From assembly GCA_028826165.1 (NCBI GenBank), contig JAPDFW010000114.1:620001-684000 (forward strand): 64,000 nt of DNA. Direction: 5' to 3'. This document shows positions 1-64,000 of this stretch, piece after piece (the first letter of the stretch is position 1; every line of letters starts with the position of its first letter). The notes below the pieces were generated by a model. The model was not told where the DNA came from, made no database searches, and saw nothing but the letters and a program-made list of their open reading frames with translations. Position numbers and translations under genes: made by a program. This DNA comes from Anaeramoeba ignava BMAN. Its lineage: Eukaryota; Protista; Anaeramoebae.

Positions 1-3000
1 TATAAATTTTTTCTTTTAAATTTTCATTTAAAATAATATTTGAAAAATCATTAAGTTTTTTGATAATTTCTGATTTTTTTTCTGATGTAATCGTGATATT
101 ATGATATTTAAAATCTGTTTTTGGATTTTGATTTTGTTCATAACACCATTTCCTTATTTGAAATGTTTTTCCATTTCCTGCAAATTTTGAAGTAAAAACA
201 ATAAGTTGTTTAGAAAATGAATTAATTTCAATAAATTTGCGATATATATCATAATTATTTAATGCTTTAATATATCCCTTTTCAATTAATCCAGAACGAA
301 ATGAATAAATCAAATTTTTAGATAGAAACCCTTCTCCTGAAAAGAAAATAATTAATGGATATTTGGTTTCAAAATTAATTGATTGAATTTTTGAGATGAG
401 GAAACTTTGTTTCTTTTTAGGTAATCTATTTCCATGAACCAATGAAAATAGAAAAGGATTATTATTATTATTTTTTTTAATTTTTTCTTTTTGTTCTTGA
501 GAAAATTCATTTGAATTATAAAGTTCATAAATTTTCAAAAAATTAGAAATATCATCTTTTTTTGTTTGTTTATCACAAATTAGAATTTGTTCTCTTAATG
601 GTAATTGATGAGAAAAAATGAAATAAATTGTAGAAACAATATCATAAACATCATATTCAGTTTTTGAAGAATGAATAAAGATTTTTGGATTTGAAATTTT
701 CCCACTTTTTTGATTGAAACGTTTAATTAACTTATTTTCTATTAATTTATAAGTTACATAATTCAATTCTTCTTTTGGCAAAATGAATATTCTTTGATTA
801 TCAAAATTTTCCTTTAAAATTTGATTTAAATTATCTGCTAAAGTTTGAATTTTAAAATCTTGAATTGTTTTTAATTTGTTTTTGATAATATTAATTGATA
901 AATTTTTTGAATAAAGTTTTAATATTTCTGAAATTTCTTTTTCTTTTTCTTTTTCTTTAAATATTGATTTGAAAAATTGAAATAAAACCAAAATTTGATT
1001 TGTTGAAAAAAAGGATAAATAAAAATATTTCTTAAATATTTCCTTTAAATCTAACTTCCACTTCTTTAAATCTTTTTCAAGTTTTTTTCGATATTTTTCC
1101 AATTTATTTTGATAATTTTCATTTTTTCCAAAAATTATTTTGTTTTCATAATTTTCTTTATAAATAAAATGAAGTTTTGAATAAAGTTTGAATAATAATT
1201 CTTTACATTTTTGAATAATTTCAAAAGAATTTAAAAAGGATTGAATAGCTTCAATAGTATTTTCTTCTTCTTTTTTTTCAATTTGAAATGAATTATTTTG
1301 CAATTCAATATCTTTTAGAATTATAAAAAATTCTTGAAAATTATTAAATGAAAATTCTTTTTTTGAATTTTGGATTTGATTTTGATTTTGATTTTGATTT
1401 TCAATTTCATTTTCAATTTGATTTTGATTTTGATTTTGATTTTGATTTTGATTTTGATTTTGATTTTGATTTTGATTTTCTTTTTGATTTTGATTTTGAT
1501 TTGAATTTTGATTTTGATTTTGAATTTGATTTTCAATTTCATTTTCAATTTCATTTTCAATTTGATTTTGATTTTGATTTTGATTTTGATTTTGATTTGA
1601 ATTTTGATTTTGATTTTGATTTTGATTTTGATTTTCTTTTTGATTTTGATTTGAATTTTGATTTTGATTTTGAATTTCATTTTGATTTTGATTTTTAATT
1701 TCATTTTCATTTTGATTTTGATTTTCAATTTTAATTTCATTTTGATTTTGATTTTGATTTTGATTTTGATTTTGATTTTGATTTTTAATTTTAATTTGGC
1801 AAATAAAAAATTGTTTTTGATTTTTAGATATTTGAAATTTGAATTCTGATTTGTTACAAAATATCTCATTAACACTTTTTTTAGCATTTAATTGAGTTGT
1901 TTCTTTTTTATTTTTTATCAATTCTTCGATTTCTGGAAGAAGATTGTGGATTAATTCAAATGAAATTTCTTTTGGATTTTTTTGAAAATTTTTCTTCTTT
2001 TTGAATTTGTTTGATAAATGATTTAAAAGATGAAGAATCAGGTTCATATAAATAACTTTTTATTATTTCCCTTAAATTGAATAAATATATAATTGCAACT
2101 TTTTGTCTTTCATCTTCTGAAATATCTTGATGAATATTTAAATAAAAAATATCATCATTTTTTTGTTTCTTTAAGAAATTAAATAATTTTTCTTTAAATT
2201 TTTGATTTTGGTAAATATAATTTTGAGATTTGTTTTCAGTAAATTTAATGGGAATTAATTGACTAAATAAATGAAGAGGAAAATTGGAATTAATCATTAT
2301 CTTTTCTTCTAAATTATTTTTTATTTGATTTATTTTAGAAAGTTTTAAATTTCCCCAATCTTGAATAATATTTGTGAAAATATTTTGATAATTTGTAAAA
2401 TTTAAATTTTCACAAAATTTCCAAAAACTGAAAAAATGGAAAATTTGTTCTCTAAGTTCAATATATTTTTCAAATTTTCTTCATTTTCTTCATTTTCTTC
2501 ATTTTTTTGAAGTTGGTAATTTGAGTTAAAGAATTTAATTTCGTTAAGAAGATAATTTTTGTCTTGTTGTATTGGTAAAATAAAATCAATTTCTGAAAAT
2601 TTAATTTCAAGTTTTTTAATTTGTTTGTATAATTTTTTCCATTCCTTTGAACATTCAGAAATATAGTTTTTGATATCTTCAAAATTAATTGTTATTGTGA
2701 GTTTTTGAATTTTTGAATTCCAAATGTTTTGAAAAGTTTCTGATAATTGAAGATTATAAATCCATTCCAATAAATTGAAATCAATTGATAAATTATCAAT
2801 ACTTTGAATAATATCTTTCATTGATTCATTTGATTCTTTAATTTGTTTAATTTTATCAAGAATATTATTATAATTGATTTGAGGAAATTCTTTAAATCTA
2901 TCTAAATAAAAATCTATTAAATTTTCTAATAATTTAAGTTTCCAAGTAATTTTTGTGTAATTTTCTTCATTTTGAGTTAATTTAATTTCTTTTTTTGATA

Positions 3001-4825
3001 ATGAATAAAAAAGTTGTAAATATTCATTTTTATATTTTGTAAATAATTTAAATTCTTTATATGAGCAATTATCAGAAGTAATTTTTTCTTTGAATTCATT
3101 TAATTGTTTGATATATTCTTCCAATAATTTTGTTAGTTTATTGGTTTTTGGTTCAAAATTCTTATTTACTTCTTTGAAATTTGTATACCATTTAAATGTA
3201 AGAGATATTTTTTGGAGTTGGTCTTCACTTTCTTTTATAAAATCTGGAAGTAATTTAATAAACTCAAATTCTTTATTTTTTCGAGATTCAACATTAATTT
3301 TGAAAAATTCTTTCCAAATTTGAAATTGGATATTATCAAATGGAATAAATTGAAGAATATTTTTGGAATCTATAATCAATTTTTTATCAACTTTTTGATA
3401 TGTTTTTTTCAGAAATGAAGTAATTTTGGCTTTGAATTCTTTCGATAAATCATTATATTGTGAAACTGTTTCTTGATTTGAAAAGTTATTGAGATTAACA
3501 AAATAATTTGATGTTGAAAAATTATTTAAATTTGAGAAATCTTCGTTTGATTGGATAAATCTTTGAATTGAAAAGTTGTTGAGAAATACATTATCCAAAT
3601 TTGGTAAATTTTCATTAGATTTGTTTTGTTTATTAATTTGTGTAAAATTTTTATTAAATGAGAACCAGAATTTAATAAAATTTGAAATGTTTGAAAATTG
3701 AGTTTTTGCAAAAATTTTGAAAACATGATCAGGAAATAAAGATTTGAAAAAATTGTTCATTGTTTCTTTGTAAGAATCAATACCAGAAACTAATTTAATA
3801 ATGAATTCCTCCCAAATTTGATTAAATTCATAATTTTGACCAAAAATGGAAATGAATAAATTTTGATTGATATATTTGTGTAAATTTTGGTGAGATAAAG
3901 CAATATTTAATAAAATAATAATTTGATGAAATAATTCTTCAGAAGATTTGAAAGTAAATTCTTGTTGAATTATTAAATTAAGTTTTTTAAAAATCAATAA
4001 ATAAGGAATTAATTTGATATTTTCTTTTTCATTCATTTTAGAAGTTGAAATTTGATTAATTGAATTTTTAAAGCTTTCTTGAAAATTTTGATTTTCTTGA
4101 GATTTTGTATTGAATAAATCAAATATAATCATTGTTATTTCCTTAATTATTTCTAAATTATTTTCTTGAGGAAACAAAAGCGATTGAGCAATTTCAGGAT
4201 TGAATGTGTAATGTAACAAACTTAATAACAAAACTCTCTGTTCAGGTGTATTTTCAAGTTGAGAATTTGATTCTAACCATTTTTGTAATTCATCATTTTT
4301 TGGATATTTTTTTTGAAATAAAGATAAAATTATTTGCCAAGTAAATAAAATATCTTTTTTTTGAATTGGATTTTTTGGGAAAATTATTGATTCCATAAAA
4401 TTTATAATAACTGAATCTCTAATATTCTTGCTTATTATTTTATTTGAATCATTTTTTTGAGGTTTTTCTTTAAATCGGAAAAATTCAAAAATGATATTTT
4501 TTTGATCATTTCCAATTATTATTTGATATTGAAATGATTTTATTTTTTTTTCTTTTCCATTTTTAATTTTGAAATGGAAAATGATTTTTTTTTCTAATTC
4601 TTTTTCTAATTCTTTTTCTTTTTCTAATTCTTGAAAATTTATTGGGAATTGTAAAAACCAAATTTCTTTTGTTTTTTCACTTTGTTGAATTAATTTTTCA
4701 AATTTTTTATTTTTTGGATTTGAAAAAATTATTGAAACTTTTGTTTTTTGATCATTTTTAATAAGATTTTTTGGTATTGATAACCAAATCATAATTATTT
4801 TTAAATTTGAATTAATTTCTTGCAT
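1..4825 (-). CDS. RNF213/mysterin-like giant AAA+ ATPase, N-terminal part (runs off the left edge); broken by apparent homopolymer frameshifts near 2402, 1975 and in the NQ tract
   Basis: The ORFs at 2402-4825 and 1956-2297 and the open frame at 1-1370 join with single-base indels. Manual translation of 1-700 gives QLPLREQILICDKQTKKDDISNFL...PLFSLVHGNRL...LIVFTSKFAGNGKTFQI. From memory this resembles RNF213 just before and including its first Walker A motif (LPTYDEVLLCT...; VTSERAGVGKSLYV). Confidence 0.65.
1370..1797 (-). repeat. (AATCAA)n hexamer tract encoding Asn-Gln repeats inside the RNF213-like gene
   Basis: Tandem ATTTTG on the + strand with coding sequence on both sides. Confidence 0.9.
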
Positions 4826-5171
4826 TTTTCTTTAAAAAAGTAAATGAAAAAAAAAAATAAAAAGCAAATAAAAATTGCTAAACCAAAAATAAAAAAAAAG
4901 TAATGAAAAAAAATGAAAAAAAAAACAAGAAAAAAAAGATTTAATTTGATATTTTTTTTGCTTTTTTTCTTTATTCCACTTCATCGTTAATTTCTTTCTT
5001 TTTCTTTAATTAATTTTACACTTTCGTAATTCTACAAAATGGACAGTTTTTTAGATCTTATATTTAATTTTAATAAATTTAAGAATGGATTTAATTCAAA
5101 ATTACCATCTTTTCTTCATTTGAATTTTTTATTAAATTTAAGAATAGATTTAATAGATTTAATAGATTTAA

Positions 5172-5452
5172 GTTAATTGTCAAATTGAATGATCAACTTT
5201 ATTTGAATTTTTTAATTAATTTTTTTTTATTCAATTTAATAATAGATTTAATAGATTTAATAAATTTAAGTTAATTGTCAAATTGAATGATCAATTTCAT
5301 TTGAATTTTTTATTAATTTTTTATTTTTTGGATTGAACCAATTTCTTTCAAAATAAAGATCAATTTCCTTTCCTCTTTCATTTTTTAAATTATTTTAATT
5401 CATACCCCAAAATTTTTTTGGAATTGAGTTAATTGTCAAATTGAATGATCAA
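5172..5452. repeat. Three exact copies of the 25-mer GTTAATTGTCAAATTGAATGATCAA upstream of the RNF213-like gene
   Basis: Copies at 5172-5196, 5270-5294 and 5428-5452. Confidence 0.9.
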
Positions 5453-5469
5453 CTTTATTAATTTTTTAT

Positions 5470-6926
5470 TAATTTTAATTTTGGATTTTGATTTTAATTT
5501 TGATTTTGATTTTGATTTTGATTTTGATTTTGATTTTGGTTTTAATTTTGATTTTGATTTTGATTTTGATTTATATTTTGATTTTGATTTGGATTTTGGT
5601 TTTGATTTTGATTTTGATTTTAATTTTGATTTTGATTTTGGATTTTGGTTTTGATTTTAATTTTGATTTTGATTTTGATTTTGATTTTGATTTTGATTTT
5701 AATTTTAATTTTGATTTTAATTTTGATTTTGATTTTGATTTTGATTTATATTTTGATTTTGATTTATATTTTGATTTTGATTTTGATTTTGATTTTAATT
5801 TTGATTTTGATTTTGATTTTAATTTTAATTTATATTTTGATTTTGATTTTGATTTTGATTTTAATTTTGATTTTGATTTTGATTTTAATTTTGATTTTGA
5901 TTTTGATTTTGATTTTAATTTTGATTTTGATTTTGGATTTTGGTTTTGATTTTGATTTTCATTTTGATTTTGATTTTGATTTTGATTTGATTTTGATTTT
6001 GATTTGATTTTGATTTTCATCTTGTTTTTGATTTTGATTTTGGTTTTGATTTTGATTTTGATTTTGATTTTAATTTTGATTTTGATTTTGATTTTGATTT
6101 TGATTTTGATTTTAATTTTGATTTTGATTTTGATTTTGATTTTAATTTTGATTTTGATTTTAATTTTAATTTATATTTTAATTTTAATTTTGTTTTTGTT
6201 TTTGTTTTTAATTTTAATTTTGATTTTGATTTTGGTTTTAATTTTGATTTTGATTTTGATTTTGATTTTGATTTTGATTTTAATTTTGATTTTAATTTTG
6301 ATTTTAATTTTGATTTTGATTTTAATTTTAATTTTGATTTTGATTTTGATTTTGATTTTAATTTTGATTTTGATTTTGATTTTGATTTTGATTTTGATTT
6401 TGATTTTGATTTTAATTTTGATTTTAATTTTAATTTTAATTTTAATTTTAATTTTGATTTTGATTTTGATTTTGATTTTGATTTTGATTTTGATTTTAAT
6501 TTTGATTTTGATTTTGATTTTGATTTTGATTTTGATTTTGATTTTGGTTTTGATTTTGATTTTGGTTTTGATTTTGATTTTGATTTTGATTTTGATTTTG
6601 ATTTTGATTTTAATTTTAATTTTGATTTTAATTTTGATTTTAATTTTAATTTTGATTTTGTTTTTGTTTTTGATTTTGATTTTGATTTTGATTTTGATTT
6701 TGATTTAGATTTTAATTTTGATTTTAATTTTAATTTTAATTTTGATTTTGATTTTGATTTTGATTTTGATTTTGATTTTGATTTTAATTTTGATTTTAAT
6801 TTTGATTTTAATTTTGATTTTGATTTTGATTTTGGTTTTGATTTTGATTTTGGTTTTGATTTTAATTTTGATTTTAATTTTGATTTTAATTTTGATTTTA
6901 ATTTCATTTTCTAATTGATTTTGATT
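5470..6926. repeat. Intergenic hexamer satellite (ATTTTG/ATTTTA)n, ~1.45 kb
   Basis: Direct tandem repeat; it accounts for the ILIL/DFDF/KSKS ORFs. Confidence 0.95.
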
Positions 6927-8939
6927 TTAATCTTGTTGTGGAATAGAAAGTTGAACAAAACGAACAGGGTTTTCCAAAATTGGTGTAAAATAAGCATTTT
7001 GTGATGAGGAATCAACAGCCCAAATTGTAATCTGAGTATAATCACCAATACTAGTATTGTAGAGAAATTTATTTGAGGTAGTATCAATTTGGATAACAGC
7101 AGCTTCATAATCTCCATCAGAAGAATCATAAAAATTTGTGAAGAAAAAGGCATCATTACGAGTTGGATCAACAAATGAAGCTGTAAATTCTTGAACACCA
7201 CTAATTTCATTGCAATCTATGACAGACATTGTTGTCAAATCAACTCTACAAGTTTGGCTCCATTGGGAATCCTCTTTGGAATTTGAGTCTGAAACTTCGT
7301 TGCCAAAATACATGTATTGATGTTGTGAATCAAGAGCCATTGTGTCGATGTAGTAATCAGATAAGTCAATAGAACCTGCATTAGTGAAGTCTGATAACTG
7401 AATTTTGGTTATTCCAGTATAAGGATCATTTCCTAATCTTGAATATAGATATCCATGCAAACTATCAATGAACATCTTCCAAGTTGCAATAAATCCTAAA
7501 TTCAAAATTCCCAACATTTCAAGTCCTGGTGCACTAAATTTGTAAATTGATACATTTCCAGATTCCGAGAAGGAAACGTAAATGATGTTATTTTTTGTAT
7601 CAAAACTTGTTCCTGTTGTTGAGTTATCTTCTCCAACTCCATAAATTTGTTTTACTTCCGCGATTGAAAAGTCTGATAATCGAACCTTTGTAATCACCAA
7701 TCCGTGTCGAACAAAGAAATAAGCAAATCCATTTTGGGAATCCATTTCTCCATAGTAAAGGAGACCATATTGGTTGTCTGTACTCAGATAATCAATCAAT
7801 TCAAAGGATGTGAGATCAATTTTGGCAATTTCACCATAATTTTCAAATCCAACATAACCCATATTCGCCTCTTCATCAACTAAGATGAACTGTGGGTAGT
7901 CATAATTCTCAATCTCCTCCTGTTCTACTGTTTTGAAAGTTTTTAGATCTACTTCAGCTATTCTGGAATTTTGAAACGCAATAAAAGAGCTGTTTTTCTG
8001 CAAATCAATAGACATGGCATGAGGAGAAAGTGATCCGAATTGCAAAGAATCTATTCTTGTGAAAGTAGACAGATCAATTCTGACAAGAGAGCTTGCAGAT
8101 ATAAAGTACGCTAAATGATTTTCTGGATCTATTCCAGCTCCATAGGCAGAATTCTCGTTATTTGGGCAAGTGATTGAGCCTTCTCTTGTGAACTGTGCTA
8201 GATTCACCTTCACAATTTTCATTGGAGATGTTTCAGTTCCCACATACATATATCCTGATGAAGAATCAATAACACCACAAATGGGGAATGTTTCGCTCGA
8301 AGCAAGAGAAAGAGATCCAACTTCACTAAAAGTAGACAAATCAATCTTGTGGATTTTGGGAAGACTTGAATAAGTGAAAACATAAAGAAAAGCGTTTGGA
8401 ACATCAATTACTGATCCCAAACGATTTGAATCGGATATTGCTAATGTTGATTCCTGAGTGAAGCTATTCAAATCAATTTTGGCAACAGCAGATGATGAGG
8501 TTCCTGAAACGAAATATGCTTTCTGGTTTTGGGTATCGATTTGTGCTGAGTAGAGATTAGTAATTGTTTGTGATAACGAGATATTCTTGACAACTTCGAA
8601 TGTTTCCATATTCACTTTGACAATTTGTGCTGGATTTGTATCTGTTCCAAAATAAGCAACTTTTTTCTCTTTATCAATTATTCCACAAGACACTTTTTCA
8701 ACTCCTAGATCAAGAGTATTGATAAATCCAAATGTGTTAATATCGAATTTGAACAAATTAGAATTTGCATATTCTTGGTAATCAACAAAATAGAAAGCTT
8801 TTTCATTTTCATCAACTAAAGCAGAATAAGCATCAGACATACCAGCTGGGAAGTTGAAAGAGTTTTTCACAAAAACTTGACAATTAATTGAGAAAAAAAC
8901 AAAGCAAATCAACAATAAGAAAAAGGGGATTTTTCTCAT
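6927..8939 (-). CDS. Secreted beta-propeller repeat protein (670 aa, intronless)
   Basis: Signal peptide MRKIPFFLLLICFVFFSINC. Repeats of ~42-45 aa with the pattern ID....YFGT...P..IVKIDL.TF (e.g. IDKEKKVAYFGTDTNPAQIVKVN, IDSSSGYMYVGTETSPMKIVKVN). Confidence 0.8.
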   Translation of the reverse strand: MRKIPFFLLLICFVFFSINCQVFVKNSFNFPAGMSDAYSALVDENEKAFYFVDYQEYANSNLFKFDINTFGFINTLDLGVEKVSCGIIDKEKKVAYFGTDTNPAQIVKVNMETFEVVKNISLSQTITNLYSAQIDTQNQKAYFVSGTSSSAVAKIDLNSFTQESTLAISDSNRLGSVIDVPNAFLYVFTYSSLPKIHKIDLSTFSEVGSLSLASSETFPICGVIDSSSGYMYVGTETSPMKIVKVNLAQFTREGSITCPNNENSAYGAGIDPENHLAYFISASSLVRIDLSTFTRIDSLQFGSLSPHAMSIDLQKNSSFIAFQNSRIAEVDLKTFKTVEQEEIENYDYPQFILVDEEANMGYVGFENYGEIAKIDLTSFELIDYLSTDNQYGLLYYGEMDSQNGFAYFFVRHGLVITKVRLSDFSIAEVKQIYGVGEDNSTTGTSFDTKNNIIYVSFSESGNVSIYKFSAPGLEMLGILNLGFIATWKMFIDSLHGYLYSRLGNDPYTGITKIQLSDFTNAGSIDLSDYYIDTMALDSQHQYMYFGNEVSDSNSKEDSQWSQTCRVDLTTMSVIDCNEISGVQEFTASFVDPTRNDAFFFTNFYDSSDGDYEAAVIQIDTTSNKFLYNTSIGDYTQITIWAVDSSSQNAYFTPILENPVRFVQLSIPQQD

Positions 8940-9160
8940 TTTTGCTTTTTTTTTTTTTTTAATTAATTTTTTTAAAAAAAGATAATTAAGTAAAAAGCAA
9001 AAAATTAAAAATAAAATTAAAAATAAAATTAAAAATAATTACAAATCCAAATTATAAATTCAAATTAAAAAGATGAAACCAATCTTTCCTAAATAGAAAA
9101 GAGAAAAAATGAAATCTATTTATTTATTTAAATTTTTGCTTTTTTTTTTTGCTTTTTTTT

Positions 9161-10772
9161 TTAAAATTTCTCTTCTTTATCATTTTTGTTAAATTCTTCT
9201 TTAATTATAATCGTTCCTCCATCATTAACACCAAAAAAACTTAATTTTCGAAAATCATTTGATAGATCAACTTCAAATAATTTTTCATTTTCTGATGATT
9301 TATAACTTATCGAATAATTTTCCATTTTGTTTAATTTAAAGAGTTGTTTTAAAAGAATACGCAATCGACTAATTTGAAGAGATAAGGGAAGTTTCTTTTG
9401 GATTTGTTTTTGATTATAAATGATATTCAAAGCTACCATTGTATTTGATTTGTTTTCTTTTATTTGCGATGTATTTTTTTGGTTTTCTCCGATTGAAGAC
9501 AAGAATTTATTTTGATAAGCGCCATGAATCTCAACAAGATGTTCAAAGTTTGGAAATTTTTCTTTGCATCCCATTAATAGAAGTCTTTCTGAATCAGTTC
9601 TTTCCTTTTTCAAAATGACAGAATTATTGAGTTTCTGGAGGTTGTTATTTGTTCCTATTGCGATATTTCTTAGTGTTATTTTCTCCGTGAATTTTTCAGA
9701 GAAATTAATAGGATTTCCTTGAATATTCAAATCTGCTAATTGGGGGAATTTTGCAGTTTCATATACACTTGAAATGCTTGATATTTTATTATTCTCTAGA
9801 GAAAGACAAACAAGATTTTCAAAAGCGATATATTGCTGTTTGGAGTTGCTATTATTGATTTGACTTTGGATACACAATTTCCTCCAAATAATTATTGTTG
9901 ATTATCAGTATTTTCAATGAAGGAAGTTTTGCTAATTCCTGAATGAACCGCCACTCCTTAATGTAATTATTTGAAATATCCAATTCCAAAATGTTTTGAA
10001 ATGAATTGATGGAATCTGGTATTTGGATTGATGCAATTTCGTTATTGCAAAGATAAACTATCTGAAGAAACGGTAGCATTGATGACAATCTAGAGAATTC
10101 TTCCCAATTAACATTTGTTTGATCCAAGGTGATTGATTGCAAAGAGAAAGTTTGATTGATTTGGATCGAATCAAAAGGCTCCATTTTATTTGATTTTAGA
10201 TTAAGAGACTCCAATTTTGGGAAGTGACTAAGAATTTCAGCAATTGTCGACCATTTCCATAATAAATTATAACTGATATCCAATTCCACTAGATTTGGAA
10301 AAAGATCTTGAATCATCAAATTTGAAGGAAAATCAAGATCAACCACAAAAGAAATTGCCATTCTTGATAAACAAGTGCTAATAATATCCTTAAAAGTCAA
10401 ACGAAATTGGTCTTTGATGTCTCCTTTTCCCATAAATGATAAAGGAACCAGAATTTCTCCTATTTGAACGTTGTTTTTTTGGATTTCGTTTGATTTTTCA
10501 CCAAATGGATCTGAATATCTTTTTTTTAAAGCGGAAATTAAAGAGATTCCTAAAAAAGCCTTTTTTTTTCTGATAAAAGATCCAGCACCTGGTTTATTTG
10601 TTGTGAATATTTTTTTGGATTGAAATTCTCCAGAATGTTTTCCTCTTTCTTGCTTGTCATATTCAATCCCTATCCATTTTTCAAGTTCTTTATTTTTTCC
10701 TGTTGGAAGTTTTCCTTTCCATTTTATTGTTGCAAATTCATTATCACAAATTAATCTTTGACCAATTTCCAT
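9161..10772 (-). CDS. TBCE: Tubulin-specific chaperone E (CAP-Gly + LRR + UBL); one-base frameshift near 9865
   Basis: CAP-Gly motif WIGIEYDKQERGKHSG, LRRs (LVELDISYNLL, LSLENNKI, LNIQGNP), and a C-terminal ubiquitin-like domain (KKLPLSLQISRL...LSNDFRKLSFFGVNDGGTI). Confidence 0.93.
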
Positions 10773-10824
10773 TTTAAAACAAAAAAATGAAAGAAAAAAA
10801 ATGAAAAAATTATTTTCATTTTTT

Positions 10825-11135
10825 CAAAACAAATTTAAAATAAATTCAAAACAAATTTAAATCAAATTCAAAACATTTAAAATAAATTCAAAACAAATTT
10901 AAAATAAATTTAAAATAAATTCAAATCAAATTTAAAATAAATTTAAAATAAATTCAAAACAAATTCAAATCAAATTCAAATCAAATTCAAAACAAATTTA
11001 AATCAAATTCAAATCAAATTTAAAATAAATTCAAATCAAATTCAAAACAAATTTAAAATAAATTCAAATCAAATTCAAAACAAATTTAAAATAAATTCAA
11101 AACAAATTTAAATCAAATTCAAAATAAATTCAAAT
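10825..11135. repeat. 12-nt tandem array (AAAACAAATTTA / AAATCAAATTCA variants) between the divergent TBCE and AAR2 genes
   Basis: Direct tandem repeat. Confidence 0.9.
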
Positions 11136-11146
11136 TTTATTTTATC

Positions 11147-12897
11147 ATGCAAAAATTAGACCAACAAAAAGCATTTCAAATAAATCAAAATGGAATTTCT
11201 TTATTAATATTAAATTCTCCATCTAATTTACAATTTGGAGTTGATTATAAATCATTTCAAACAGGTCCAAATTTCAAAGGAATGAAAATGATTCCTCCAG
11301 GATTACATTTTGTTTTTTATAGGGTTCATCCATTTATTGTTCATAGTTTCTTTTTTAATGGAAAACCTGGAGATGTTTTTGTTTATCAATGGGATAATCA
11401 AAAAGAATTATTTTTTGAATTTCAAGATTTAGAACAAAAAAATCGTTTTATTAATGGTGTAAAAAATTTTGATTTTGATTCTAATTTAGCTCCTTATCCT
11501 TTAGAATTTTATTCAAAATGGAAAAAATTATCTCAATTCATTTCACTCAAATCATTGAAACCATTTCTTGATTATGAAAATGAAAATCAATTAGAAAATG
11601 AAAATGAAAATACAAATCAAAATCAAAATCAAAATCAAAATCAAAATCAAAATCAAAATAAAAATCAAAATGAAAATCAAAATCAAAATGAAAATCAAAA
11701 TCAAAATCAAATCCAATGAAAATCAAAATCAAAATGAAAATGAAAATGAAAATGAAAATGAAAATATAAATCAAAATGAAAATCAAAATCAATTAGAAAA
11801 TGAAAATCAAAATCAAAATAAAAATCAAAATCAAAATCAAAATCAAAATCAAAATCAAAATCAAAATCAAAATCAAAATCAAAATCAAAATCAAAATCAA
11901 AATCAAAATCAAAATCAAAATCAAAATCAAAATCAAAATCAAAATCAAAATCAAAATCAAAATCAAAATCAAAATCAAAATTTAAATCAAAATCAAAATC
12001 AAAATAAAAATATAAATGAAAATCAAAATCAAAATCAAAATCAAAATCAATTAGAAAATCAAAATCAATTAGAAAATCAAAATCAAAATCAAAATCAAAA
12101 TCAAAATCAAAATGAAAATCAAAATCAAAATCAAAATCAAAATCAAAATCAAAATCAAAATGAAAATCAAAATCAAAATAAAAATCAAAATAAAAAAAAA
12201 TCAAAATCAAAATGAAAATGAAAATCAAAATCAATTAGAAAATGAAAATCAAAATCAAAATCAAAATCAAAATCAAAATCAAAATCAAAATGAAAATGAA
12301 AATCAAAATAAAAATGAAAAACTACCTTTCATTAAAATCCCAAAAATTATTCTTCCTCAAAATATTACACAAAAAGAAATTACACATTTTGGAATGGATA
12401 AATCTTACACATTAGAACAATTTATTAAAAAAAATTTCTCTTCAAATGAAAATGAATTTCTAGCACATTTTCAAATTAGTTTCATTTATTTTCTATTAGG
12501 CGAGAAATTTCAAGCTTTAGAACAATGGAAATCTTGTATTGAATTAATTTGTTCATGTGAAGAAATTGTTACAAAAAAATGGAAATTTTTCTCAAATTTT
12601 TTATCTATCCTTAAATTTCAACTTAAACATTATCCAGAAGATTCACTTTTTCAAGAAGGAAATGATCCAAATAATTTCATTTGGTTTCATCTAAATCAAT
12701 TCTTTGAAATGAATTCTGATTGTTTAGAAATTTCTCCAAAAATCAAATCTTTAAAAAAATTTTTAAATCAAAAATATCATTGGAATTTTAATATTTCAGA
12801 ATTTTCTATTGAAACATCTGAATTTGCACCAGTTTTAGTTTATCTAACAAAAGAGCAAAGAAAAGAATTAAATATTGATTCTGATGATTATGATTAA
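11147..12897 (+). CDS. AAR2: AAR2, U5 snRNP assembly factor, with a ~740-nt NQ/ENE repeat insertion (frameshifts inside the repeat)
   Basis: FGVDYKSFQTGPNFKGMKMIPPGLHFVFY and FDSNLAPYP in the N-terminal domain; THFGMDKSYTL, FQISFIYFLLG..ALEQWK..IELICSC in the C-terminal domain. Confidence 0.93.
11575..12315 (+). repeat. (AATCAA)n / (AATGAA)n tract within AAR2
   Basis: Direct tandem repeat. No GT-AG intron boundaries are visible, so it is probably coding. Confidence 0.85.
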
Positions 12898-12970
12898 AAA
12901 AAAATCAAAATTATTTTCATTTTTTTTTTCATTTTTCTTTTTTCATTTTTCTTTTTTTTCATTTATTTTT

Positions 12971-15900
12971 ATGAATTTATCTCAATTTGGTCATTCTAAA
13001 TATTCTGAAAACATTTCTTATATAAATTTTAATCAAGATTCATCTGGCTTTCTTATTACAACACCAAATGGATTAACAATATTTGTAAAAATAAAAATAA
13101 AAACGAAAACAAACAATTTAGAATTTTTTTTTCAATTTAAGAAAACTCAAATTATCTTATCTAATAATAATATAATATAACAAATAAATAAATAAATAAA
13201 TAAATAACAAAAAGCAAATTGATCCACTTGAAATGAAATTCAATCTTTCAGAACTTGGACCTATTAAATTTGCTGAAATGTTTTTTCAAGCTTCATTAGT
13301 GACCTATGTTGTATTTATATTCTAATTAAATATATATTCCAAATTAAATATATTTCAAATTAAATAGTTCCAAATTAAATAAATATTCAAAATTAAATTA
13401 TATATTCCAAATTAAATATTTATTCAAAATTAAATATATATTCAAAATTAAATATATATTCAAAATTAAATATATATTCAAAATTAAATATATTTTCCAA
13501 ATTAAATATATATTCCAAATTAAATATATATATTCCAAATTAAATATATATTCAAATTAAATATATATTCCAAATTAAATATATTCCAAATTAAATATAT
13601 ATATTCTAAATTAAAAATTAAATTATATATTCCAAATTAAATATATATTAAAAATAAATTAAATATTTTAAAATTAAAATATATTCAAAATTAAAATATA
13701 TTAAAAATATTCAAAATTAAATATATATTCAAATTCAAAATATATATATTCAAAATTAAATATATATTCCAAATTAAATAAATATATATTCAAAATTAAA
13801 TATATATTCAAAATTAAATATATATTCAAATTAAATAAAATTAAAATATATTTCAAAATTAAATATATATTCAAATTAAATATATATCAAAATTAAAATA
13901 TATATCAAATTAAATATATATTTCAAATTAAAAATATATTTCCAAATTAAATATATTCAAAAATTAAATATATTTCAAATTAAATATATATTTCAAAATT
14001 AAATATATATGTTTCAAAATTAAATATATATTCCAAATTAAATAAATATATTCCAAAATTAAATAAATATATATTCTAAATTAAATATATATTTCAAATT
14101 AAATATATTCCAAATTAAAATATATATTCCAAAAATTAAATATATATTCAAAATTAAATATATATTTCAAATTAAAAATCAAAAATTAAAATATATATTT
14201 TCAAAAATTAAATATATATTCCAAATTAAATATATATTCAAAAAAAATAAATTGTGAAAATTAAATATATATTCAAAATTAAATATATATTCAAAATTAA
14301 ATATATATTCAAAAATTAAATATATATTCCAAATTAAATATATATTCAAAATTAAATATATATTCAAAATTAAATAAATATAAAAATTAAATATATATAT
14401 ATTTCAAAATTAAAATATATTTCAAAATTAAATATATATTCAAAATTAAAATATATATTCCAAAATTAAATATATATTTCAAAATTAAATATATATTTCA
14501 AAATTAAAATATATATTCAAAATTAAATAAATATTCCAAATTAAATTCAAAATAAAATATATATTCAAAATTTAAGATATATTCCAAATTAAAATATAAT
14601 AAATTAAATATATTTCCAAATTAAATATATATTCCAAATTAAATATTTATTCCAAATAAAATATATATTCAAAAATTAAATATATATTCCAAATTAAAAA
14701 TATATCCAAATTTTAAATTAAATATATATTCCAAATTAAATAAATATATTCAAAATTAAATATATATTCAAAATTAAATATATTTTTCAAAATAAATATA
14801 TTTTCCAAATTAAATATTTATTCCAAATAAAATATATATTTAAAATTAAATATATATTCAAAATTAAATATATATTCAAAATTAAATATATATTCTAAAT
14901 TAAATATATATTCCAAATTAAATATATATTCCAAATTAAATATATATTCCAAATTAAATAAATAAATATTCTAAATTAAATATATATTCCAAATTAAATA
15001 TTTATTCAAAATTAATTAAATAAATATATTTAAAATTAAATATATATTTCAAATTAAATATATATTCCAAATTAATTATATATTTCAAAATTAAATATTT
15101 AAATTAAATATATATTCCAAATAAAATATATATTTAAAATTAAATATATATTCAAAATTAAATATATATTCAAAATTAAATATATATTCCAAATTAAATA
15201 TTCAAATTAAATATATATTTCCAAATTAAATATATATTCAAAATTAAATATTCAAAATTAAAAATATATAAGAGTGAAAAAGAACCAACAGTCGCTACTT
15301 TATTTCATATCCTAGAAAACAGAAAAATTGTCGACATTACACAAAGTGAAGAGATAATATGGATGGGACAAAATCAAAAAAGACTTATTATTTGCACAAA
15401 AAGTAGTATTGAATTCTATGATATCAAAAAACTATCACATTTAGGATCAATCGAAGAAAAAAACGAAAATACAAAATTTGCATTTTCTTCAAATGATAAA
15501 AGTTTATTTGGATTTTCACATGAAAAAGATGGAGGATATGTGAGTATTTTCGATGCACTTCACATGAAAAAATTATTTACAGTGAAATGTCATAAAACTC
15601 AAATATCAACACTTTCATTTGATCAAGAATCAACAGTTTTTGCAACAACATCAATCACAGGAACTCTTGTGAGGATATTTGAAGTTGAATCACCTCACAA
15701 TCCGTTGAAAGAGTTCCGACGTGGAACCCAAAAAGCAAATGTATATTCAACAGCTTTTTCTTATGATACTTCCTTTTTATGTTTATCTAGTGATCATGGA
15801 ACTTTACATATTTTCAAATTCAAAAAGAAATCAACCGAAACAAAAGAATCTCAAGGAAATTTCCAAGCTTTAACTCAAAAATTATCTTCTGGAAAAGCTT

Positions 15901-16100
15901 TTGCTTATTGTAGTCATGGAATCAAAATTCCTCATATTTGCTCTTTTATGTTCCAAAAAGTTAATGAAGTTGTTGTTATTGGTTGTGATGGAAGAGTTAA
16001 GATTTATCAATTTAATGTTGAAAAAGGAGGAGAATGTAAATTGATTACTGATAATAATTTCTTTCTTGCTATTGATGAGAAGAAAGACAAAAAAAAATAA
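12971..16100 (+). CDS. ATG18: ATG18/WIPI PROPPIN; exons 12971-13084, 13215-13310, 15273-16100
   Basis: The spliced frame is continuous: INFNQDSSG...AEMFFQASLVTYV...ATTSITGTLVRIF...KEFRRGT (phosphoinositide-binding FRRG motif), then SSDHGTLHIF. Confidence 0.92.
13320..15270. repeat. 18-nt minisatellite (CAAAATTAAATATATATT)n filling ATG18 intron 2
   Basis: Degenerate tandem array between the GT donor at 13311 and the AG acceptor ending at 15272. Confidence 0.9.
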
Positions 16101-16261
16101 AATCAAAAGAAAATTTTTTTTTTTTCCTCTTTTTAAATAAATTCCAAAAAGCAAATAAGTAATTTTTCATTTTTTTTTTTTATTTTTGAAATTTGATTTC
16201 TTATGGAAAAAGTTATACTCTTTTTGTTTCTTTTTTTTCTTTTATTTTTTTCAGTAAATTC

Positions 16262-17530
16262 TTTAATAATTTATTTAATAATTTATTTAATAATTGATTT
16301 AATAATTAATTTAATAATTGATTTAATAATTTATTTAATAATTTATTTAATAATTTATTTAATAATTTATTTAATAATTTATTTAATAATTTATTTAATA
16401 ATTTATTTAATAATTTATTTAATAATTAATTTAAAAAAAAGTGGAATAAAAAAGTGGAATTTGAGGATTTAATAATTGATTTAATAATTTATTTAATAAT
16501 TGATTTAATAATTTATTTAATAATTGATTTAATAATTTATTTAATAATTTATTTAATAATTTATTTAATAATTTATTTAATAATTGATTTAATAATTTAT
16601 TTAATAATTTATTTAAAAAGTGATTTAAAAAGGAATAAAAATTTAAGAATTTAATAATTTATTTAATAATTTATTTAATAATTTATTTAATAATTAATTT
16701 AATAATTGATTTAATAATTTATTTAATAATTTATTTAATAATTTATTTTAATAATTTATTTAATAATTTATTTAATAATTTATTTAATAATTTATTTTAA
16801 AAATTTATTTAAAAATTTATTTAATAATTTAATAATTTATTTAATAATTTATTTAATAATTTATTTAATAATTTATTTAATAATTTATTTAATAATTTAT
16901 TTAATATTTTAATAATTTATTTAATAATTTATTTTAATTTATTTAATAATTTATTTAATAATTTATTTAATAATTTATTTAATAATTTATTTAATAATTT
17001 ATTTAATAATTTATTTAATAATTTATTTAATAATTTATTTAATAATTTTAATTTATTTAATAATTTGGGTTTAATAATTTATTTAATAATTTATTTTTAA
17101 TAATTTATTTAATAATTTAAAAATTTAATAATTTATTTAATAATTTATTTAATAATTTATTTAATAATTTATTTAATAATTTATTTAATAATTTATTTAA
17201 TAATTTATTTAATAATTTATTTAATAATTTATTTAATAATTTATTTTAATTTATTTAATAATTTATTTAATAATTTATTTAATAATTTATTTAATAATTT
17301 ATTTTAATTTATTTAATAATTTATTTAATAATTTATTTAATAATTTATTTAATAATTTATTTAAAAAAAAGTGGAATAAAAAAGTGGAATTTAAGAATTT
17401 AATAATTTATTTAATAATTGATTTAATAATTTATTTAACAATTTATTTAAAAATTGATTTAATAATTGATTTAATAATTTATTTAATAATTTATTTAATA
17501 ATTTATTTAATAATTAATTTACTAATTTAT
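16262..17530. repeat. Intergenic 12-nt minisatellite (TTAATAATTTAT)n with duplicated AAAAGTGGAATAAAAAAGTGGAATTT islands
   Basis: Direct tandem repeat, with the islands at ~16435 and ~17365. Confidence 0.93.
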
Positions 17531-17667
17531 TTAAAAAAATTTTTCGAATGAAAAAAATATTTTAACAAAAAAGATTTAATTAATATTTTTTTATTTAAAA
17601 TTTGTTTTATTTTTCATTTTTTTTTATTTTTGTTTTTGTTTTTTTGTTTTTTATTATTTTTAAAAAC

Positions 17668-20216
17668 ATGGATTCAGTTAAATGTGTTGTTGTAGGAGAT
17701 GGAGGAGTTGGAAAATCTTGTTTACTAATATCATACACAACAAATGCTTTTCCATCTGAATATGTACCAACAGTATTTGATAATTATTCAGCAAATGTAA
17801 TGGTAGATGGGAAACCAATCAACTTAGGATTATGGGACACAGCAGGACAAGAAGATTACGATCGATTAAGACCATTATCATATCCACAAACAGATGTATT
17901 TTTGATCTGTTATTCAATCGAAATGCCAACATCATTAGAAAACATTAAAACTAAATGGATTCAAGAAATCCAAATTCATTGCCCTCATGTTCCCTTTTTT
18001 ATAGTTGGTAATAAACTTGATTTGAGAGGAAATCAAGACACTGAAAACAGACTCAAAGATCGAGGACTTCAAATGCTTACAACCGAACAAGGAGAAAGAT
18101 TGGCTCATGAAGTTGGCGCTGCTGGATTTATTGAATGCTCCTCTTTGACTCAACAAAATCTTAAGGCTTTAATGGATGAAGCAATTCGTGTTGCTCTTAA
18201 TCCAAATAATAAAAAGAAAAAAAGAGGAAATTTTTCCAAAAAATCTAAATCAAGATCAAAATCAAAATCTAAATCTAAATTTGTGGAAGAGAAAAAAGTC
18301 TTGACTCCTCCTGTATTGCCTAAAGGTATTCCTGCTCCTTGGATTAACATTATTACTTCCAAATATGATGAAGGTAAATAATTTAGTTTATATTTAAGTT
18401 GTTTAAATTTAAAATTCATTTCAATTTTGTTTTGTTTTATTTTAGATTTGAAGAAATTGGTAAATAACCAATTGTTTTCTGATGTTGAATTTCAAGTGGG
18501 AAAAAGAGTTTTAAATGCACATCGTGTTATTTTATCAGCTGCTTCACGTTTATTTAATCGAATATTTGAAGAATTTGATATGAGAAAAGAAAAGAAAGAG
18601 AAAGAGAAAGAGAAAGAAAAAGAAAAAGAAAAAGAAAATAATAATAATGAAAATGAAAAAGAAAAAGAGAAAGAAAAAGAGAAAGAGAAAGAAAAAGAAA
18701 AAGAAAAGATAATAATAATGATAATGAAAAAGAAGTAAATGAAAAAACAATCGAAGATGCTATTATAAATGCTCCTCATCATTTATGTTGTCCTATTAGG
18801 TACATCATAATATTCTCTTTCAAATATCTTTTTTTCCTCTTCTTAAAAAAAAAAACAATTCCATTTCGTTTTATAAAAAAAAATAGTTTATCTTTAATGA
18901 ATGATCCAGTTCTCACACCTTCTGGAAATACTTATGAAAGACAATCACTTGAAGATTATATTAAACTTAAACATGAAGATCCACTTACACGACAACATCT
19001 TCGAGTTCAAGACTTAATTCCAAATCGGTATTTATTGTTTAATATTCTTCAAATTCATTTTAATTAACACCTTATTTATATTCCAGGGGATTAAAAGATG
19101 CTATTGATGAATACAAAAAACAACATGGAATTCCTATTGAACCTATTGTTGTTCCAAAAGGTCCACAACTTCCTTTACCTGTTAGAGGAGATGATGGTAT
19201 GTGTTTTTTCACAAAATTTTTCCTTTCTTGTTCATTAAAAATTTTTTTTTTGTATTATTTTATTTTCCAATCCAAAATTAAAAAAAAATAAAATTGTAGA
19301 ACTTTTCCATTTTGATGGAATAGAATCAATCGAAGAAATTCCGAATAACAAAATCCAAATTGCTCTTGAAGATACAATTTCTGCAGATAATTTCTTAATC
19401 ATTCTTGAGTTTTTATATACAGGAATAACAACATTCAAAAAAAACTTCACATCACATCGACAACTCCAAGAACTCGCACAAACATTTGAATGCGAAGAGC
19501 TTATAACAATCAGTCGGAATCAACAAGAAGGAAACGATTTCTTAAACCCAAGCATTGGAACTTGGGTGAATGACAAAACAGCAGAAAGATTCAAAGATTT
19601 ATTTCTTCACAAGTCTCGGTTTGCAGATGTTGTTTTTAAAGTGGAAAACGAAAAAGTGTACGGACATCGTGCTTTAATTAGCTGTCGTTGCAAACCGTTA
19701 TCAAATCTGCTTTTGAAACATCAAGGAGAAAAAGCAGAAATCCCGATTGAAAAAACAACTGCAGAGCAATTTAAAGCGTTTCTGGAATACGTTTATACTG
19801 CGCATACTCCTCATCGTAAATTACCTGATTTTCTTGGTGTCATGTCACTTGGTAATAGATTCCAAATGCCGAGATTGGTGACTTTGTGTGAGCTTTATAT
19901 TTCCAAGATTGTCGAAGTCGCAACAAGAAATGATATTATTAAGGCTGACATTGATGTAATTGGAATTCTTGTCGAATCGCAAGATGCCAATGCCCAACAA
20001 CTGGAAAAATTCTGTTTGCACTTCATATCAACTAACTATGGGCCAATGTCACAAAGAGACGAATGGAAAAATTTGAAAGGAAATAATTTGGATTATATTG
20101 AAAAAAATCGTTGGCCTCCTTTAAAATATTTGAAAGAAGTTGAAGAATATGAAAAAGAATTGAAGAAACTTAATTCTTCAAATCCAAATTCAGCTGGAAA
20201 ATGTTTTGTGATGTGA
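17668..20216 (+). CDS. RHOBTB: RhoBTB/RacA-type GTPase: Rac-like domain + Pro-rich linker + split BTB1 with embedded U-box + BTB2 + C-terminal domain + CaaX; exons 17668-18373, 18446-18799, 18887-19027, 19087-19196, 19300-20216
   Basis: GTPase motifs [26 protein letters not shown]; linker PPVLP..PAP. BTB1 halves [16 protein letters not shown] and [11 protein letters not shown]; BTB2 [23 protein letters not shown]. RhoBTB tail [10 protein letters not shown], ending CFVM. All four introns are GT-AG and phase-consistent; one A is missing in the EK repeat near 18705. Confidence 0.92.
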
Positions 20217-20385
20217 AAAGAAAATCAACAAAAAAAAAACAGGAATAATATATTTTGTTTTTAAAAAAAAAAATGTTTTGTTTTCTGGCTGATCAAAAAC
20301 AAGAACTATAAAAATCAAAAAAAATTAATCAAAAAAAAATACAATCATTTCATATTTTTATTTTTTTTTTAAAAATCTAAATTAA

Positions 20386-21006
20386 ATGAACATTTCACAT
20401 AAAAGAAAAAATCAAACCAATTTCAATTCTTTAGCTTTAATGAAAAAAATGCAAAGAACAGGATCAATAAGAATTGGAATAAAAAAAAAAAACAAAAAAG
20501 ATCAAAAAAGTGGAGATTTTACAAAAAAAATTCCTGAAGAAATTTCCTATAAAATATTTAGCAATCTATCTGCAAAAAAATTAATTTTATCAAGTTCTGT
20601 AAATAAAAATTGGAAGAGAATTACAAATGATGAATTTTTATGGGCAAAAATTGTTAGTAATCAATGTCCAAGAAAAGGACATTTAAATTCTTCATGGAAA
20701 CAAGTTTTTCTTGCTTTTTCTAATGAAAAAAACTTGAAAAATATGAAAGAAGAAGTTGCTGAAACATTAAGAATAACAGATATTAATGAGAGTTTTGGAT
20801 ATTTTTCTGGAAAAGAATGTCAAACTCATAATCATCCTTGCATTTTTGCAAAAGGATCTCCAGAAACAAATAATCAAAAATTTGTCATTTCAAGTAAGAA
20901 TTTTTATGAGGAAGTTCCAATTTCAAAATGGGAAGATTCATTTAATTTGTTTTATTTTTTATTAAAGAAAAGAAATTACCATCCTCAATTTAATGATGAA
21001 AATTAG
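20386..21006 (+). CDS. F-box protein (206 aa)
   Basis: F-box motif KKIPEEISYKIFSNLSAKKLILSSSVNKNWKRITNDEFLWAK followed by SWKQVF. Confidence 0.85.
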   Translation: MNISHKRKNQTNFNSLALMKKMQRTGSIRIGIKKKNKKDQKSGDFTKKIPEEISYKIFSNLSAKKLILSSSVNKNWKRITNDEFLWAKIVSNQCPRKGHLNSSWKQVFLAFSNEKNLKNMKEEVAETLRITDINESFGYFSGKECQTHNHPCIFAKGSPETNNQKFVISSKNFYEEVPISKWEDSFNLFYFLLKKRNYHPQFNDEN

Positions 21007-21138
21007 AATTTGGAAAAAGAAAAAGAAAAAAAAGAAAAAAAAAAGAAAAAAAAAAGATTTCATTTTTCTATCAATTTCTCTTTTATTGATTATTATTATA
21101 ATTTATAATAATATTTTTTTTTTTTGATATAAAAACAA

Positions 21139-22186
21139 ATGGAACTTTATGATGTAGTTATTCCTTATAAAAAAAATGCACGTTCGATCCAAATTCAAAT
21201 TAACCAAAAAACAGTAATTAAATTTGAAAGCAAAAATTTAAATAAAAAATAAAAATAAAAATAAAAAATAAAAAATTTAAATAAAAAAATAGTATGATCT
21301 TATCAGAAATAAAGACGAGGAAAATCTTTTTGAAATTAAATTAAAACTCCTTAAAGGTGATTACGAATATACTCTAATTATTGAAGATTGGTTTGGAAGC
21401 AAACAAGAAATAAAAGAAACAATAACAGTTCCAAGTGCAAAAAATGAAAAAAAAGGAAAAAATGTAAAAAATGCAAAAAAACCAACTAGAGAAGTTGAAA
21501 GTAAGCAAAAAAACAAAGCAAAATTGCTTTCCAAATAAATTTTATATAAAAAAATATGAATATTTATTTTGTTCCATTTCATCTCAAAAAAACATGTTAA
21601 ACAAGATAGTTTGGAAATTCCGAAAAAGAAAGTGAAGCTAAGAAAGAATTTCTGGCGCAAGCATTTAACATTACTTTTAACATTACTTGGAATTGCGATT
21701 TCTGTTTTTTTATGGAGTTTAAATACAAAAAGAATGATTGAGATGCTAACATATGCATCATCAAAAAAATTCCAAATGATTGACATCATTTTAAACTATT
21801 TTTTATTTATATTGACGGTAGTTGGATTGCATTATTCCAAGTTACCGAAAAAGATGTGGATTCCTTGCAACTCATTAGTTTTTGCTTATCAGGTTTTGTT
21901 GGATGTAATTTTCAAAACTGATGGAATTTCTGTTGTTTGGAATTGCAATTTTGGATTAGTTTTAACAGAATACGTGCGATTCCAACTGGATTCTACACGT
22001 TTAATTGTTCTTGGTTCTTCTACAATTTTGGCTGATGTGTTTTATTTTATTCGTGATATTTGGGAAAAAGATTTACTCAATTCTTTGGCTCATTTTCTTG
22101 CAATTTGTCTTGGGTTTATAGTCGGAGTTATTTATTTCCGTCTCCGTTCGACCAAAAGAAAAAGTGTATTGTCAAATCGTTATTAA
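21139..22186 (+). CDS. Membrane protein with an N-terminal Ig/CBM48-like domain and a C-terminal rhomboid-like multi-TM domain; exons 21139-21213, 21293-21500, 21606-22186
   Basis: Phase-consistent GT-AG introns. The N-terminal FEIKLKLLKGDYEYTLIIED resembles the AMPK-beta CBM48 pattern. The C-terminus has about 6 TM segments ending NSLAHFLAICLGFIVG (rhomboid TM6-like); there is no GxSG motif. Confidence 0.6.
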
Positions 22187-22324
22187 GAAGAGATTTGAGA
22201 AAAAGAAGATTTAATTTCTTTTTTTTTTTAAAAAAAAAACCAAAATTAAAATCAAAAAATCAAAAAATCATTTTTTTTTTCTTCAAATATATTTTAATTT
22301 TAATTTTAATTTTATTCATTTCGA

Positions 22325-25300
22325 ATGTCTTCTTTTCATTCGAAAGCATTAAATCATCTTGCAAAAGCATTAGCATATTCAGATCCACCATCAAAACAAC
22401 AAGTGGAATCTCTTATTTCATTATGTTCTGAGTATCAATCTGCACATTTAGACAAGAGGTGGACTAATTCTGTAATGGCATTGGCAAATTTTTTAAGGTT
22501 ATCAAAGGGAATGTATCTTCATGAGATATTACCATTAATTTTAGGCAAAGTGAAGAAGGTTTTAGATTATCAATTACAGATTTTAAGTTTAGAAAAAATG
22601 GGTAAATAAAATTTATATTAAAATTCATTTATAAAATTAAAATTTATATTAAAATTAAATTCATTTACAAAATTAAAATTAAAATTAAAATTAAAATTAA
22701 ATTCATTTATAAAATTAATATTAAAATTAAAATTAAATTCATTTATAAAATTAAATTCATTTATAAAATTAAAATTAAAATTAAAATTAAAATTAATATC
22801 AAAATTCATTTATAAAATTTAAATTAATATAAAATTAAAATTTAAATTAAAATTCATTTATAAAATTAAATTAAAATTCATTTATAAAATTAAAATTTAA
22901 ATTAAAATTAAAATTAAAATTAAAATTAAAATTCATATTAAAATTAAAATTAAAATTAAAATTAAAATTAAAATTCATATCAAATTCATTTATAAAATTA
23001 AAATTAAAATTAAATTCATTTATAAAATTTATATTCATTTATAAAATTAAAATTAAATTCATTTATAAAATTTATATCAAATTCATTTATAAAATTAATA
23101 TTAAATTTGAAATAGAAATGTTTATTGAGCGCATATTCGCCATTTTAATCGAAATTTCTCAGTTCAAAAACCCGAAACAAGATACAGAGAAAAACAAAGA
23201 AAACGAGAGCAACACAAAAACAGCAGGATCACACATCATTGATTTTATCATAAGCTCTCTTTCTTCATCATTAAAAAGAATCATACAAAAAACAGACACT
23301 TTAAAACTTTTGAAAGGAATAACAGAAAAACACGTTAAACAAGATAAAAAACAGCAAAAACAACGAGAAAAGAAGGAAAAGAAACAAGGAAAACACGAGA
23401 AAGATGAAGACGAAGATCAAGAGAAAGAGGAAGAGAAGAAAGATGATCAAGAAGAGAAGGAGAAAAACGAGGATCAAGAAAAAAAAGAGGATGAAAAAAA
23501 AGAGGATCAAGAAAAAAAGGAAGAGGATAAAGAAGATAGTGAGGAAGATGAAAAACAGGACGAAAAAGAAGACAAGGAAGATCGAGAGGAGAAAGAAAAG
23601 GACAACATAAACAGCGACAGCAAACGACACGAAGCACTAGGATTTGTGTCGGAATTTAACGCTAAGGAGATGAGTTTTGCAGCGTTTTTAGGCATTACTA
23701 ACGCCCTTGCGACACAATCCGCAATGAACATGAACCACAAGCAACTTGGGACGTTGGTTCATATCTTGTTAAAAACAATAAAGGTTCTTGAAAGACTTAA
23801 AAAAATGGTGCTGTCAAGAATCACACAGACAACAGCAAGTCCGCGCAACGCAAGAAGGAAGTCGCAGAATCTGACACACAATGTGAAATGGTCAGAAGCG
23901 GCAAAGACAGTTGCGCAATTTGTTTCGCGGGGAATAACAACGCTGCGGAGCACAGTGGTAGAGATCTGCGGAAAACTTGTGGATCTTCCCCAGGATATTT
24001 GCCGGCCAAAAGAACGTGACAGGTTCGGTGATATTGCAGAACATATTCTCGCAGCAATACTTGGCCAGGCACGAGGTCAAAAGGCTCGGACAAAACACGG
24101 CCGCGCAAGACAGCTCAGTGCGGTTCTCGAGCTTATTGCCAAAAGCACAGGAAATCAGCCCGAACAGATGATGCGTTCGGTCACTGTTTTGTCCGAAATT
24201 CTTGCAGAAAATCGCAAGTTGGTTACCGTCCTCGGAACTAAGAAGGACGATAAAAACAGCGTCAATGCGGTTCTACACACCGCCATTAAATGCCTTTCGC
24301 TTGTTGGCCAAAGAGAAGCAAGGGTTTCCCGCGTTGTTGTTGATGCTCTAAAAACGTTTCTTGTTTCCACACCAAATCCTGCTTTTGTAGAACTTGCAAG
24401 TGATGAGATATGCGCTGTGTTTCGTGACGAAAGAACAGGATGGAACGTGCAGGGAATCTCTTCCTTCATCTCTTCTTTATCAAGTGAACTTTTTGGGAAT
24501 TGGGGTCAACAATTGAGGACAGATACCCCCAAAGTTCCCGGCAACGCTCTTGTTAATATCGTTATTTTTCTCGGTAAATTGAGCTGTGAATTTGGATCTA
24601 TTGCGGAGCTTGTGGCGATGGTGATCAAACTCCTGGTGTCCAGACTGTGCAATCCAAAACATCCCGTAGATGCGGTTATTGTGAATCAATTAACCCGAAT
24701 TGCGCTTATTGAGGATGGACAAACCGCGCATCTCTCGAAAATACTGTCAGTATTCGAGACAATTATCAAGAACTCGGGAGATGACCGCACAAAAATTGCT
24801 CGCGATGAGATTCCCCAAGCACTTCTGCAGATCGCAGCACGTGTAAAGGCGCCAAGAGCAAAGAACAGGGTTTTGGTGCGTCTTGTCCAGCTTTTTATTC
24901 ATAAATGCGAGGTTATTTCCCGAGAGGCAACAAAACAGGGCATTTCCTCCTCCGCAATGGCTGCTGATCTTGGCGTTCTTCTTCCTGCAATCGCAGCCGC
25001 AGTTAGTGGGTTCAGAGAGATGAAAAAAGCTCTTGCTCTTGAACCAACTTACTCCACATCCCGTCCTGCAATTAAATACAAGAAAATGTTCCGCAGCTTC
25101 TGGTTTTATTGCGTTCTTCACGGATTCGTTGTTGATGGTCTCTGGTTTCCAGAGTGGTTCGCTGCAATAACAACCGTTGCACAGAACATCCCTGCTCTTG
25201 CAAATCGCCATAAAGCTCATGGTCAACTTGAGATTGGCGAGGAACTCCATTCTATCCTCGATTCACACTCGAGCATTGGCGCACTCAAAGAACTCCGAGC

Positions 25301-28300
25301 CTCACTTATCGGTTTTCTCCCAAAAGAAGCTGCAATCATCGCAAAACTCCAATTTGCTCAATGCACTTATCTACTCGCTGTTTACCATCTAGAAACCCTC
25401 CGTGCAGAACACGGTGCTTTTCATGAATGCTTTGCCTATCTCGAAGATGAAGGCATCCAGAACAACCAGGAGCATTTCGCATGCATTAAATCAATTATCG
25501 ATCGCGCATTCTCCCTTTTCCTAGGTTTTGTGGAGCGTCTCAATAGAGGCGAAAAACGAGATAATCTCCTTGATTACGAGGCACAATTTCTTCTTGTTAA
25601 TTTCTGTTCCAGACTCAAACGAGTCCGTCTTGCTGCGTACAAATTTATCATACAACTTGTTCAGCGTTTCCCGCACATTCTTTGGTCGAAATGCTGTCTC
25701 CGAACCCTTCTCGATCTTCTTGAAGCAACTGCATATAGTTGTGAGATTGAGCAGATTCCTGTTCTTCGTTCTCTCGATTCTGTAGATTCCTATATCAAAT
25801 CCGTTGATTACGATCCAAAAATTCCCAATTCGGGACAAACATCAACGCCACAAAACCAATCCTCGCAACTAACATCATCGCCAGATTCAAATTCAAAAAC
25901 AAAATCAAAGTCAAAATCCAAAACAAAGAAACAGAAACCAAAGTCAAAACCCAAAAACAAGAAACAAAAATCAAAGCTCAAATCGAAAAACTCTGCCAAA
26001 TCACTTGCTATCCCACAACAGCCACAATTACAGAATCAACCTCAGCTTAAACGCGGCACATCAACATCAAATTTGATGCAAATGCCACACTCGACATTAA
26101 CATCTCCACTTGGTATTTCTGCAAATGGAATCAATTCCCAAGGTGTTGCGCGACTTCTTCTTGGAATTGGGCAAAATGCATATTCCGCTCCACAAGAAGA
26201 GCAAAAATTAAGCAAGTTCAAGCTACCCCATTCTCAACACACATTGGATCTTCTTGTGGGACTTAGCGTGCGAAAGGAGATGTACAACTCACTCAAAAAA
26301 CTGTCAGCAGAATGGCTAAGAAAAGCCGTACAAATTGCACCTACTCAGATATTTTCTCTTACTCACGAATTCATCAACGATTTCATCGGTTCAAATTTTG
26401 TGATGTTGAAGCATCGTGGAGTTGGATTATTACTTGACATTATCGCTGAGACAATCAGTCCAGACGCACCTCAACCGACAAACCGATCCAAATCACAATC
26501 TAAAGTGGGGGATAGTCTCACGAGCGAATTTGTGTCTGCAGCTGAACTCAAGTCACGTTTTCTGGGTGAAATTGTAGGGATCCAACGCACTCTCGATTTT
26601 TTACACGCTACTCGGAATATCACAAATCTTTCAATCCCGCTCTCATTATCAGAACTTCTTTGCAAAGAACTCTCATCCCTTCTTTCCTCGAATCTAACCC
26701 CAAACAAACTTAACTCTGCAGATCTCGGTCCGCTCTTTATGAAGGCCGCAGCGTTTATTGTCGCTGAAAAACGTTTCGATGATGATCTTCTTCACTATAT
26801 CTGTTGGGTTCCGCCCCATCTCTTCACATCTGATGCAATGTCAGTCGGCACTTTTGTTTGGTCTTGGATCGCTGCTGAGCGTCCTGATCTAGAAATACAA
26901 ATGATGTCTGAGCTCAGCGCTGCTTGGGAACGAATAGCTAACCAACACGCAGGTATTTTCTATGTCGAATCCGATTTCGATCCAAATTCTGTACAAAGTC
27001 CTTTCTCAATGAATTGTTTCAGTGATGATGAAAATGAAGTTGAAAATTTAACAGAAAATCCTGTCAGAAATTTCCCCCAAAATGAAAATATAGAGCAAAA
27101 TTCCCCTCTTGATCAAAACACAGATTTGATGGGAGACAAAAAAGACATCAAACAAGGATCAACTCCCAACGATCTTTCATCAGCATTTCTGAAAAACGCG
27201 AAACCGCACACATTGTGGATTCAGTTTCTCATTGAGAGATTTGAGGTTGTGCGGCGAAAAAACAAGCTTCTAATGCATGTTTTCCAGCGTATTCTGCAGC
27301 GTTCTTTTGCAGACCCACTCGGATTATCAAAGCGGCAAGAATGTTTCCCAGCACGAATGCAACTTGCCTTACTTGGACTCAAATATGTCCAAGGAGATTA
27401 CATGGCATCACGTCCAGCAAAAATGCTTCTGAGAAAATGGATTTATCGAACAATTCTCGATTGGTTCAGTTTGAGACCCATTTGGCACACATTGGAAACA
27501 AAATCTTCAATGCAGAAAACGCTTGGGATCCTAACCGAACTTGCACAAACATTCCAACAAGAATCACTTGTTGTCAACTCATTCAAAAAGGATTATCTTG
27601 CGCAATCGCCGATCAAAGAGCGTCGAGACAACGATGCAAACATAAACACACCGCTTATTGGAGGAACCTCATTTGATGCTGATAATCTCCTCGGCTTCGA
27701 AAATATGGGTGTTGATCCACAAACAACGCAATCAAACCCGCAGAACTATTTCACGGTTACAAGCTCATCTCTCTCTGTTGTCATGTCAGTGACAAAAACA
27801 ATGTCCATGAACAAACGTTTCCAGGACAACGCAATGCTTGATGAGACAAGTCTCCGCAACATCCAGCGCCAGATCTCCGAAATGCGCGGCGTTCTCAAAC
27901 TCATCAAACTCATCCTCTTCTTTTTGGGTGATGAGATTGAGCGAATCTCAGTATGGTTCAATCCTCGACAAGATCCCGAACTGCAATTTCCTGATGAAAA
28001 AAAATATGTTCCTGATTACGTAGCATTGTCTACACGCGGTGGCTCAGAATTGAAGAAAATGGTCACAAGTGCGTGGCAAATCAATCCTGCGTTGGCAGTT
28101 AGTCTTTCATCGCGTCTGAATATTCCTCTCATACATGACACTCTTCGAAGAATGGTTCGTGAGCATCCACTCGCAGTTTGCCATCTACATGACGCCTTTC
28201 AATTTCTTGTTGACGAACGTTCCGTTACAGAAGACATCCCCGAACTCCACAATCTTGTTTTTTTCCCGCCAGTATCCCCTGCTCTTGCTCTTTCCCTTCT

Positions 28301-31300
28301 CGTAAAACCCTTCTCTTCTCACAGTCTCGTTGCTCAATACGCCACTCATGTTCTCGCAAGTTTTGAGCCTCAAATGATAATTTTTTTCCTCCCACAAATT
28401 GTCCAATCTCTTCGTTACGACCGTTCAGGATTTGTCTTCAAATTTCTTCTCGAAGCAGCTTCAAAATCGTTTCTTGTCGCTCACCAACTCATCTGGAATT
28501 GCCAAGCAGAAAGCCAATCAACAACAGTGCGTCCCAATGATGTTCTCAAGCCTCTTGCCTTGCGTCTCATCTCAGAAATCACCTCTTCCTTTACTCTTCA
28601 ACAGGCATATCTTTATCAGAGCGAATTTTCCTTCATTAACAGATTCACACACATTTCAGGCATTCTCAAACCTTTCAAAACAAAACAGGAACGAAAAGCC
28701 AAAATTCGCGAGCAACTCAAATTAATTCAAATAGTCCCCAATCTCTATCTCCCCACAAATCCCGAATCCCGCGTAGTCAGAATTCATTGTGATAGCGGCA
28801 TTCCTCTTCCCAGTCACGCAAAGGTTCCTATTATGGTTACTTTCCGTGTTCAGTACATTTCTATTGCCGAACAGATGCGTGAAATTGCTTCTTTTGAACC
28901 GCCTAAAGATTTTCGTTTCTCTCAAAACTCATTACTTGTTGATATTCCCGATGATCCGAATCAAGAAAAGCCCAATCACATCAAAAACAATTCAAATATT
29001 TCTTCTGAACATGACCGTTCACACGAGAAGAGTCTTGATGCTGATAAAAGTCATCATTCCGAAACTCAAAATCTGTCCAATATTTCTGATATTACTGATA
29101 ATTCCAATTTGGATAATTATGCTCATCATCGTTCTCAATCTTTGGTTGTTGATAAGAATTTTATCAAGGATAACCCTGATTTGGATTTCAAAAATATTGA
29201 TGAAGATCCACTTGAAATGAAGAGAGACAGTAATTTATCTATTGATCAAGAGAAGCAAGTTGGTAATAATTTTGCTAATATGCAATCTCAGACCAAGAGG
29301 AGAGAATTTGATCAAAAATGTATTTTCAAGTCTGGAGATGATATTCGTCAAGTAATTTGGAAAAATATTTATATAAACTTTTATTTCCAAACATGAAAAC
29401 ATTTATTTAAAAATTTATTTACAAACATGAAAATATTTAAAAATTTATTTATTTACAAATTTATTTACAAATTTATTTACAAATTTATTTACAAATTTAT
29501 TTACAAATTTATTTATAAATTTATTTATAAATTTATTTAAAATTTATTTAAAAATTTATTTAAAATTTATTTACAAATTTATTTATAAAATTTATTTCAA
29601 AATTTATTTATAAATTTATTTACAAATTTATTTACAAATTTATTTACAAATTTATTTACAAATTTATTTACAAATTTATTTACAAATTTATTTACAAATT
29701 TATTTACAAATTTATTTACAAATTTATTTACAAATTTATTTTAAAAATTTATTTATAAATTTATTTACAAATTTATTTTTACAAATTTATTTACAAATTT
29801 ATTTACAAATTTATTTACAAATTTATTTACAAATTTATTTACAAATTTATTTACAAATTTTTTACAAATTTATTTTACAAATTTATTTATAAATTTATTT
29901 ATAAATTTATTTACAAATTTATTTATAAATTTATTTTACAAATTTTATTTTAAAATTTATTTACAAATTTATTTAAAAATTTATTTAAAATTTATTTACA
30001 AATTTATTTACAAATTTATTTAAAATTTATTTACAAATTTATTTACAAATTTATTTATAAATTTATTTACAAATTTATTTACAAATTTACTTATAAATTT
30101 ATTTACAAATTTATTTATAAATTTATTTATAAATTTATTTATAAATTTATTTAAAATTTATTTTTTAAATTTATTTTTAAAATTTATTTACAAATTTATT
30201 TTAAAATTTATTTACAAAATTTATTTATAAATTTATAAATTTATTTACAAATTTATTTATAAAATTTATTTATAAATTTATTTTAAAAATTTATTTTACA
30301 AATTTATTTACAAATTTATTTTACAAATTTATTTAAAATTTATTTATAAATTTATTTAAAAATTTATTTACAAATTTATTTACAAATTTATTTATAAATT
30401 TATTTACAAAATTTATTTTATAAATTTATTTACAAATTTATTTATAAATTTATTTACAAATTTATTTAAAATTTATTTAAAAATTTATTTACAAATTATT
30501 TTAAAATTTATTTATAAATTTATTTTACAAATTTATTTACAAAATTTATTTATAAAATTTATTTACAAATTTATTTACAAATTTATTTACAAATTTATTT
30601 ATAAATTTATTTACAAATTTATTTACAAATTTATTTAAAATTTATTTAAAAATTTATTTACAAATTTATTTACAAATTTATTTACAAATTTATTTACAAA
30701 TTTATTTAAAAATTTATTTATAAATTTATTTAAAAATTTATTTACAAATTTATTTAAAAATTTATTTACAAATTTATTTACAAATTTATTTATAAAAATT
30801 TAATAGGATATGCTTGCTCTGCAAATCATCTCTTTCGTACAAAAAATTCTCAAATCAGTAAACTTAAAATTATTCTTATATCCATATAAAGTAATAGCAA
30901 CTGGAGATGGATGTGGAATCATAGAATGTGTTAAAAACTCAAAATCAAGAGATCAATTAGGAAAAGAAACAGAAGGAAGTTTATTCGAACATTTCAAAAA
31001 CAAATACGGACATGAAGATTCACCAAGTTTTAGACAAGCAAGAAACAATTTTATCGAGAGCATGGCAGCTTATTCAGTAGCAAGTTTCCTTCTCCAAATC
31101 AAAGATCGACACAACGGAAATATTATGGTTGACAATCAAGGACATGTAATTCACATTGATTTCGGTTTCATTTTCGATATATCACCAGGAGGTGACATGA
31201 AATTTGAAAGAGCTCCTTTTAAACTTTCTCACGAAATGATCCAAATAATGGGCGGTTCAATTGATGCAGAACCTTTTAAACAATTTATGGATTACTGTTG

Positions 31301-31547
31301 TCGTGCTTATTTGGCTTTACGTCCTCATATGAAAAGTTTTCTTGCTATGGTTTCTCTTATGTTTGATACTGGTCTTCCTTGTTTTAAAGAAAATACTCTT
31401 AAAAATTTTAGAGAGAGATTTACTCCTGATAAAACTCCTCGTGAAGCTGCTCAATTTATGATTTTTAAAATTAATGAATCTTTTAATCAATATTCCACTT
31501 TGATTTATGATCAATTTCAAGCTTGGCAAAATGGAATTGCTTTTTAA
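22325..31547 (+). CDS. PI4KA: Phosphatidylinositol 4-kinase alpha (Stt4-type); exons 22325-22601, 23116-29351, 30807-31547
   Basis: FRSFWFYCVLHGF, YLLAVYHLETLR, FFLPQIVQSLRYD, AHQLIWN, YLPTNPE, the spliced FKSGDDIRQ|DMLALQII, LLQIKDRHNGNIM, IHIDFGFIF. Confidence 0.97.
22610..23105. repeat. Hexamer-based array (AAAATT / TCATTTATAAAA) in PI4KA intron 1
   Basis: Direct tandem repeat inside intron 22602-23115. Confidence 0.85.
29400..30800. repeat. 12-nt minisatellite (AAATTTATTTAC)n filling PI4KA intron 2
   Basis: Direct tandem repeat inside intron 29352-30806. Confidence 0.93.
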
Positions 31548-31559
31548 ATTTCTCAATAA

Positions 31560-32100
31560 ATTCAATTTTAATTTTGATTTTATTTTTAATTTTAATTTTA
31601 ATTTTAATTTTAATTTTTAATTTTAATTTTAATTTAATTTTAATTTTAATTTTAATTTTAATTTTAATTTTAATTTTAATTTTAATTTTAATTTTAATTT
31701 TAATTTTAAATTTAATTTTAATTTTTAATTTTAATTTTAATTTTAATTTTAATTTTAATTTTAATTTTAATTTTAATTTTAATTTTAATTTTAATTTTAA
31801 TTTTAATTTTGATTTGAATTTTAATTTTAATTTTAATTTTAATTTTAATTTTAATTTTAATTTTAATTTTTAATTTTAATTTTAATTTTAATTTTAATTT
31901 TAATTTTTAATTTTTAATAATTAAATTTTAATTTTAATTTTAATTTTAATTTTAATTTTAATTTTAATTTTAATTTTAATTTTAATTTTAATTTTAATTT
32001 TAATTTTTAATTTTAAATTTTAATTTTAATTTTAATTTTAATTTTAATTTTAATTTTAATTTTAATTTTAATTTTAATTTTAATTTTAATTTTAATTTTA
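31560..32100. repeat. Intergenic (AATTTT)n hexamer array
   Basis: Direct tandem repeat. Confidence 0.93.
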
Positions 32101-32237
32101 TAAATCAATTTCAAATCAATTCAAAAAAATAAATTTAAAAATAAAAATAAATTTCATTTCAAATCAATTTAAAAAAAATAAAACTAAATTTCAATCCAAA
32201 AAAAAAAAAAAAAAAAAATTAAGAAAAAAATTTCCAA

Positions 32238-32654
32238 TCAAATGACAGTAAGAAATTTCTTTAATTTTGAAGCAGGAATTTTAACAGAAATAAAATAAAG
32301 AACCCAACAATTAGCTTGTCTCATAAAATGCCATTCAGAATCTTCAGTATTAACAGAAACGAAATTTTGTTGAGAAGTAACATTCGCAGTTTTTTGAGCT
32401 AATTGACGCCCAAGAAAAATAGATTCAGCAACTTTATAACGAACAGTATTTAAACCGACACTGTTTTCAAGAAGAAAAGTGACTCTCACTGTATCTTCTG
32501 ATTGAACAGGTATTGGTGGTACATCGCTTGTGTAAATCGAAATGTGTGACGAATTCTCTTTCGATGATTTGCGCACTTTAATATCAAAAAATGCATGTTC
32601 TCCAAAATCATTTAACGCTAAAATTCCATGCCAAAAAAATGATTTATTTGTCAT
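32238..32654 (-). CDS. Uncharacterised compact 138-aa protein
   Basis: Clean intronless ORF with GC above its flanks, normal residue composition, and TTTCATTT motifs upstream (32697-32712). Family not recognised. Confidence 0.75.
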   Translation of the reverse strand: MTNKSFFWHGILALNDFGEHAFFDIKVRKSSKENSSHISIYTSDVPPIPVQSEDTVRVTFLLENSVGLNTVRYKVAESIFLGRQLAQKTANVTSQQNFVSVNTEDSEWHFMRQANCWVLYFISVKIPASKLKKFLTVI

Positions 32655-33112
32655 AATTAATTGTTTTTTTTTTTTTTATTTTAAAAAAAGAAGAAAAAAA
32701 TGAAAATGAAAAATTTAAAAAAAATTTTATTTTCTCCTTTTGTTTTTTTGTTTTTTCTCCTTTTGTTTTTTTCTTCTTTTTTTTTTTGATCTTATTTAAA
32801 TAAAAAACAAAACAAAATAATTAAAAAACAAAACAAATTGAATTGATCAAAAGTAAATTATTATTAAAAAAATGTTTTTTTAATTTTATTTTTTTTATCG
32901 TTTTCATTTTTTTTCATTTTTTTTTTACCCTTAATTTCTTTTTATTTTGTTTACACTTAATCAAAACAAATTGATCTTTTCTTCTTTTTTTTTTTCTGAT
33001 AATTTCTTTTCATTTCTTTACTTTACATTTAATTTTACACTTTTTCCCTTTTTTTTTTAATTTTGATTTTATAATTTTATAATTTTATAATTTTAAACAA
33101 TTTCTAATTTAA

Positions 33113-36100
33113 ATGTCACAATCACAACAATTAATTTTAAAACAACAAGAAAAAATACAAAATTTAAATGCAAAAATCCAAAACTTAGAAAACGAAAAAC
33201 AAGGAATTTTAGAATCAAGTCAAAAACAAAACAAATTAGAAAAAAAACTTACAAAAACACAAAATAAACTAAAAGATATAACTTCACAATGTAATAAACT
33301 AAGAACCGACTTAAAAGAAGCAAAAGACAATTTAACCAAAACAAAAGCAAAGCCAGAATCAAAAGAAATTGAGCTCAAAAAATGGTCTCTTAATGAACAT
33401 AAAGAAGAAATTAAAAAATTACAATCAAAACTCGAAAAAATTTATCAAAAAAAAAAACAACTTCAAATCGAACAACAAAAAGAAAATTTGGATGAAAAAA
33501 TCGAACAACTTCAAAACAATCTTAAGGATTTTGATTCTAAATGTGATTCTCTTGAAAACCAAATTCTTGCGAATAACAAAAAGATTGAAAATTCAATTCT
33601 TAAAAAAAACAACAATCAGATCCAAAATTTACTCACTGAAAAATACAATTATATTTGTTTAAAAACTAAAATTAACCATGAAAATGATCTTTTGAAGAAA
33701 AAAGGTGTTACTCAAACAGACCATTCTTCTCAAGAGAAATTATCTTCCTTGAGAATTCAACTTAAACAAAAAATTGAAGAGCAAAATAAACTTCTTCATC
33801 AACTTTTTAGATTGAAAACTTCTACTGTTTCTGAAGATATGATAACAACTGCTGAAGAGTTTACTGAAAATTTAGTTGATATTTCAGAAATTGATTTTTC
33901 AGAGTTTTCTGAGAATGATTTAGAAGTAAATTGAATTAAATTTAAATTAAAATTAAAATTAAAATTCTTTTATAAAATTAAAATTCTTTTAGGAATCAGA
34001 TTCAGAAGCAAAACATAAACATTATCAAAGAGTAACTGCTTCTCCTTTCTCAAAAAACCTTCTTTCAAGAACATCTTCTTTAAAACCTCCAAAATCTCCA
34101 GATTTTCAGTAAATTTTATTATTTTTATTATTTTTATTATTTTAGTTTATTTATTTCTTTTATATTAGATCAGAAAATACTAAATCGGAAAATTTATCTG
34201 AAAATGAAAAATCATCACCAGAAAAACCTACATTAGAAAAAAATGATGTTCGTTTTTATTTTTATTCTTATTTTTATTTTTATTCTGCTTTTATTAAATT
34301 CTTATTTTCTATATTTATTATTACTTAAAGATTCAAGAAGAAAAACTTAATGAAATTGATAATCTTCAAAAGCTTTTCAAAGTTCCAATTGCCATTGATT
34401 ATTTTAAAGAATACTTGATCCAACAATTAAATCAAGAAAACTTATTATTCTATCTTGAAGTTTCAGAATTTGAAAAATTGAAAAATGACAAAGATGTAAA
34501 AAACAAAAATAATCATAAAAATTGTTCCTTCTTTTTCTTTTAAATAATTCAATTCTAATCATTTTTAAAAATAGAAAATGGAAAAAATAGGAAAACATAT
34601 TTTTGAAAAATATGTTAAACCTGGATCTTTATTCGAAATTAATATTGAATCAAAAACAAGAAAAACTATTATTACATCTGTTAAAAATGGAAGTTTCAAT
34701 CCAAATCTTTTCCAAGAAGTAAAAACAAAACAAAAAAAAACAAAACAAAATCGGATAAAAATTTTTATTTTAATTTTTTTAAAAAAAAAAAAACCAAAAC
34801 AAGGCAAAACAAACTGTTTTTCAACATATGGATCATGACAACTTTGGTCCATTTAAACAATCACAAATTTATTCTGAATTAATTACAAAAATGTCTGCTG
34901 GAGCAACTTATGAAATTTTCTCTCCAATTAAAGCTGTAACAAAATTAACAAACAAAATTTCATCTATTTTATTTATTTATTTATTAATTATCATTCCCTT
35001 TTTCTTTTTCTTTATTCAAAATTAAAGGCAACAATACTTTCTAAAACAAAAGATGAAACTTTTCTCAATTATGGTTCAAAATTCAAAAGCAAAGCAAGAC
35101 ATCCAAATTTAGTTTCAGAAAAATTAATGGAACATGTGATTGATTTATGTGATTGTTTCTATTCTGAAGTAGCAGAAAATCTTGATTGTGAACTTGTTTC
35201 CAGTTCAATTCCATTCAAAAGATTTTGTATGGAAACAACAGAACTCCAAAAAGTAAAAGAAAACAAAAGAAAATTAAAAGAAATTAAAATTAAAATTAAA
35301 ATCAAAATTTAAAATTAAAATTTTTTTAAAATCGAAAATTAAAAGGTGAGATTAAATGGTTTAACTCGAGAACAACAACTTTCTTTCTTTATAAATATTT
35401 ATAATGTTCTTACTTTCCATTCAGTAATTCTAAATGGAGCACCAGTTGATAAAAGCTCTAAAACTCAATTTACAAGCCAAAATAAATATAATATTGGAGG
35501 ATATTCATTTTCACTTAAAGATATCAAATACGGTATACTAAGAGGAAACAAGATCAAAAAATCAAGAGGAGAATCGAAATACTTTAAATCAAATGATAAA
35601 AGATCTGCAATCGCAATTTCTCTTGTTGAACCTCGTTTTTATTTTGCTTTGACAACTTTGAATATGTATAGTTCTCCTTTAAGAGTTTTTTATCCAAATT
35701 GGTTTGAAAGAGAACTTCAATCAATTACACAATATCAAGCTTTAAAACATGTTTTTGTTTCTGAAAAAAACAAAAGAGTAAATTAAATTTAAAAATAATC
35801 AAAAACATGAAATTTAAAAAAAAATTTCCTAAAAATAATCAAAAACATGAAATTTAAATCAAAAAAAAAAATATTCATTTCTTTCTTTTTTTTTTTTGTC
35901 TAGATTTCTGTTTCTCCAGTTTTTGAAGAATTAGCTTTTGATTATGGAAAAAATCAAACTCAACTTATTTTATGGTTAACTGGTTATCTTCCTCAAAAAA
36001 TTTCAGATCTTATTTTAAATTCACCAAATTCTTTTTCTTTGAAATTTAGTGGAGAACCAACAATTCCAGTATTTTTGTTTGATGGAAAATATTCATCAAG

Positions 36101-36119
36101 TCCAGAAAAAAATAATTAA
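33113..36119 (+). CDS. Coiled-coil + RGS domain + DUF547 protein, 9 exons
   Basis: Spliced RGS domain: LFKVPIAIDYFKEYLIQQLNQENLLFYLEVSEF...IFEKYVKPGSLFEINI..LFQE|AKQTVFQHMDHDNFGPF. DUF547: EQQLSFFINIYNVLTFHSVI...YNIGGYSFSLKDIKYGILRGN...EPRFYFAL. Eight phase-consistent introns. Confidence 0.85.
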
Positions 36120-36458
36120 ATTTTTCAATTTTTTTTTTTAAAAAAAAAGAAAATCTGGAATTAGTTAAATTGGATCAATATTTTAATTTCTTTTCTCAAT
36201 TTTCTTTTTCTTTTCTTTTTTGTGATTACCTTTTAATTTCGATTTTTTGATTTTTTGATTTTTTAATTGGGAAAAAAACAAAAAAAAAGAAAATTAATCA
36301 ATAAATAAATAAGAACAAAAATAATAAGAAAATTAAGTTTTTAAGTTTTTTTTCTTTTTATTTTTTTTTGATTAAGATAAAAATGGAAAAAATTTTTATT
36401 TTTTCATTTTTCATTTTTTTTCTTTTTTTTTAAAAATTTTTTTAAAACAAAAAATAAA

Positions 36459-39400
36459 ATGTCTTTATTAAAAAATTTATTTAAATTAAATTTAAAAAGA
36501 ATTAAGGATCAAAAATTATTTTCTTTTTATTTTTCAACTTCTTCAAATCAAAAAAAATTACAAGAATTATGGAAAGAAAGAGAAAACCAACAAGTTTGTT
36601 ATTTAAATTTAAAATTAATTTATTAAAATTATTAAAATTTTTTAAAAATTTTTTTAAACAAAAAAAAAATAAGTCAAACAAAATTCAATCTTTTATTTCC
36701 TTTTCTAAATTATTTTTAAATTCTTATTCTAAATGGAATCCTAATTTAAAATCTTTTCAAAAAAATGAAGAAAATTTTCAAAAAAATTCAAAAAAATTAA
36801 ATAATAAAGAAGAATTTATTAAAATTATTCAAAAAGATTTAATTCATCCAGTTGATCTTATTAGTGAAGTTATTCATTATATTAATATATTTTGTTATGA
36901 AATTTTAGGTTTGAATAAGAAAAAAATTTAATTGAAAACAGAATATTTTTATTTTTATTATTTTTATTATTTTTCAGTTAAATTTAAATTTAAATTAGAT
37001 GATCAAGAAAAAAACAAATTTCTTGAACCTCCTTTAAAATCAAAAAATAGAATTGAAAAAATTCAAAAAGAATCTCTTTCTTTTAATGAATATTCTTTGA
37101 ATTCTCAATTTCAAATTGGAATTTCTTTAGAAATGACAAAAATATTATCAAAATCTTTTTATAACCAAGATTTATTTCTTCATTTAAATTTATTTGATTC
37201 AATTTGTTATTTATTTGAAATTTCTAATAATTTAATTTCAAAATTTTTAGAAGAAAAAGTAAATTATTTAATTCTTTTTAAAAAATTTTTAATAATTTTA
37301 AAAAAATTTTGTTTTTAATTTGAAAATAGATTGAAAATGAATCTACTGAATATTGTGAAATTTATTATCTTGTTGATTTTATAATGAATTCTATTCTGGA
37401 AATTTATTCAAATTTTCTTGAATCTCAAAATGAATTTCAAAATCCATTTTTTAAAATAAATAGACTTTTTACTGAATATAAATTAATAGAAAATTTAGAA
37501 AGTAAATTATCAATAATTATTAATAATCAAAAATCAAATTTACTTATTATTTTTATTTAATAGTTTTATTGAAAAATATCAAAGAAATTGAATCAAAATT
37601 TAATGTTACAATTCAATTTTATGATTTACATTTATGTGTTCTTGATTTTTTTAGAATGATAAATCAAAAATATTCAATTCCCGAAAATCAAATTAAATCT
37701 CTTATTTCATTAGCTTTTTCAAATTTAAAACCACCACCAAATTCTTTACCTCATTTCGAACATTTATTTTTATTTAGTCAAAATAAAATAACAAAATTTT
37801 CCAAAATGTTTAATTATTTTGAAATTGAAATTGAAAATGAAAATCAAAATCAAAATCAAAATGAAAATGAAAATCAAAATCAAAATCAAAATCAAAATGA
37901 AAATGAAAATGAAAATCAAAATCAAAATGAAAATCAAATCAAAATCAAAATGAAATTGAAAATCAAAATGAAAATGAAAATCAAAATGAAAATCAAAATG
38001 AAAATGAAATTGAAAATGAAAATCAAAATCAAAATCAAAATGAAAATGAAAATGAAAATCAAAATCAAAATGAAAATCAAAATCAAAATGAAAATCAAAA
38101 TCAAAATCAAAATCAAAATGAAAATCAAATTCAAATTAAAAATCAAAATGAAAATGAAAATGAAAATGAAAATCAAAAATGAAAATGAAAATGAAAATGA
38201 AAATGAAAATCAAAATGAAAATTTAAAAATCAAAAATAAAAAATTGAAAATGAAAATGAAAATCAAAAAAAAATCAAAATCAAAATCAAATCAAAATCAA
38301 AATCAAAATCAAAATCAAAATGAAAATCAAAATCAAAATGAAAATCAAAAATCAAAATCAAAATCAAAATGAAAATCAAAATCAAAATGAAAATGAAAAT
38401 CAAAATCAAAATCAAAATCAAAATCAAAATCAAAATCAAAATCAAAATCAAAATCAAATTGAAAATCAAAATCAAAATCAAAATCAAAATGAAAATCAAA
38501 TGAAAATCAAAATGAAAATTTAATAAAAAAATGATAGTTCAAAATCAAAATGAAAATTGAAAAAAAATCAAAATCAAAAAAAACAAAATTTCAAAATCAA
38601 AAATCAAAATCAAAATCAAAATCAAAATATAAATTTAATAAATGAAAATTTAATAAAAAGATGATGGTTCTTTTATTGAAAAATATCCATTTCTTTAAAA
38701 ACAATTTTTTCACGAATTTGAAAACTCTTTAGAAAAATATCCATTTCCAAATTAATAACTGATTATTTTTGATTTTTGCTTTGGGCTTCAATTACTTTTC
38801 CTTCAAGAACTTTTGAAAGTTTAAAAAAATTTAAATTTTTTAATTCAAAAAATCCTCAAAATCCAAAAAAAAGTAAGATATTTAAAAATAATAATAAAAA
38901 TATTTAGTTTATTATTTTTTTTATTCTTTAGTAATTAGAAGATTACCTGAACCTATTCCCTTTGAAGAAAATGACATGTTCTCAAATATTGAAATTTTTG
39001 ATACAATTAATTATAAACTTAAAATATTTCAAAAACAATTCAAAATTAACTCTTATGCAAATATAGTTTGTAATCCAAAAATTGAACAGATATTTCATTT
39101 ATTAAATCACATTTATGAAATTGCAATTCAAAATAAGAGCCAAGATAAGAGTCAAGATAAAGATCAAACCAATTTAAATTCTCAATTAGTATCATCAATA
39201 AAAAACAAAAAAACAGAAAAGAATATAAAATATTCAAATCAAATTGATTATGGATTAGCAATATGTCACCGAATAATTGATTCATTACTAAATATATTTA
39301 ATGACAAATATAACCCAACAGAATCAAATCAAAAATCAAGAGATTATATTTTAAATTTTAATTGTGAATTACAATTTTTTGTTCTTAATTTTTTCTCTGA

Positions 39401-42400
39401 TTTGATTTTACGTAAATTACTTTATGTTCATAACCTAAATTTATGGAATACATTGTTTTCTAAATATTTCTATTACAGAGTTAACGAGGTAATAATTTAA
39501 ATATAAAATTTCAAATTTTAAATTTTAATTCTAATTTTAATTTTAATTTTAATAGAATTTAAAGGATAATCAATTACATCCAGTTATGTTTCCAAGATCT
39601 TCAAAATTTTCTTTTCCAATTTTTTTATTTATCTTCCCAAGAAGGAAATTTATCAAAAGAACAAATCCAAATTCTTCTTCAATTTTGCCATCAAAATCAT
39701 TCCAATATAGAAACATTACTTCATCTTTTACGTTTATTAATGAATGTTTTGTTGTTAAGATCGAATGAAGTAACAAATTTAATACAAACTTCTGGAATAG
39801 ACAATACTCTTTACAGAATTATCCAAGATTTACAACAAATACATATGGAAAATATTGGAAATAAACAAGAGTCATTTCCTTATCATTTCCCAACTTTTAT
39901 TAAATTAAGATATTTGCTTTTGGAATTGTTGAATATTTTAATAGAAAAAATTTGCAAAGAACAAATTGTTAAAAATACAAAATCAGCGATAATAACACTT
40001 TGCAAAATTTTAAAGCCTTTATCAAATCTAGTGGTTGAAGCTGAAACAAGACAATTTGCACTCAAACATATTCAGAATATCCTTTTTACAATCGATGAGA
40101 ATTTACAATCAGATGCCATATTAATTTTTGAAGAAGTTATTAGTTTGATTGTTCGACTTAAAGATAAAAAAATCTCAATTTTAAATGGTGAAAATCAAAA
40201 TAATCAAATAGAAAACGCTCAAATTATCCAAAAAATTTTGCAAAAAATTTCAAATATTCTCAAACAAAAACCAAAACCTCTTCAAAATATCCTCATCAAA
40301 TCTGGAATATTTGATTTGTTAATATCTCTTATTCAACATCAAAATATCGGAAATATTTTGGTTATTGATGTTCTTGATCTGCTTAAAAGTCTATTTCATA
40401 AAAGTAGAAAAACTCCACAAATGTTTAAAGAAAAAATTGGTTCTCAAAAATTTGCAGAATCTATATTGATTGCAGAAAATGAAAAACCAAGAGAAGAAAT
40501 ATATAAAATATTGCTGGATATGATGGTTGAAGAAGGAGGATTTGAAATGGAAAGCAATTTTATTATTCAAAATCCAGAAATTGTAACAATAATATTCCAT
40601 GTTTTTGCAATAAAAGGGAACGAATTTCTTCCTAGTATTCTGGATACATTTTGCGAACTTTGCGAAAAATCAGTTCATAATAGAGCATGTTGTTCAAATG
40701 TGGGATTGATTTCATTTTTAGTTAAATTAATCCCAATATTTAGTGATAATCAAAATACTCAAATCAAAATTACAAAATTGATTGGTATTATTGGTTCTCA
40801 AAGAGTTATTGTTAAGGAATTAAAACTCTTTTTTTCTCTTCTTAAAAGTTTACCTGGAAATTTCAGACCTCCTTATTCAGCATTAATTTTATCTGCAATG
40901 AAACAAATGTCTCAAAAACAAGAAGAAGGTCCAAAAGTTTTTTTCAATTTCAAATCCAAAAATGCAAGTTTATCAATCCCAAAAATACCCAAATGGCCTC
41001 AAAAAGGTTATTCTTTTTGTACATGGATTCGATTTGAAACTTTCCAAGATTCATTTAATCAAAAATCTCAATCATACCAACATCTTTTGTTTTATTTTTA
41101 TAATGATAAATCTCAAGGAATTGAATCACTTTTTCGCACTTCGGAAGATGAAATTAACACAAATAAACAACAACAAATAACAACGATAACAACAACAATC
41201 CCACAAAATACTTATAATGATTCAGTAATTTTCCCACTTGATTCAAATTTGGAAAATGATAATGATAATTATAATTATAATATTTCTGGAATAAATGATT
41301 CTATTACAAAAACAAAATCAATTTCGACAAAACACACAATTTCTTTTGTACTTCGAATATCATCAAATGCAAATCAAACAGAATTCATTCAAATACCGTT
41401 TGAAATTGATTTGCGAAAATGGTATTTTGTTTCCATTATTCACACACCATCCAGATGGTCTTCAACAGCAGAAGTCAAACTTTTTCTGAATGGGAAATTC
41501 ATAAACTCTAGTTTTCTAAAATATCCCAAATTGCAAAATCTTTCAAATAACATTATCGGAAATAAACTTGATGGAGGAGAATCTTTTCTTGGACAAATAG
41601 GAACTATTTATTTCTTCAACGATGGATTATCACAAACACAAATTGAGGAAATTTATCAACTTGGACCAAAGTATATGTATTCGTTTCATCCATCTGAATT
41701 GAATGAAAGTTTTGGTAAATTGTGGAAGAAATTTAGTATTTTTGATGGAGAATTAAATAGCAAAATTTTCTTGAATTATAATATCAAAGCAAGCAATGAT
41801 ATTCATTGTTTTGATCAATCTCCACAAGTAAGAAAAGACCAACAAGATAAAGCAAAGTTATCGGGAATGTTTAAGTGTATTACAACAAGTATTTACGATA
41901 TAGTTTATTGTATTGGAGGTGTTAAGGTGTTTTTCCCTTTGATTATCCAGTTAGATCAACCTATCGGAACACCAGAAAATATCAATTTTGGAAAATTAAA
42001 GGAAATGCAAAATATCGATTATTCAATTGATCCTGAACTATCAAAACAAATTTTCGATATCATTGTGGATATTTTGGTTCATAGCTCCTCAAACCAAGAA
42101 GATATGGTCCGTTCAGATGGTTTTGCTATTATAAGCTTTCTGTTTAAAAATATAAACTCAAAATATATTACATATTCAATAATTGAATCAACAAAAAGAT
42201 TGATTTTAACAGTTCAAAACTCAGCATTTCTTAAAGATTTGATTGAAAATTTCATATTGAATTATGACCATTGGATTTACAGTGATTTTGAAATTCAAAA
42301 AGAATTGATCGACATCATCAAAATGATAAATTCTTCTCAAAAAAATTTCAACAAAAATAATAATAATAATAACAATTATAAAACACAAAATAATGATGAA

Positions 42401-45400
42401 CAGTATATTGACTACACAATCAAAATTCAGGATTTAATTGATATTATTCAGTTCTATTTTTGGAAAAAACCACAAAAATTTTCAAGAGCTAAAATTCAAG
42501 AAAAATATCATCCAGTAACAGGAGAAATAATCTCAAAAAGACCAAACGAAACCCAAATTGAAAATCTTCGGAAAGAATACTTGCATTTAATCAGAAGTAA
42601 CAATGAATATCAATTATGATCCAAAAAATTTAATATCATTACTAAAAAATTGTTTTGTGATTAAAGATAATGATATGATCTTAAACTTTTTGGAACAAAT
42701 CCAGAGAATGTTTCTTCATAACTTTGAAAATTGCGTGAGATTATTAGAGGAAAATCATTTTATGGATCCATTTATAGCACTAATTAATTCCAGTAATCAA
42801 GAAGTTGGGGAATTTTGTTTGAAAATATTATGTCAATTACATCACCAATGCTTGAAATATCAAAGAGAACAAAAAATAAAAAATCAATCACATAGAAACG
42901 AATCTCCATCAACACCTCCTCAACATGGTTTAGGCAAATCAGCTGAAAGTCCAAAAATGAAAAATTATATAAAGGATGATAGCGATAATAATATTTGCGG
43001 CAAATTACATTCTCGATTCTCAACAAAATCAGGAGTTCAAGTTTTTCTTGGAGTTGTTATTAAATTGGAATTTACAGAGATTGTTTCCTCTCTTCTTTTT
43101 TTTGTTTTAACAGGAAATGACTTAGTAATTCAGAAAATAGAAAAAAAAGCAGAAGCTCCAAGAATTATCAATATATATTTCCTTCAAGTTTTGTTCCATA
43201 TGATCCATCAATCTCGAAATGAAGTTGGGATTGCATCATTGAAAATTCTTTTATGGATGTTCAAAAAAAACAAATTAAATCGAGAAATCGTCATTCAACA
43301 AACCAAATTGGCCACAAATATTTTTATATTCCTTTTCATTTGATGCATTGCAATATTCTTTTGAAAATCAAAATGAAAATCAAAACCGTCCTCTTTCAGA
43401 AATCAATAATTATATTTTCAAGATATTTGGAGTAATTCTTGTACCTTTATTATTGGAGAATGATATTTTCATTCAGCAATTAGAAAAGGTTCTTCTCTCA
43501 ATCAATTTGTTTTTCATTAAAACTCCGAAAGCAAAAGATGTCACAACTAATTTATTTTTTAAATCAATTTTGAAAATATTTGACAAAAAAATAAAAGCAG
43601 CTATCCAAGAAGAATTAGAACAAATAGATGATCAAGAGAAAAATCAAAATATTCAAAACGAAATCAAATTACAAGCAGTTTCCAAATGGAAAAACAACCC
43701 AAATTTCATGTTGAATATCCAGCATTTAATTAAATCTATTGGATATTACGCACTTTTTATTGAGAAAAAGAAAAAATAAGTCACAGTTTGACTTCAGAAA
43801 ACATTGCTCAAGAATTAAGACCATTATCAAAGCTGCGTTCATCTTATTCTTTGAGAATAGACAGAAAAACACAGGAAACTGTTTCTCATCGAAAATTGCA
43901 AACATCACAAAAAAGAAGCACTTTATCGAAACTTCTTAAGAAAAGAAAAGATGATAATTATGATGGTGATGATGATGAACAAAAATTGAAAAACCAAGAT
44001 ATTCAGTTGGGGAAATACTACAGAAAAATACCCAAAACAAAGAAATGGGAAGATGAAGATTTGGTAATTGAACTTTTGAATGTGATCAAGCAAGTTCATA
44101 TTTTTGAAGAATCCATGACTTATCAAGATGGGAAGCTATTAGTTGATGTTTATAACATAATGCTCCAACTTATATTGATTCTGATTGAAAAATCTGATGA
44201 ATTCAAAATAGTTCAGTATCTCAGCGACTTCCAAGATCTTTTCATTTTTTCGAAGTTATTCATCCCAACAGATGGAGAGAATTACAATTTGCAGTTCCCA
44301 TTAAACACGATAAACTCTTCGTGTTGGAAAGATGGGATTTTGTTTACATTATACAAATTATTTCGATATGTAATTTCCCAAGAAATACCGCAAAAACAGA
44401 ATCCAAAAAATTTAAATATCCTCCAAACAATTACAAATACAAATGATAGTGTTGATACCGATACAAAACAAGAAAAGAATACAGATTCGTTCTCTCCAGT
44501 GAATCTAACTAAATACGAAACACTTATTTATTTTATCCAGACACTATTTAGAGATTGTTGGGGATTTTTGTCCAGTATGCTAGTTGATGAGAAAGAAGAG
44601 CTATTGGTTGGCATTCAAGATATAAATGATTTACCTACTAAATTTGTTTATCATCAATATCGGATCAATGAAAATGCAAAATGGAAAATCATTTTGAATG
44701 AGAAGATATTCCCAGAATATTCAAAATTTGTCAATCAGAGACAACAAGAAAAAATTACTCAAATTATGGAATTTAACCAAAAAATGGGAAATATGAGACT
44801 TGAGCAAGAAGGTGAAGAAAGTAAATTATTTAGTGCAAGTCAAAAAACACAGAAAAAAATTGTTCAATGGAGCGACACAGTATATAGAGGCGAAAAACAG
44901 AGAATCAAACAGATATATGCCGATTATATTCGCAAAAAATAGATATATCCAAAAGAAATGGCGAGAAATATTGCGAAGTCTTACTAACGAAAGAGGTCCT
45001 TGGGGAAATCAAGATCAAGACCAGCAAAAAGAAAAGCACTGGAAGATTGATAAAATTGAAGACAACTCGCGAAGAAGGAAAAAAATGAAAATTAATTACC
45101 ATTTTGATTCACATTTTGAAGCCTCAATAAGAAGAGACAAAGGAACAGAAACTGAAATGGAACGGTTAATAAAAGAGCACCAACAAAGAATTCGAGTTTC
45201 TGACAAGTTCAAATCAATCACATCAGGAATACAAATGATCCCAGAATACAAAACAAAAGAAAACAGTGCATTCTCAAAAAATATTGATGAGAATGATATT
45301 TCCGAAAAAAGTTCCTTTGATTTATATTCTGAGTCTCAACAATCCAACCAAATGAATAATATGGATTCAACACAAAAAAAAGAGGCAATTATTTTTCATG

Positions 45401-47865
45401 GCAATTGCGAAATGATTAAACCTCTTGCCATTTTAAAGGGAGCCTTGGAAATCTCAGGAAGATTGATGAAGTTTTATGTCTATTCAAAATATGAATCCTA
45501 TCATTCAATGAATAAAAACTCAAATAAAGATGAAAACTCGCCGAATCAAAGCATGGAAAGCGAGGATGAAGTCAAAGTTCCAACCAAGATTTATACCTGG
45601 GAAATTGATAATATTAAAGAAATCTATAAACGAAGATACTTATTAAGACAATCTGCACTGGAATTCTTTATGATTGATCACACAAATTTCTTTGTCAATT
45701 TAGAACTTGATTATACAAATATAGTTTTCCATAAAATTATTGAAATGAAACCTGAACATTTATTATTTCAAAACATTCAAACGCCGAAAAGAATATTTAA
45801 GCAATCACAAGTAGTGCAACAATGGCAACGCCGTCAATTATCTAATTTTGAATATTTGATGAAATTGAACACAATCGCAGGCCGTTCTTATAATGATATT
45901 TCTCAATATCCTATTTTTCCATGGATTTTATCAAATTATGAAAGTGAAACTATTGATCTTTCAGATCCAAAAAATTATCGAGATCTTTCACTTCCTGTTG
46001 GAGCATTAAATGCGAAGAGAATTCCTGAATTGGATGAAAGATATAACGAATTTAAAAACACAGATATTCCACCATTTCATTATGGGTCTCATTATTCTAG
46101 TTCAGGTGAATAATATATAATTTAAAATTTAAAAATTGGATTAAAAAATTAAATTAAAAATTTGAAAATATTAGGAATTGTCCTCTTTTACTTAATTCGT
46201 CTTGAACCTTTTACAACCCTCAGTATCAAGCTCCAGGGAGGGAAATTTGATTCAGCAGATCGGCTATTTTGGACAATAAGAGGAACATGGAGTTTTTGTT
46301 ATAATGAAATTTCTGATGTCAAAGAACTAATCCCTGAATTTTTTTATTTACCCGAATTTTTATACAACTCAAATAACTTTGATTTTGGAAGAAGACAATC
46401 AAAGGAAAAAATAGATGATTGCATTCTTCCTCCATGGGCAAAAACAGCAGAGGATTTCATAAGAATTAACAAAGAATCACTTGAAAGTGATTATGTTTCT
46501 GAACACTTGAATGAATGGATTGATTTGATTTTTGGATACAAACAAAGAGGAAAAGCAGCAGTCGAAGCAAGGAATGTTTTCTATTATCTCACTTATGAAG
46601 ACATGTGCAATATCGACAATATTAACGATCCAAATGAAAGAGAATCAATCGTTTCGCAAATTGAAAATTTCGGACAAACTCCAACTCAATTACTTACTAA
46701 ACCACATGCAAAACGCTATTCAAGACAGCACATCTTGGAATCCATTTCATCAAGCTATTTGTATTGGAGAATCAAAGAAATGAGTAATATCCGAGGTTTA
46801 ACAATTGATGTTGTTTCAAATCCAATCATTTTTATCGCAATTTCAAAAGTGGATGATGTTGTTTCGTTTCTTGGGATTCCTGACCATATTATTATTGTCG
46901 ATTCAAGTAGAGATGTTCTAATCAATTCGTGGAGCATTACTCCCATTATAACTCAATCCCGAAATGGATTTACTGACAAAAAAGAAATCCAGGAAAATAA
47001 CCAACAAAATCAAAGATCGCCTTCGATCCGAAATCGTTTCCAAGAAATCCCTCAGTTCACATTCGAAATAGACCCTTTACTTCACAGAAGACCCAAAATT
47101 GGGGTCACATTTGATCATGAAATCAAATTTTTCCAGAATTGTTTGACAACAACAGAAACACAAAAATTATTGATCAGTTGTGGATTTTGGGATGATAGTT
47201 TCAAATTGACAAATCTGGAAAGTATGCAACTAATCCAAAGCAACAGAAAACACAAGGATATTGTGACCTGTTTGAAGTTTGAGAAGAATATATTAGTAAC
47301 AGGCTCCAGAGACACAACAGTGATGCTATGGAAATTCAACACCAAAATTGGGCAATTCGATCAAGAACCAATAAATATCCTTTATGGACACGATGACGAA
47401 GTAAACTGCGTCGATATAAGCACCAATTTGGATGTTGTTGTTTCTGGTTCAAAAGATGGAACAGTTATTATCCATACTTTGAACCAAGGAAAATATGTCA
47501 GATCCATTTTCGATCCACAAAAAAATCCTATTGATTTACTCTCACTTTCTTCTGAAGGACATATTGTCATGTTTTCTGAAAAAAATTCATCACTTTCTGT
47601 TTATTCAATTAATGCAAAATTGTTATGTTCCAAAAAATTGGTTTCTCATTTAAATTGTTGGGTTATTTCAAAAGATTCAGAATTTTTATTGGTTGGAACT
47701 AAAAAAGGAAATCTTGAAGTTTTATATCTTCATAATTTGGAAGTTTATCATTCTTTCTTTTTAGGTCATTCAATTTCTGCAATTACTTTAAGTGAAAATG
47801 AAAGATATTTATTAGCAGGTCTTGAAAATGGGAAATTGTTTATTGGATGTTTTGTTTATAACTAA
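36459..47865 (+). CDS. BEACH-domain protein (neurobeachin/LRBA/Lvs-like: ARM, ConA/laminin-G-like, PH, BEACH, WD40); the 5' exon structure is less certain and there are several 1-nt indels
   Basis: KWPQKGYSFCTWIRFE, IGGVKVFFPL, ERGPW, RRYLLRQSALEFF, QWQRRQLSNFEYLMKLNTIAGRSYNDISQYPIFPW, HYGSHYSS, DVKELIPEFFYLPEFL, WIDLIFGYKQRG, NFGQTPTQL, then WD40 repeats. Confidence 0.93.
37820..38630 (+). repeat. (AATCAA/AATGAA)n tract inside the BEACH gene
   Basis: Direct tandem repeat with register slips. Confidence 0.85.
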
Positions 47866-48079
47866 AAAATTCAAATTCAAAATCAAAATCAAAATCAAAA
47901 TCAAAATGAAATTCAAAATAAAAAATTGAAATTTAATTTAATTTAAATTTAAAATTGTTGACTTTTTTTCCTTAATTGTTTTAATTGGAAAGGATTAAAA
48001 AAGAAAAAAAGAATTAAAAAAGAAATTGAATGAAAAAAATTTGAAAGAAAAAAATTTGAAAAAACTTGAAAGGAAAAAT

Positions 48080-50170
48080 TTAATCACTATCAGATGATTC
48101 AGTACTAGATTCTGAACTTTTTTTTTGTGCTTGATCATTATCACTATTTAAATTAATATCACTTTGAGAATCTTTTTCATCTTTTTTTTCTTTTTCATCA
48201 CCACTTTTCTTATCACTTTCTTTATCACTTTCTTTATCACTTTTCTTTTCATCATCACTTTTCTTTTCATCATCACTTTTCTTTTTGTTATTTTTCTTTT
48301 CATCATCTGAATCACTTTCTCTTTTTTCAAAAATAATAGAATCTGGTAAATGATTTATTGATTCAAGTTGTTTTCTTAAGTTGTTATTTCTTGTTTCATA
48401 ATATTCAACTTCTTTTTCTGTTAAAGAAATTAATGCTCTTTTTGTTATTTGTAATTGTGAGTTTTTGAAATCTTTTGCTGCTTGAAGTTTCTCTGAATTT
48501 GTTTTTTTCACTAAATTCATGAGGTGTTTTACTTTATCTTCTCTGTTTTGAATATCTTGTACAATTTGATCCATTTTTTGTTGTGGAACTTTTCCTTCGG
48601 ATTTATCTTTTGTAAGTTTTGCTTTTTCTAATCTTTGATGTTCGTTATGATATTCTTGTTCTGTTGCTTTGGCTTTTTGAACAACAGCCATGTATTCTCG
48701 ATATTTACTGAGAATAGATCTTTTTGATTTAATTTTAATTTTTCAATATATTTTTAATTTTAAATTTAAATAAATTATTACTGTAATGTTTGAATAAAAC
48801 TAGAATAAATGTTGATTAGATTAGTATCATCTTTGTTTTGTTCTCCAATTTGTACCAAAATTTTAGGACTAAATTCAAATAAAAAGTTAAATAAAAATTC
48901 AAATAAAAATTCAAATAAAAATTCAAATAAAAATTCAAATAAAAATTTAATTAAAAATTAAATAAAAAGTTAATTAAAAAATTAATTAAAAAGTTAATTA
49001 AAATTTAATTAGAAAGTTAAAAAGTTAATTAGAAAAAAGAAATTAGAAATTTAAATAAAAAGTTAATTAAAAGTTAATTAAAAAGTTAATTAAAATTCAA
49101 TTAAAAATCAAATAAAAGTTAATTAAAAATTCAAATAAAAATTCAAAGTTAATTAAAAATTTAATTAAAAGTTAATTAAAAGTTAATTAAAAGTTAATTA
49201 AAAAGTTAATTAAAAAGTTAAATAGAAATTTAATTAAAAATTTAATTAAAAATTCAAATAAAAAGTTAATTAGAAAGTTAATTAAAAAGTTAAATAAAAA
49301 GTTAATTAAAATTTAATTAGAAAGTTAATTAAAAAGTTAATTAAAAAGTTAAATAAAAAGTTAATTAAAAATTTAATTAGAAAGTTAATTTAAGAAAAGT
49401 TAATTAAAAAATTTAATTAAAAATTTAATTAGAAATTTAATTAAAAGTTAATTAAAAGTTAATTAATTAAAAGTTAATTAGAAATTTAATTAAAAATTTA
49501 ATTAGAAATTTAATTAAAAATTTAATTAGAAATTTAATTAAAAAGTTAATTAAAAATTTAATTAAAAATTTAATTAAAAATTTAATTAGAAATTTAATTA
49601 AAAAGTTAATTAGAAATTTAATTAAAAATTTAATTAGAAATTTAATTAAAAAGTTAATTAAAAAGTTAATTAGAAATTTAATTAAAAATTTAATTAAAAA
49701 TTTAATTAAAAAGTTAATTAAAAAGTTAATTAGAAAGTTAATTAGAAAGTTAATTAGAAAGTTAATTAAAAAGTTAATTAAAAAGTTAATTAAAAAGTTA
49801 ATTAAAAAGTTAATTAGAAATTTAATTAAAAGTTAATTAAAAATTTAATTAAAAATTTAATTAAAAAATTTAAAATTAGATTTATTTGAAAAATGAGGAA
49901 TAATACAAGAAATCTTTAAGTTGTCCATCATGAAGAGATTTTTGCCATTCTTCAGCATATTTCATTAAATTAGAATTTTGCTTAATGTTTGTTTGAAGTG
50001 AAGTGTTTAATTTTTGTTTTTCATTCTTTTTATTTTTTTTTTAATTTTAATAAAAAAAATTTTTTTTTTTTAATTTAAAAAAGATAAAATGGAAAAGAAA
50101 AATTTACAATGAAAGATTGAAGTTCTTTTAAGGGTTTAATTTCTTTAATTGAATCAGCAGTAAGTGTCAT
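48080..50170 (-). CDS. Helical coiled-coil (possibly BAR-like) protein with an acidic/Ser-rich tail; exons 50170-50108, 50025-49907, 48868-48782, 48719-48080
   Basis: Phase-consistent GT-AG introns give MTLTADSIKEIKPLKELQSFI|NEKQ...DFF PKIL...TLQ SILSKYREYMAVV. The segment DFKNSQLQITKRALISLTEKEVEYY is reminiscent of BAR helix 3 (inference). Confidence 0.7.
48870..49880. repeat. 12-nt minisatellite (AAAAGTTAATTA / AAAATTTAATTA)n filling an intron
   Basis: Direct tandem repeat inside intron 49906-48869. Confidence 0.92.
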
Positions 50171-50262
50171 TTTAAAATGAAGGAAAAAAATGAAAAAAAT
50201 GAAAAAAATGAAAACAATTTTTTTTTGCTTTTTTTTTCATTTTTTTTTTCTTTTTAAAATAA
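50171..50262. promoter_or_regulatory. 92-bp bidirectional promoter region with TTTCATTT motifs facing each gene
   Basis: Divergent ATGs at 50170 (-) and 50263 (+). AAATGAAA copies at 50175-50213 and TTTTCATTTT at ~50234-50244. Confidence 0.6.
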
Positions 50263-52775
50263 ATGAAAAATTTTCTTTCTTTTTTAGTTTTATTCTTAAT
50301 TATATTTGATTTAAATTTAATTATTTGCCAATCACAAAATAAAACAAATAATAATCAAAATGATAATAATAACCAATTTTCTCAATTTTTTAATTCCTCT
50401 TTTTTAATTCAAAACAATTTGTTTTGGAATGAAACAGAAATTTTATTTTCAAATGATCCTGAAGATAAAAATCAGTTTGAATGCAATGTTTTCATTTCAA
50501 AAAATTGGGCAATCATTGGCTCTCCTTATTCTCATTTCGAAAATAATTCTTATCAAGGAAAAGTTTATGTTTTTGAAAATAACGGAACATTTTGGAATGA
50601 AAATCAAATTTTAATTGCAAGTGATGGAAAAGGCTTATGATAGGTTTGGATACAGTGTTTTTATTTCAGAGGATTTATTAATAATTGGTTCTCCGTATGC
50701 TGATGTTGGGAATAGTTCGGAACAAGGAAAAGTTTATGTTTTTGAAAATAATGGAACATTTTGGAATGAAAATCAAATTTTAATTGCAAGTGATGGAAAA
50801 GTTTTTGATAGGTTTGGATACAGTGTTTTTATTTCAGGAGATTTATTAATAATTGGTTCTCCGTATGCTGATGTTGGAAATAATTCGGAACAAGGAAAAG
50901 TTTATGTTTTTTCAAAATAATGGAACATTTTGGAATGAAAATCAAGTTTTAATTGCAAGTGATGGGAAAGTAAATGATTATTTTGGATCAAGTGTTTCGA
51001 CTTCAGGGAATACTTTAATAGTTACTTCTCCTTCTGCAACTGTTGAAACTAATTTAAGACAAGGAAAAGTTTATGTTTTTGAAAATAATGGAACATTTTG
51101 GAATGAAAACCAAATTTTAATTGCAAGTGATGGAAAATCTCATGATTTGTTTGGATCAAGTATCTCAACTTCAGGAAATTTATTAATAATTGCTTCTCCC
51201 TATGCAAGTATTGGAAATAATGTAGATCAAGGAAAAGTTTATGTTTTTGAAAATAATGGAACATTTTGGAATGAAAATCAAATTTTAATTGCAAGTGATG
51301 GAAAAGTTTTTGATGAATTCGGAACAAGTGTTTTTATTTCAGGAGATTTATTAATAATTGGTTCTCCATATGCTGATGTTGGGAATAATTCGGAACAAGG
51401 AAAAGCTTATTTTTTTCAAAATAATGGAACATTTTGGAATGAAAAGCAAGTTTTAATTTCAAGTGATGGAGAGACTGATAATTATTTTGGATCAAGTGTT
51501 TCCATTTCAGGGAATTTTTCCATTTTTGGTAGTCATGGATATATTGCTGAAAACTCCTCTTATTACAACAAAGCATACATTTTCGAGAGTGTATTTATTT
51601 CAGCTCAAATTAATATAACAAGTTGTGGTTCTTTATTTTCTTCTTTTGAATGTTTTTGGGAAATGGAAAATGGAGATGATAAAACATTTGGTTATGAAAT
51701 CGCTTATCTTGATGATAATTGGCAATTTATTCAATCCCCAATTATCATCAAAGAAAATTCCTACTATCAGCAATTTAATCAGTCAATTTACACAAATATT
51801 ACAGGAAATGTTGATTATTCAGTTCAAATCAAGGCGTGTATTTCAGATGTATCAAATTTTTGTGGAGAACCATCAAACATAATCAATCTAACAACAAGAA
51901 TAGATTCTGTAAAAGATTTACAATTACATTCATCAAACGAATCTGTGAATATTTCATGGAATTATCCAAATGTTCCAATTTTTGACAACGTTGCAAAATT
52001 AGATCATTATATTCTTTCTTATTATTCTAATTTTGAAACAGAAACAACAAATATTTCCGTTTCAAATTCCTCAAAATCATATGATTTAATCAATTTGCAA
52101 TCAGGAACAAATTATTCAATTTCCATTTTGCCATGCAGAACAAATAAATGTGAAGGAGATGATGAAGGAGAACAAATTTCAAACTGGATTTCAACTTTAT
52201 TTTCACAAGTTTTAAATTTTCGTTGTTTCATTGCCGAATTGAATTTTTCTTGTTTTTGGGATCCACCAAATGCACCTGAAAAACCAGCTTTTTATAATTT
52301 TTCTTGTCAAGAAGTTCTTAAAAATTATTCAAGTAATACAACTCTTACATATGGTTACTATCAATTTACTGTTCCAGATTATGAATCAACTTATCAAATT
52401 CAAATTTCAGTTTGTGATTTAAATTCTCGATGTGGAGAAGAGTCTATTTTCCAATTTAAAACAGGAAAACAAAGCACAGATGAAAAATCAAAATTGGATT
52501 CTAAAATTGTTTATTCAGTTTCATTTGTTGGTTTTGTTTTTTTAATTGGAATACTTATTTTTATAATTTATCGAAAAAGAAAAATCAAGAAAAGCAATTC
52601 AAAATCAAATTTTGAGTTTCAAAAAATTCAAGAAGATGATGATTTAGACGAAGTTAATTTTGAAGAAGATCAAAAATCAGATTCAGATCCAAATTCAAAT
52701 TCAAATTTAAATTCAGATCCAAAATTTAAATCAGAATTAAAGTTTATTTTAAATTTAAATTCATTTCAAAATTAA
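50263..52775 (+). CDS. Type I membrane protein: signal peptide + FG-GAP (integrin-alpha-like) propeller + FN3 domains + TM + acidic tail; two 1-nt insertions
   Basis: 168-bp repeats (ASDG..D.FG.SV.ISG..LIIGSPYA.....QGKVYVF), FN3-like segments (ISWNYP..LDHYILSY..LINLQSGTNYSISI), and TM IVYSVSFVGFVFLIGILIFII followed by YRKRK. Confidence 0.88.
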
Positions 52776-53485
52776 AATTCATTTCAAAATTAAAATTTAT
52801 TTCAAAATTAAAATTCAAATTTAATTTAAAATTCATTTCAAAATTAAAATTCATTTCAAAATTAAATTTAAAATTCATTTCAAAATTCATTTCAAAATTA
52901 AAATTCATTTCAAAATTAAAATTCAAATTTAAAATTAAAATTAAAATTAAAATTCATTTCAAAATTAAAATTAAAATTTAAAATTAAAATTTAAAATTAA
53001 AATTAAAATTCATTTCAAAATTAAAATTCATTTCAAAATTAAAATTCAAATTTAAAATTAAAATTAAAATTTAAAATCAAAATTAAAATTTAAATCAAAA
53101 TTAAAATTTAAATCAAAATTAAAATTCATTTCAAAATTAAAATTCATTTCAAAATTAAAATTCAAATTTAAATTAAACTTTATTTCAAAATTAAAATTCA
53201 TTTCAGAATTAAAATTCATTTCAAAATTAAAATTCATTTCAAAATTAAAATTCATTTCAAAATTAAAATTCATTTCAAAATTAAAATTCATTTCAAAATT
53301 AAAATTCATTTCAAAATTAAAATTCAAATTAAAATTAAAATTCATTTCAAATTTAAAATTCATTTCAAAATTAAAATTCATTTCAAAATTAAAATTCATT
53401 TCAGAATTAAAATTCATTTCAAAATCAAAATTAAAATTCATTTCAAAATCAAAATTCATTTCAAAATCAGAATTAAAATTCATTT
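52740..53485. repeat. 18-nt minisatellite (AAAATTAAAATTCATTTC)n between convergent genes
   Basis: Direct tandem repeat. Confidence 0.92.
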
Positions 53486-53511
53486 TTTTTATTCCTCTTT
53501 TTTATTGAAAA

Positions 53512-54633
53512 TTAATTTTTCCATTTAAGAATTAAAATTTCTCTAACATTTGAAATCCCATCTTTTAAAACTTTCAAAGTTTGAATAAACATTTGATTTT
53601 TTTTTGTAACAAAACGTTTAAATTCAAGAGTAGAACCACCAACACCAAAATAATAAGATTTAGAAGCAATAATAACAGTTCCTGAATTTTTCAATAAACT
53701 TGAAATCAAGTGATAAAAACGGGGATAATTAGCAGATTGATAAAGAACTTCAGAACAGATAATATAATCGTATTTCATATCTTCTTTGAGTTCTGGATTC
53801 AGAAGATCTGAAACTCCACTCCAATCACCACTAATAAACTCTGAACGATCCAATAAATTGATCTCATTGATTTCTTGGTTAAGTAATACATTGTAAATTG
53901 TTAATTTTTCTAAAACATCTTTGTTATAATCCTGGAAAGTAACTTTTGATGCTCCAGAAAGAAGACAAAAAATCCCTGGAAATCCATGTCCACATCCTGC
54001 CTATTTATGTTATTTTGTTGATCAATATTTTTCCCTAATTTTTTTTAATTCATTTATTCAAACCTCAAGAATTCTTGTATCTTTTAATTCCTCTTCTTTT
54101 AAGGAAAGTTCTTTTAAAAGATCTATTGAACATTCCCAAATTTTAAATCCTCCTTCATATATTCCTGGATTTAAATCACTTTCAGAATTTGTGTTTTTAA
54201 ATGTATTGAAATTGTTTGTGAATTTATATATTTTTTTATTAATTTCAGGAATATTTAATTGTTCACTTTTCCATTTATTATTAATTTTAGATTTTGCTTT
54301 ATTTTGCATTTCTAAACTAATTTGAATTTTTAAATTTTGATTTTCATTTATATTTTCTATTTGATTTTCTATTTGAATTTGATTTTGGTTTTGATTTTGA
54401 TTTTGATTTTGATTTTGATTTTGATTTTCTATTTGATTTTCTATTTGATTTTCTATTTGATTTTCATTTATATTTTCTATTTGATTTTGATTTTGATTTT
54501 GAATTTCTATTTGATTTTGAATTTGATTTTGAATTTGATTTTGAATTTGATTTTGATTTCGAATTTGGTTTTGATTTTGATTTTCTATTTGATTTTGATT
54601 TTCTATTTGATTTGGAGGTCTAAAATAAAACAT
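53512..54633 (-). CDS. METTL18: Histidine protein methyltransferase 1 (METTL18/Hpm1); exons 54633-54064, 54000-53512
   Basis: SDLNPGIYEGGFKIWECSIDL, spliced RILE|AGCGHGFPGI, FQDYN, FISGDWS, YDYIICSEVLY, ASKSYYFGVGGS. Confidence 0.93.
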
Positions 54634-54758
54634 TTTAATAATAATAATTATAATTATTATATTAATTTAAATGTTAATAACAATCTTTTTTATTTATGAA
54701 AAAATGAAAAATGAAAAAATGAAAAAATGAAAAATGAAAAAATGAAAAAATTTAAAAT

Positions 54759-55622
54759 TTAAAAAAATAAAATATTAAAAGTAATTTTTCTTGAAGTCTC
54801 TTTTTGAAAATTATCTATTATTATTTCTAAATTTTCTTCCCATTGAGAACCATTATTTTCTATTTGTTGAATTAATTTTAAAACTAATTGTGAAGAAATA
54901 AAAGCTTCTTCATTTGTATCAACTGTTTCGAAATTAATCACATAAATTGGAATAACAGAATTTGTTGAATTTTGTTCAAGATGTTTAACAACTTCATCAT
55001 AAACTCTTATTTCAAATGTAATTATTAATGGGAAAAATTTTTTACTATCTTGAAATTTTTGAGGAGTTGATTTAATTAAATGATTCCTTTCTAATAATTC
55101 AAGAACTCCACTTTGTGAATAACTAAAATTAAAATTAAAATTAAAATTAAAATTAAAATTAAAATTAAAATTAAAATTAAAATTAAAATTAATATTAAAA
55201 TTAAAATTAAAATTAAAATTAAAATTAAAATTTAAAATTAAAATTAAAATTAAAATTAATATTAAAATTTAAATTAAAATTCATTTATAAAATTTAAATT
55301 AAAATTCATTTATAAAATTAAAATTCATATTAAAATTAAAATTAAAATTAAAATTAATATTCATATTAAAATTAATATTTAAAATTATGCACAATTTAAA
55401 ATCTTTTTTCTTTAAATCTTCAGCAATTTCAAGATAAGGAGTATTAAAATCATAAATATTTGAATCAAAACCAGAAGGACTTGGTAATTTAACAACAGAA
55501 CTTGTACCATAAGATTCAATATTATAACCATGAATTTTTAACAAAGAATGAGATTCCATACTTCTATTCATATTTCTAGCACAAACAAGAGCAATAGGAA
55601 TTTGTTTAAAATTAAAAGACAT
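54759..55622 (-). CDS. SSU72: RNA polymerase II CTD phosphatase Ssu72; exons 55622-55393, 55122-54759
   Basis: CX5R motif VCARNMNRSMESH, SYGTSSVVKLP, NIYDFNTPY, LLERNHLIKSTPQKFQ, ITFEIRVYDEV, VDTNEEA. Confidence 0.93.
55125..55385. repeat. (AAAATT)n hexamer array in the SSU72 intron
   Basis: Direct tandem repeat. Confidence 0.9.
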
Positions 55623-55721
55623 TTTTTTAAAAAAATGAAAAAAAATGAAAAAATATTTTTTTATTTTTTTTTCCGTTTTTTTTTCCGTTTTTTTTTTAAT
55701 TGAATTTTTAATTGTTCAAAA
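55623..55721. promoter_or_regulatory. 99-bp bidirectional promoter region (SSU72 / TPR gene)
   Basis: Divergent ATGs at 55622 and 55722. TTTCATTT x2 faces SSU72, and TTTTTTCCGTTTT x2 lies on the + strand. Confidence 0.55.
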
Positions 55722-57161
55722 ATGATTCAAATAATTGATATTAATTTTGAAGAAGAGGAATTAAAAAGAGCATATGAAAAACAACAAAATAACAATTTCC
55801 AAGACGCAGCAGAAGAATATACAGATTACATTGACAAAGAAATAATTCCACGGATTGAAATTTATGCATTAAGAGCAGAATGCAATTATCATCTTCAAAA
55901 ATACGATGAAGTTATTCAAGATTTTGAAATTTATAACCGAACAAGCAAACCTTTATCGAAAATTCATGAATTAATGGGAATGAGTTATTATAAATTGAAA
56001 TCATTTGCTAAAGCAGCTCATCAATTTTATTCAGTTCTTTCTATGACTCAAGATCGAAATGATTTAAAATGGAAAATTGCTAAATGCTTTTATAAAATGC
56101 TTGACTGGAATAGCGCCATTTCTATTCTTGCTCAAATTGAAACTGTTTTTGATGATTATTCTAATTTGAAAATTCTTTTTGCAAAATGTTTTTTCATGCT
56201 TAAAGAATATCCTCAAGTTTTTGAACGTTTGCCAAAAGTTGGAGATATTGCTAAAAAAAATGGTCTATGTTCAAAGAAAGACTTATTATCAATATTCAGG
56301 GCAACTATTTTGATTTTGAAATTTACATCTGAAACAAGCAATTTCAAAGAAGGGTTTTCATTTAGCAAAAAAATTTTAAGATTTGGTGAAAATCCAGATT
56401 ATTTTTTAAAAGAAATAACAAATCAAAACCAATTAGAAAATTTAAATTTAAATCAAAACCAATTAGAAAATTTAAATTTAAATCAAAACCAATTAGAAAA
56501 TTTAAATTTAAATCCAAATCAAATGGAAATTTCAAATCAAAATTTAAACAAAAATTCAAATTCAAATCAAATGGAAATTTCAAATCAAAATTTAAACAAA
56601 AATTCAAATTCAAATCAAATGGAGATTTCAAATCAAAATTTAAACAAAAATTCAAATTCAAATCAAATGGAGATTTCAAATCAAAATTTAAACAAAAATT
56701 CAAATTTAAATCAAATGGAAATTTCAAATCAAAATTTAAACAAAAATTCAAATTTAAATTTAAATTTAAATTCAAATCAAATTCAACCTCTATTTTATTT
56801 TGAAAATAAAATTCAAATTTCTCAAATCCAAAAATTACCTTCGAAAATACAAAAAAAAATTATAAAAATCATCTTTCTTCAAATTATTTGTTCGATAAAA
56901 TTAAATGATCAAGAAGAGATACAAAAGAATGAAAAATTATTAGAAGATCTTTCAAAACAATTCAATAAAGATGAAATTTCCAAAAAATTAAAAATTATCA
57001 AAAAAACAAAAAAAGAACAAATAAAACATCAAAAAAAGATCCAAAAAGAAGAAAAAAAAGAAGAAAAAGAAAAAATCAAACAAAAAAAACAACAAGAAAA
57101 AGAAAAAAAAAAAGAAAAAAAATTAAATTCAAAATTTAAATTTAAACCAAAATTCTATTAA
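55722..57161 (+). CDS. Tetratricopeptide-repeat protein with 10-aa and 16-aa tandem repeats and a basic tail
   Basis: TPR-like helices (IYALRAECNYHLQKYDEVIQDF; MGMSYYKLKSFAKAAHQF; IAKCFYKMLDWNSAI), plus NQLENLNLNQ x3 and NSNSNQMEISNQNLNK x5. Confidence 0.8.
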   Translation: MIQIIDINFEEEELKRAYEKQQNNNFQDAAEEYTDYIDKEIIPRIEIYALRAECNYHLQKYDEVIQDFEIYNRTSKPLSKIHELMGMSYYKLKSFAKAAHQFYSVLSMTQDRNDLKWKIAKCFYKMLDWNSAISILAQIETVFDDYSNLKILFAKCFFMLKEYPQVFERLPKVGDIAKKNGLCSKKDLLSIFRATILILKFTSETSNFKEGFSFSKKILRFGENPDYFLKEITNQNQLENLNLNQNQLENLNLNQNQLENLNLNPNQMEISNQNLNKNSNSNQMEISNQNLNKNSNSNQMEISNQNLNKNSNSNQMEISNQNLNKNSNLNQMEISNQNLNKNSNLNLNLNSNQIQPLFYFENKIQISQIQKLPSKIQKKIIKIIFLQIICSIKLNDQEEIQKNEKLLEDLSKQFNKDEISKKLKIIKKTKKEQIKHQKKIQKEEKKEEKEKIKQKKQQEKEKKKEKKLNSKFKFKPKFY

Positions 57162-57396
57162 ATTAAAAATTCAAAAAAAAAGAACTTTTGAATTTTTGAT
57201 TTTCATTTTTTTTCTTTTTCTTCTTTTTTTTTCTTTTTATCTATAATAATAATAATATAATTTGTTTAATTGTTTATTAAATAAATATTATTTTGAAAAT
57301 CGAAAAACAAATTCAAATCAAAAAAATAAAATAAATTAAGAATAAAAAAATAAAAAAATAATCAATTAAATTGAATCAAAACAATATAAAAAAATT

Positions 57397-59898
57397 ATGG
57401 CATCAGAATCACTTAAAACCACGCATGAATGTGTAGAAAATTTTTTAGGAGAATCAATTATTGCGCGGAAAAGGATACTTTATAATTTAAAAGGAGTTGG
57501 ACCACCAGATCTTTGTCATTTCATTAAAGAAAACCAACGAAAAAAAGAAACTCATAAAGTAGGTTTTTATCATCACGTGATTGGACTTGATACATCAAGT
57601 ATTTCCAGTGTTGCTAGTTATTTTGGAAGGCTTATTCAATCACAAGACGAACTTAGAAGCACAAAATCAACTGGAACATTTACTTTTTTATCAGGAACTT
57701 ATTTCAGTTACAATATTTTCCAAAAAATGGATTTGATTGTCAAATTTAAATTGCCAGGCGAATTCAAAACGTATTTTCTTAGTATGAATGGCGATAAAAT
57801 ACAAGAGAGTCAGGAATTATGGATGCAAACTCAAGTTTCAAGTTTTTTGCGGTTTATTAATAATCAATATCCTTTTAATAAGTTTCCTTGTTTGCATGTT
57901 TTGAATGATTTTTATTCCCCTTTAACTGAAAAAAATACTTTGATTTCCGTTGAGAAATTATTTTCCGTTGGGAAATCTCTCGGAACTCCCTTTTTTAGAA
58001 TAATTCCTTCAAATGCAAATAATTATCTTGTTGTTCTTTTGTGCAAATATTTTTTTCGCAACAAAAGATATACAGAAAGTATCAAATTTTTCAAACGGTT
58101 TGTGAAAAACGAACCAGAAATCGCAATCTATATAAGTCGCGCCTATTTGAAATTGGAAAATGCTGAAAAGGCTGTTCTTTATTTGGAAAAATACATGAAA
58201 TCTGATAATCCAGCACACATGGTTTTGATTGAGTTTATTAACCCAAAATACAAGAAAATTTTAACAATGGATTCTTTCAAGAAAAATAAGATTATTAACA
58301 AAATTGAAAAATTAACACCCTTTTTTGATGAAGCTTGTTTTGCATTATCTAGGTTCTTTTATGCAGAGCAAAATCTACATCAATCTCTAATCAATCTGAA
58401 TTTAATTTCTCTCAGAATTGGGGATTCAGATACCAAAATTAGCAATCAAAAAGAGAATGAAGATGAAAATGAAGAAGATGAATATTTAACAAATCAAAAT
58501 CAAAATCAAAATCAAAATCAAAATCAAAATCAAAATCAAAATCAAAATCAAAATCAAAATTCAAAATCAAAATCAAAATCAAAATCAAAATATAAATCAA
58601 ATAAAATTCAAATTCAAAATCAAAATACGGATATTATATATATGGATCAAGAATATTTCTCAGATAAAAATTCTAATGAATATTTCCCAAAACCAGCAAG
58701 AATCACAAAACCTTCAAATCCACAATATTATGTTGAAGAGCATTTAAATAACAAAAGAAACACTTTTGAAAGAAGTCTTTCTTTAAACATCATTACAAAA
58801 GATGAGGAATATTTAGTATTGGAAAAAAGTTATGGAATACTTGTTGATTTAATGAATGGTGAAGGATGGCAAGATTTGATGAAACTCAAAACAGAAGTAT
58901 TTGATTTGAACATTCGAGATTCAAATATTAATAATATAAATAAAAAATATTTTGGAGAAGAAATTGATCACTATTCAGATCCAAATTCAGAAAAAGAAAT
59001 ACAAAAAGAAATACAAAAAGAAATACAAGAAGAAATACAAGAAATTATTGAAATCAAAGAAAACACAATCGTTTCAACTAAATTTGATTATGATCATGGT
59101 TTTATTGCAGAAGATGAATTACTGAATATAAATCAAATCAAATTAAACAAAACAATCGCAGAAAGCAAAATTAAATCACATAAAATACTCTTCCCAAAAG
59201 GAGACAAGCCCGTAAATACAACAAAATCAAAAACAGAAAAACCAGAATACAAAACTTGGTTTGATTTGCTTATTCAACATCTTTATGCAGATGGAAACGT
59301 TATATATTTTTATCTGATCAAAAAAGGATCATCAAAAGCAATGGATATTGTGTATCCAAAAGGTGAATGGCTCAAAATTGCTGAAGCGGCAAAAAGAATC
59401 AAGAAGTTTGAAGAAAGCGAGATTGCTTTTCTCATGTCAATTAAATCAAGTGATGAACCTATTGGATTATCAACTTGGGATATTTGGATGAAACTAATTG
59501 ATCTTTATCATAAAAATGGAATTCATCTCAAACTTTTGTTTATCATCAATGAATTGTTGTTTTTTGCAGACCAAAAGTTGCTAAATAATCAACAATATTT
59601 CGGATTTAGAGAGAAAATCCAAAAAGTTATTTTTCGGTTAATTTTCAAAAAAGGTGTCAAAAATGTTCTTGATTTTCTTAATAAATTGAACCAAACTGAT
59701 CCTCATTTGATTGTTTTTAATTCAAACCAAGAAAATTATCAAATTCTTAAATACTTATTTTCCCATAAAAAAAAATATCAAAAAAAACTTCCCAAAAAAT
59801 CAAGAAAAAAGAATTTGGAAAGTTATTTGGTTCATAACATTATTTTAGAATTAATTGAAATGGCAAAATTATTTCAAATTGATGGATTTAATCGATAA
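57397..59898 (+). CDS. ChAPs-family (Bch1/Bud7/Chs6-like) exomer cargo adaptor
   Basis: GVGPPDLCHFIK, GFYHHVIGLDTSSISSVASY, SGTYFSYNIFQKMDLIVKFKLPG, LWMQTQVSSFLR, YGILVDL..GWQDLMKLKTEVF, WFDLLIQHLYAD follow the ChAPs motif order. Confidence 0.87.
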   Translation: MASESLKTTHECVENFLGESIIARKRILYNLKGVGPPDLCHFIKENQRKKETHKVGFYHHVIGLDTSSISSVASYFGRLIQSQDELRSTKSTGTFTFLSGTYFSYNIFQKMDLIVKFKLPGEFKTYFLSMNGDKIQESQELWMQTQVSSFLRFINNQYPFNKFPCLHVLNDFYSPLTEKNTLISVEKLFSVGKSLGTPFFRIIPSNANNYLVVLLCKYFFRNKRYTESIKFFKRFVKNEPEIAIYISRAYLKLENAEKAVLYLEKYMKSDNPAHMVLIEFINPKYKKILTMDSFKKNKIINKIEKLTPFFDEACFALSRFFYAEQNLHQSLINLNLISLRIGDSDTKISNQKENEDENEEDEYLTNQNQNQNQNQNQNQNQNQNQNQNSKSKSKSKSKYKSNKIQIQNQNTDIIYMDQEYFSDKNSNEYFPKPARITKPSNPQYYVEEHLNNKRNTFERSLSLNIITKDEEYLVLEKSYGILVDLMNGEGWQDLMKLKTEVFDLNIRDSNINNINKKYFGEEIDHYSDPNSEKEIQKEIQKEIQEEIQEIIEIKENTIVSTKFDYDHGFIAEDELLNINQIKLNKTIAESKIKSHKILFPKGDKPVNTTKSKTEKPEYKTWFDLLIQHLYADGNVIYFYLIKKGSSKAMDIVYPKGEWLKIAEAAKRIKKFEESEIAFLMSIKSSDEPIGLSTWDIWMKLIDLYHKNGIHLKLLFIINELLFFADQKLLNNQQYFGFREKIQKVIFRLIFKKGVKNVLDFLNKLNQTDPHLIVFNSNQENYQILKYLFSHKKKYQKKLPKKSRKKNLESYLVHNIILELIEMAKLFQIDGFNR

Positions 59899-60112
59899 TA
59901 ACATTAACAATAATAATAATAATAATGAAAATATTTATGTTCCATTATTATTAATATATTTTTTTTTTTTCGTTTCAGATCTTTCTAAAAAAAATTTTTT
60001 TTTTATCAAATTGAAAAATCATTTTTTTATTTTCTTTTATTTTCTTTTTTTTTTAAATTTTTTTTTTTTTCACTTCTTTTTGTTCTCTTAAAAAAACACA
60101 CACAAAAAAAAA

Positions 60113-62389
60113 ATGGAAGAAAAAAAAGAAAAACATTTACTTCAAAATGAATTTTCTTTTTATTTTGTGAAAAAAGCAACAGATCGTTCACAAGATGATT
60201 ATGAAAGTAGAGTTAAGCATATTTGTACATTTAATACTGTTGAAGATTTTTGGGGATTTTATTCTCATTTGGTTCGTCCAAATGATATACAAGGTGGAGG
60301 GGATTATCTTTTATTTAGAGTAACTTTATAACAAAATTTATAACAAAATTTAAAACAAAATTTAAAATTAAGTTTATAACAAAATTTATAACAAAATTTA
60401 TAACTAAATTTATAATAAAATTTATAATTAAATTTATAACAAAATTTATAATAAAATTTATAATTAAATTTATATAATTAAATTAAATTTAATTAAATTT
60501 ATAAAATTTATAATTTATAAATTTTATAATTAAATTTATAATAAAATTTATAATTAAATTTATAATAAAATTTATAATTAAATTTATAATAAAATTTATA
60601 ATTAAATTTATAATAAAATTTATAATTAAATTTATAATAAAATTTATAATTAAATTTATAATAAATTTATAATTAAATTTATAATAAAATTTATAATTAA
60701 ATTTATAACAAAATTTATAATAAAATTTATAATTAAATTTATAATAAAATTTATAATAAAATTTATAATAAAATTTATAATTAAATTTATAATAAAATTT
60801 ATAACAAAATTTATAATTAAATTTAAAACAAAATTTATAACAAAATTTATAATAAATTTATAATAAAATTTATAACAAAATTTATAATTAAAATTTATAA
60901 TTAAATTTATAACAAAATTTATAATTAAATTTATAACAAAATTTATAACAAAATTTATAATTAAAATTTATAATAAAATTTATAATAAAATTTATAATAA
61001 AATTTATAATAAAATTTATAATAAAATTTATAACAAAATTTATAATTAAATTTATAACAAAAATTTATAATAAAATTTATAATAAAATTTATAATAAAAT
61101 TTATAACAAAATTTATAATAAAATTTATAATTAAATTTATAATTAAATTTATAATAAAATTTAAAATTAAATTTATAATTAAATTTATAATAAAATTTAT
61201 AACAAAATTTATAATTAAATTTATAATTAAATTTATAACAAAATTTATAACAAAATTTATAATTAAATTTATAATAAAATTTATAATAAAATTTATAATT
61301 AAATTTATAACAAATTTATAATAAAATTTATAATTAAATTTATAATAAAATTTATAACAAAATTTATAATTAAATTTATAATTAAATTTATAACAAAATT
61401 TATAATTAAATTTATAACAAAATTTAAAATAAAATTTATAACAAAATTTATAACAAAATTTATAATAAAATTTATAACAAAATTTATAATAAAATTTATA
61501 ATAAAATTTATAATTAAATTTATAATTAAATTTATAACAAAATTTATAACAAAATTTATAATTAAATTTATAATAAAATTTATAATAAAATTTATAATTA
61601 AATTTATAACAAAATTTATAACAAAATTTATAATTAAATTTATAATTAAATTTATAATAAAATTTAAAATTAAAATTTATAAATAAAATTTAAATTTATA
61701 ATTAAATTTATTTTCTTATTCAAAAAGTCTGGAATTAAACCTTTATGGGAAGATAAAGAAAATATTAATGGAGGAAAGTGGATTTTAAGACTTAAAAAGC
61801 AATTAGCTTCACGTTTTTTTGAAGATATGGTGAGCTAATAATTATTTATTTAAAATGAATTATAAATTTAAAATGAATATTAAATTATTTTTAAATTAAG
61901 ATTCTTGGACTTATTGGAGAACAATTTGAAGTTGAAGATAAAGAAATATGTGGAATTGCTCTTTCAGTTCGTCAAAATGAAGATATTCTTTCAATTTGGA
62001 ATAAAACATCTCAAAATAATCAAACAAATAATCAAATTAGGTAATTATTTTCTCAAATTAAAATTAAAATTAAAATTAAAATTTAAAATTAAATTTATAA
62101 TAAAATTTATAATTAAATTTATAACAAAATTTATAACAAAATTTATAACTAAATTTATAAAATTAAAATTAGGCAAGATATTTTCAAAATATTATCTATT
62201 CCAGAACATACAATTATTGAATATAAAGCTCATAGAGAAGCTTTAAGAGATAAATCAAGTTTTAGAAATACTTCAGTTGCACCAATTTCAATAAAAAATG
62301 ATAAATTTAATCGACGTCAAAATAATATGAAAAAATCAGATACAAAATCACAAAGAAACAAACCAAAAGAAACAAAACAAAATAATTAA
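60113..62389 (+). CDS. EIF4E2: Class II eIF4E (4EHP/nCBP-like); exons 60113-60319, 61728-61829, 61901-62040, 62173-62389
   Basis: HLLQNEFSFYF and DYE (W43/W56 positions replaced by F/Y), TVEDFWGFYSHLVRP, GIKPLWED..NGGKWILRLKK, ICGIALSVR, EYKAH...DKSSFRNT. Confidence 0.88.
60325..61710. repeat. 12-nt minisatellite (AAATTTATAAYW)n filling eIF4E intron 1
   Basis: Direct tandem repeat inside intron 60320-61727. Confidence 0.93.
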
Positions 62390-62414
62390 AATTATTCAAA
62401 ATGAAACTAAAAAT

Positions 62415-62745
62415 AAAAATTCAATATCAATTTCAATATCAATTTCAAATTCAATATCAATTTCAATTTCAATATCAATATCAATATCAATTTCAATATC
62501 AATATCAATTTCAATTTCAATTTCAATATCAAATTCAATATCAATTTCAATATCAATATCAATATCAATTTCAATTTCAATATCAAATTCAATTTCAATA
62601 TCAATTTCAAATTCAATTTCAATATCAATTTCAATTTCAATTTCAATTTCAATTTCAATTTCAATATCAATATCAATATCAATTTCAATTTCAATTTCAA
62701 TTTCAAATTCAATTTCAAAATTCAATTTCAATTTCAATTTCAAAT
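62415..62745. repeat. Intergenic hexamer array (TCAATT/TCAATA)n
   Basis: Direct tandem repeat. Confidence 0.92.
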
Positions 62746-62969
62746 TATAAATAGATTATATTTTTTTTTAAATCAAATTTCAAAATTAAATTTAAATAAA
62801 AAAATTTTGGCGAAACTAAGGAAAATTTCAATTCCTTAAGAAAAAAGAAATAAGAGAATAAGTTTCACTTACATTTTCCAAATTAATTTTTGTTTATTTT
62901 ATTTTTTTTATTAATTTTAAAAAAGAAAAAAATTTTTTTCATTTTTTCTTTTTCATTTTTTCATTTTCA

Positions 62970-64000
62970 ATGTCTTTGATTAAATTATATAATTTTGATG
63001 AGAAAGTTTTAGGAGTTTCAAATTCAAAAAAAATTAATGATTTAATAGTTTCTGTTCAAAAATCAGGATTTCATACTTTGCATAAAGAAACACATATAAT
63101 TAAAAAAAGTTTAACAATAAGCCCACAAACAATTATAACTTCAAAAGTTTTATTTGAATCTAAATCAAATACTTATATTACTGTTGAAAATTATAATAAT
63201 ATTGTTTTTTGGAAAGATAATGAAAATATTTATGAAAATGCACAAAGAATTAAAGTAATTTTAATTTTAATTTTAATTTTAATTAATTTTAATTTATTTT
63301 AATTTATTTTAATTTATTTTAATTTTAATTTTTATTTAAAGTTCCAAGAATCTATTCACAAAATTTTATTAAATGAAAAACTTGCAGAATCAGTTATAAT
63401 TGCAATTTTTCAAACAGGAGATTTTTGTTTAGTTAATCTAAAAACAAAAAAAATCACACATTTAGCAATGAATCAATCAATCAAAAACAAAAAGAAAGAT
63501 TTTCAATTAAAAACAGAGTGGTGTTCATGTTACACACATCAAAGCATTCCATCATCAATTATTATATCAATAATTACATCCCAAGAAGTAAAACAACCAC
63601 AAAACATAAAAACTTATGCAATACAATTTTTTGCACTTTTTAATGAAGAACAAACAGATTCAAACAATAAAACAAATGAGGAATTTATAAATACTCAAGC
63701 TAAAATGAAATTTCTTTATAAAACAATTATTAGTCCAATTCCTGAAAAAGGTGTGATAAATGAAATTGTTGCTTGTGATTATGATATAGGTTCATTTTCG
63801 TTGGGAATTGTGTTTAACAACAATTTTTTTTCAAGTTATTATGCTAATTTTTTAAAGAAAAAATCAGGATATAATTGGAGTCGAAAATTATTATCAACTT
63901 CAAATACAAATTTTTGTACTTTTACTACAAATCTCTTCTGTTTGTTGGGAAATTTCCAGATCGAAAACAAAACAACAAATTCCAAAGAAAAAAATGGATA
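62970..64000 (+). CDS. NOL11: NOL11-like nucleolar (UTP-A complex) protein, 5' part; exons 62970-63254, 63342->64000
   Basis: VLGVSNSKKINDLIVS...IITSKVLFESKSNTYITVENYNNIVFWKDNE...FQESIHKILL parallels the human NOL11 N-terminus as recalled (LLGVEQSDKTDQFLVT...[31 protein letters not shown]). Confidence 0.65.

Follow-up and report, generated by a model that had tools for sequence, protein, structure and literature searches.

A gene of the RhoBTB/RacA family in the anaerobic amoeba Anaeramoeba ignava strain BMAN encodes a complete CHIP-like U-box inside the loop that splits its first BTB domain (BTB1), and this gene is expressed. It occupies positions 17668 to 20216 of the forward strand of the window (the 64,000-nucleotide stretch of contig JAPDFW010000114.1 that was analyzed) and consists of five exons. 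These encode, in order, a Rac-like GTPase domain, a Pro-rich linker, the N-terminal half of BTB1, an E/K/N-rich linker, the U-box, the C-terminal half of BTB1, a second BTB domain (BTB2), a conserved C-terminal region, and a CaaX box. On balance, the combined evidence favors the view that the product of this gene is itself a putative E3 ubiquitin ligase. To our knowledge, RhoBTB proteins have been thought to act solely as adaptors that pass substrates to Cullin-3.

Gene structure and expression

The gene comprises the following features, listed with their positions in the window:

17668-18373, + strand: exon 1, encoding the Rac-like GTPase domain (residues 1 to ~180), a basic/Ser-rich stretch, and the conserved Pro-rich linker
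18374-18445, + strand: intron 1, GT..AG, 72 nt; RNA contig joint 18371>18444, cut +2
18446-18799, + strand: exon 2, encoding the BTB1 N-half (18448 to ~18590), an E/K/N low-complexity linker (~18590 to 18735), and the first U-box residues (18771-18799)
18800-18886, + strand: intron 2, GT..AG, 87 nt; RNA contig joint 18796>18884, cut +3
18887-19027, + strand: exon 3, encoding the U-box core (Pfam PF04564)
19028-19086, + strand: intron 3, GT..AG, 59 nt; RNA contig joint 19026>19086, cut +1
19087-19196, + strand: exon 4, encoding the last U-box helix (GLKDAIDEY...), followed by a Pro-rich flexible linker
19197-19299, + strand: intron 4, GT..AG, 103 nt; RNA contig joint 19195>19299, cut +1
19300-20216, + strand: exon 5, encoding the C-half of BTB1, then BTB2, a conserved and possibly BACK-like C-terminal region, and the CaaX box CFVM, and ending with the stop codon

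All four introns have GT..AG borders and are spliced out in the RNA contigs of a single public run, where the cut offsets of the contig joints place the intron borders exactly at the listed positions; these are the splice sites that the first-pass annotation, a reading of the DNA letters alone, had proposed. One RNA contig of 1288 nt links the segments 18742-18796, 18884-19026, 19086-19195, and 19299-20239, and the contigs that carry the U-box exons reach BTB2 and the stop codon at a depth of ~47 to 52. The U-box exons are retained in the spliced transcripts of this run.

The gene is already represented in the NCBI database by the hypothetical protein M0811_02593 (P0160) of A. ignava, which has the U-box among its precomputed Pfam matches and with which all the exon pieces agree at 100% identity. 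In the analyses described below, exons were searched singly, and whole-protein analyses used M0811_02593.

Domain architecture

The overall domain organization is that of the RhoBTB subfamily, which includes human RhoBTB1 to RhoBTB3 and Dictyostelium RacA: an N-terminal Rho-type GTPase domain, a Pro-rich linker, and tandem BTB domains, the first of them bipartite. The A. ignava protein is 40 to 58% identical to RacA-like proteins. Its GTPase domain, encoded by exon 1, matches the Pfam Ras profile with an E value of 5.1e-50 (2.6e-49 for M0811_02593), and its predicted model shows 64 to 67% identity to human Rac1 and Rac3 in a Foldseek comparison, with a TM score of 0.93. The GTPase motifs, including a 14-residue stretch and NKLD, are canonical, and the Rho insert is visible after NKLD. 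Thus, in contrast to the deviant GTPase domains of RhoBTB1 and RhoBTB2, that of the A. ignava protein is canonical and Rac-like. In the Pro-rich linker that follows, residues P215, P218, and P224 are invariant across the 61-sequence family alignment.

The N-terminal half of BTB1, encoded by exon 2, matches positions 2 to 51 of the Pfam BTB profile (E value of 1.3e-9), and exon 5 matches the same profile in two stretches (E value of 2.1e-22; 4.5e-28 for the BTB match of M0811_02593). Each of the 150 best representatives for exon 5 has the BTB-BTB arrangement, and 63 of the 150 also carry the Rho domain. The C-terminal region, common to the RhoBTB subfamily as a BACK/3-box-like segment, falls below the cut-off for the Pfam BACK profile here (E value of 0.012 and 16.1 bits against a cut-off of 20.9), although it is strongly conserved in the family alignment, with nearly invariant W647, P648, P649, and Y652. 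The protein ends with CFVM immediately before the stop codon (the family consensus is CxxM), in line with the CaaX box noted in the first-pass annotation; a CaaX box is also found in RhoBTB3.

The protein deviates from the described RhoBTB members in the BTB1 insert. Whereas that insert has been described as being “of unknown function” (PMC4931677), in the A. ignava protein it is a complete U-box, flanked by the N-half of BTB1 and by the C-half at the start of exon 5.

The U-box and its predicted structure

Exon 3 alone matches Pfam PF04564 with an E value of 9.7e-13 and 48.5 bits (cut-off, 21.4), covering positions 12 to 57 of the 73-position profile, and the two ends of the domain come from exons 2 and 4. 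In M0811_02593, the U-box spans residues 283 to 352 and covers profile positions 1 to 71 of 73 (E value of 3.4e-21; 75.6 bits against the same cut-off of 21.4), which agrees with the initial proposal that a protein of the RhoBTB/RacA type has a full CHIP-like U-box within its bipartite BTB1. Among the structures in PDB, exon 3 matched LubX and CHIP with E values from 7e-9 to 3e-8, and the U-box matches CHIP chains at an E value of ~4e-15. As in CHIP/STUB1 and other U-box E3s, the domain is complete and lacks the RING set of Cys and His zinc ligands: of these, only the CC of LCCPI remains, whereas the aligned RING-bearing relatives keep the C..C / C.H / C..C / C..C pattern in the same columns. 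The location of the domain differs between the two proteins, being C-terminal in the chaperone-aimed CHIP, after the TPR and coiled-coil regions, and nested within the BTB domain of a putatively prenylated small GTPase in A. ignava.

In the predicted full-length model, the pLDDT is 87.7 overall and ~88 to 98 over the U-box, falling below 50 in residues 359 to 372 of M0811_02593; the fragment comprising BTB1 with the U-box was modeled with a pLDDT of 89. In the prediction, both halves of BTB1 come together in one BTB fold, from which the U-box forms a self-contained excursion. Modeling, which the first-pass annotation had suggested, thus points to a single BTB fold around the U-box: range 1-231 of the fragment model superposes on the SLX4 BTB domain with a Z score of 14.4 (113 of 119 residues aligned), on SPOP with a Z score of 12.3, and on KLHL11 from its complex with Cul3 with a Z score of 11.7. 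Compared with the CHIP U-box bound to UbcH5b, the same model gives a Z score of 12.7 and an rmsd of 0.7 Å over 72 of 73 residues, with 42% identity.

Alignment with CHIP shows that the Ile of CPI, the His before DP, and LIPN are retained, and that the hydrophobic residue at +2 is Leu in place of Phe. From studies of CHIP, we take these aligned residues to be important as its E2-binding face. The core residues of that presumed face are conserved throughout the family alignment. One CHIP position differs, the Pro before the last conserved Leu being replaced by His, and certain U-boxes and RINGs are known as inactive partners in dimers. It is therefore conceivable, if unlikely, that the U-box is noncatalytic and provides a dimerization or docking surface in a protein that would be only a GTPase or an adaptor. 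Such a role is hard to reconcile with a full-length profile match far above the cut-off, with the close predicted resemblance to the E2-bound CHIP U-box, with the conservation of the core E2-face residues, or with the presence of RING and E2 modules in place of the U-box in relatives (see below). An active, E2-recruiting U-box is accordingly the preferred reading.

The frame change in the linker

The first-pass annotation had placed a frame change near 18705, and such a change is present in the assembly:

18660-18738, + strand: stretch in which a one-base shift of the reading frame is required, with the stop of the BTB frame at 18736-18738 and no open U-box frame before ~18660
18548-18732, + strand: “intron” of the NCBI model M0811_02593, 185 nt, bridging the frame change

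Within the first of these stretches, both frames look coding: the BTB frame reads ENNNNENEK, and the U-box frame reads DNNNDNEKE. The NCBI model avoids the shift by fusing ...ILSAAS to QVNEK..., which removes the RLFNRIF helix of the BTB domain, a helix kept in every homolog. This intron was rejected and is probably not real, because it would delete that conserved helix and because an RNA contig runs unbroken across 18444-18570 and for 59 nt beyond, that is, straight through the 18548 donor. Nor could another intron mend the frame, as the only GT dinucleotides in 18548-18740 are those at 18548 and 18735, the latter leaving room for an intron no longer than 22 nt and not restoring the correct frame. 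For genome annotation, the case shows a public model that sacrifices a piece of a conserved BTB helix in order to avoid a frame change.

Most likely, the frame change is a one-base error or variant in the low-complexity A/G run of the assembly, and we infer that the BTB1 N-half and the U-box belong to one continuous polypeptide despite their different frames in the assembly. If the change were real, the gene would be broken or recently decayed, or would need ribosomal frameshifting on the A-rich run, and normal translation would yield a GTPase domain with half a BTB domain and an E/K tail, and no U-box. This appears very improbable. It would fit the end of the BTB frame at 18736-18738 and the invented intron that the NCBI model needed; in addition, 18571-18741 was masked as a repeat in the RNA mapping, and transcript contigs were read outside that interval. 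However, the shift is followed by three exons with correct splice phases and ~400 codons free of stops, identity to relatives runs at 40 to 50% along the whole length, transcript depth is equal on either side of the shift, the shift falls in an A/G-only low-complexity run of the kind in which consensus errors are common, and the charged linker is continuous at this place in homologs. In searches of the same genome for paralogs, the closest reached 31% identity over the BTB2 part, and the genome thus offers no second allele or copy with which to compare the repeat. Protein searches found no transcript-derived protein of A. ignava, and no contigs encoding M0811_02593 are on record.

Distribution of the architecture among amoebae

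At least 25 database proteins have the Ras-BTB[U-box]-BTB layout. Besides metagenomes, their sources include at least 11 named species of Amoebozoa, and Tubulinea, Discosea, Archamoebae, and environmental samples are all represented. These include Arcella intermedia A0A6B2KZ06, the Pelomyxa schiedti protein annotated as “rac gtpase,” and Mastigamoeba balamuthi m51a1_g9329, as well as proteins from Rhizamoeba, Flabellula, Pellita, Luapelamoeba, Amoeba proteus, Copromyxa, and Mastigella; same-layout relatives show 38 to 46% identity over 92 to 100% of the length. The Arcella intermedia member carries the automatic name “RING-type E3 ubiquitin transferase.” At the sequence level, the order Ras, BTB1 N-half, U-box, BTB1 C-half, BTB2 is thus conserved across many amoebae. 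Among the named sources outside Amoebozoa, the U-box form occurs in A. ignava only. The sequence is therefore not new and the architecture not unique, contrary to the uniqueness implied in the first-pass annotation. A literature search that covered papers available without subscription found none describing the architecture, which has gone unremarked in the databases for many amoebae.

Among the 282 relatives collected, a U-box occupies the BTB1 split site in 29, and a RING or RING-like domain does so in 9 more; in one clade, the same split contains a VWA domain and a UBC-type E2. Charged linkers of 28 to 150 residues lie between the BTB1 N-half and the module in the homologs. No U-box is present in the characterized members, namely RacA of Dictyostelium and the proteins of animals, and the BTB1 inserts of dictyostelid and animal RacA-like proteins are only 31 to 48 residues long. 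Proteins of the RhoBTB1/2 type have long BTB1 inserts, and a search of these for U-box remnants, performed using hmmsearch with a family U-box profile and filters off, detected no similarity, returning only scattered matches with E values of 0.4 to 0.8. Because three different ubiquitin-transfer modules occupy one site, it can be argued that direct E2 engagement may be the function under selection at the BTB1 split.

In a quick tree with weak backbone support, the A. ignava protein lies among the RacA-like sequences. A single origin of the insert found no support on this tree, which demands at least 10 gains or losses of the BTB1 module; U-box versus RING requires 4 changes. Since the backbone is weakly supported, no direction of module change is claimed.

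Proposed mechanism

In the mechanism proposed here, CFVM would be farnesylated and would bring the protein to the membrane, the BTB domains would mediate dimerization and partner binding, and the U-box would recruit a Ubc4/5-type E2~ubiquitin, so that the polypeptide itself would be an E3. By analogy with the GTPase-BTB1 autoinhibition model for human RhoBTB (Ji and Rivero 2016; PMC4931677), the GTPase domain could regulate the ligase through an intramolecular contact with BTB1.

In adaptors of the BTB-Cul3-Rbx1 (CRL3) type, such as SPOP, KLHL, and KEAP1, the E2-binding RING is supplied in trans, by Rbx1 via Cul3, whereas in the A. ignava protein the predicted E2-binding domain is present in cis. 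The A. ignava protein resembles them in its BTB fold and in its tandem BTB domains with a possibly BACK-like tail, and in the models its reconstituted BTB1 superposes on BTBs solved with Cul3 (KLHL11, KEAP1, and the SPOP BTB/3-box) with Z scores of 11 to 12. Given this resemblance and the presence of at least 8 cullin loci in the A. ignava genome, cullin independence can be suggested only tentatively, and the U-box may supplement a Cul3 ligase instead of replacing it. A dual ligase of this sort, which is possible but somewhat doubtful, would be a Cul3 substrate adaptor through BTB1, like animal RhoBTB, with the U-box as a second E2-recruiting site used for E4-like chain extension, a different chain type, or self-ubiquitylation and turnover, and it would not be cullin independent. 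Besides the cullin loci and the BTB1 superposition, it would accommodate the weak BACK/3-box-like match in the C-terminal region and the finding that BTB1 of human RhoBTB binds both Cul3 and the GTPase domain (PMC4931677). The same finding can be turned against it, as the U-box sits in the very domain that makes these contacts and could hinder that surface; moreover, relatives with a whole E2 at this site suggest that an Rbx1-supplied RING is dispensable.

Evolutionary and functional implications

A more speculative scenario, advanced here with considerable reserve, is that modules engaging an E2 have long docked at the BTB1 split of RhoBTB, which would be an ancient and conserved site for them. 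The ancestral RhoBTB would then have been a self-contained, prenylated, GTPase-controlled RING-type E3, whose RING was exchanged for a U-box in several amoeboid lineages and for VWA plus E2 in one, and was lost in dictyostelids and animals, where the RING of Cul3-Rbx1 would act in trans. If this is true, what animal RhoBTB carries as an insertion of unknown function would be a scar left by the loss of its ligase domain. Human RhoBTB proteins are tumor suppressors and disease genes. The occurrence of a U-box, a RING, or a whole E2 at the BTB1 split across many amoebae would tie the family to direct ubiquitin transfer early in its history. The A. ignava protein also offers an experimental handle, combining in one polypeptide a canonical Rac-type switch, a putative membrane anchor, and a putative E2-recruiting domain, and it could reveal in what way a ubiquitin ligase is gated by a small GTPase and whether a cullin is dispensable for BTB scaffolds.

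Gene structure and domain architecture

Exon-by-exon translation and a separate search of each exon delineated a five-exon RhoBTB/RacA-type gene in the window, whose G+C content is ~20%.

Features of the RhoBTB gene (Pfam E values; X1 is a public sequencing run whose contigs were aligned to the gene)
17668-20216 (+), five-exon gene
17668-18373 (+), exon 1, Ras/Rho GTPase (5.1e-50)
18374-18445 (+), intron 1, GT..AG, absent from X1 contigs
18448 onward (+), start of exon 2, first half of the BTB profile, positions 2-51 (1.3e-9)
18800-18886 (+), intron 2, GT..AG, absent from X1 contigs
18887-19027 (+), exon 3, U-box PF04564 by itself (9.7e-13)
19028-19086 (+), intron 3, GT..AG, absent from X1 contigs
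19197-19299 (+), intron 4, GT..AG, absent from X1 contigs
19300-20216 (+), exon 5, BTB in two stretches (2.1e-22)

Exon 3 scores 48.5 bits against PF04564 (cut-off 21.4 bits) over profile positions 12-57 of 73, and its nearest U-boxes by sequence, among solved structures, are those of LubX and CHIP. The exon 5 product ends in CFVM followed by the stop codon. A search of exon 5 against 1.84 billion representatives returned 1250 matches, the top one ~50% identical, and a search seeded with one full-length match recovered P0160, “hypothetical protein M0811_02593 [Anaeramoeba ignava]” (680 aa). Every exon piece is 100% identical to P0160, so the gene is already annotated, and the precomputed Pfam matches of this entry in the collection include the U-box. 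Pfam searches of P0160 detect Ras (2.6e-49), BTB (4.5e-28), and a U-box at residues 283-352 (3.4e-21; profile positions 1-71 of 73), bearing out the first-pass annotation of a complete U-box within the split first BTB domain (BTB1).

X1, a single run whose library type is not on record, contains 70% of the words sampled from the gene. The X1 contigs lack the four genomic introns and therefore derive from spliced RNA; all four introns, two of them delimited and the others mentioned in the first reading of the sequence, agree with these contigs to the base. Loss of the U-box exons from transcripts was checked in the same data: a single 1288-nt contig, reaching position 20239, starts in the last part of exon 2, continues through exons 3 and 4, and covers exon 5 in full, so the U-box exons are retained in the mature transcript. 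They are in phase with the second BTB domain (BTB2) and the CaaX box.

A frame change in the BTB1 linker

In the assembly, the frame of the N-terminal half of BTB1 crosses a low-complexity E/K/N stretch and ends with a stop at 18736-18738, and the U-box frame first opens at ~18660; a gene that is truly broken at this point nevertheless seems very improbable. The NCBI model M0811_02593 sidesteps the frame change with an intron at 18548-18732 that links ...ILSAAS to QVNEK... and would also take out the E/K linker. This intron is probably an artefact, and the model probably needs correcting, because it deletes RLFNRIF, a helix kept in 60 of 60 aligned relatives (consensus SAS..FRRLF), because an RNA contig is unbroken over 18444-18570, beyond the putative donor, and for a further 59 nt, and because in relatives with the U-box a charged linker of 28 to 150 residues runs continuously through the same place. 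No alternative GT..AG pair can restore the frame. Most simply, the A/G-only run at 18660-18735 would contain a one-base error or variant, which we infer since 18571-18741 is masked as a repeat in the RNA-contig alignment. Both frames look coding-like there (ENNNNENEK in one, DNNNDNEKE in the other).

Predicted structure

The AlphaFold model of P0160, built with a 61-sequence family alignment, has a mean pLDDT of 87.7, with high values in the GTPase, both BTB1 halves, BTB2, and the U-box (about 88-98 in the U-box) and low values in the linkers. The modelled GTPase part shares 64-67% identity with human Rac1/Rac3 (TM 0.93) and has canonical P-loop, DTAGQE, and NKLD motifs. Residues 226-474 were also modelled on their own (pLDDT 89), and this second model was searched against 48,161 solved chains. 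BTB domains align to it over model range 1-231, that is, through both BTB1 halves, the best matches being the SLX4 BTB (Z 14.4, 113 of 119 residues, rmsd 2.3), SPOP BTB/3-box (Z 12.3), and KLHL11 in its complex with Cul3 (Z 11.7). Model residues 57-128 match the UbcH5b-bound CHIP U-box (Z 12.7, rmsd 0.7 Å, 72 of 73 residues, 42% identity). Single BTB domains thus span both halves, and BTB1 is predicted to fold around the U-box as a self-contained excursion, which is how the modelling answers the question of whether BTB1 could accommodate the insert. The sequence alignment with CHIP retains the CPI Ile, a hydrophobic residue two positions on, the His before DP, and LIPN, all of which may have the roles known from CHIP work.

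Distribution of the architecture

According to a family U-box profile, 38 of the 282 relatives carry a U-box or a RING at the same place in BTB1. The U-box form is found in Tubulinea (Rhizamoeba saxonica, Flabellula baltica, Arcella intermedia, Amoeba proteus, and Copromyxa protea), Discosea (Pellita catalonica and Luapelamoeba hula), Archamoebae (Mastigamoeba balamuthi, Mastigella eilhardi, and Pelomyxa schiedti), and many metagenome and Logan proteins. The U-box columns contain a C3HC4 RING finger in P0039 (Lithocolla globosa), P0167 (Stenamoeba stenopodia), P0265 (Vannella robusta), P0033, P0277, P0028, P0047, and P0269, several RING forms being environmental proteins; in several, a second Cys-rich stretch (KLKVxCxxC) follows the RING. 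The entries P0269 and P0001 are attributed to the rotifer Didymodactylos carnosus and could be of contaminant origin. In the Logan contig proteins P0257, P0270, and P0274 (~1175-1189 aa), the split carries instead a VWA domain and a UBC-type E2 domain that retains its Cys (in P0257, BTB1N 199-255, VWA 397-512, UQ_con 643-754, BTB1C 894-971, and CaaX box CAVM); P0270 additionally has a SAM domain. Dictyostelid and animal RacA-like proteins have just 31-48 residues at the split, and the profile search found no similarity to the U-box in the longer inserts of RhoBTB1/2 type.

A quick tree with a weak backbone (71 rows, 579 columns, insert columns excluded) places A. ignava next to the U-box proteins of Discosea and Tubulinea, at low support, and implies no fewer than 10 gains or losses of the BTB1-split module. 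Metamonads other than A. ignava are absent from the RhoBTB relatives in this tree.

In a 2021 survey of Rho GTPases in Amoebozoa, RacA is described as having two BTB domains, and the U-box is left unmentioned (PMC8305917). Full-text searches of literature available without subscription found no description of a RhoBTB protein with a U-box, RING, or E2. The gene and its architecture are present in databases yet appear undescribed. The first-pass interpretation stands in part: the U-box in BTB1 and the splice sites hold, but the layout is not unique, being already in databases from many amoebae.

Genomic neighborhood and other Rho-domain proteins

The next downstream ORF (20386-21006, +, 206 aa) encodes an F-box protein (Pfam F-box-like, E 2e-10), so a second ubiquitin-ligase component lies 170 bp past the RhoBTB stop codon. 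Farther on, an uninterrupted 2092-aa ORF (23118-29396, +) encodes a PI4-kinase (PI4K_N, 1e-69; PI3Ka, 1.4e-21); G+C is 43% in 24001-28000 versus ~20% in the flanks, and a search of 22000-30000 gave no Rfam match. Upstream of the gene, tandem arrays of an AT-only unit of ~12 nt (TAATAATTTATT-like) at 16454-16654 and 17384-17551, which appear as IIYLIIDLII... in the ORF list, are probably minisatellites. Elsewhere in A. ignava, P0188 (M0811_03444, 888 aa) has a Rho domain 50% identical to that of the RhoBTB gene, fused to PF24296 and PF09949; this pairing with different domains suggests diverse Rho-domain fusions in the genome.

Proposed mechanism

In RhoBTB proteins, the insert that splits BTB1 is described as having no known function, Cul3 and the GTPase domain are both bound by BTB1, and a CaaX box is found in RhoBTB3 only (PMC4931677). 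Beyond the anatomy, splicing, predicted folds, and conservation documented here, the A. ignava protein would be farnesylated, could dimerise via BTB, and would recruit E2~ubiquitin through its own U-box, with the Rac-like switch possibly governing access by the GTPase-BTB1 contact suggested for human RhoBTB. Nothing in these data favours cullin independence: the A. ignava genome has at least eight cullin loci, and the modelled BTB1 resembles Cul3-binding BTBs. A ligase of dual type, acting through Cul3 as well as its own U-box, is a serious rival, if rather less likely than not. The best argument for direct ubiquitin transfer is that three E2-engaging modules share one loop across lineages, and such transfer may therefore be the selected function.
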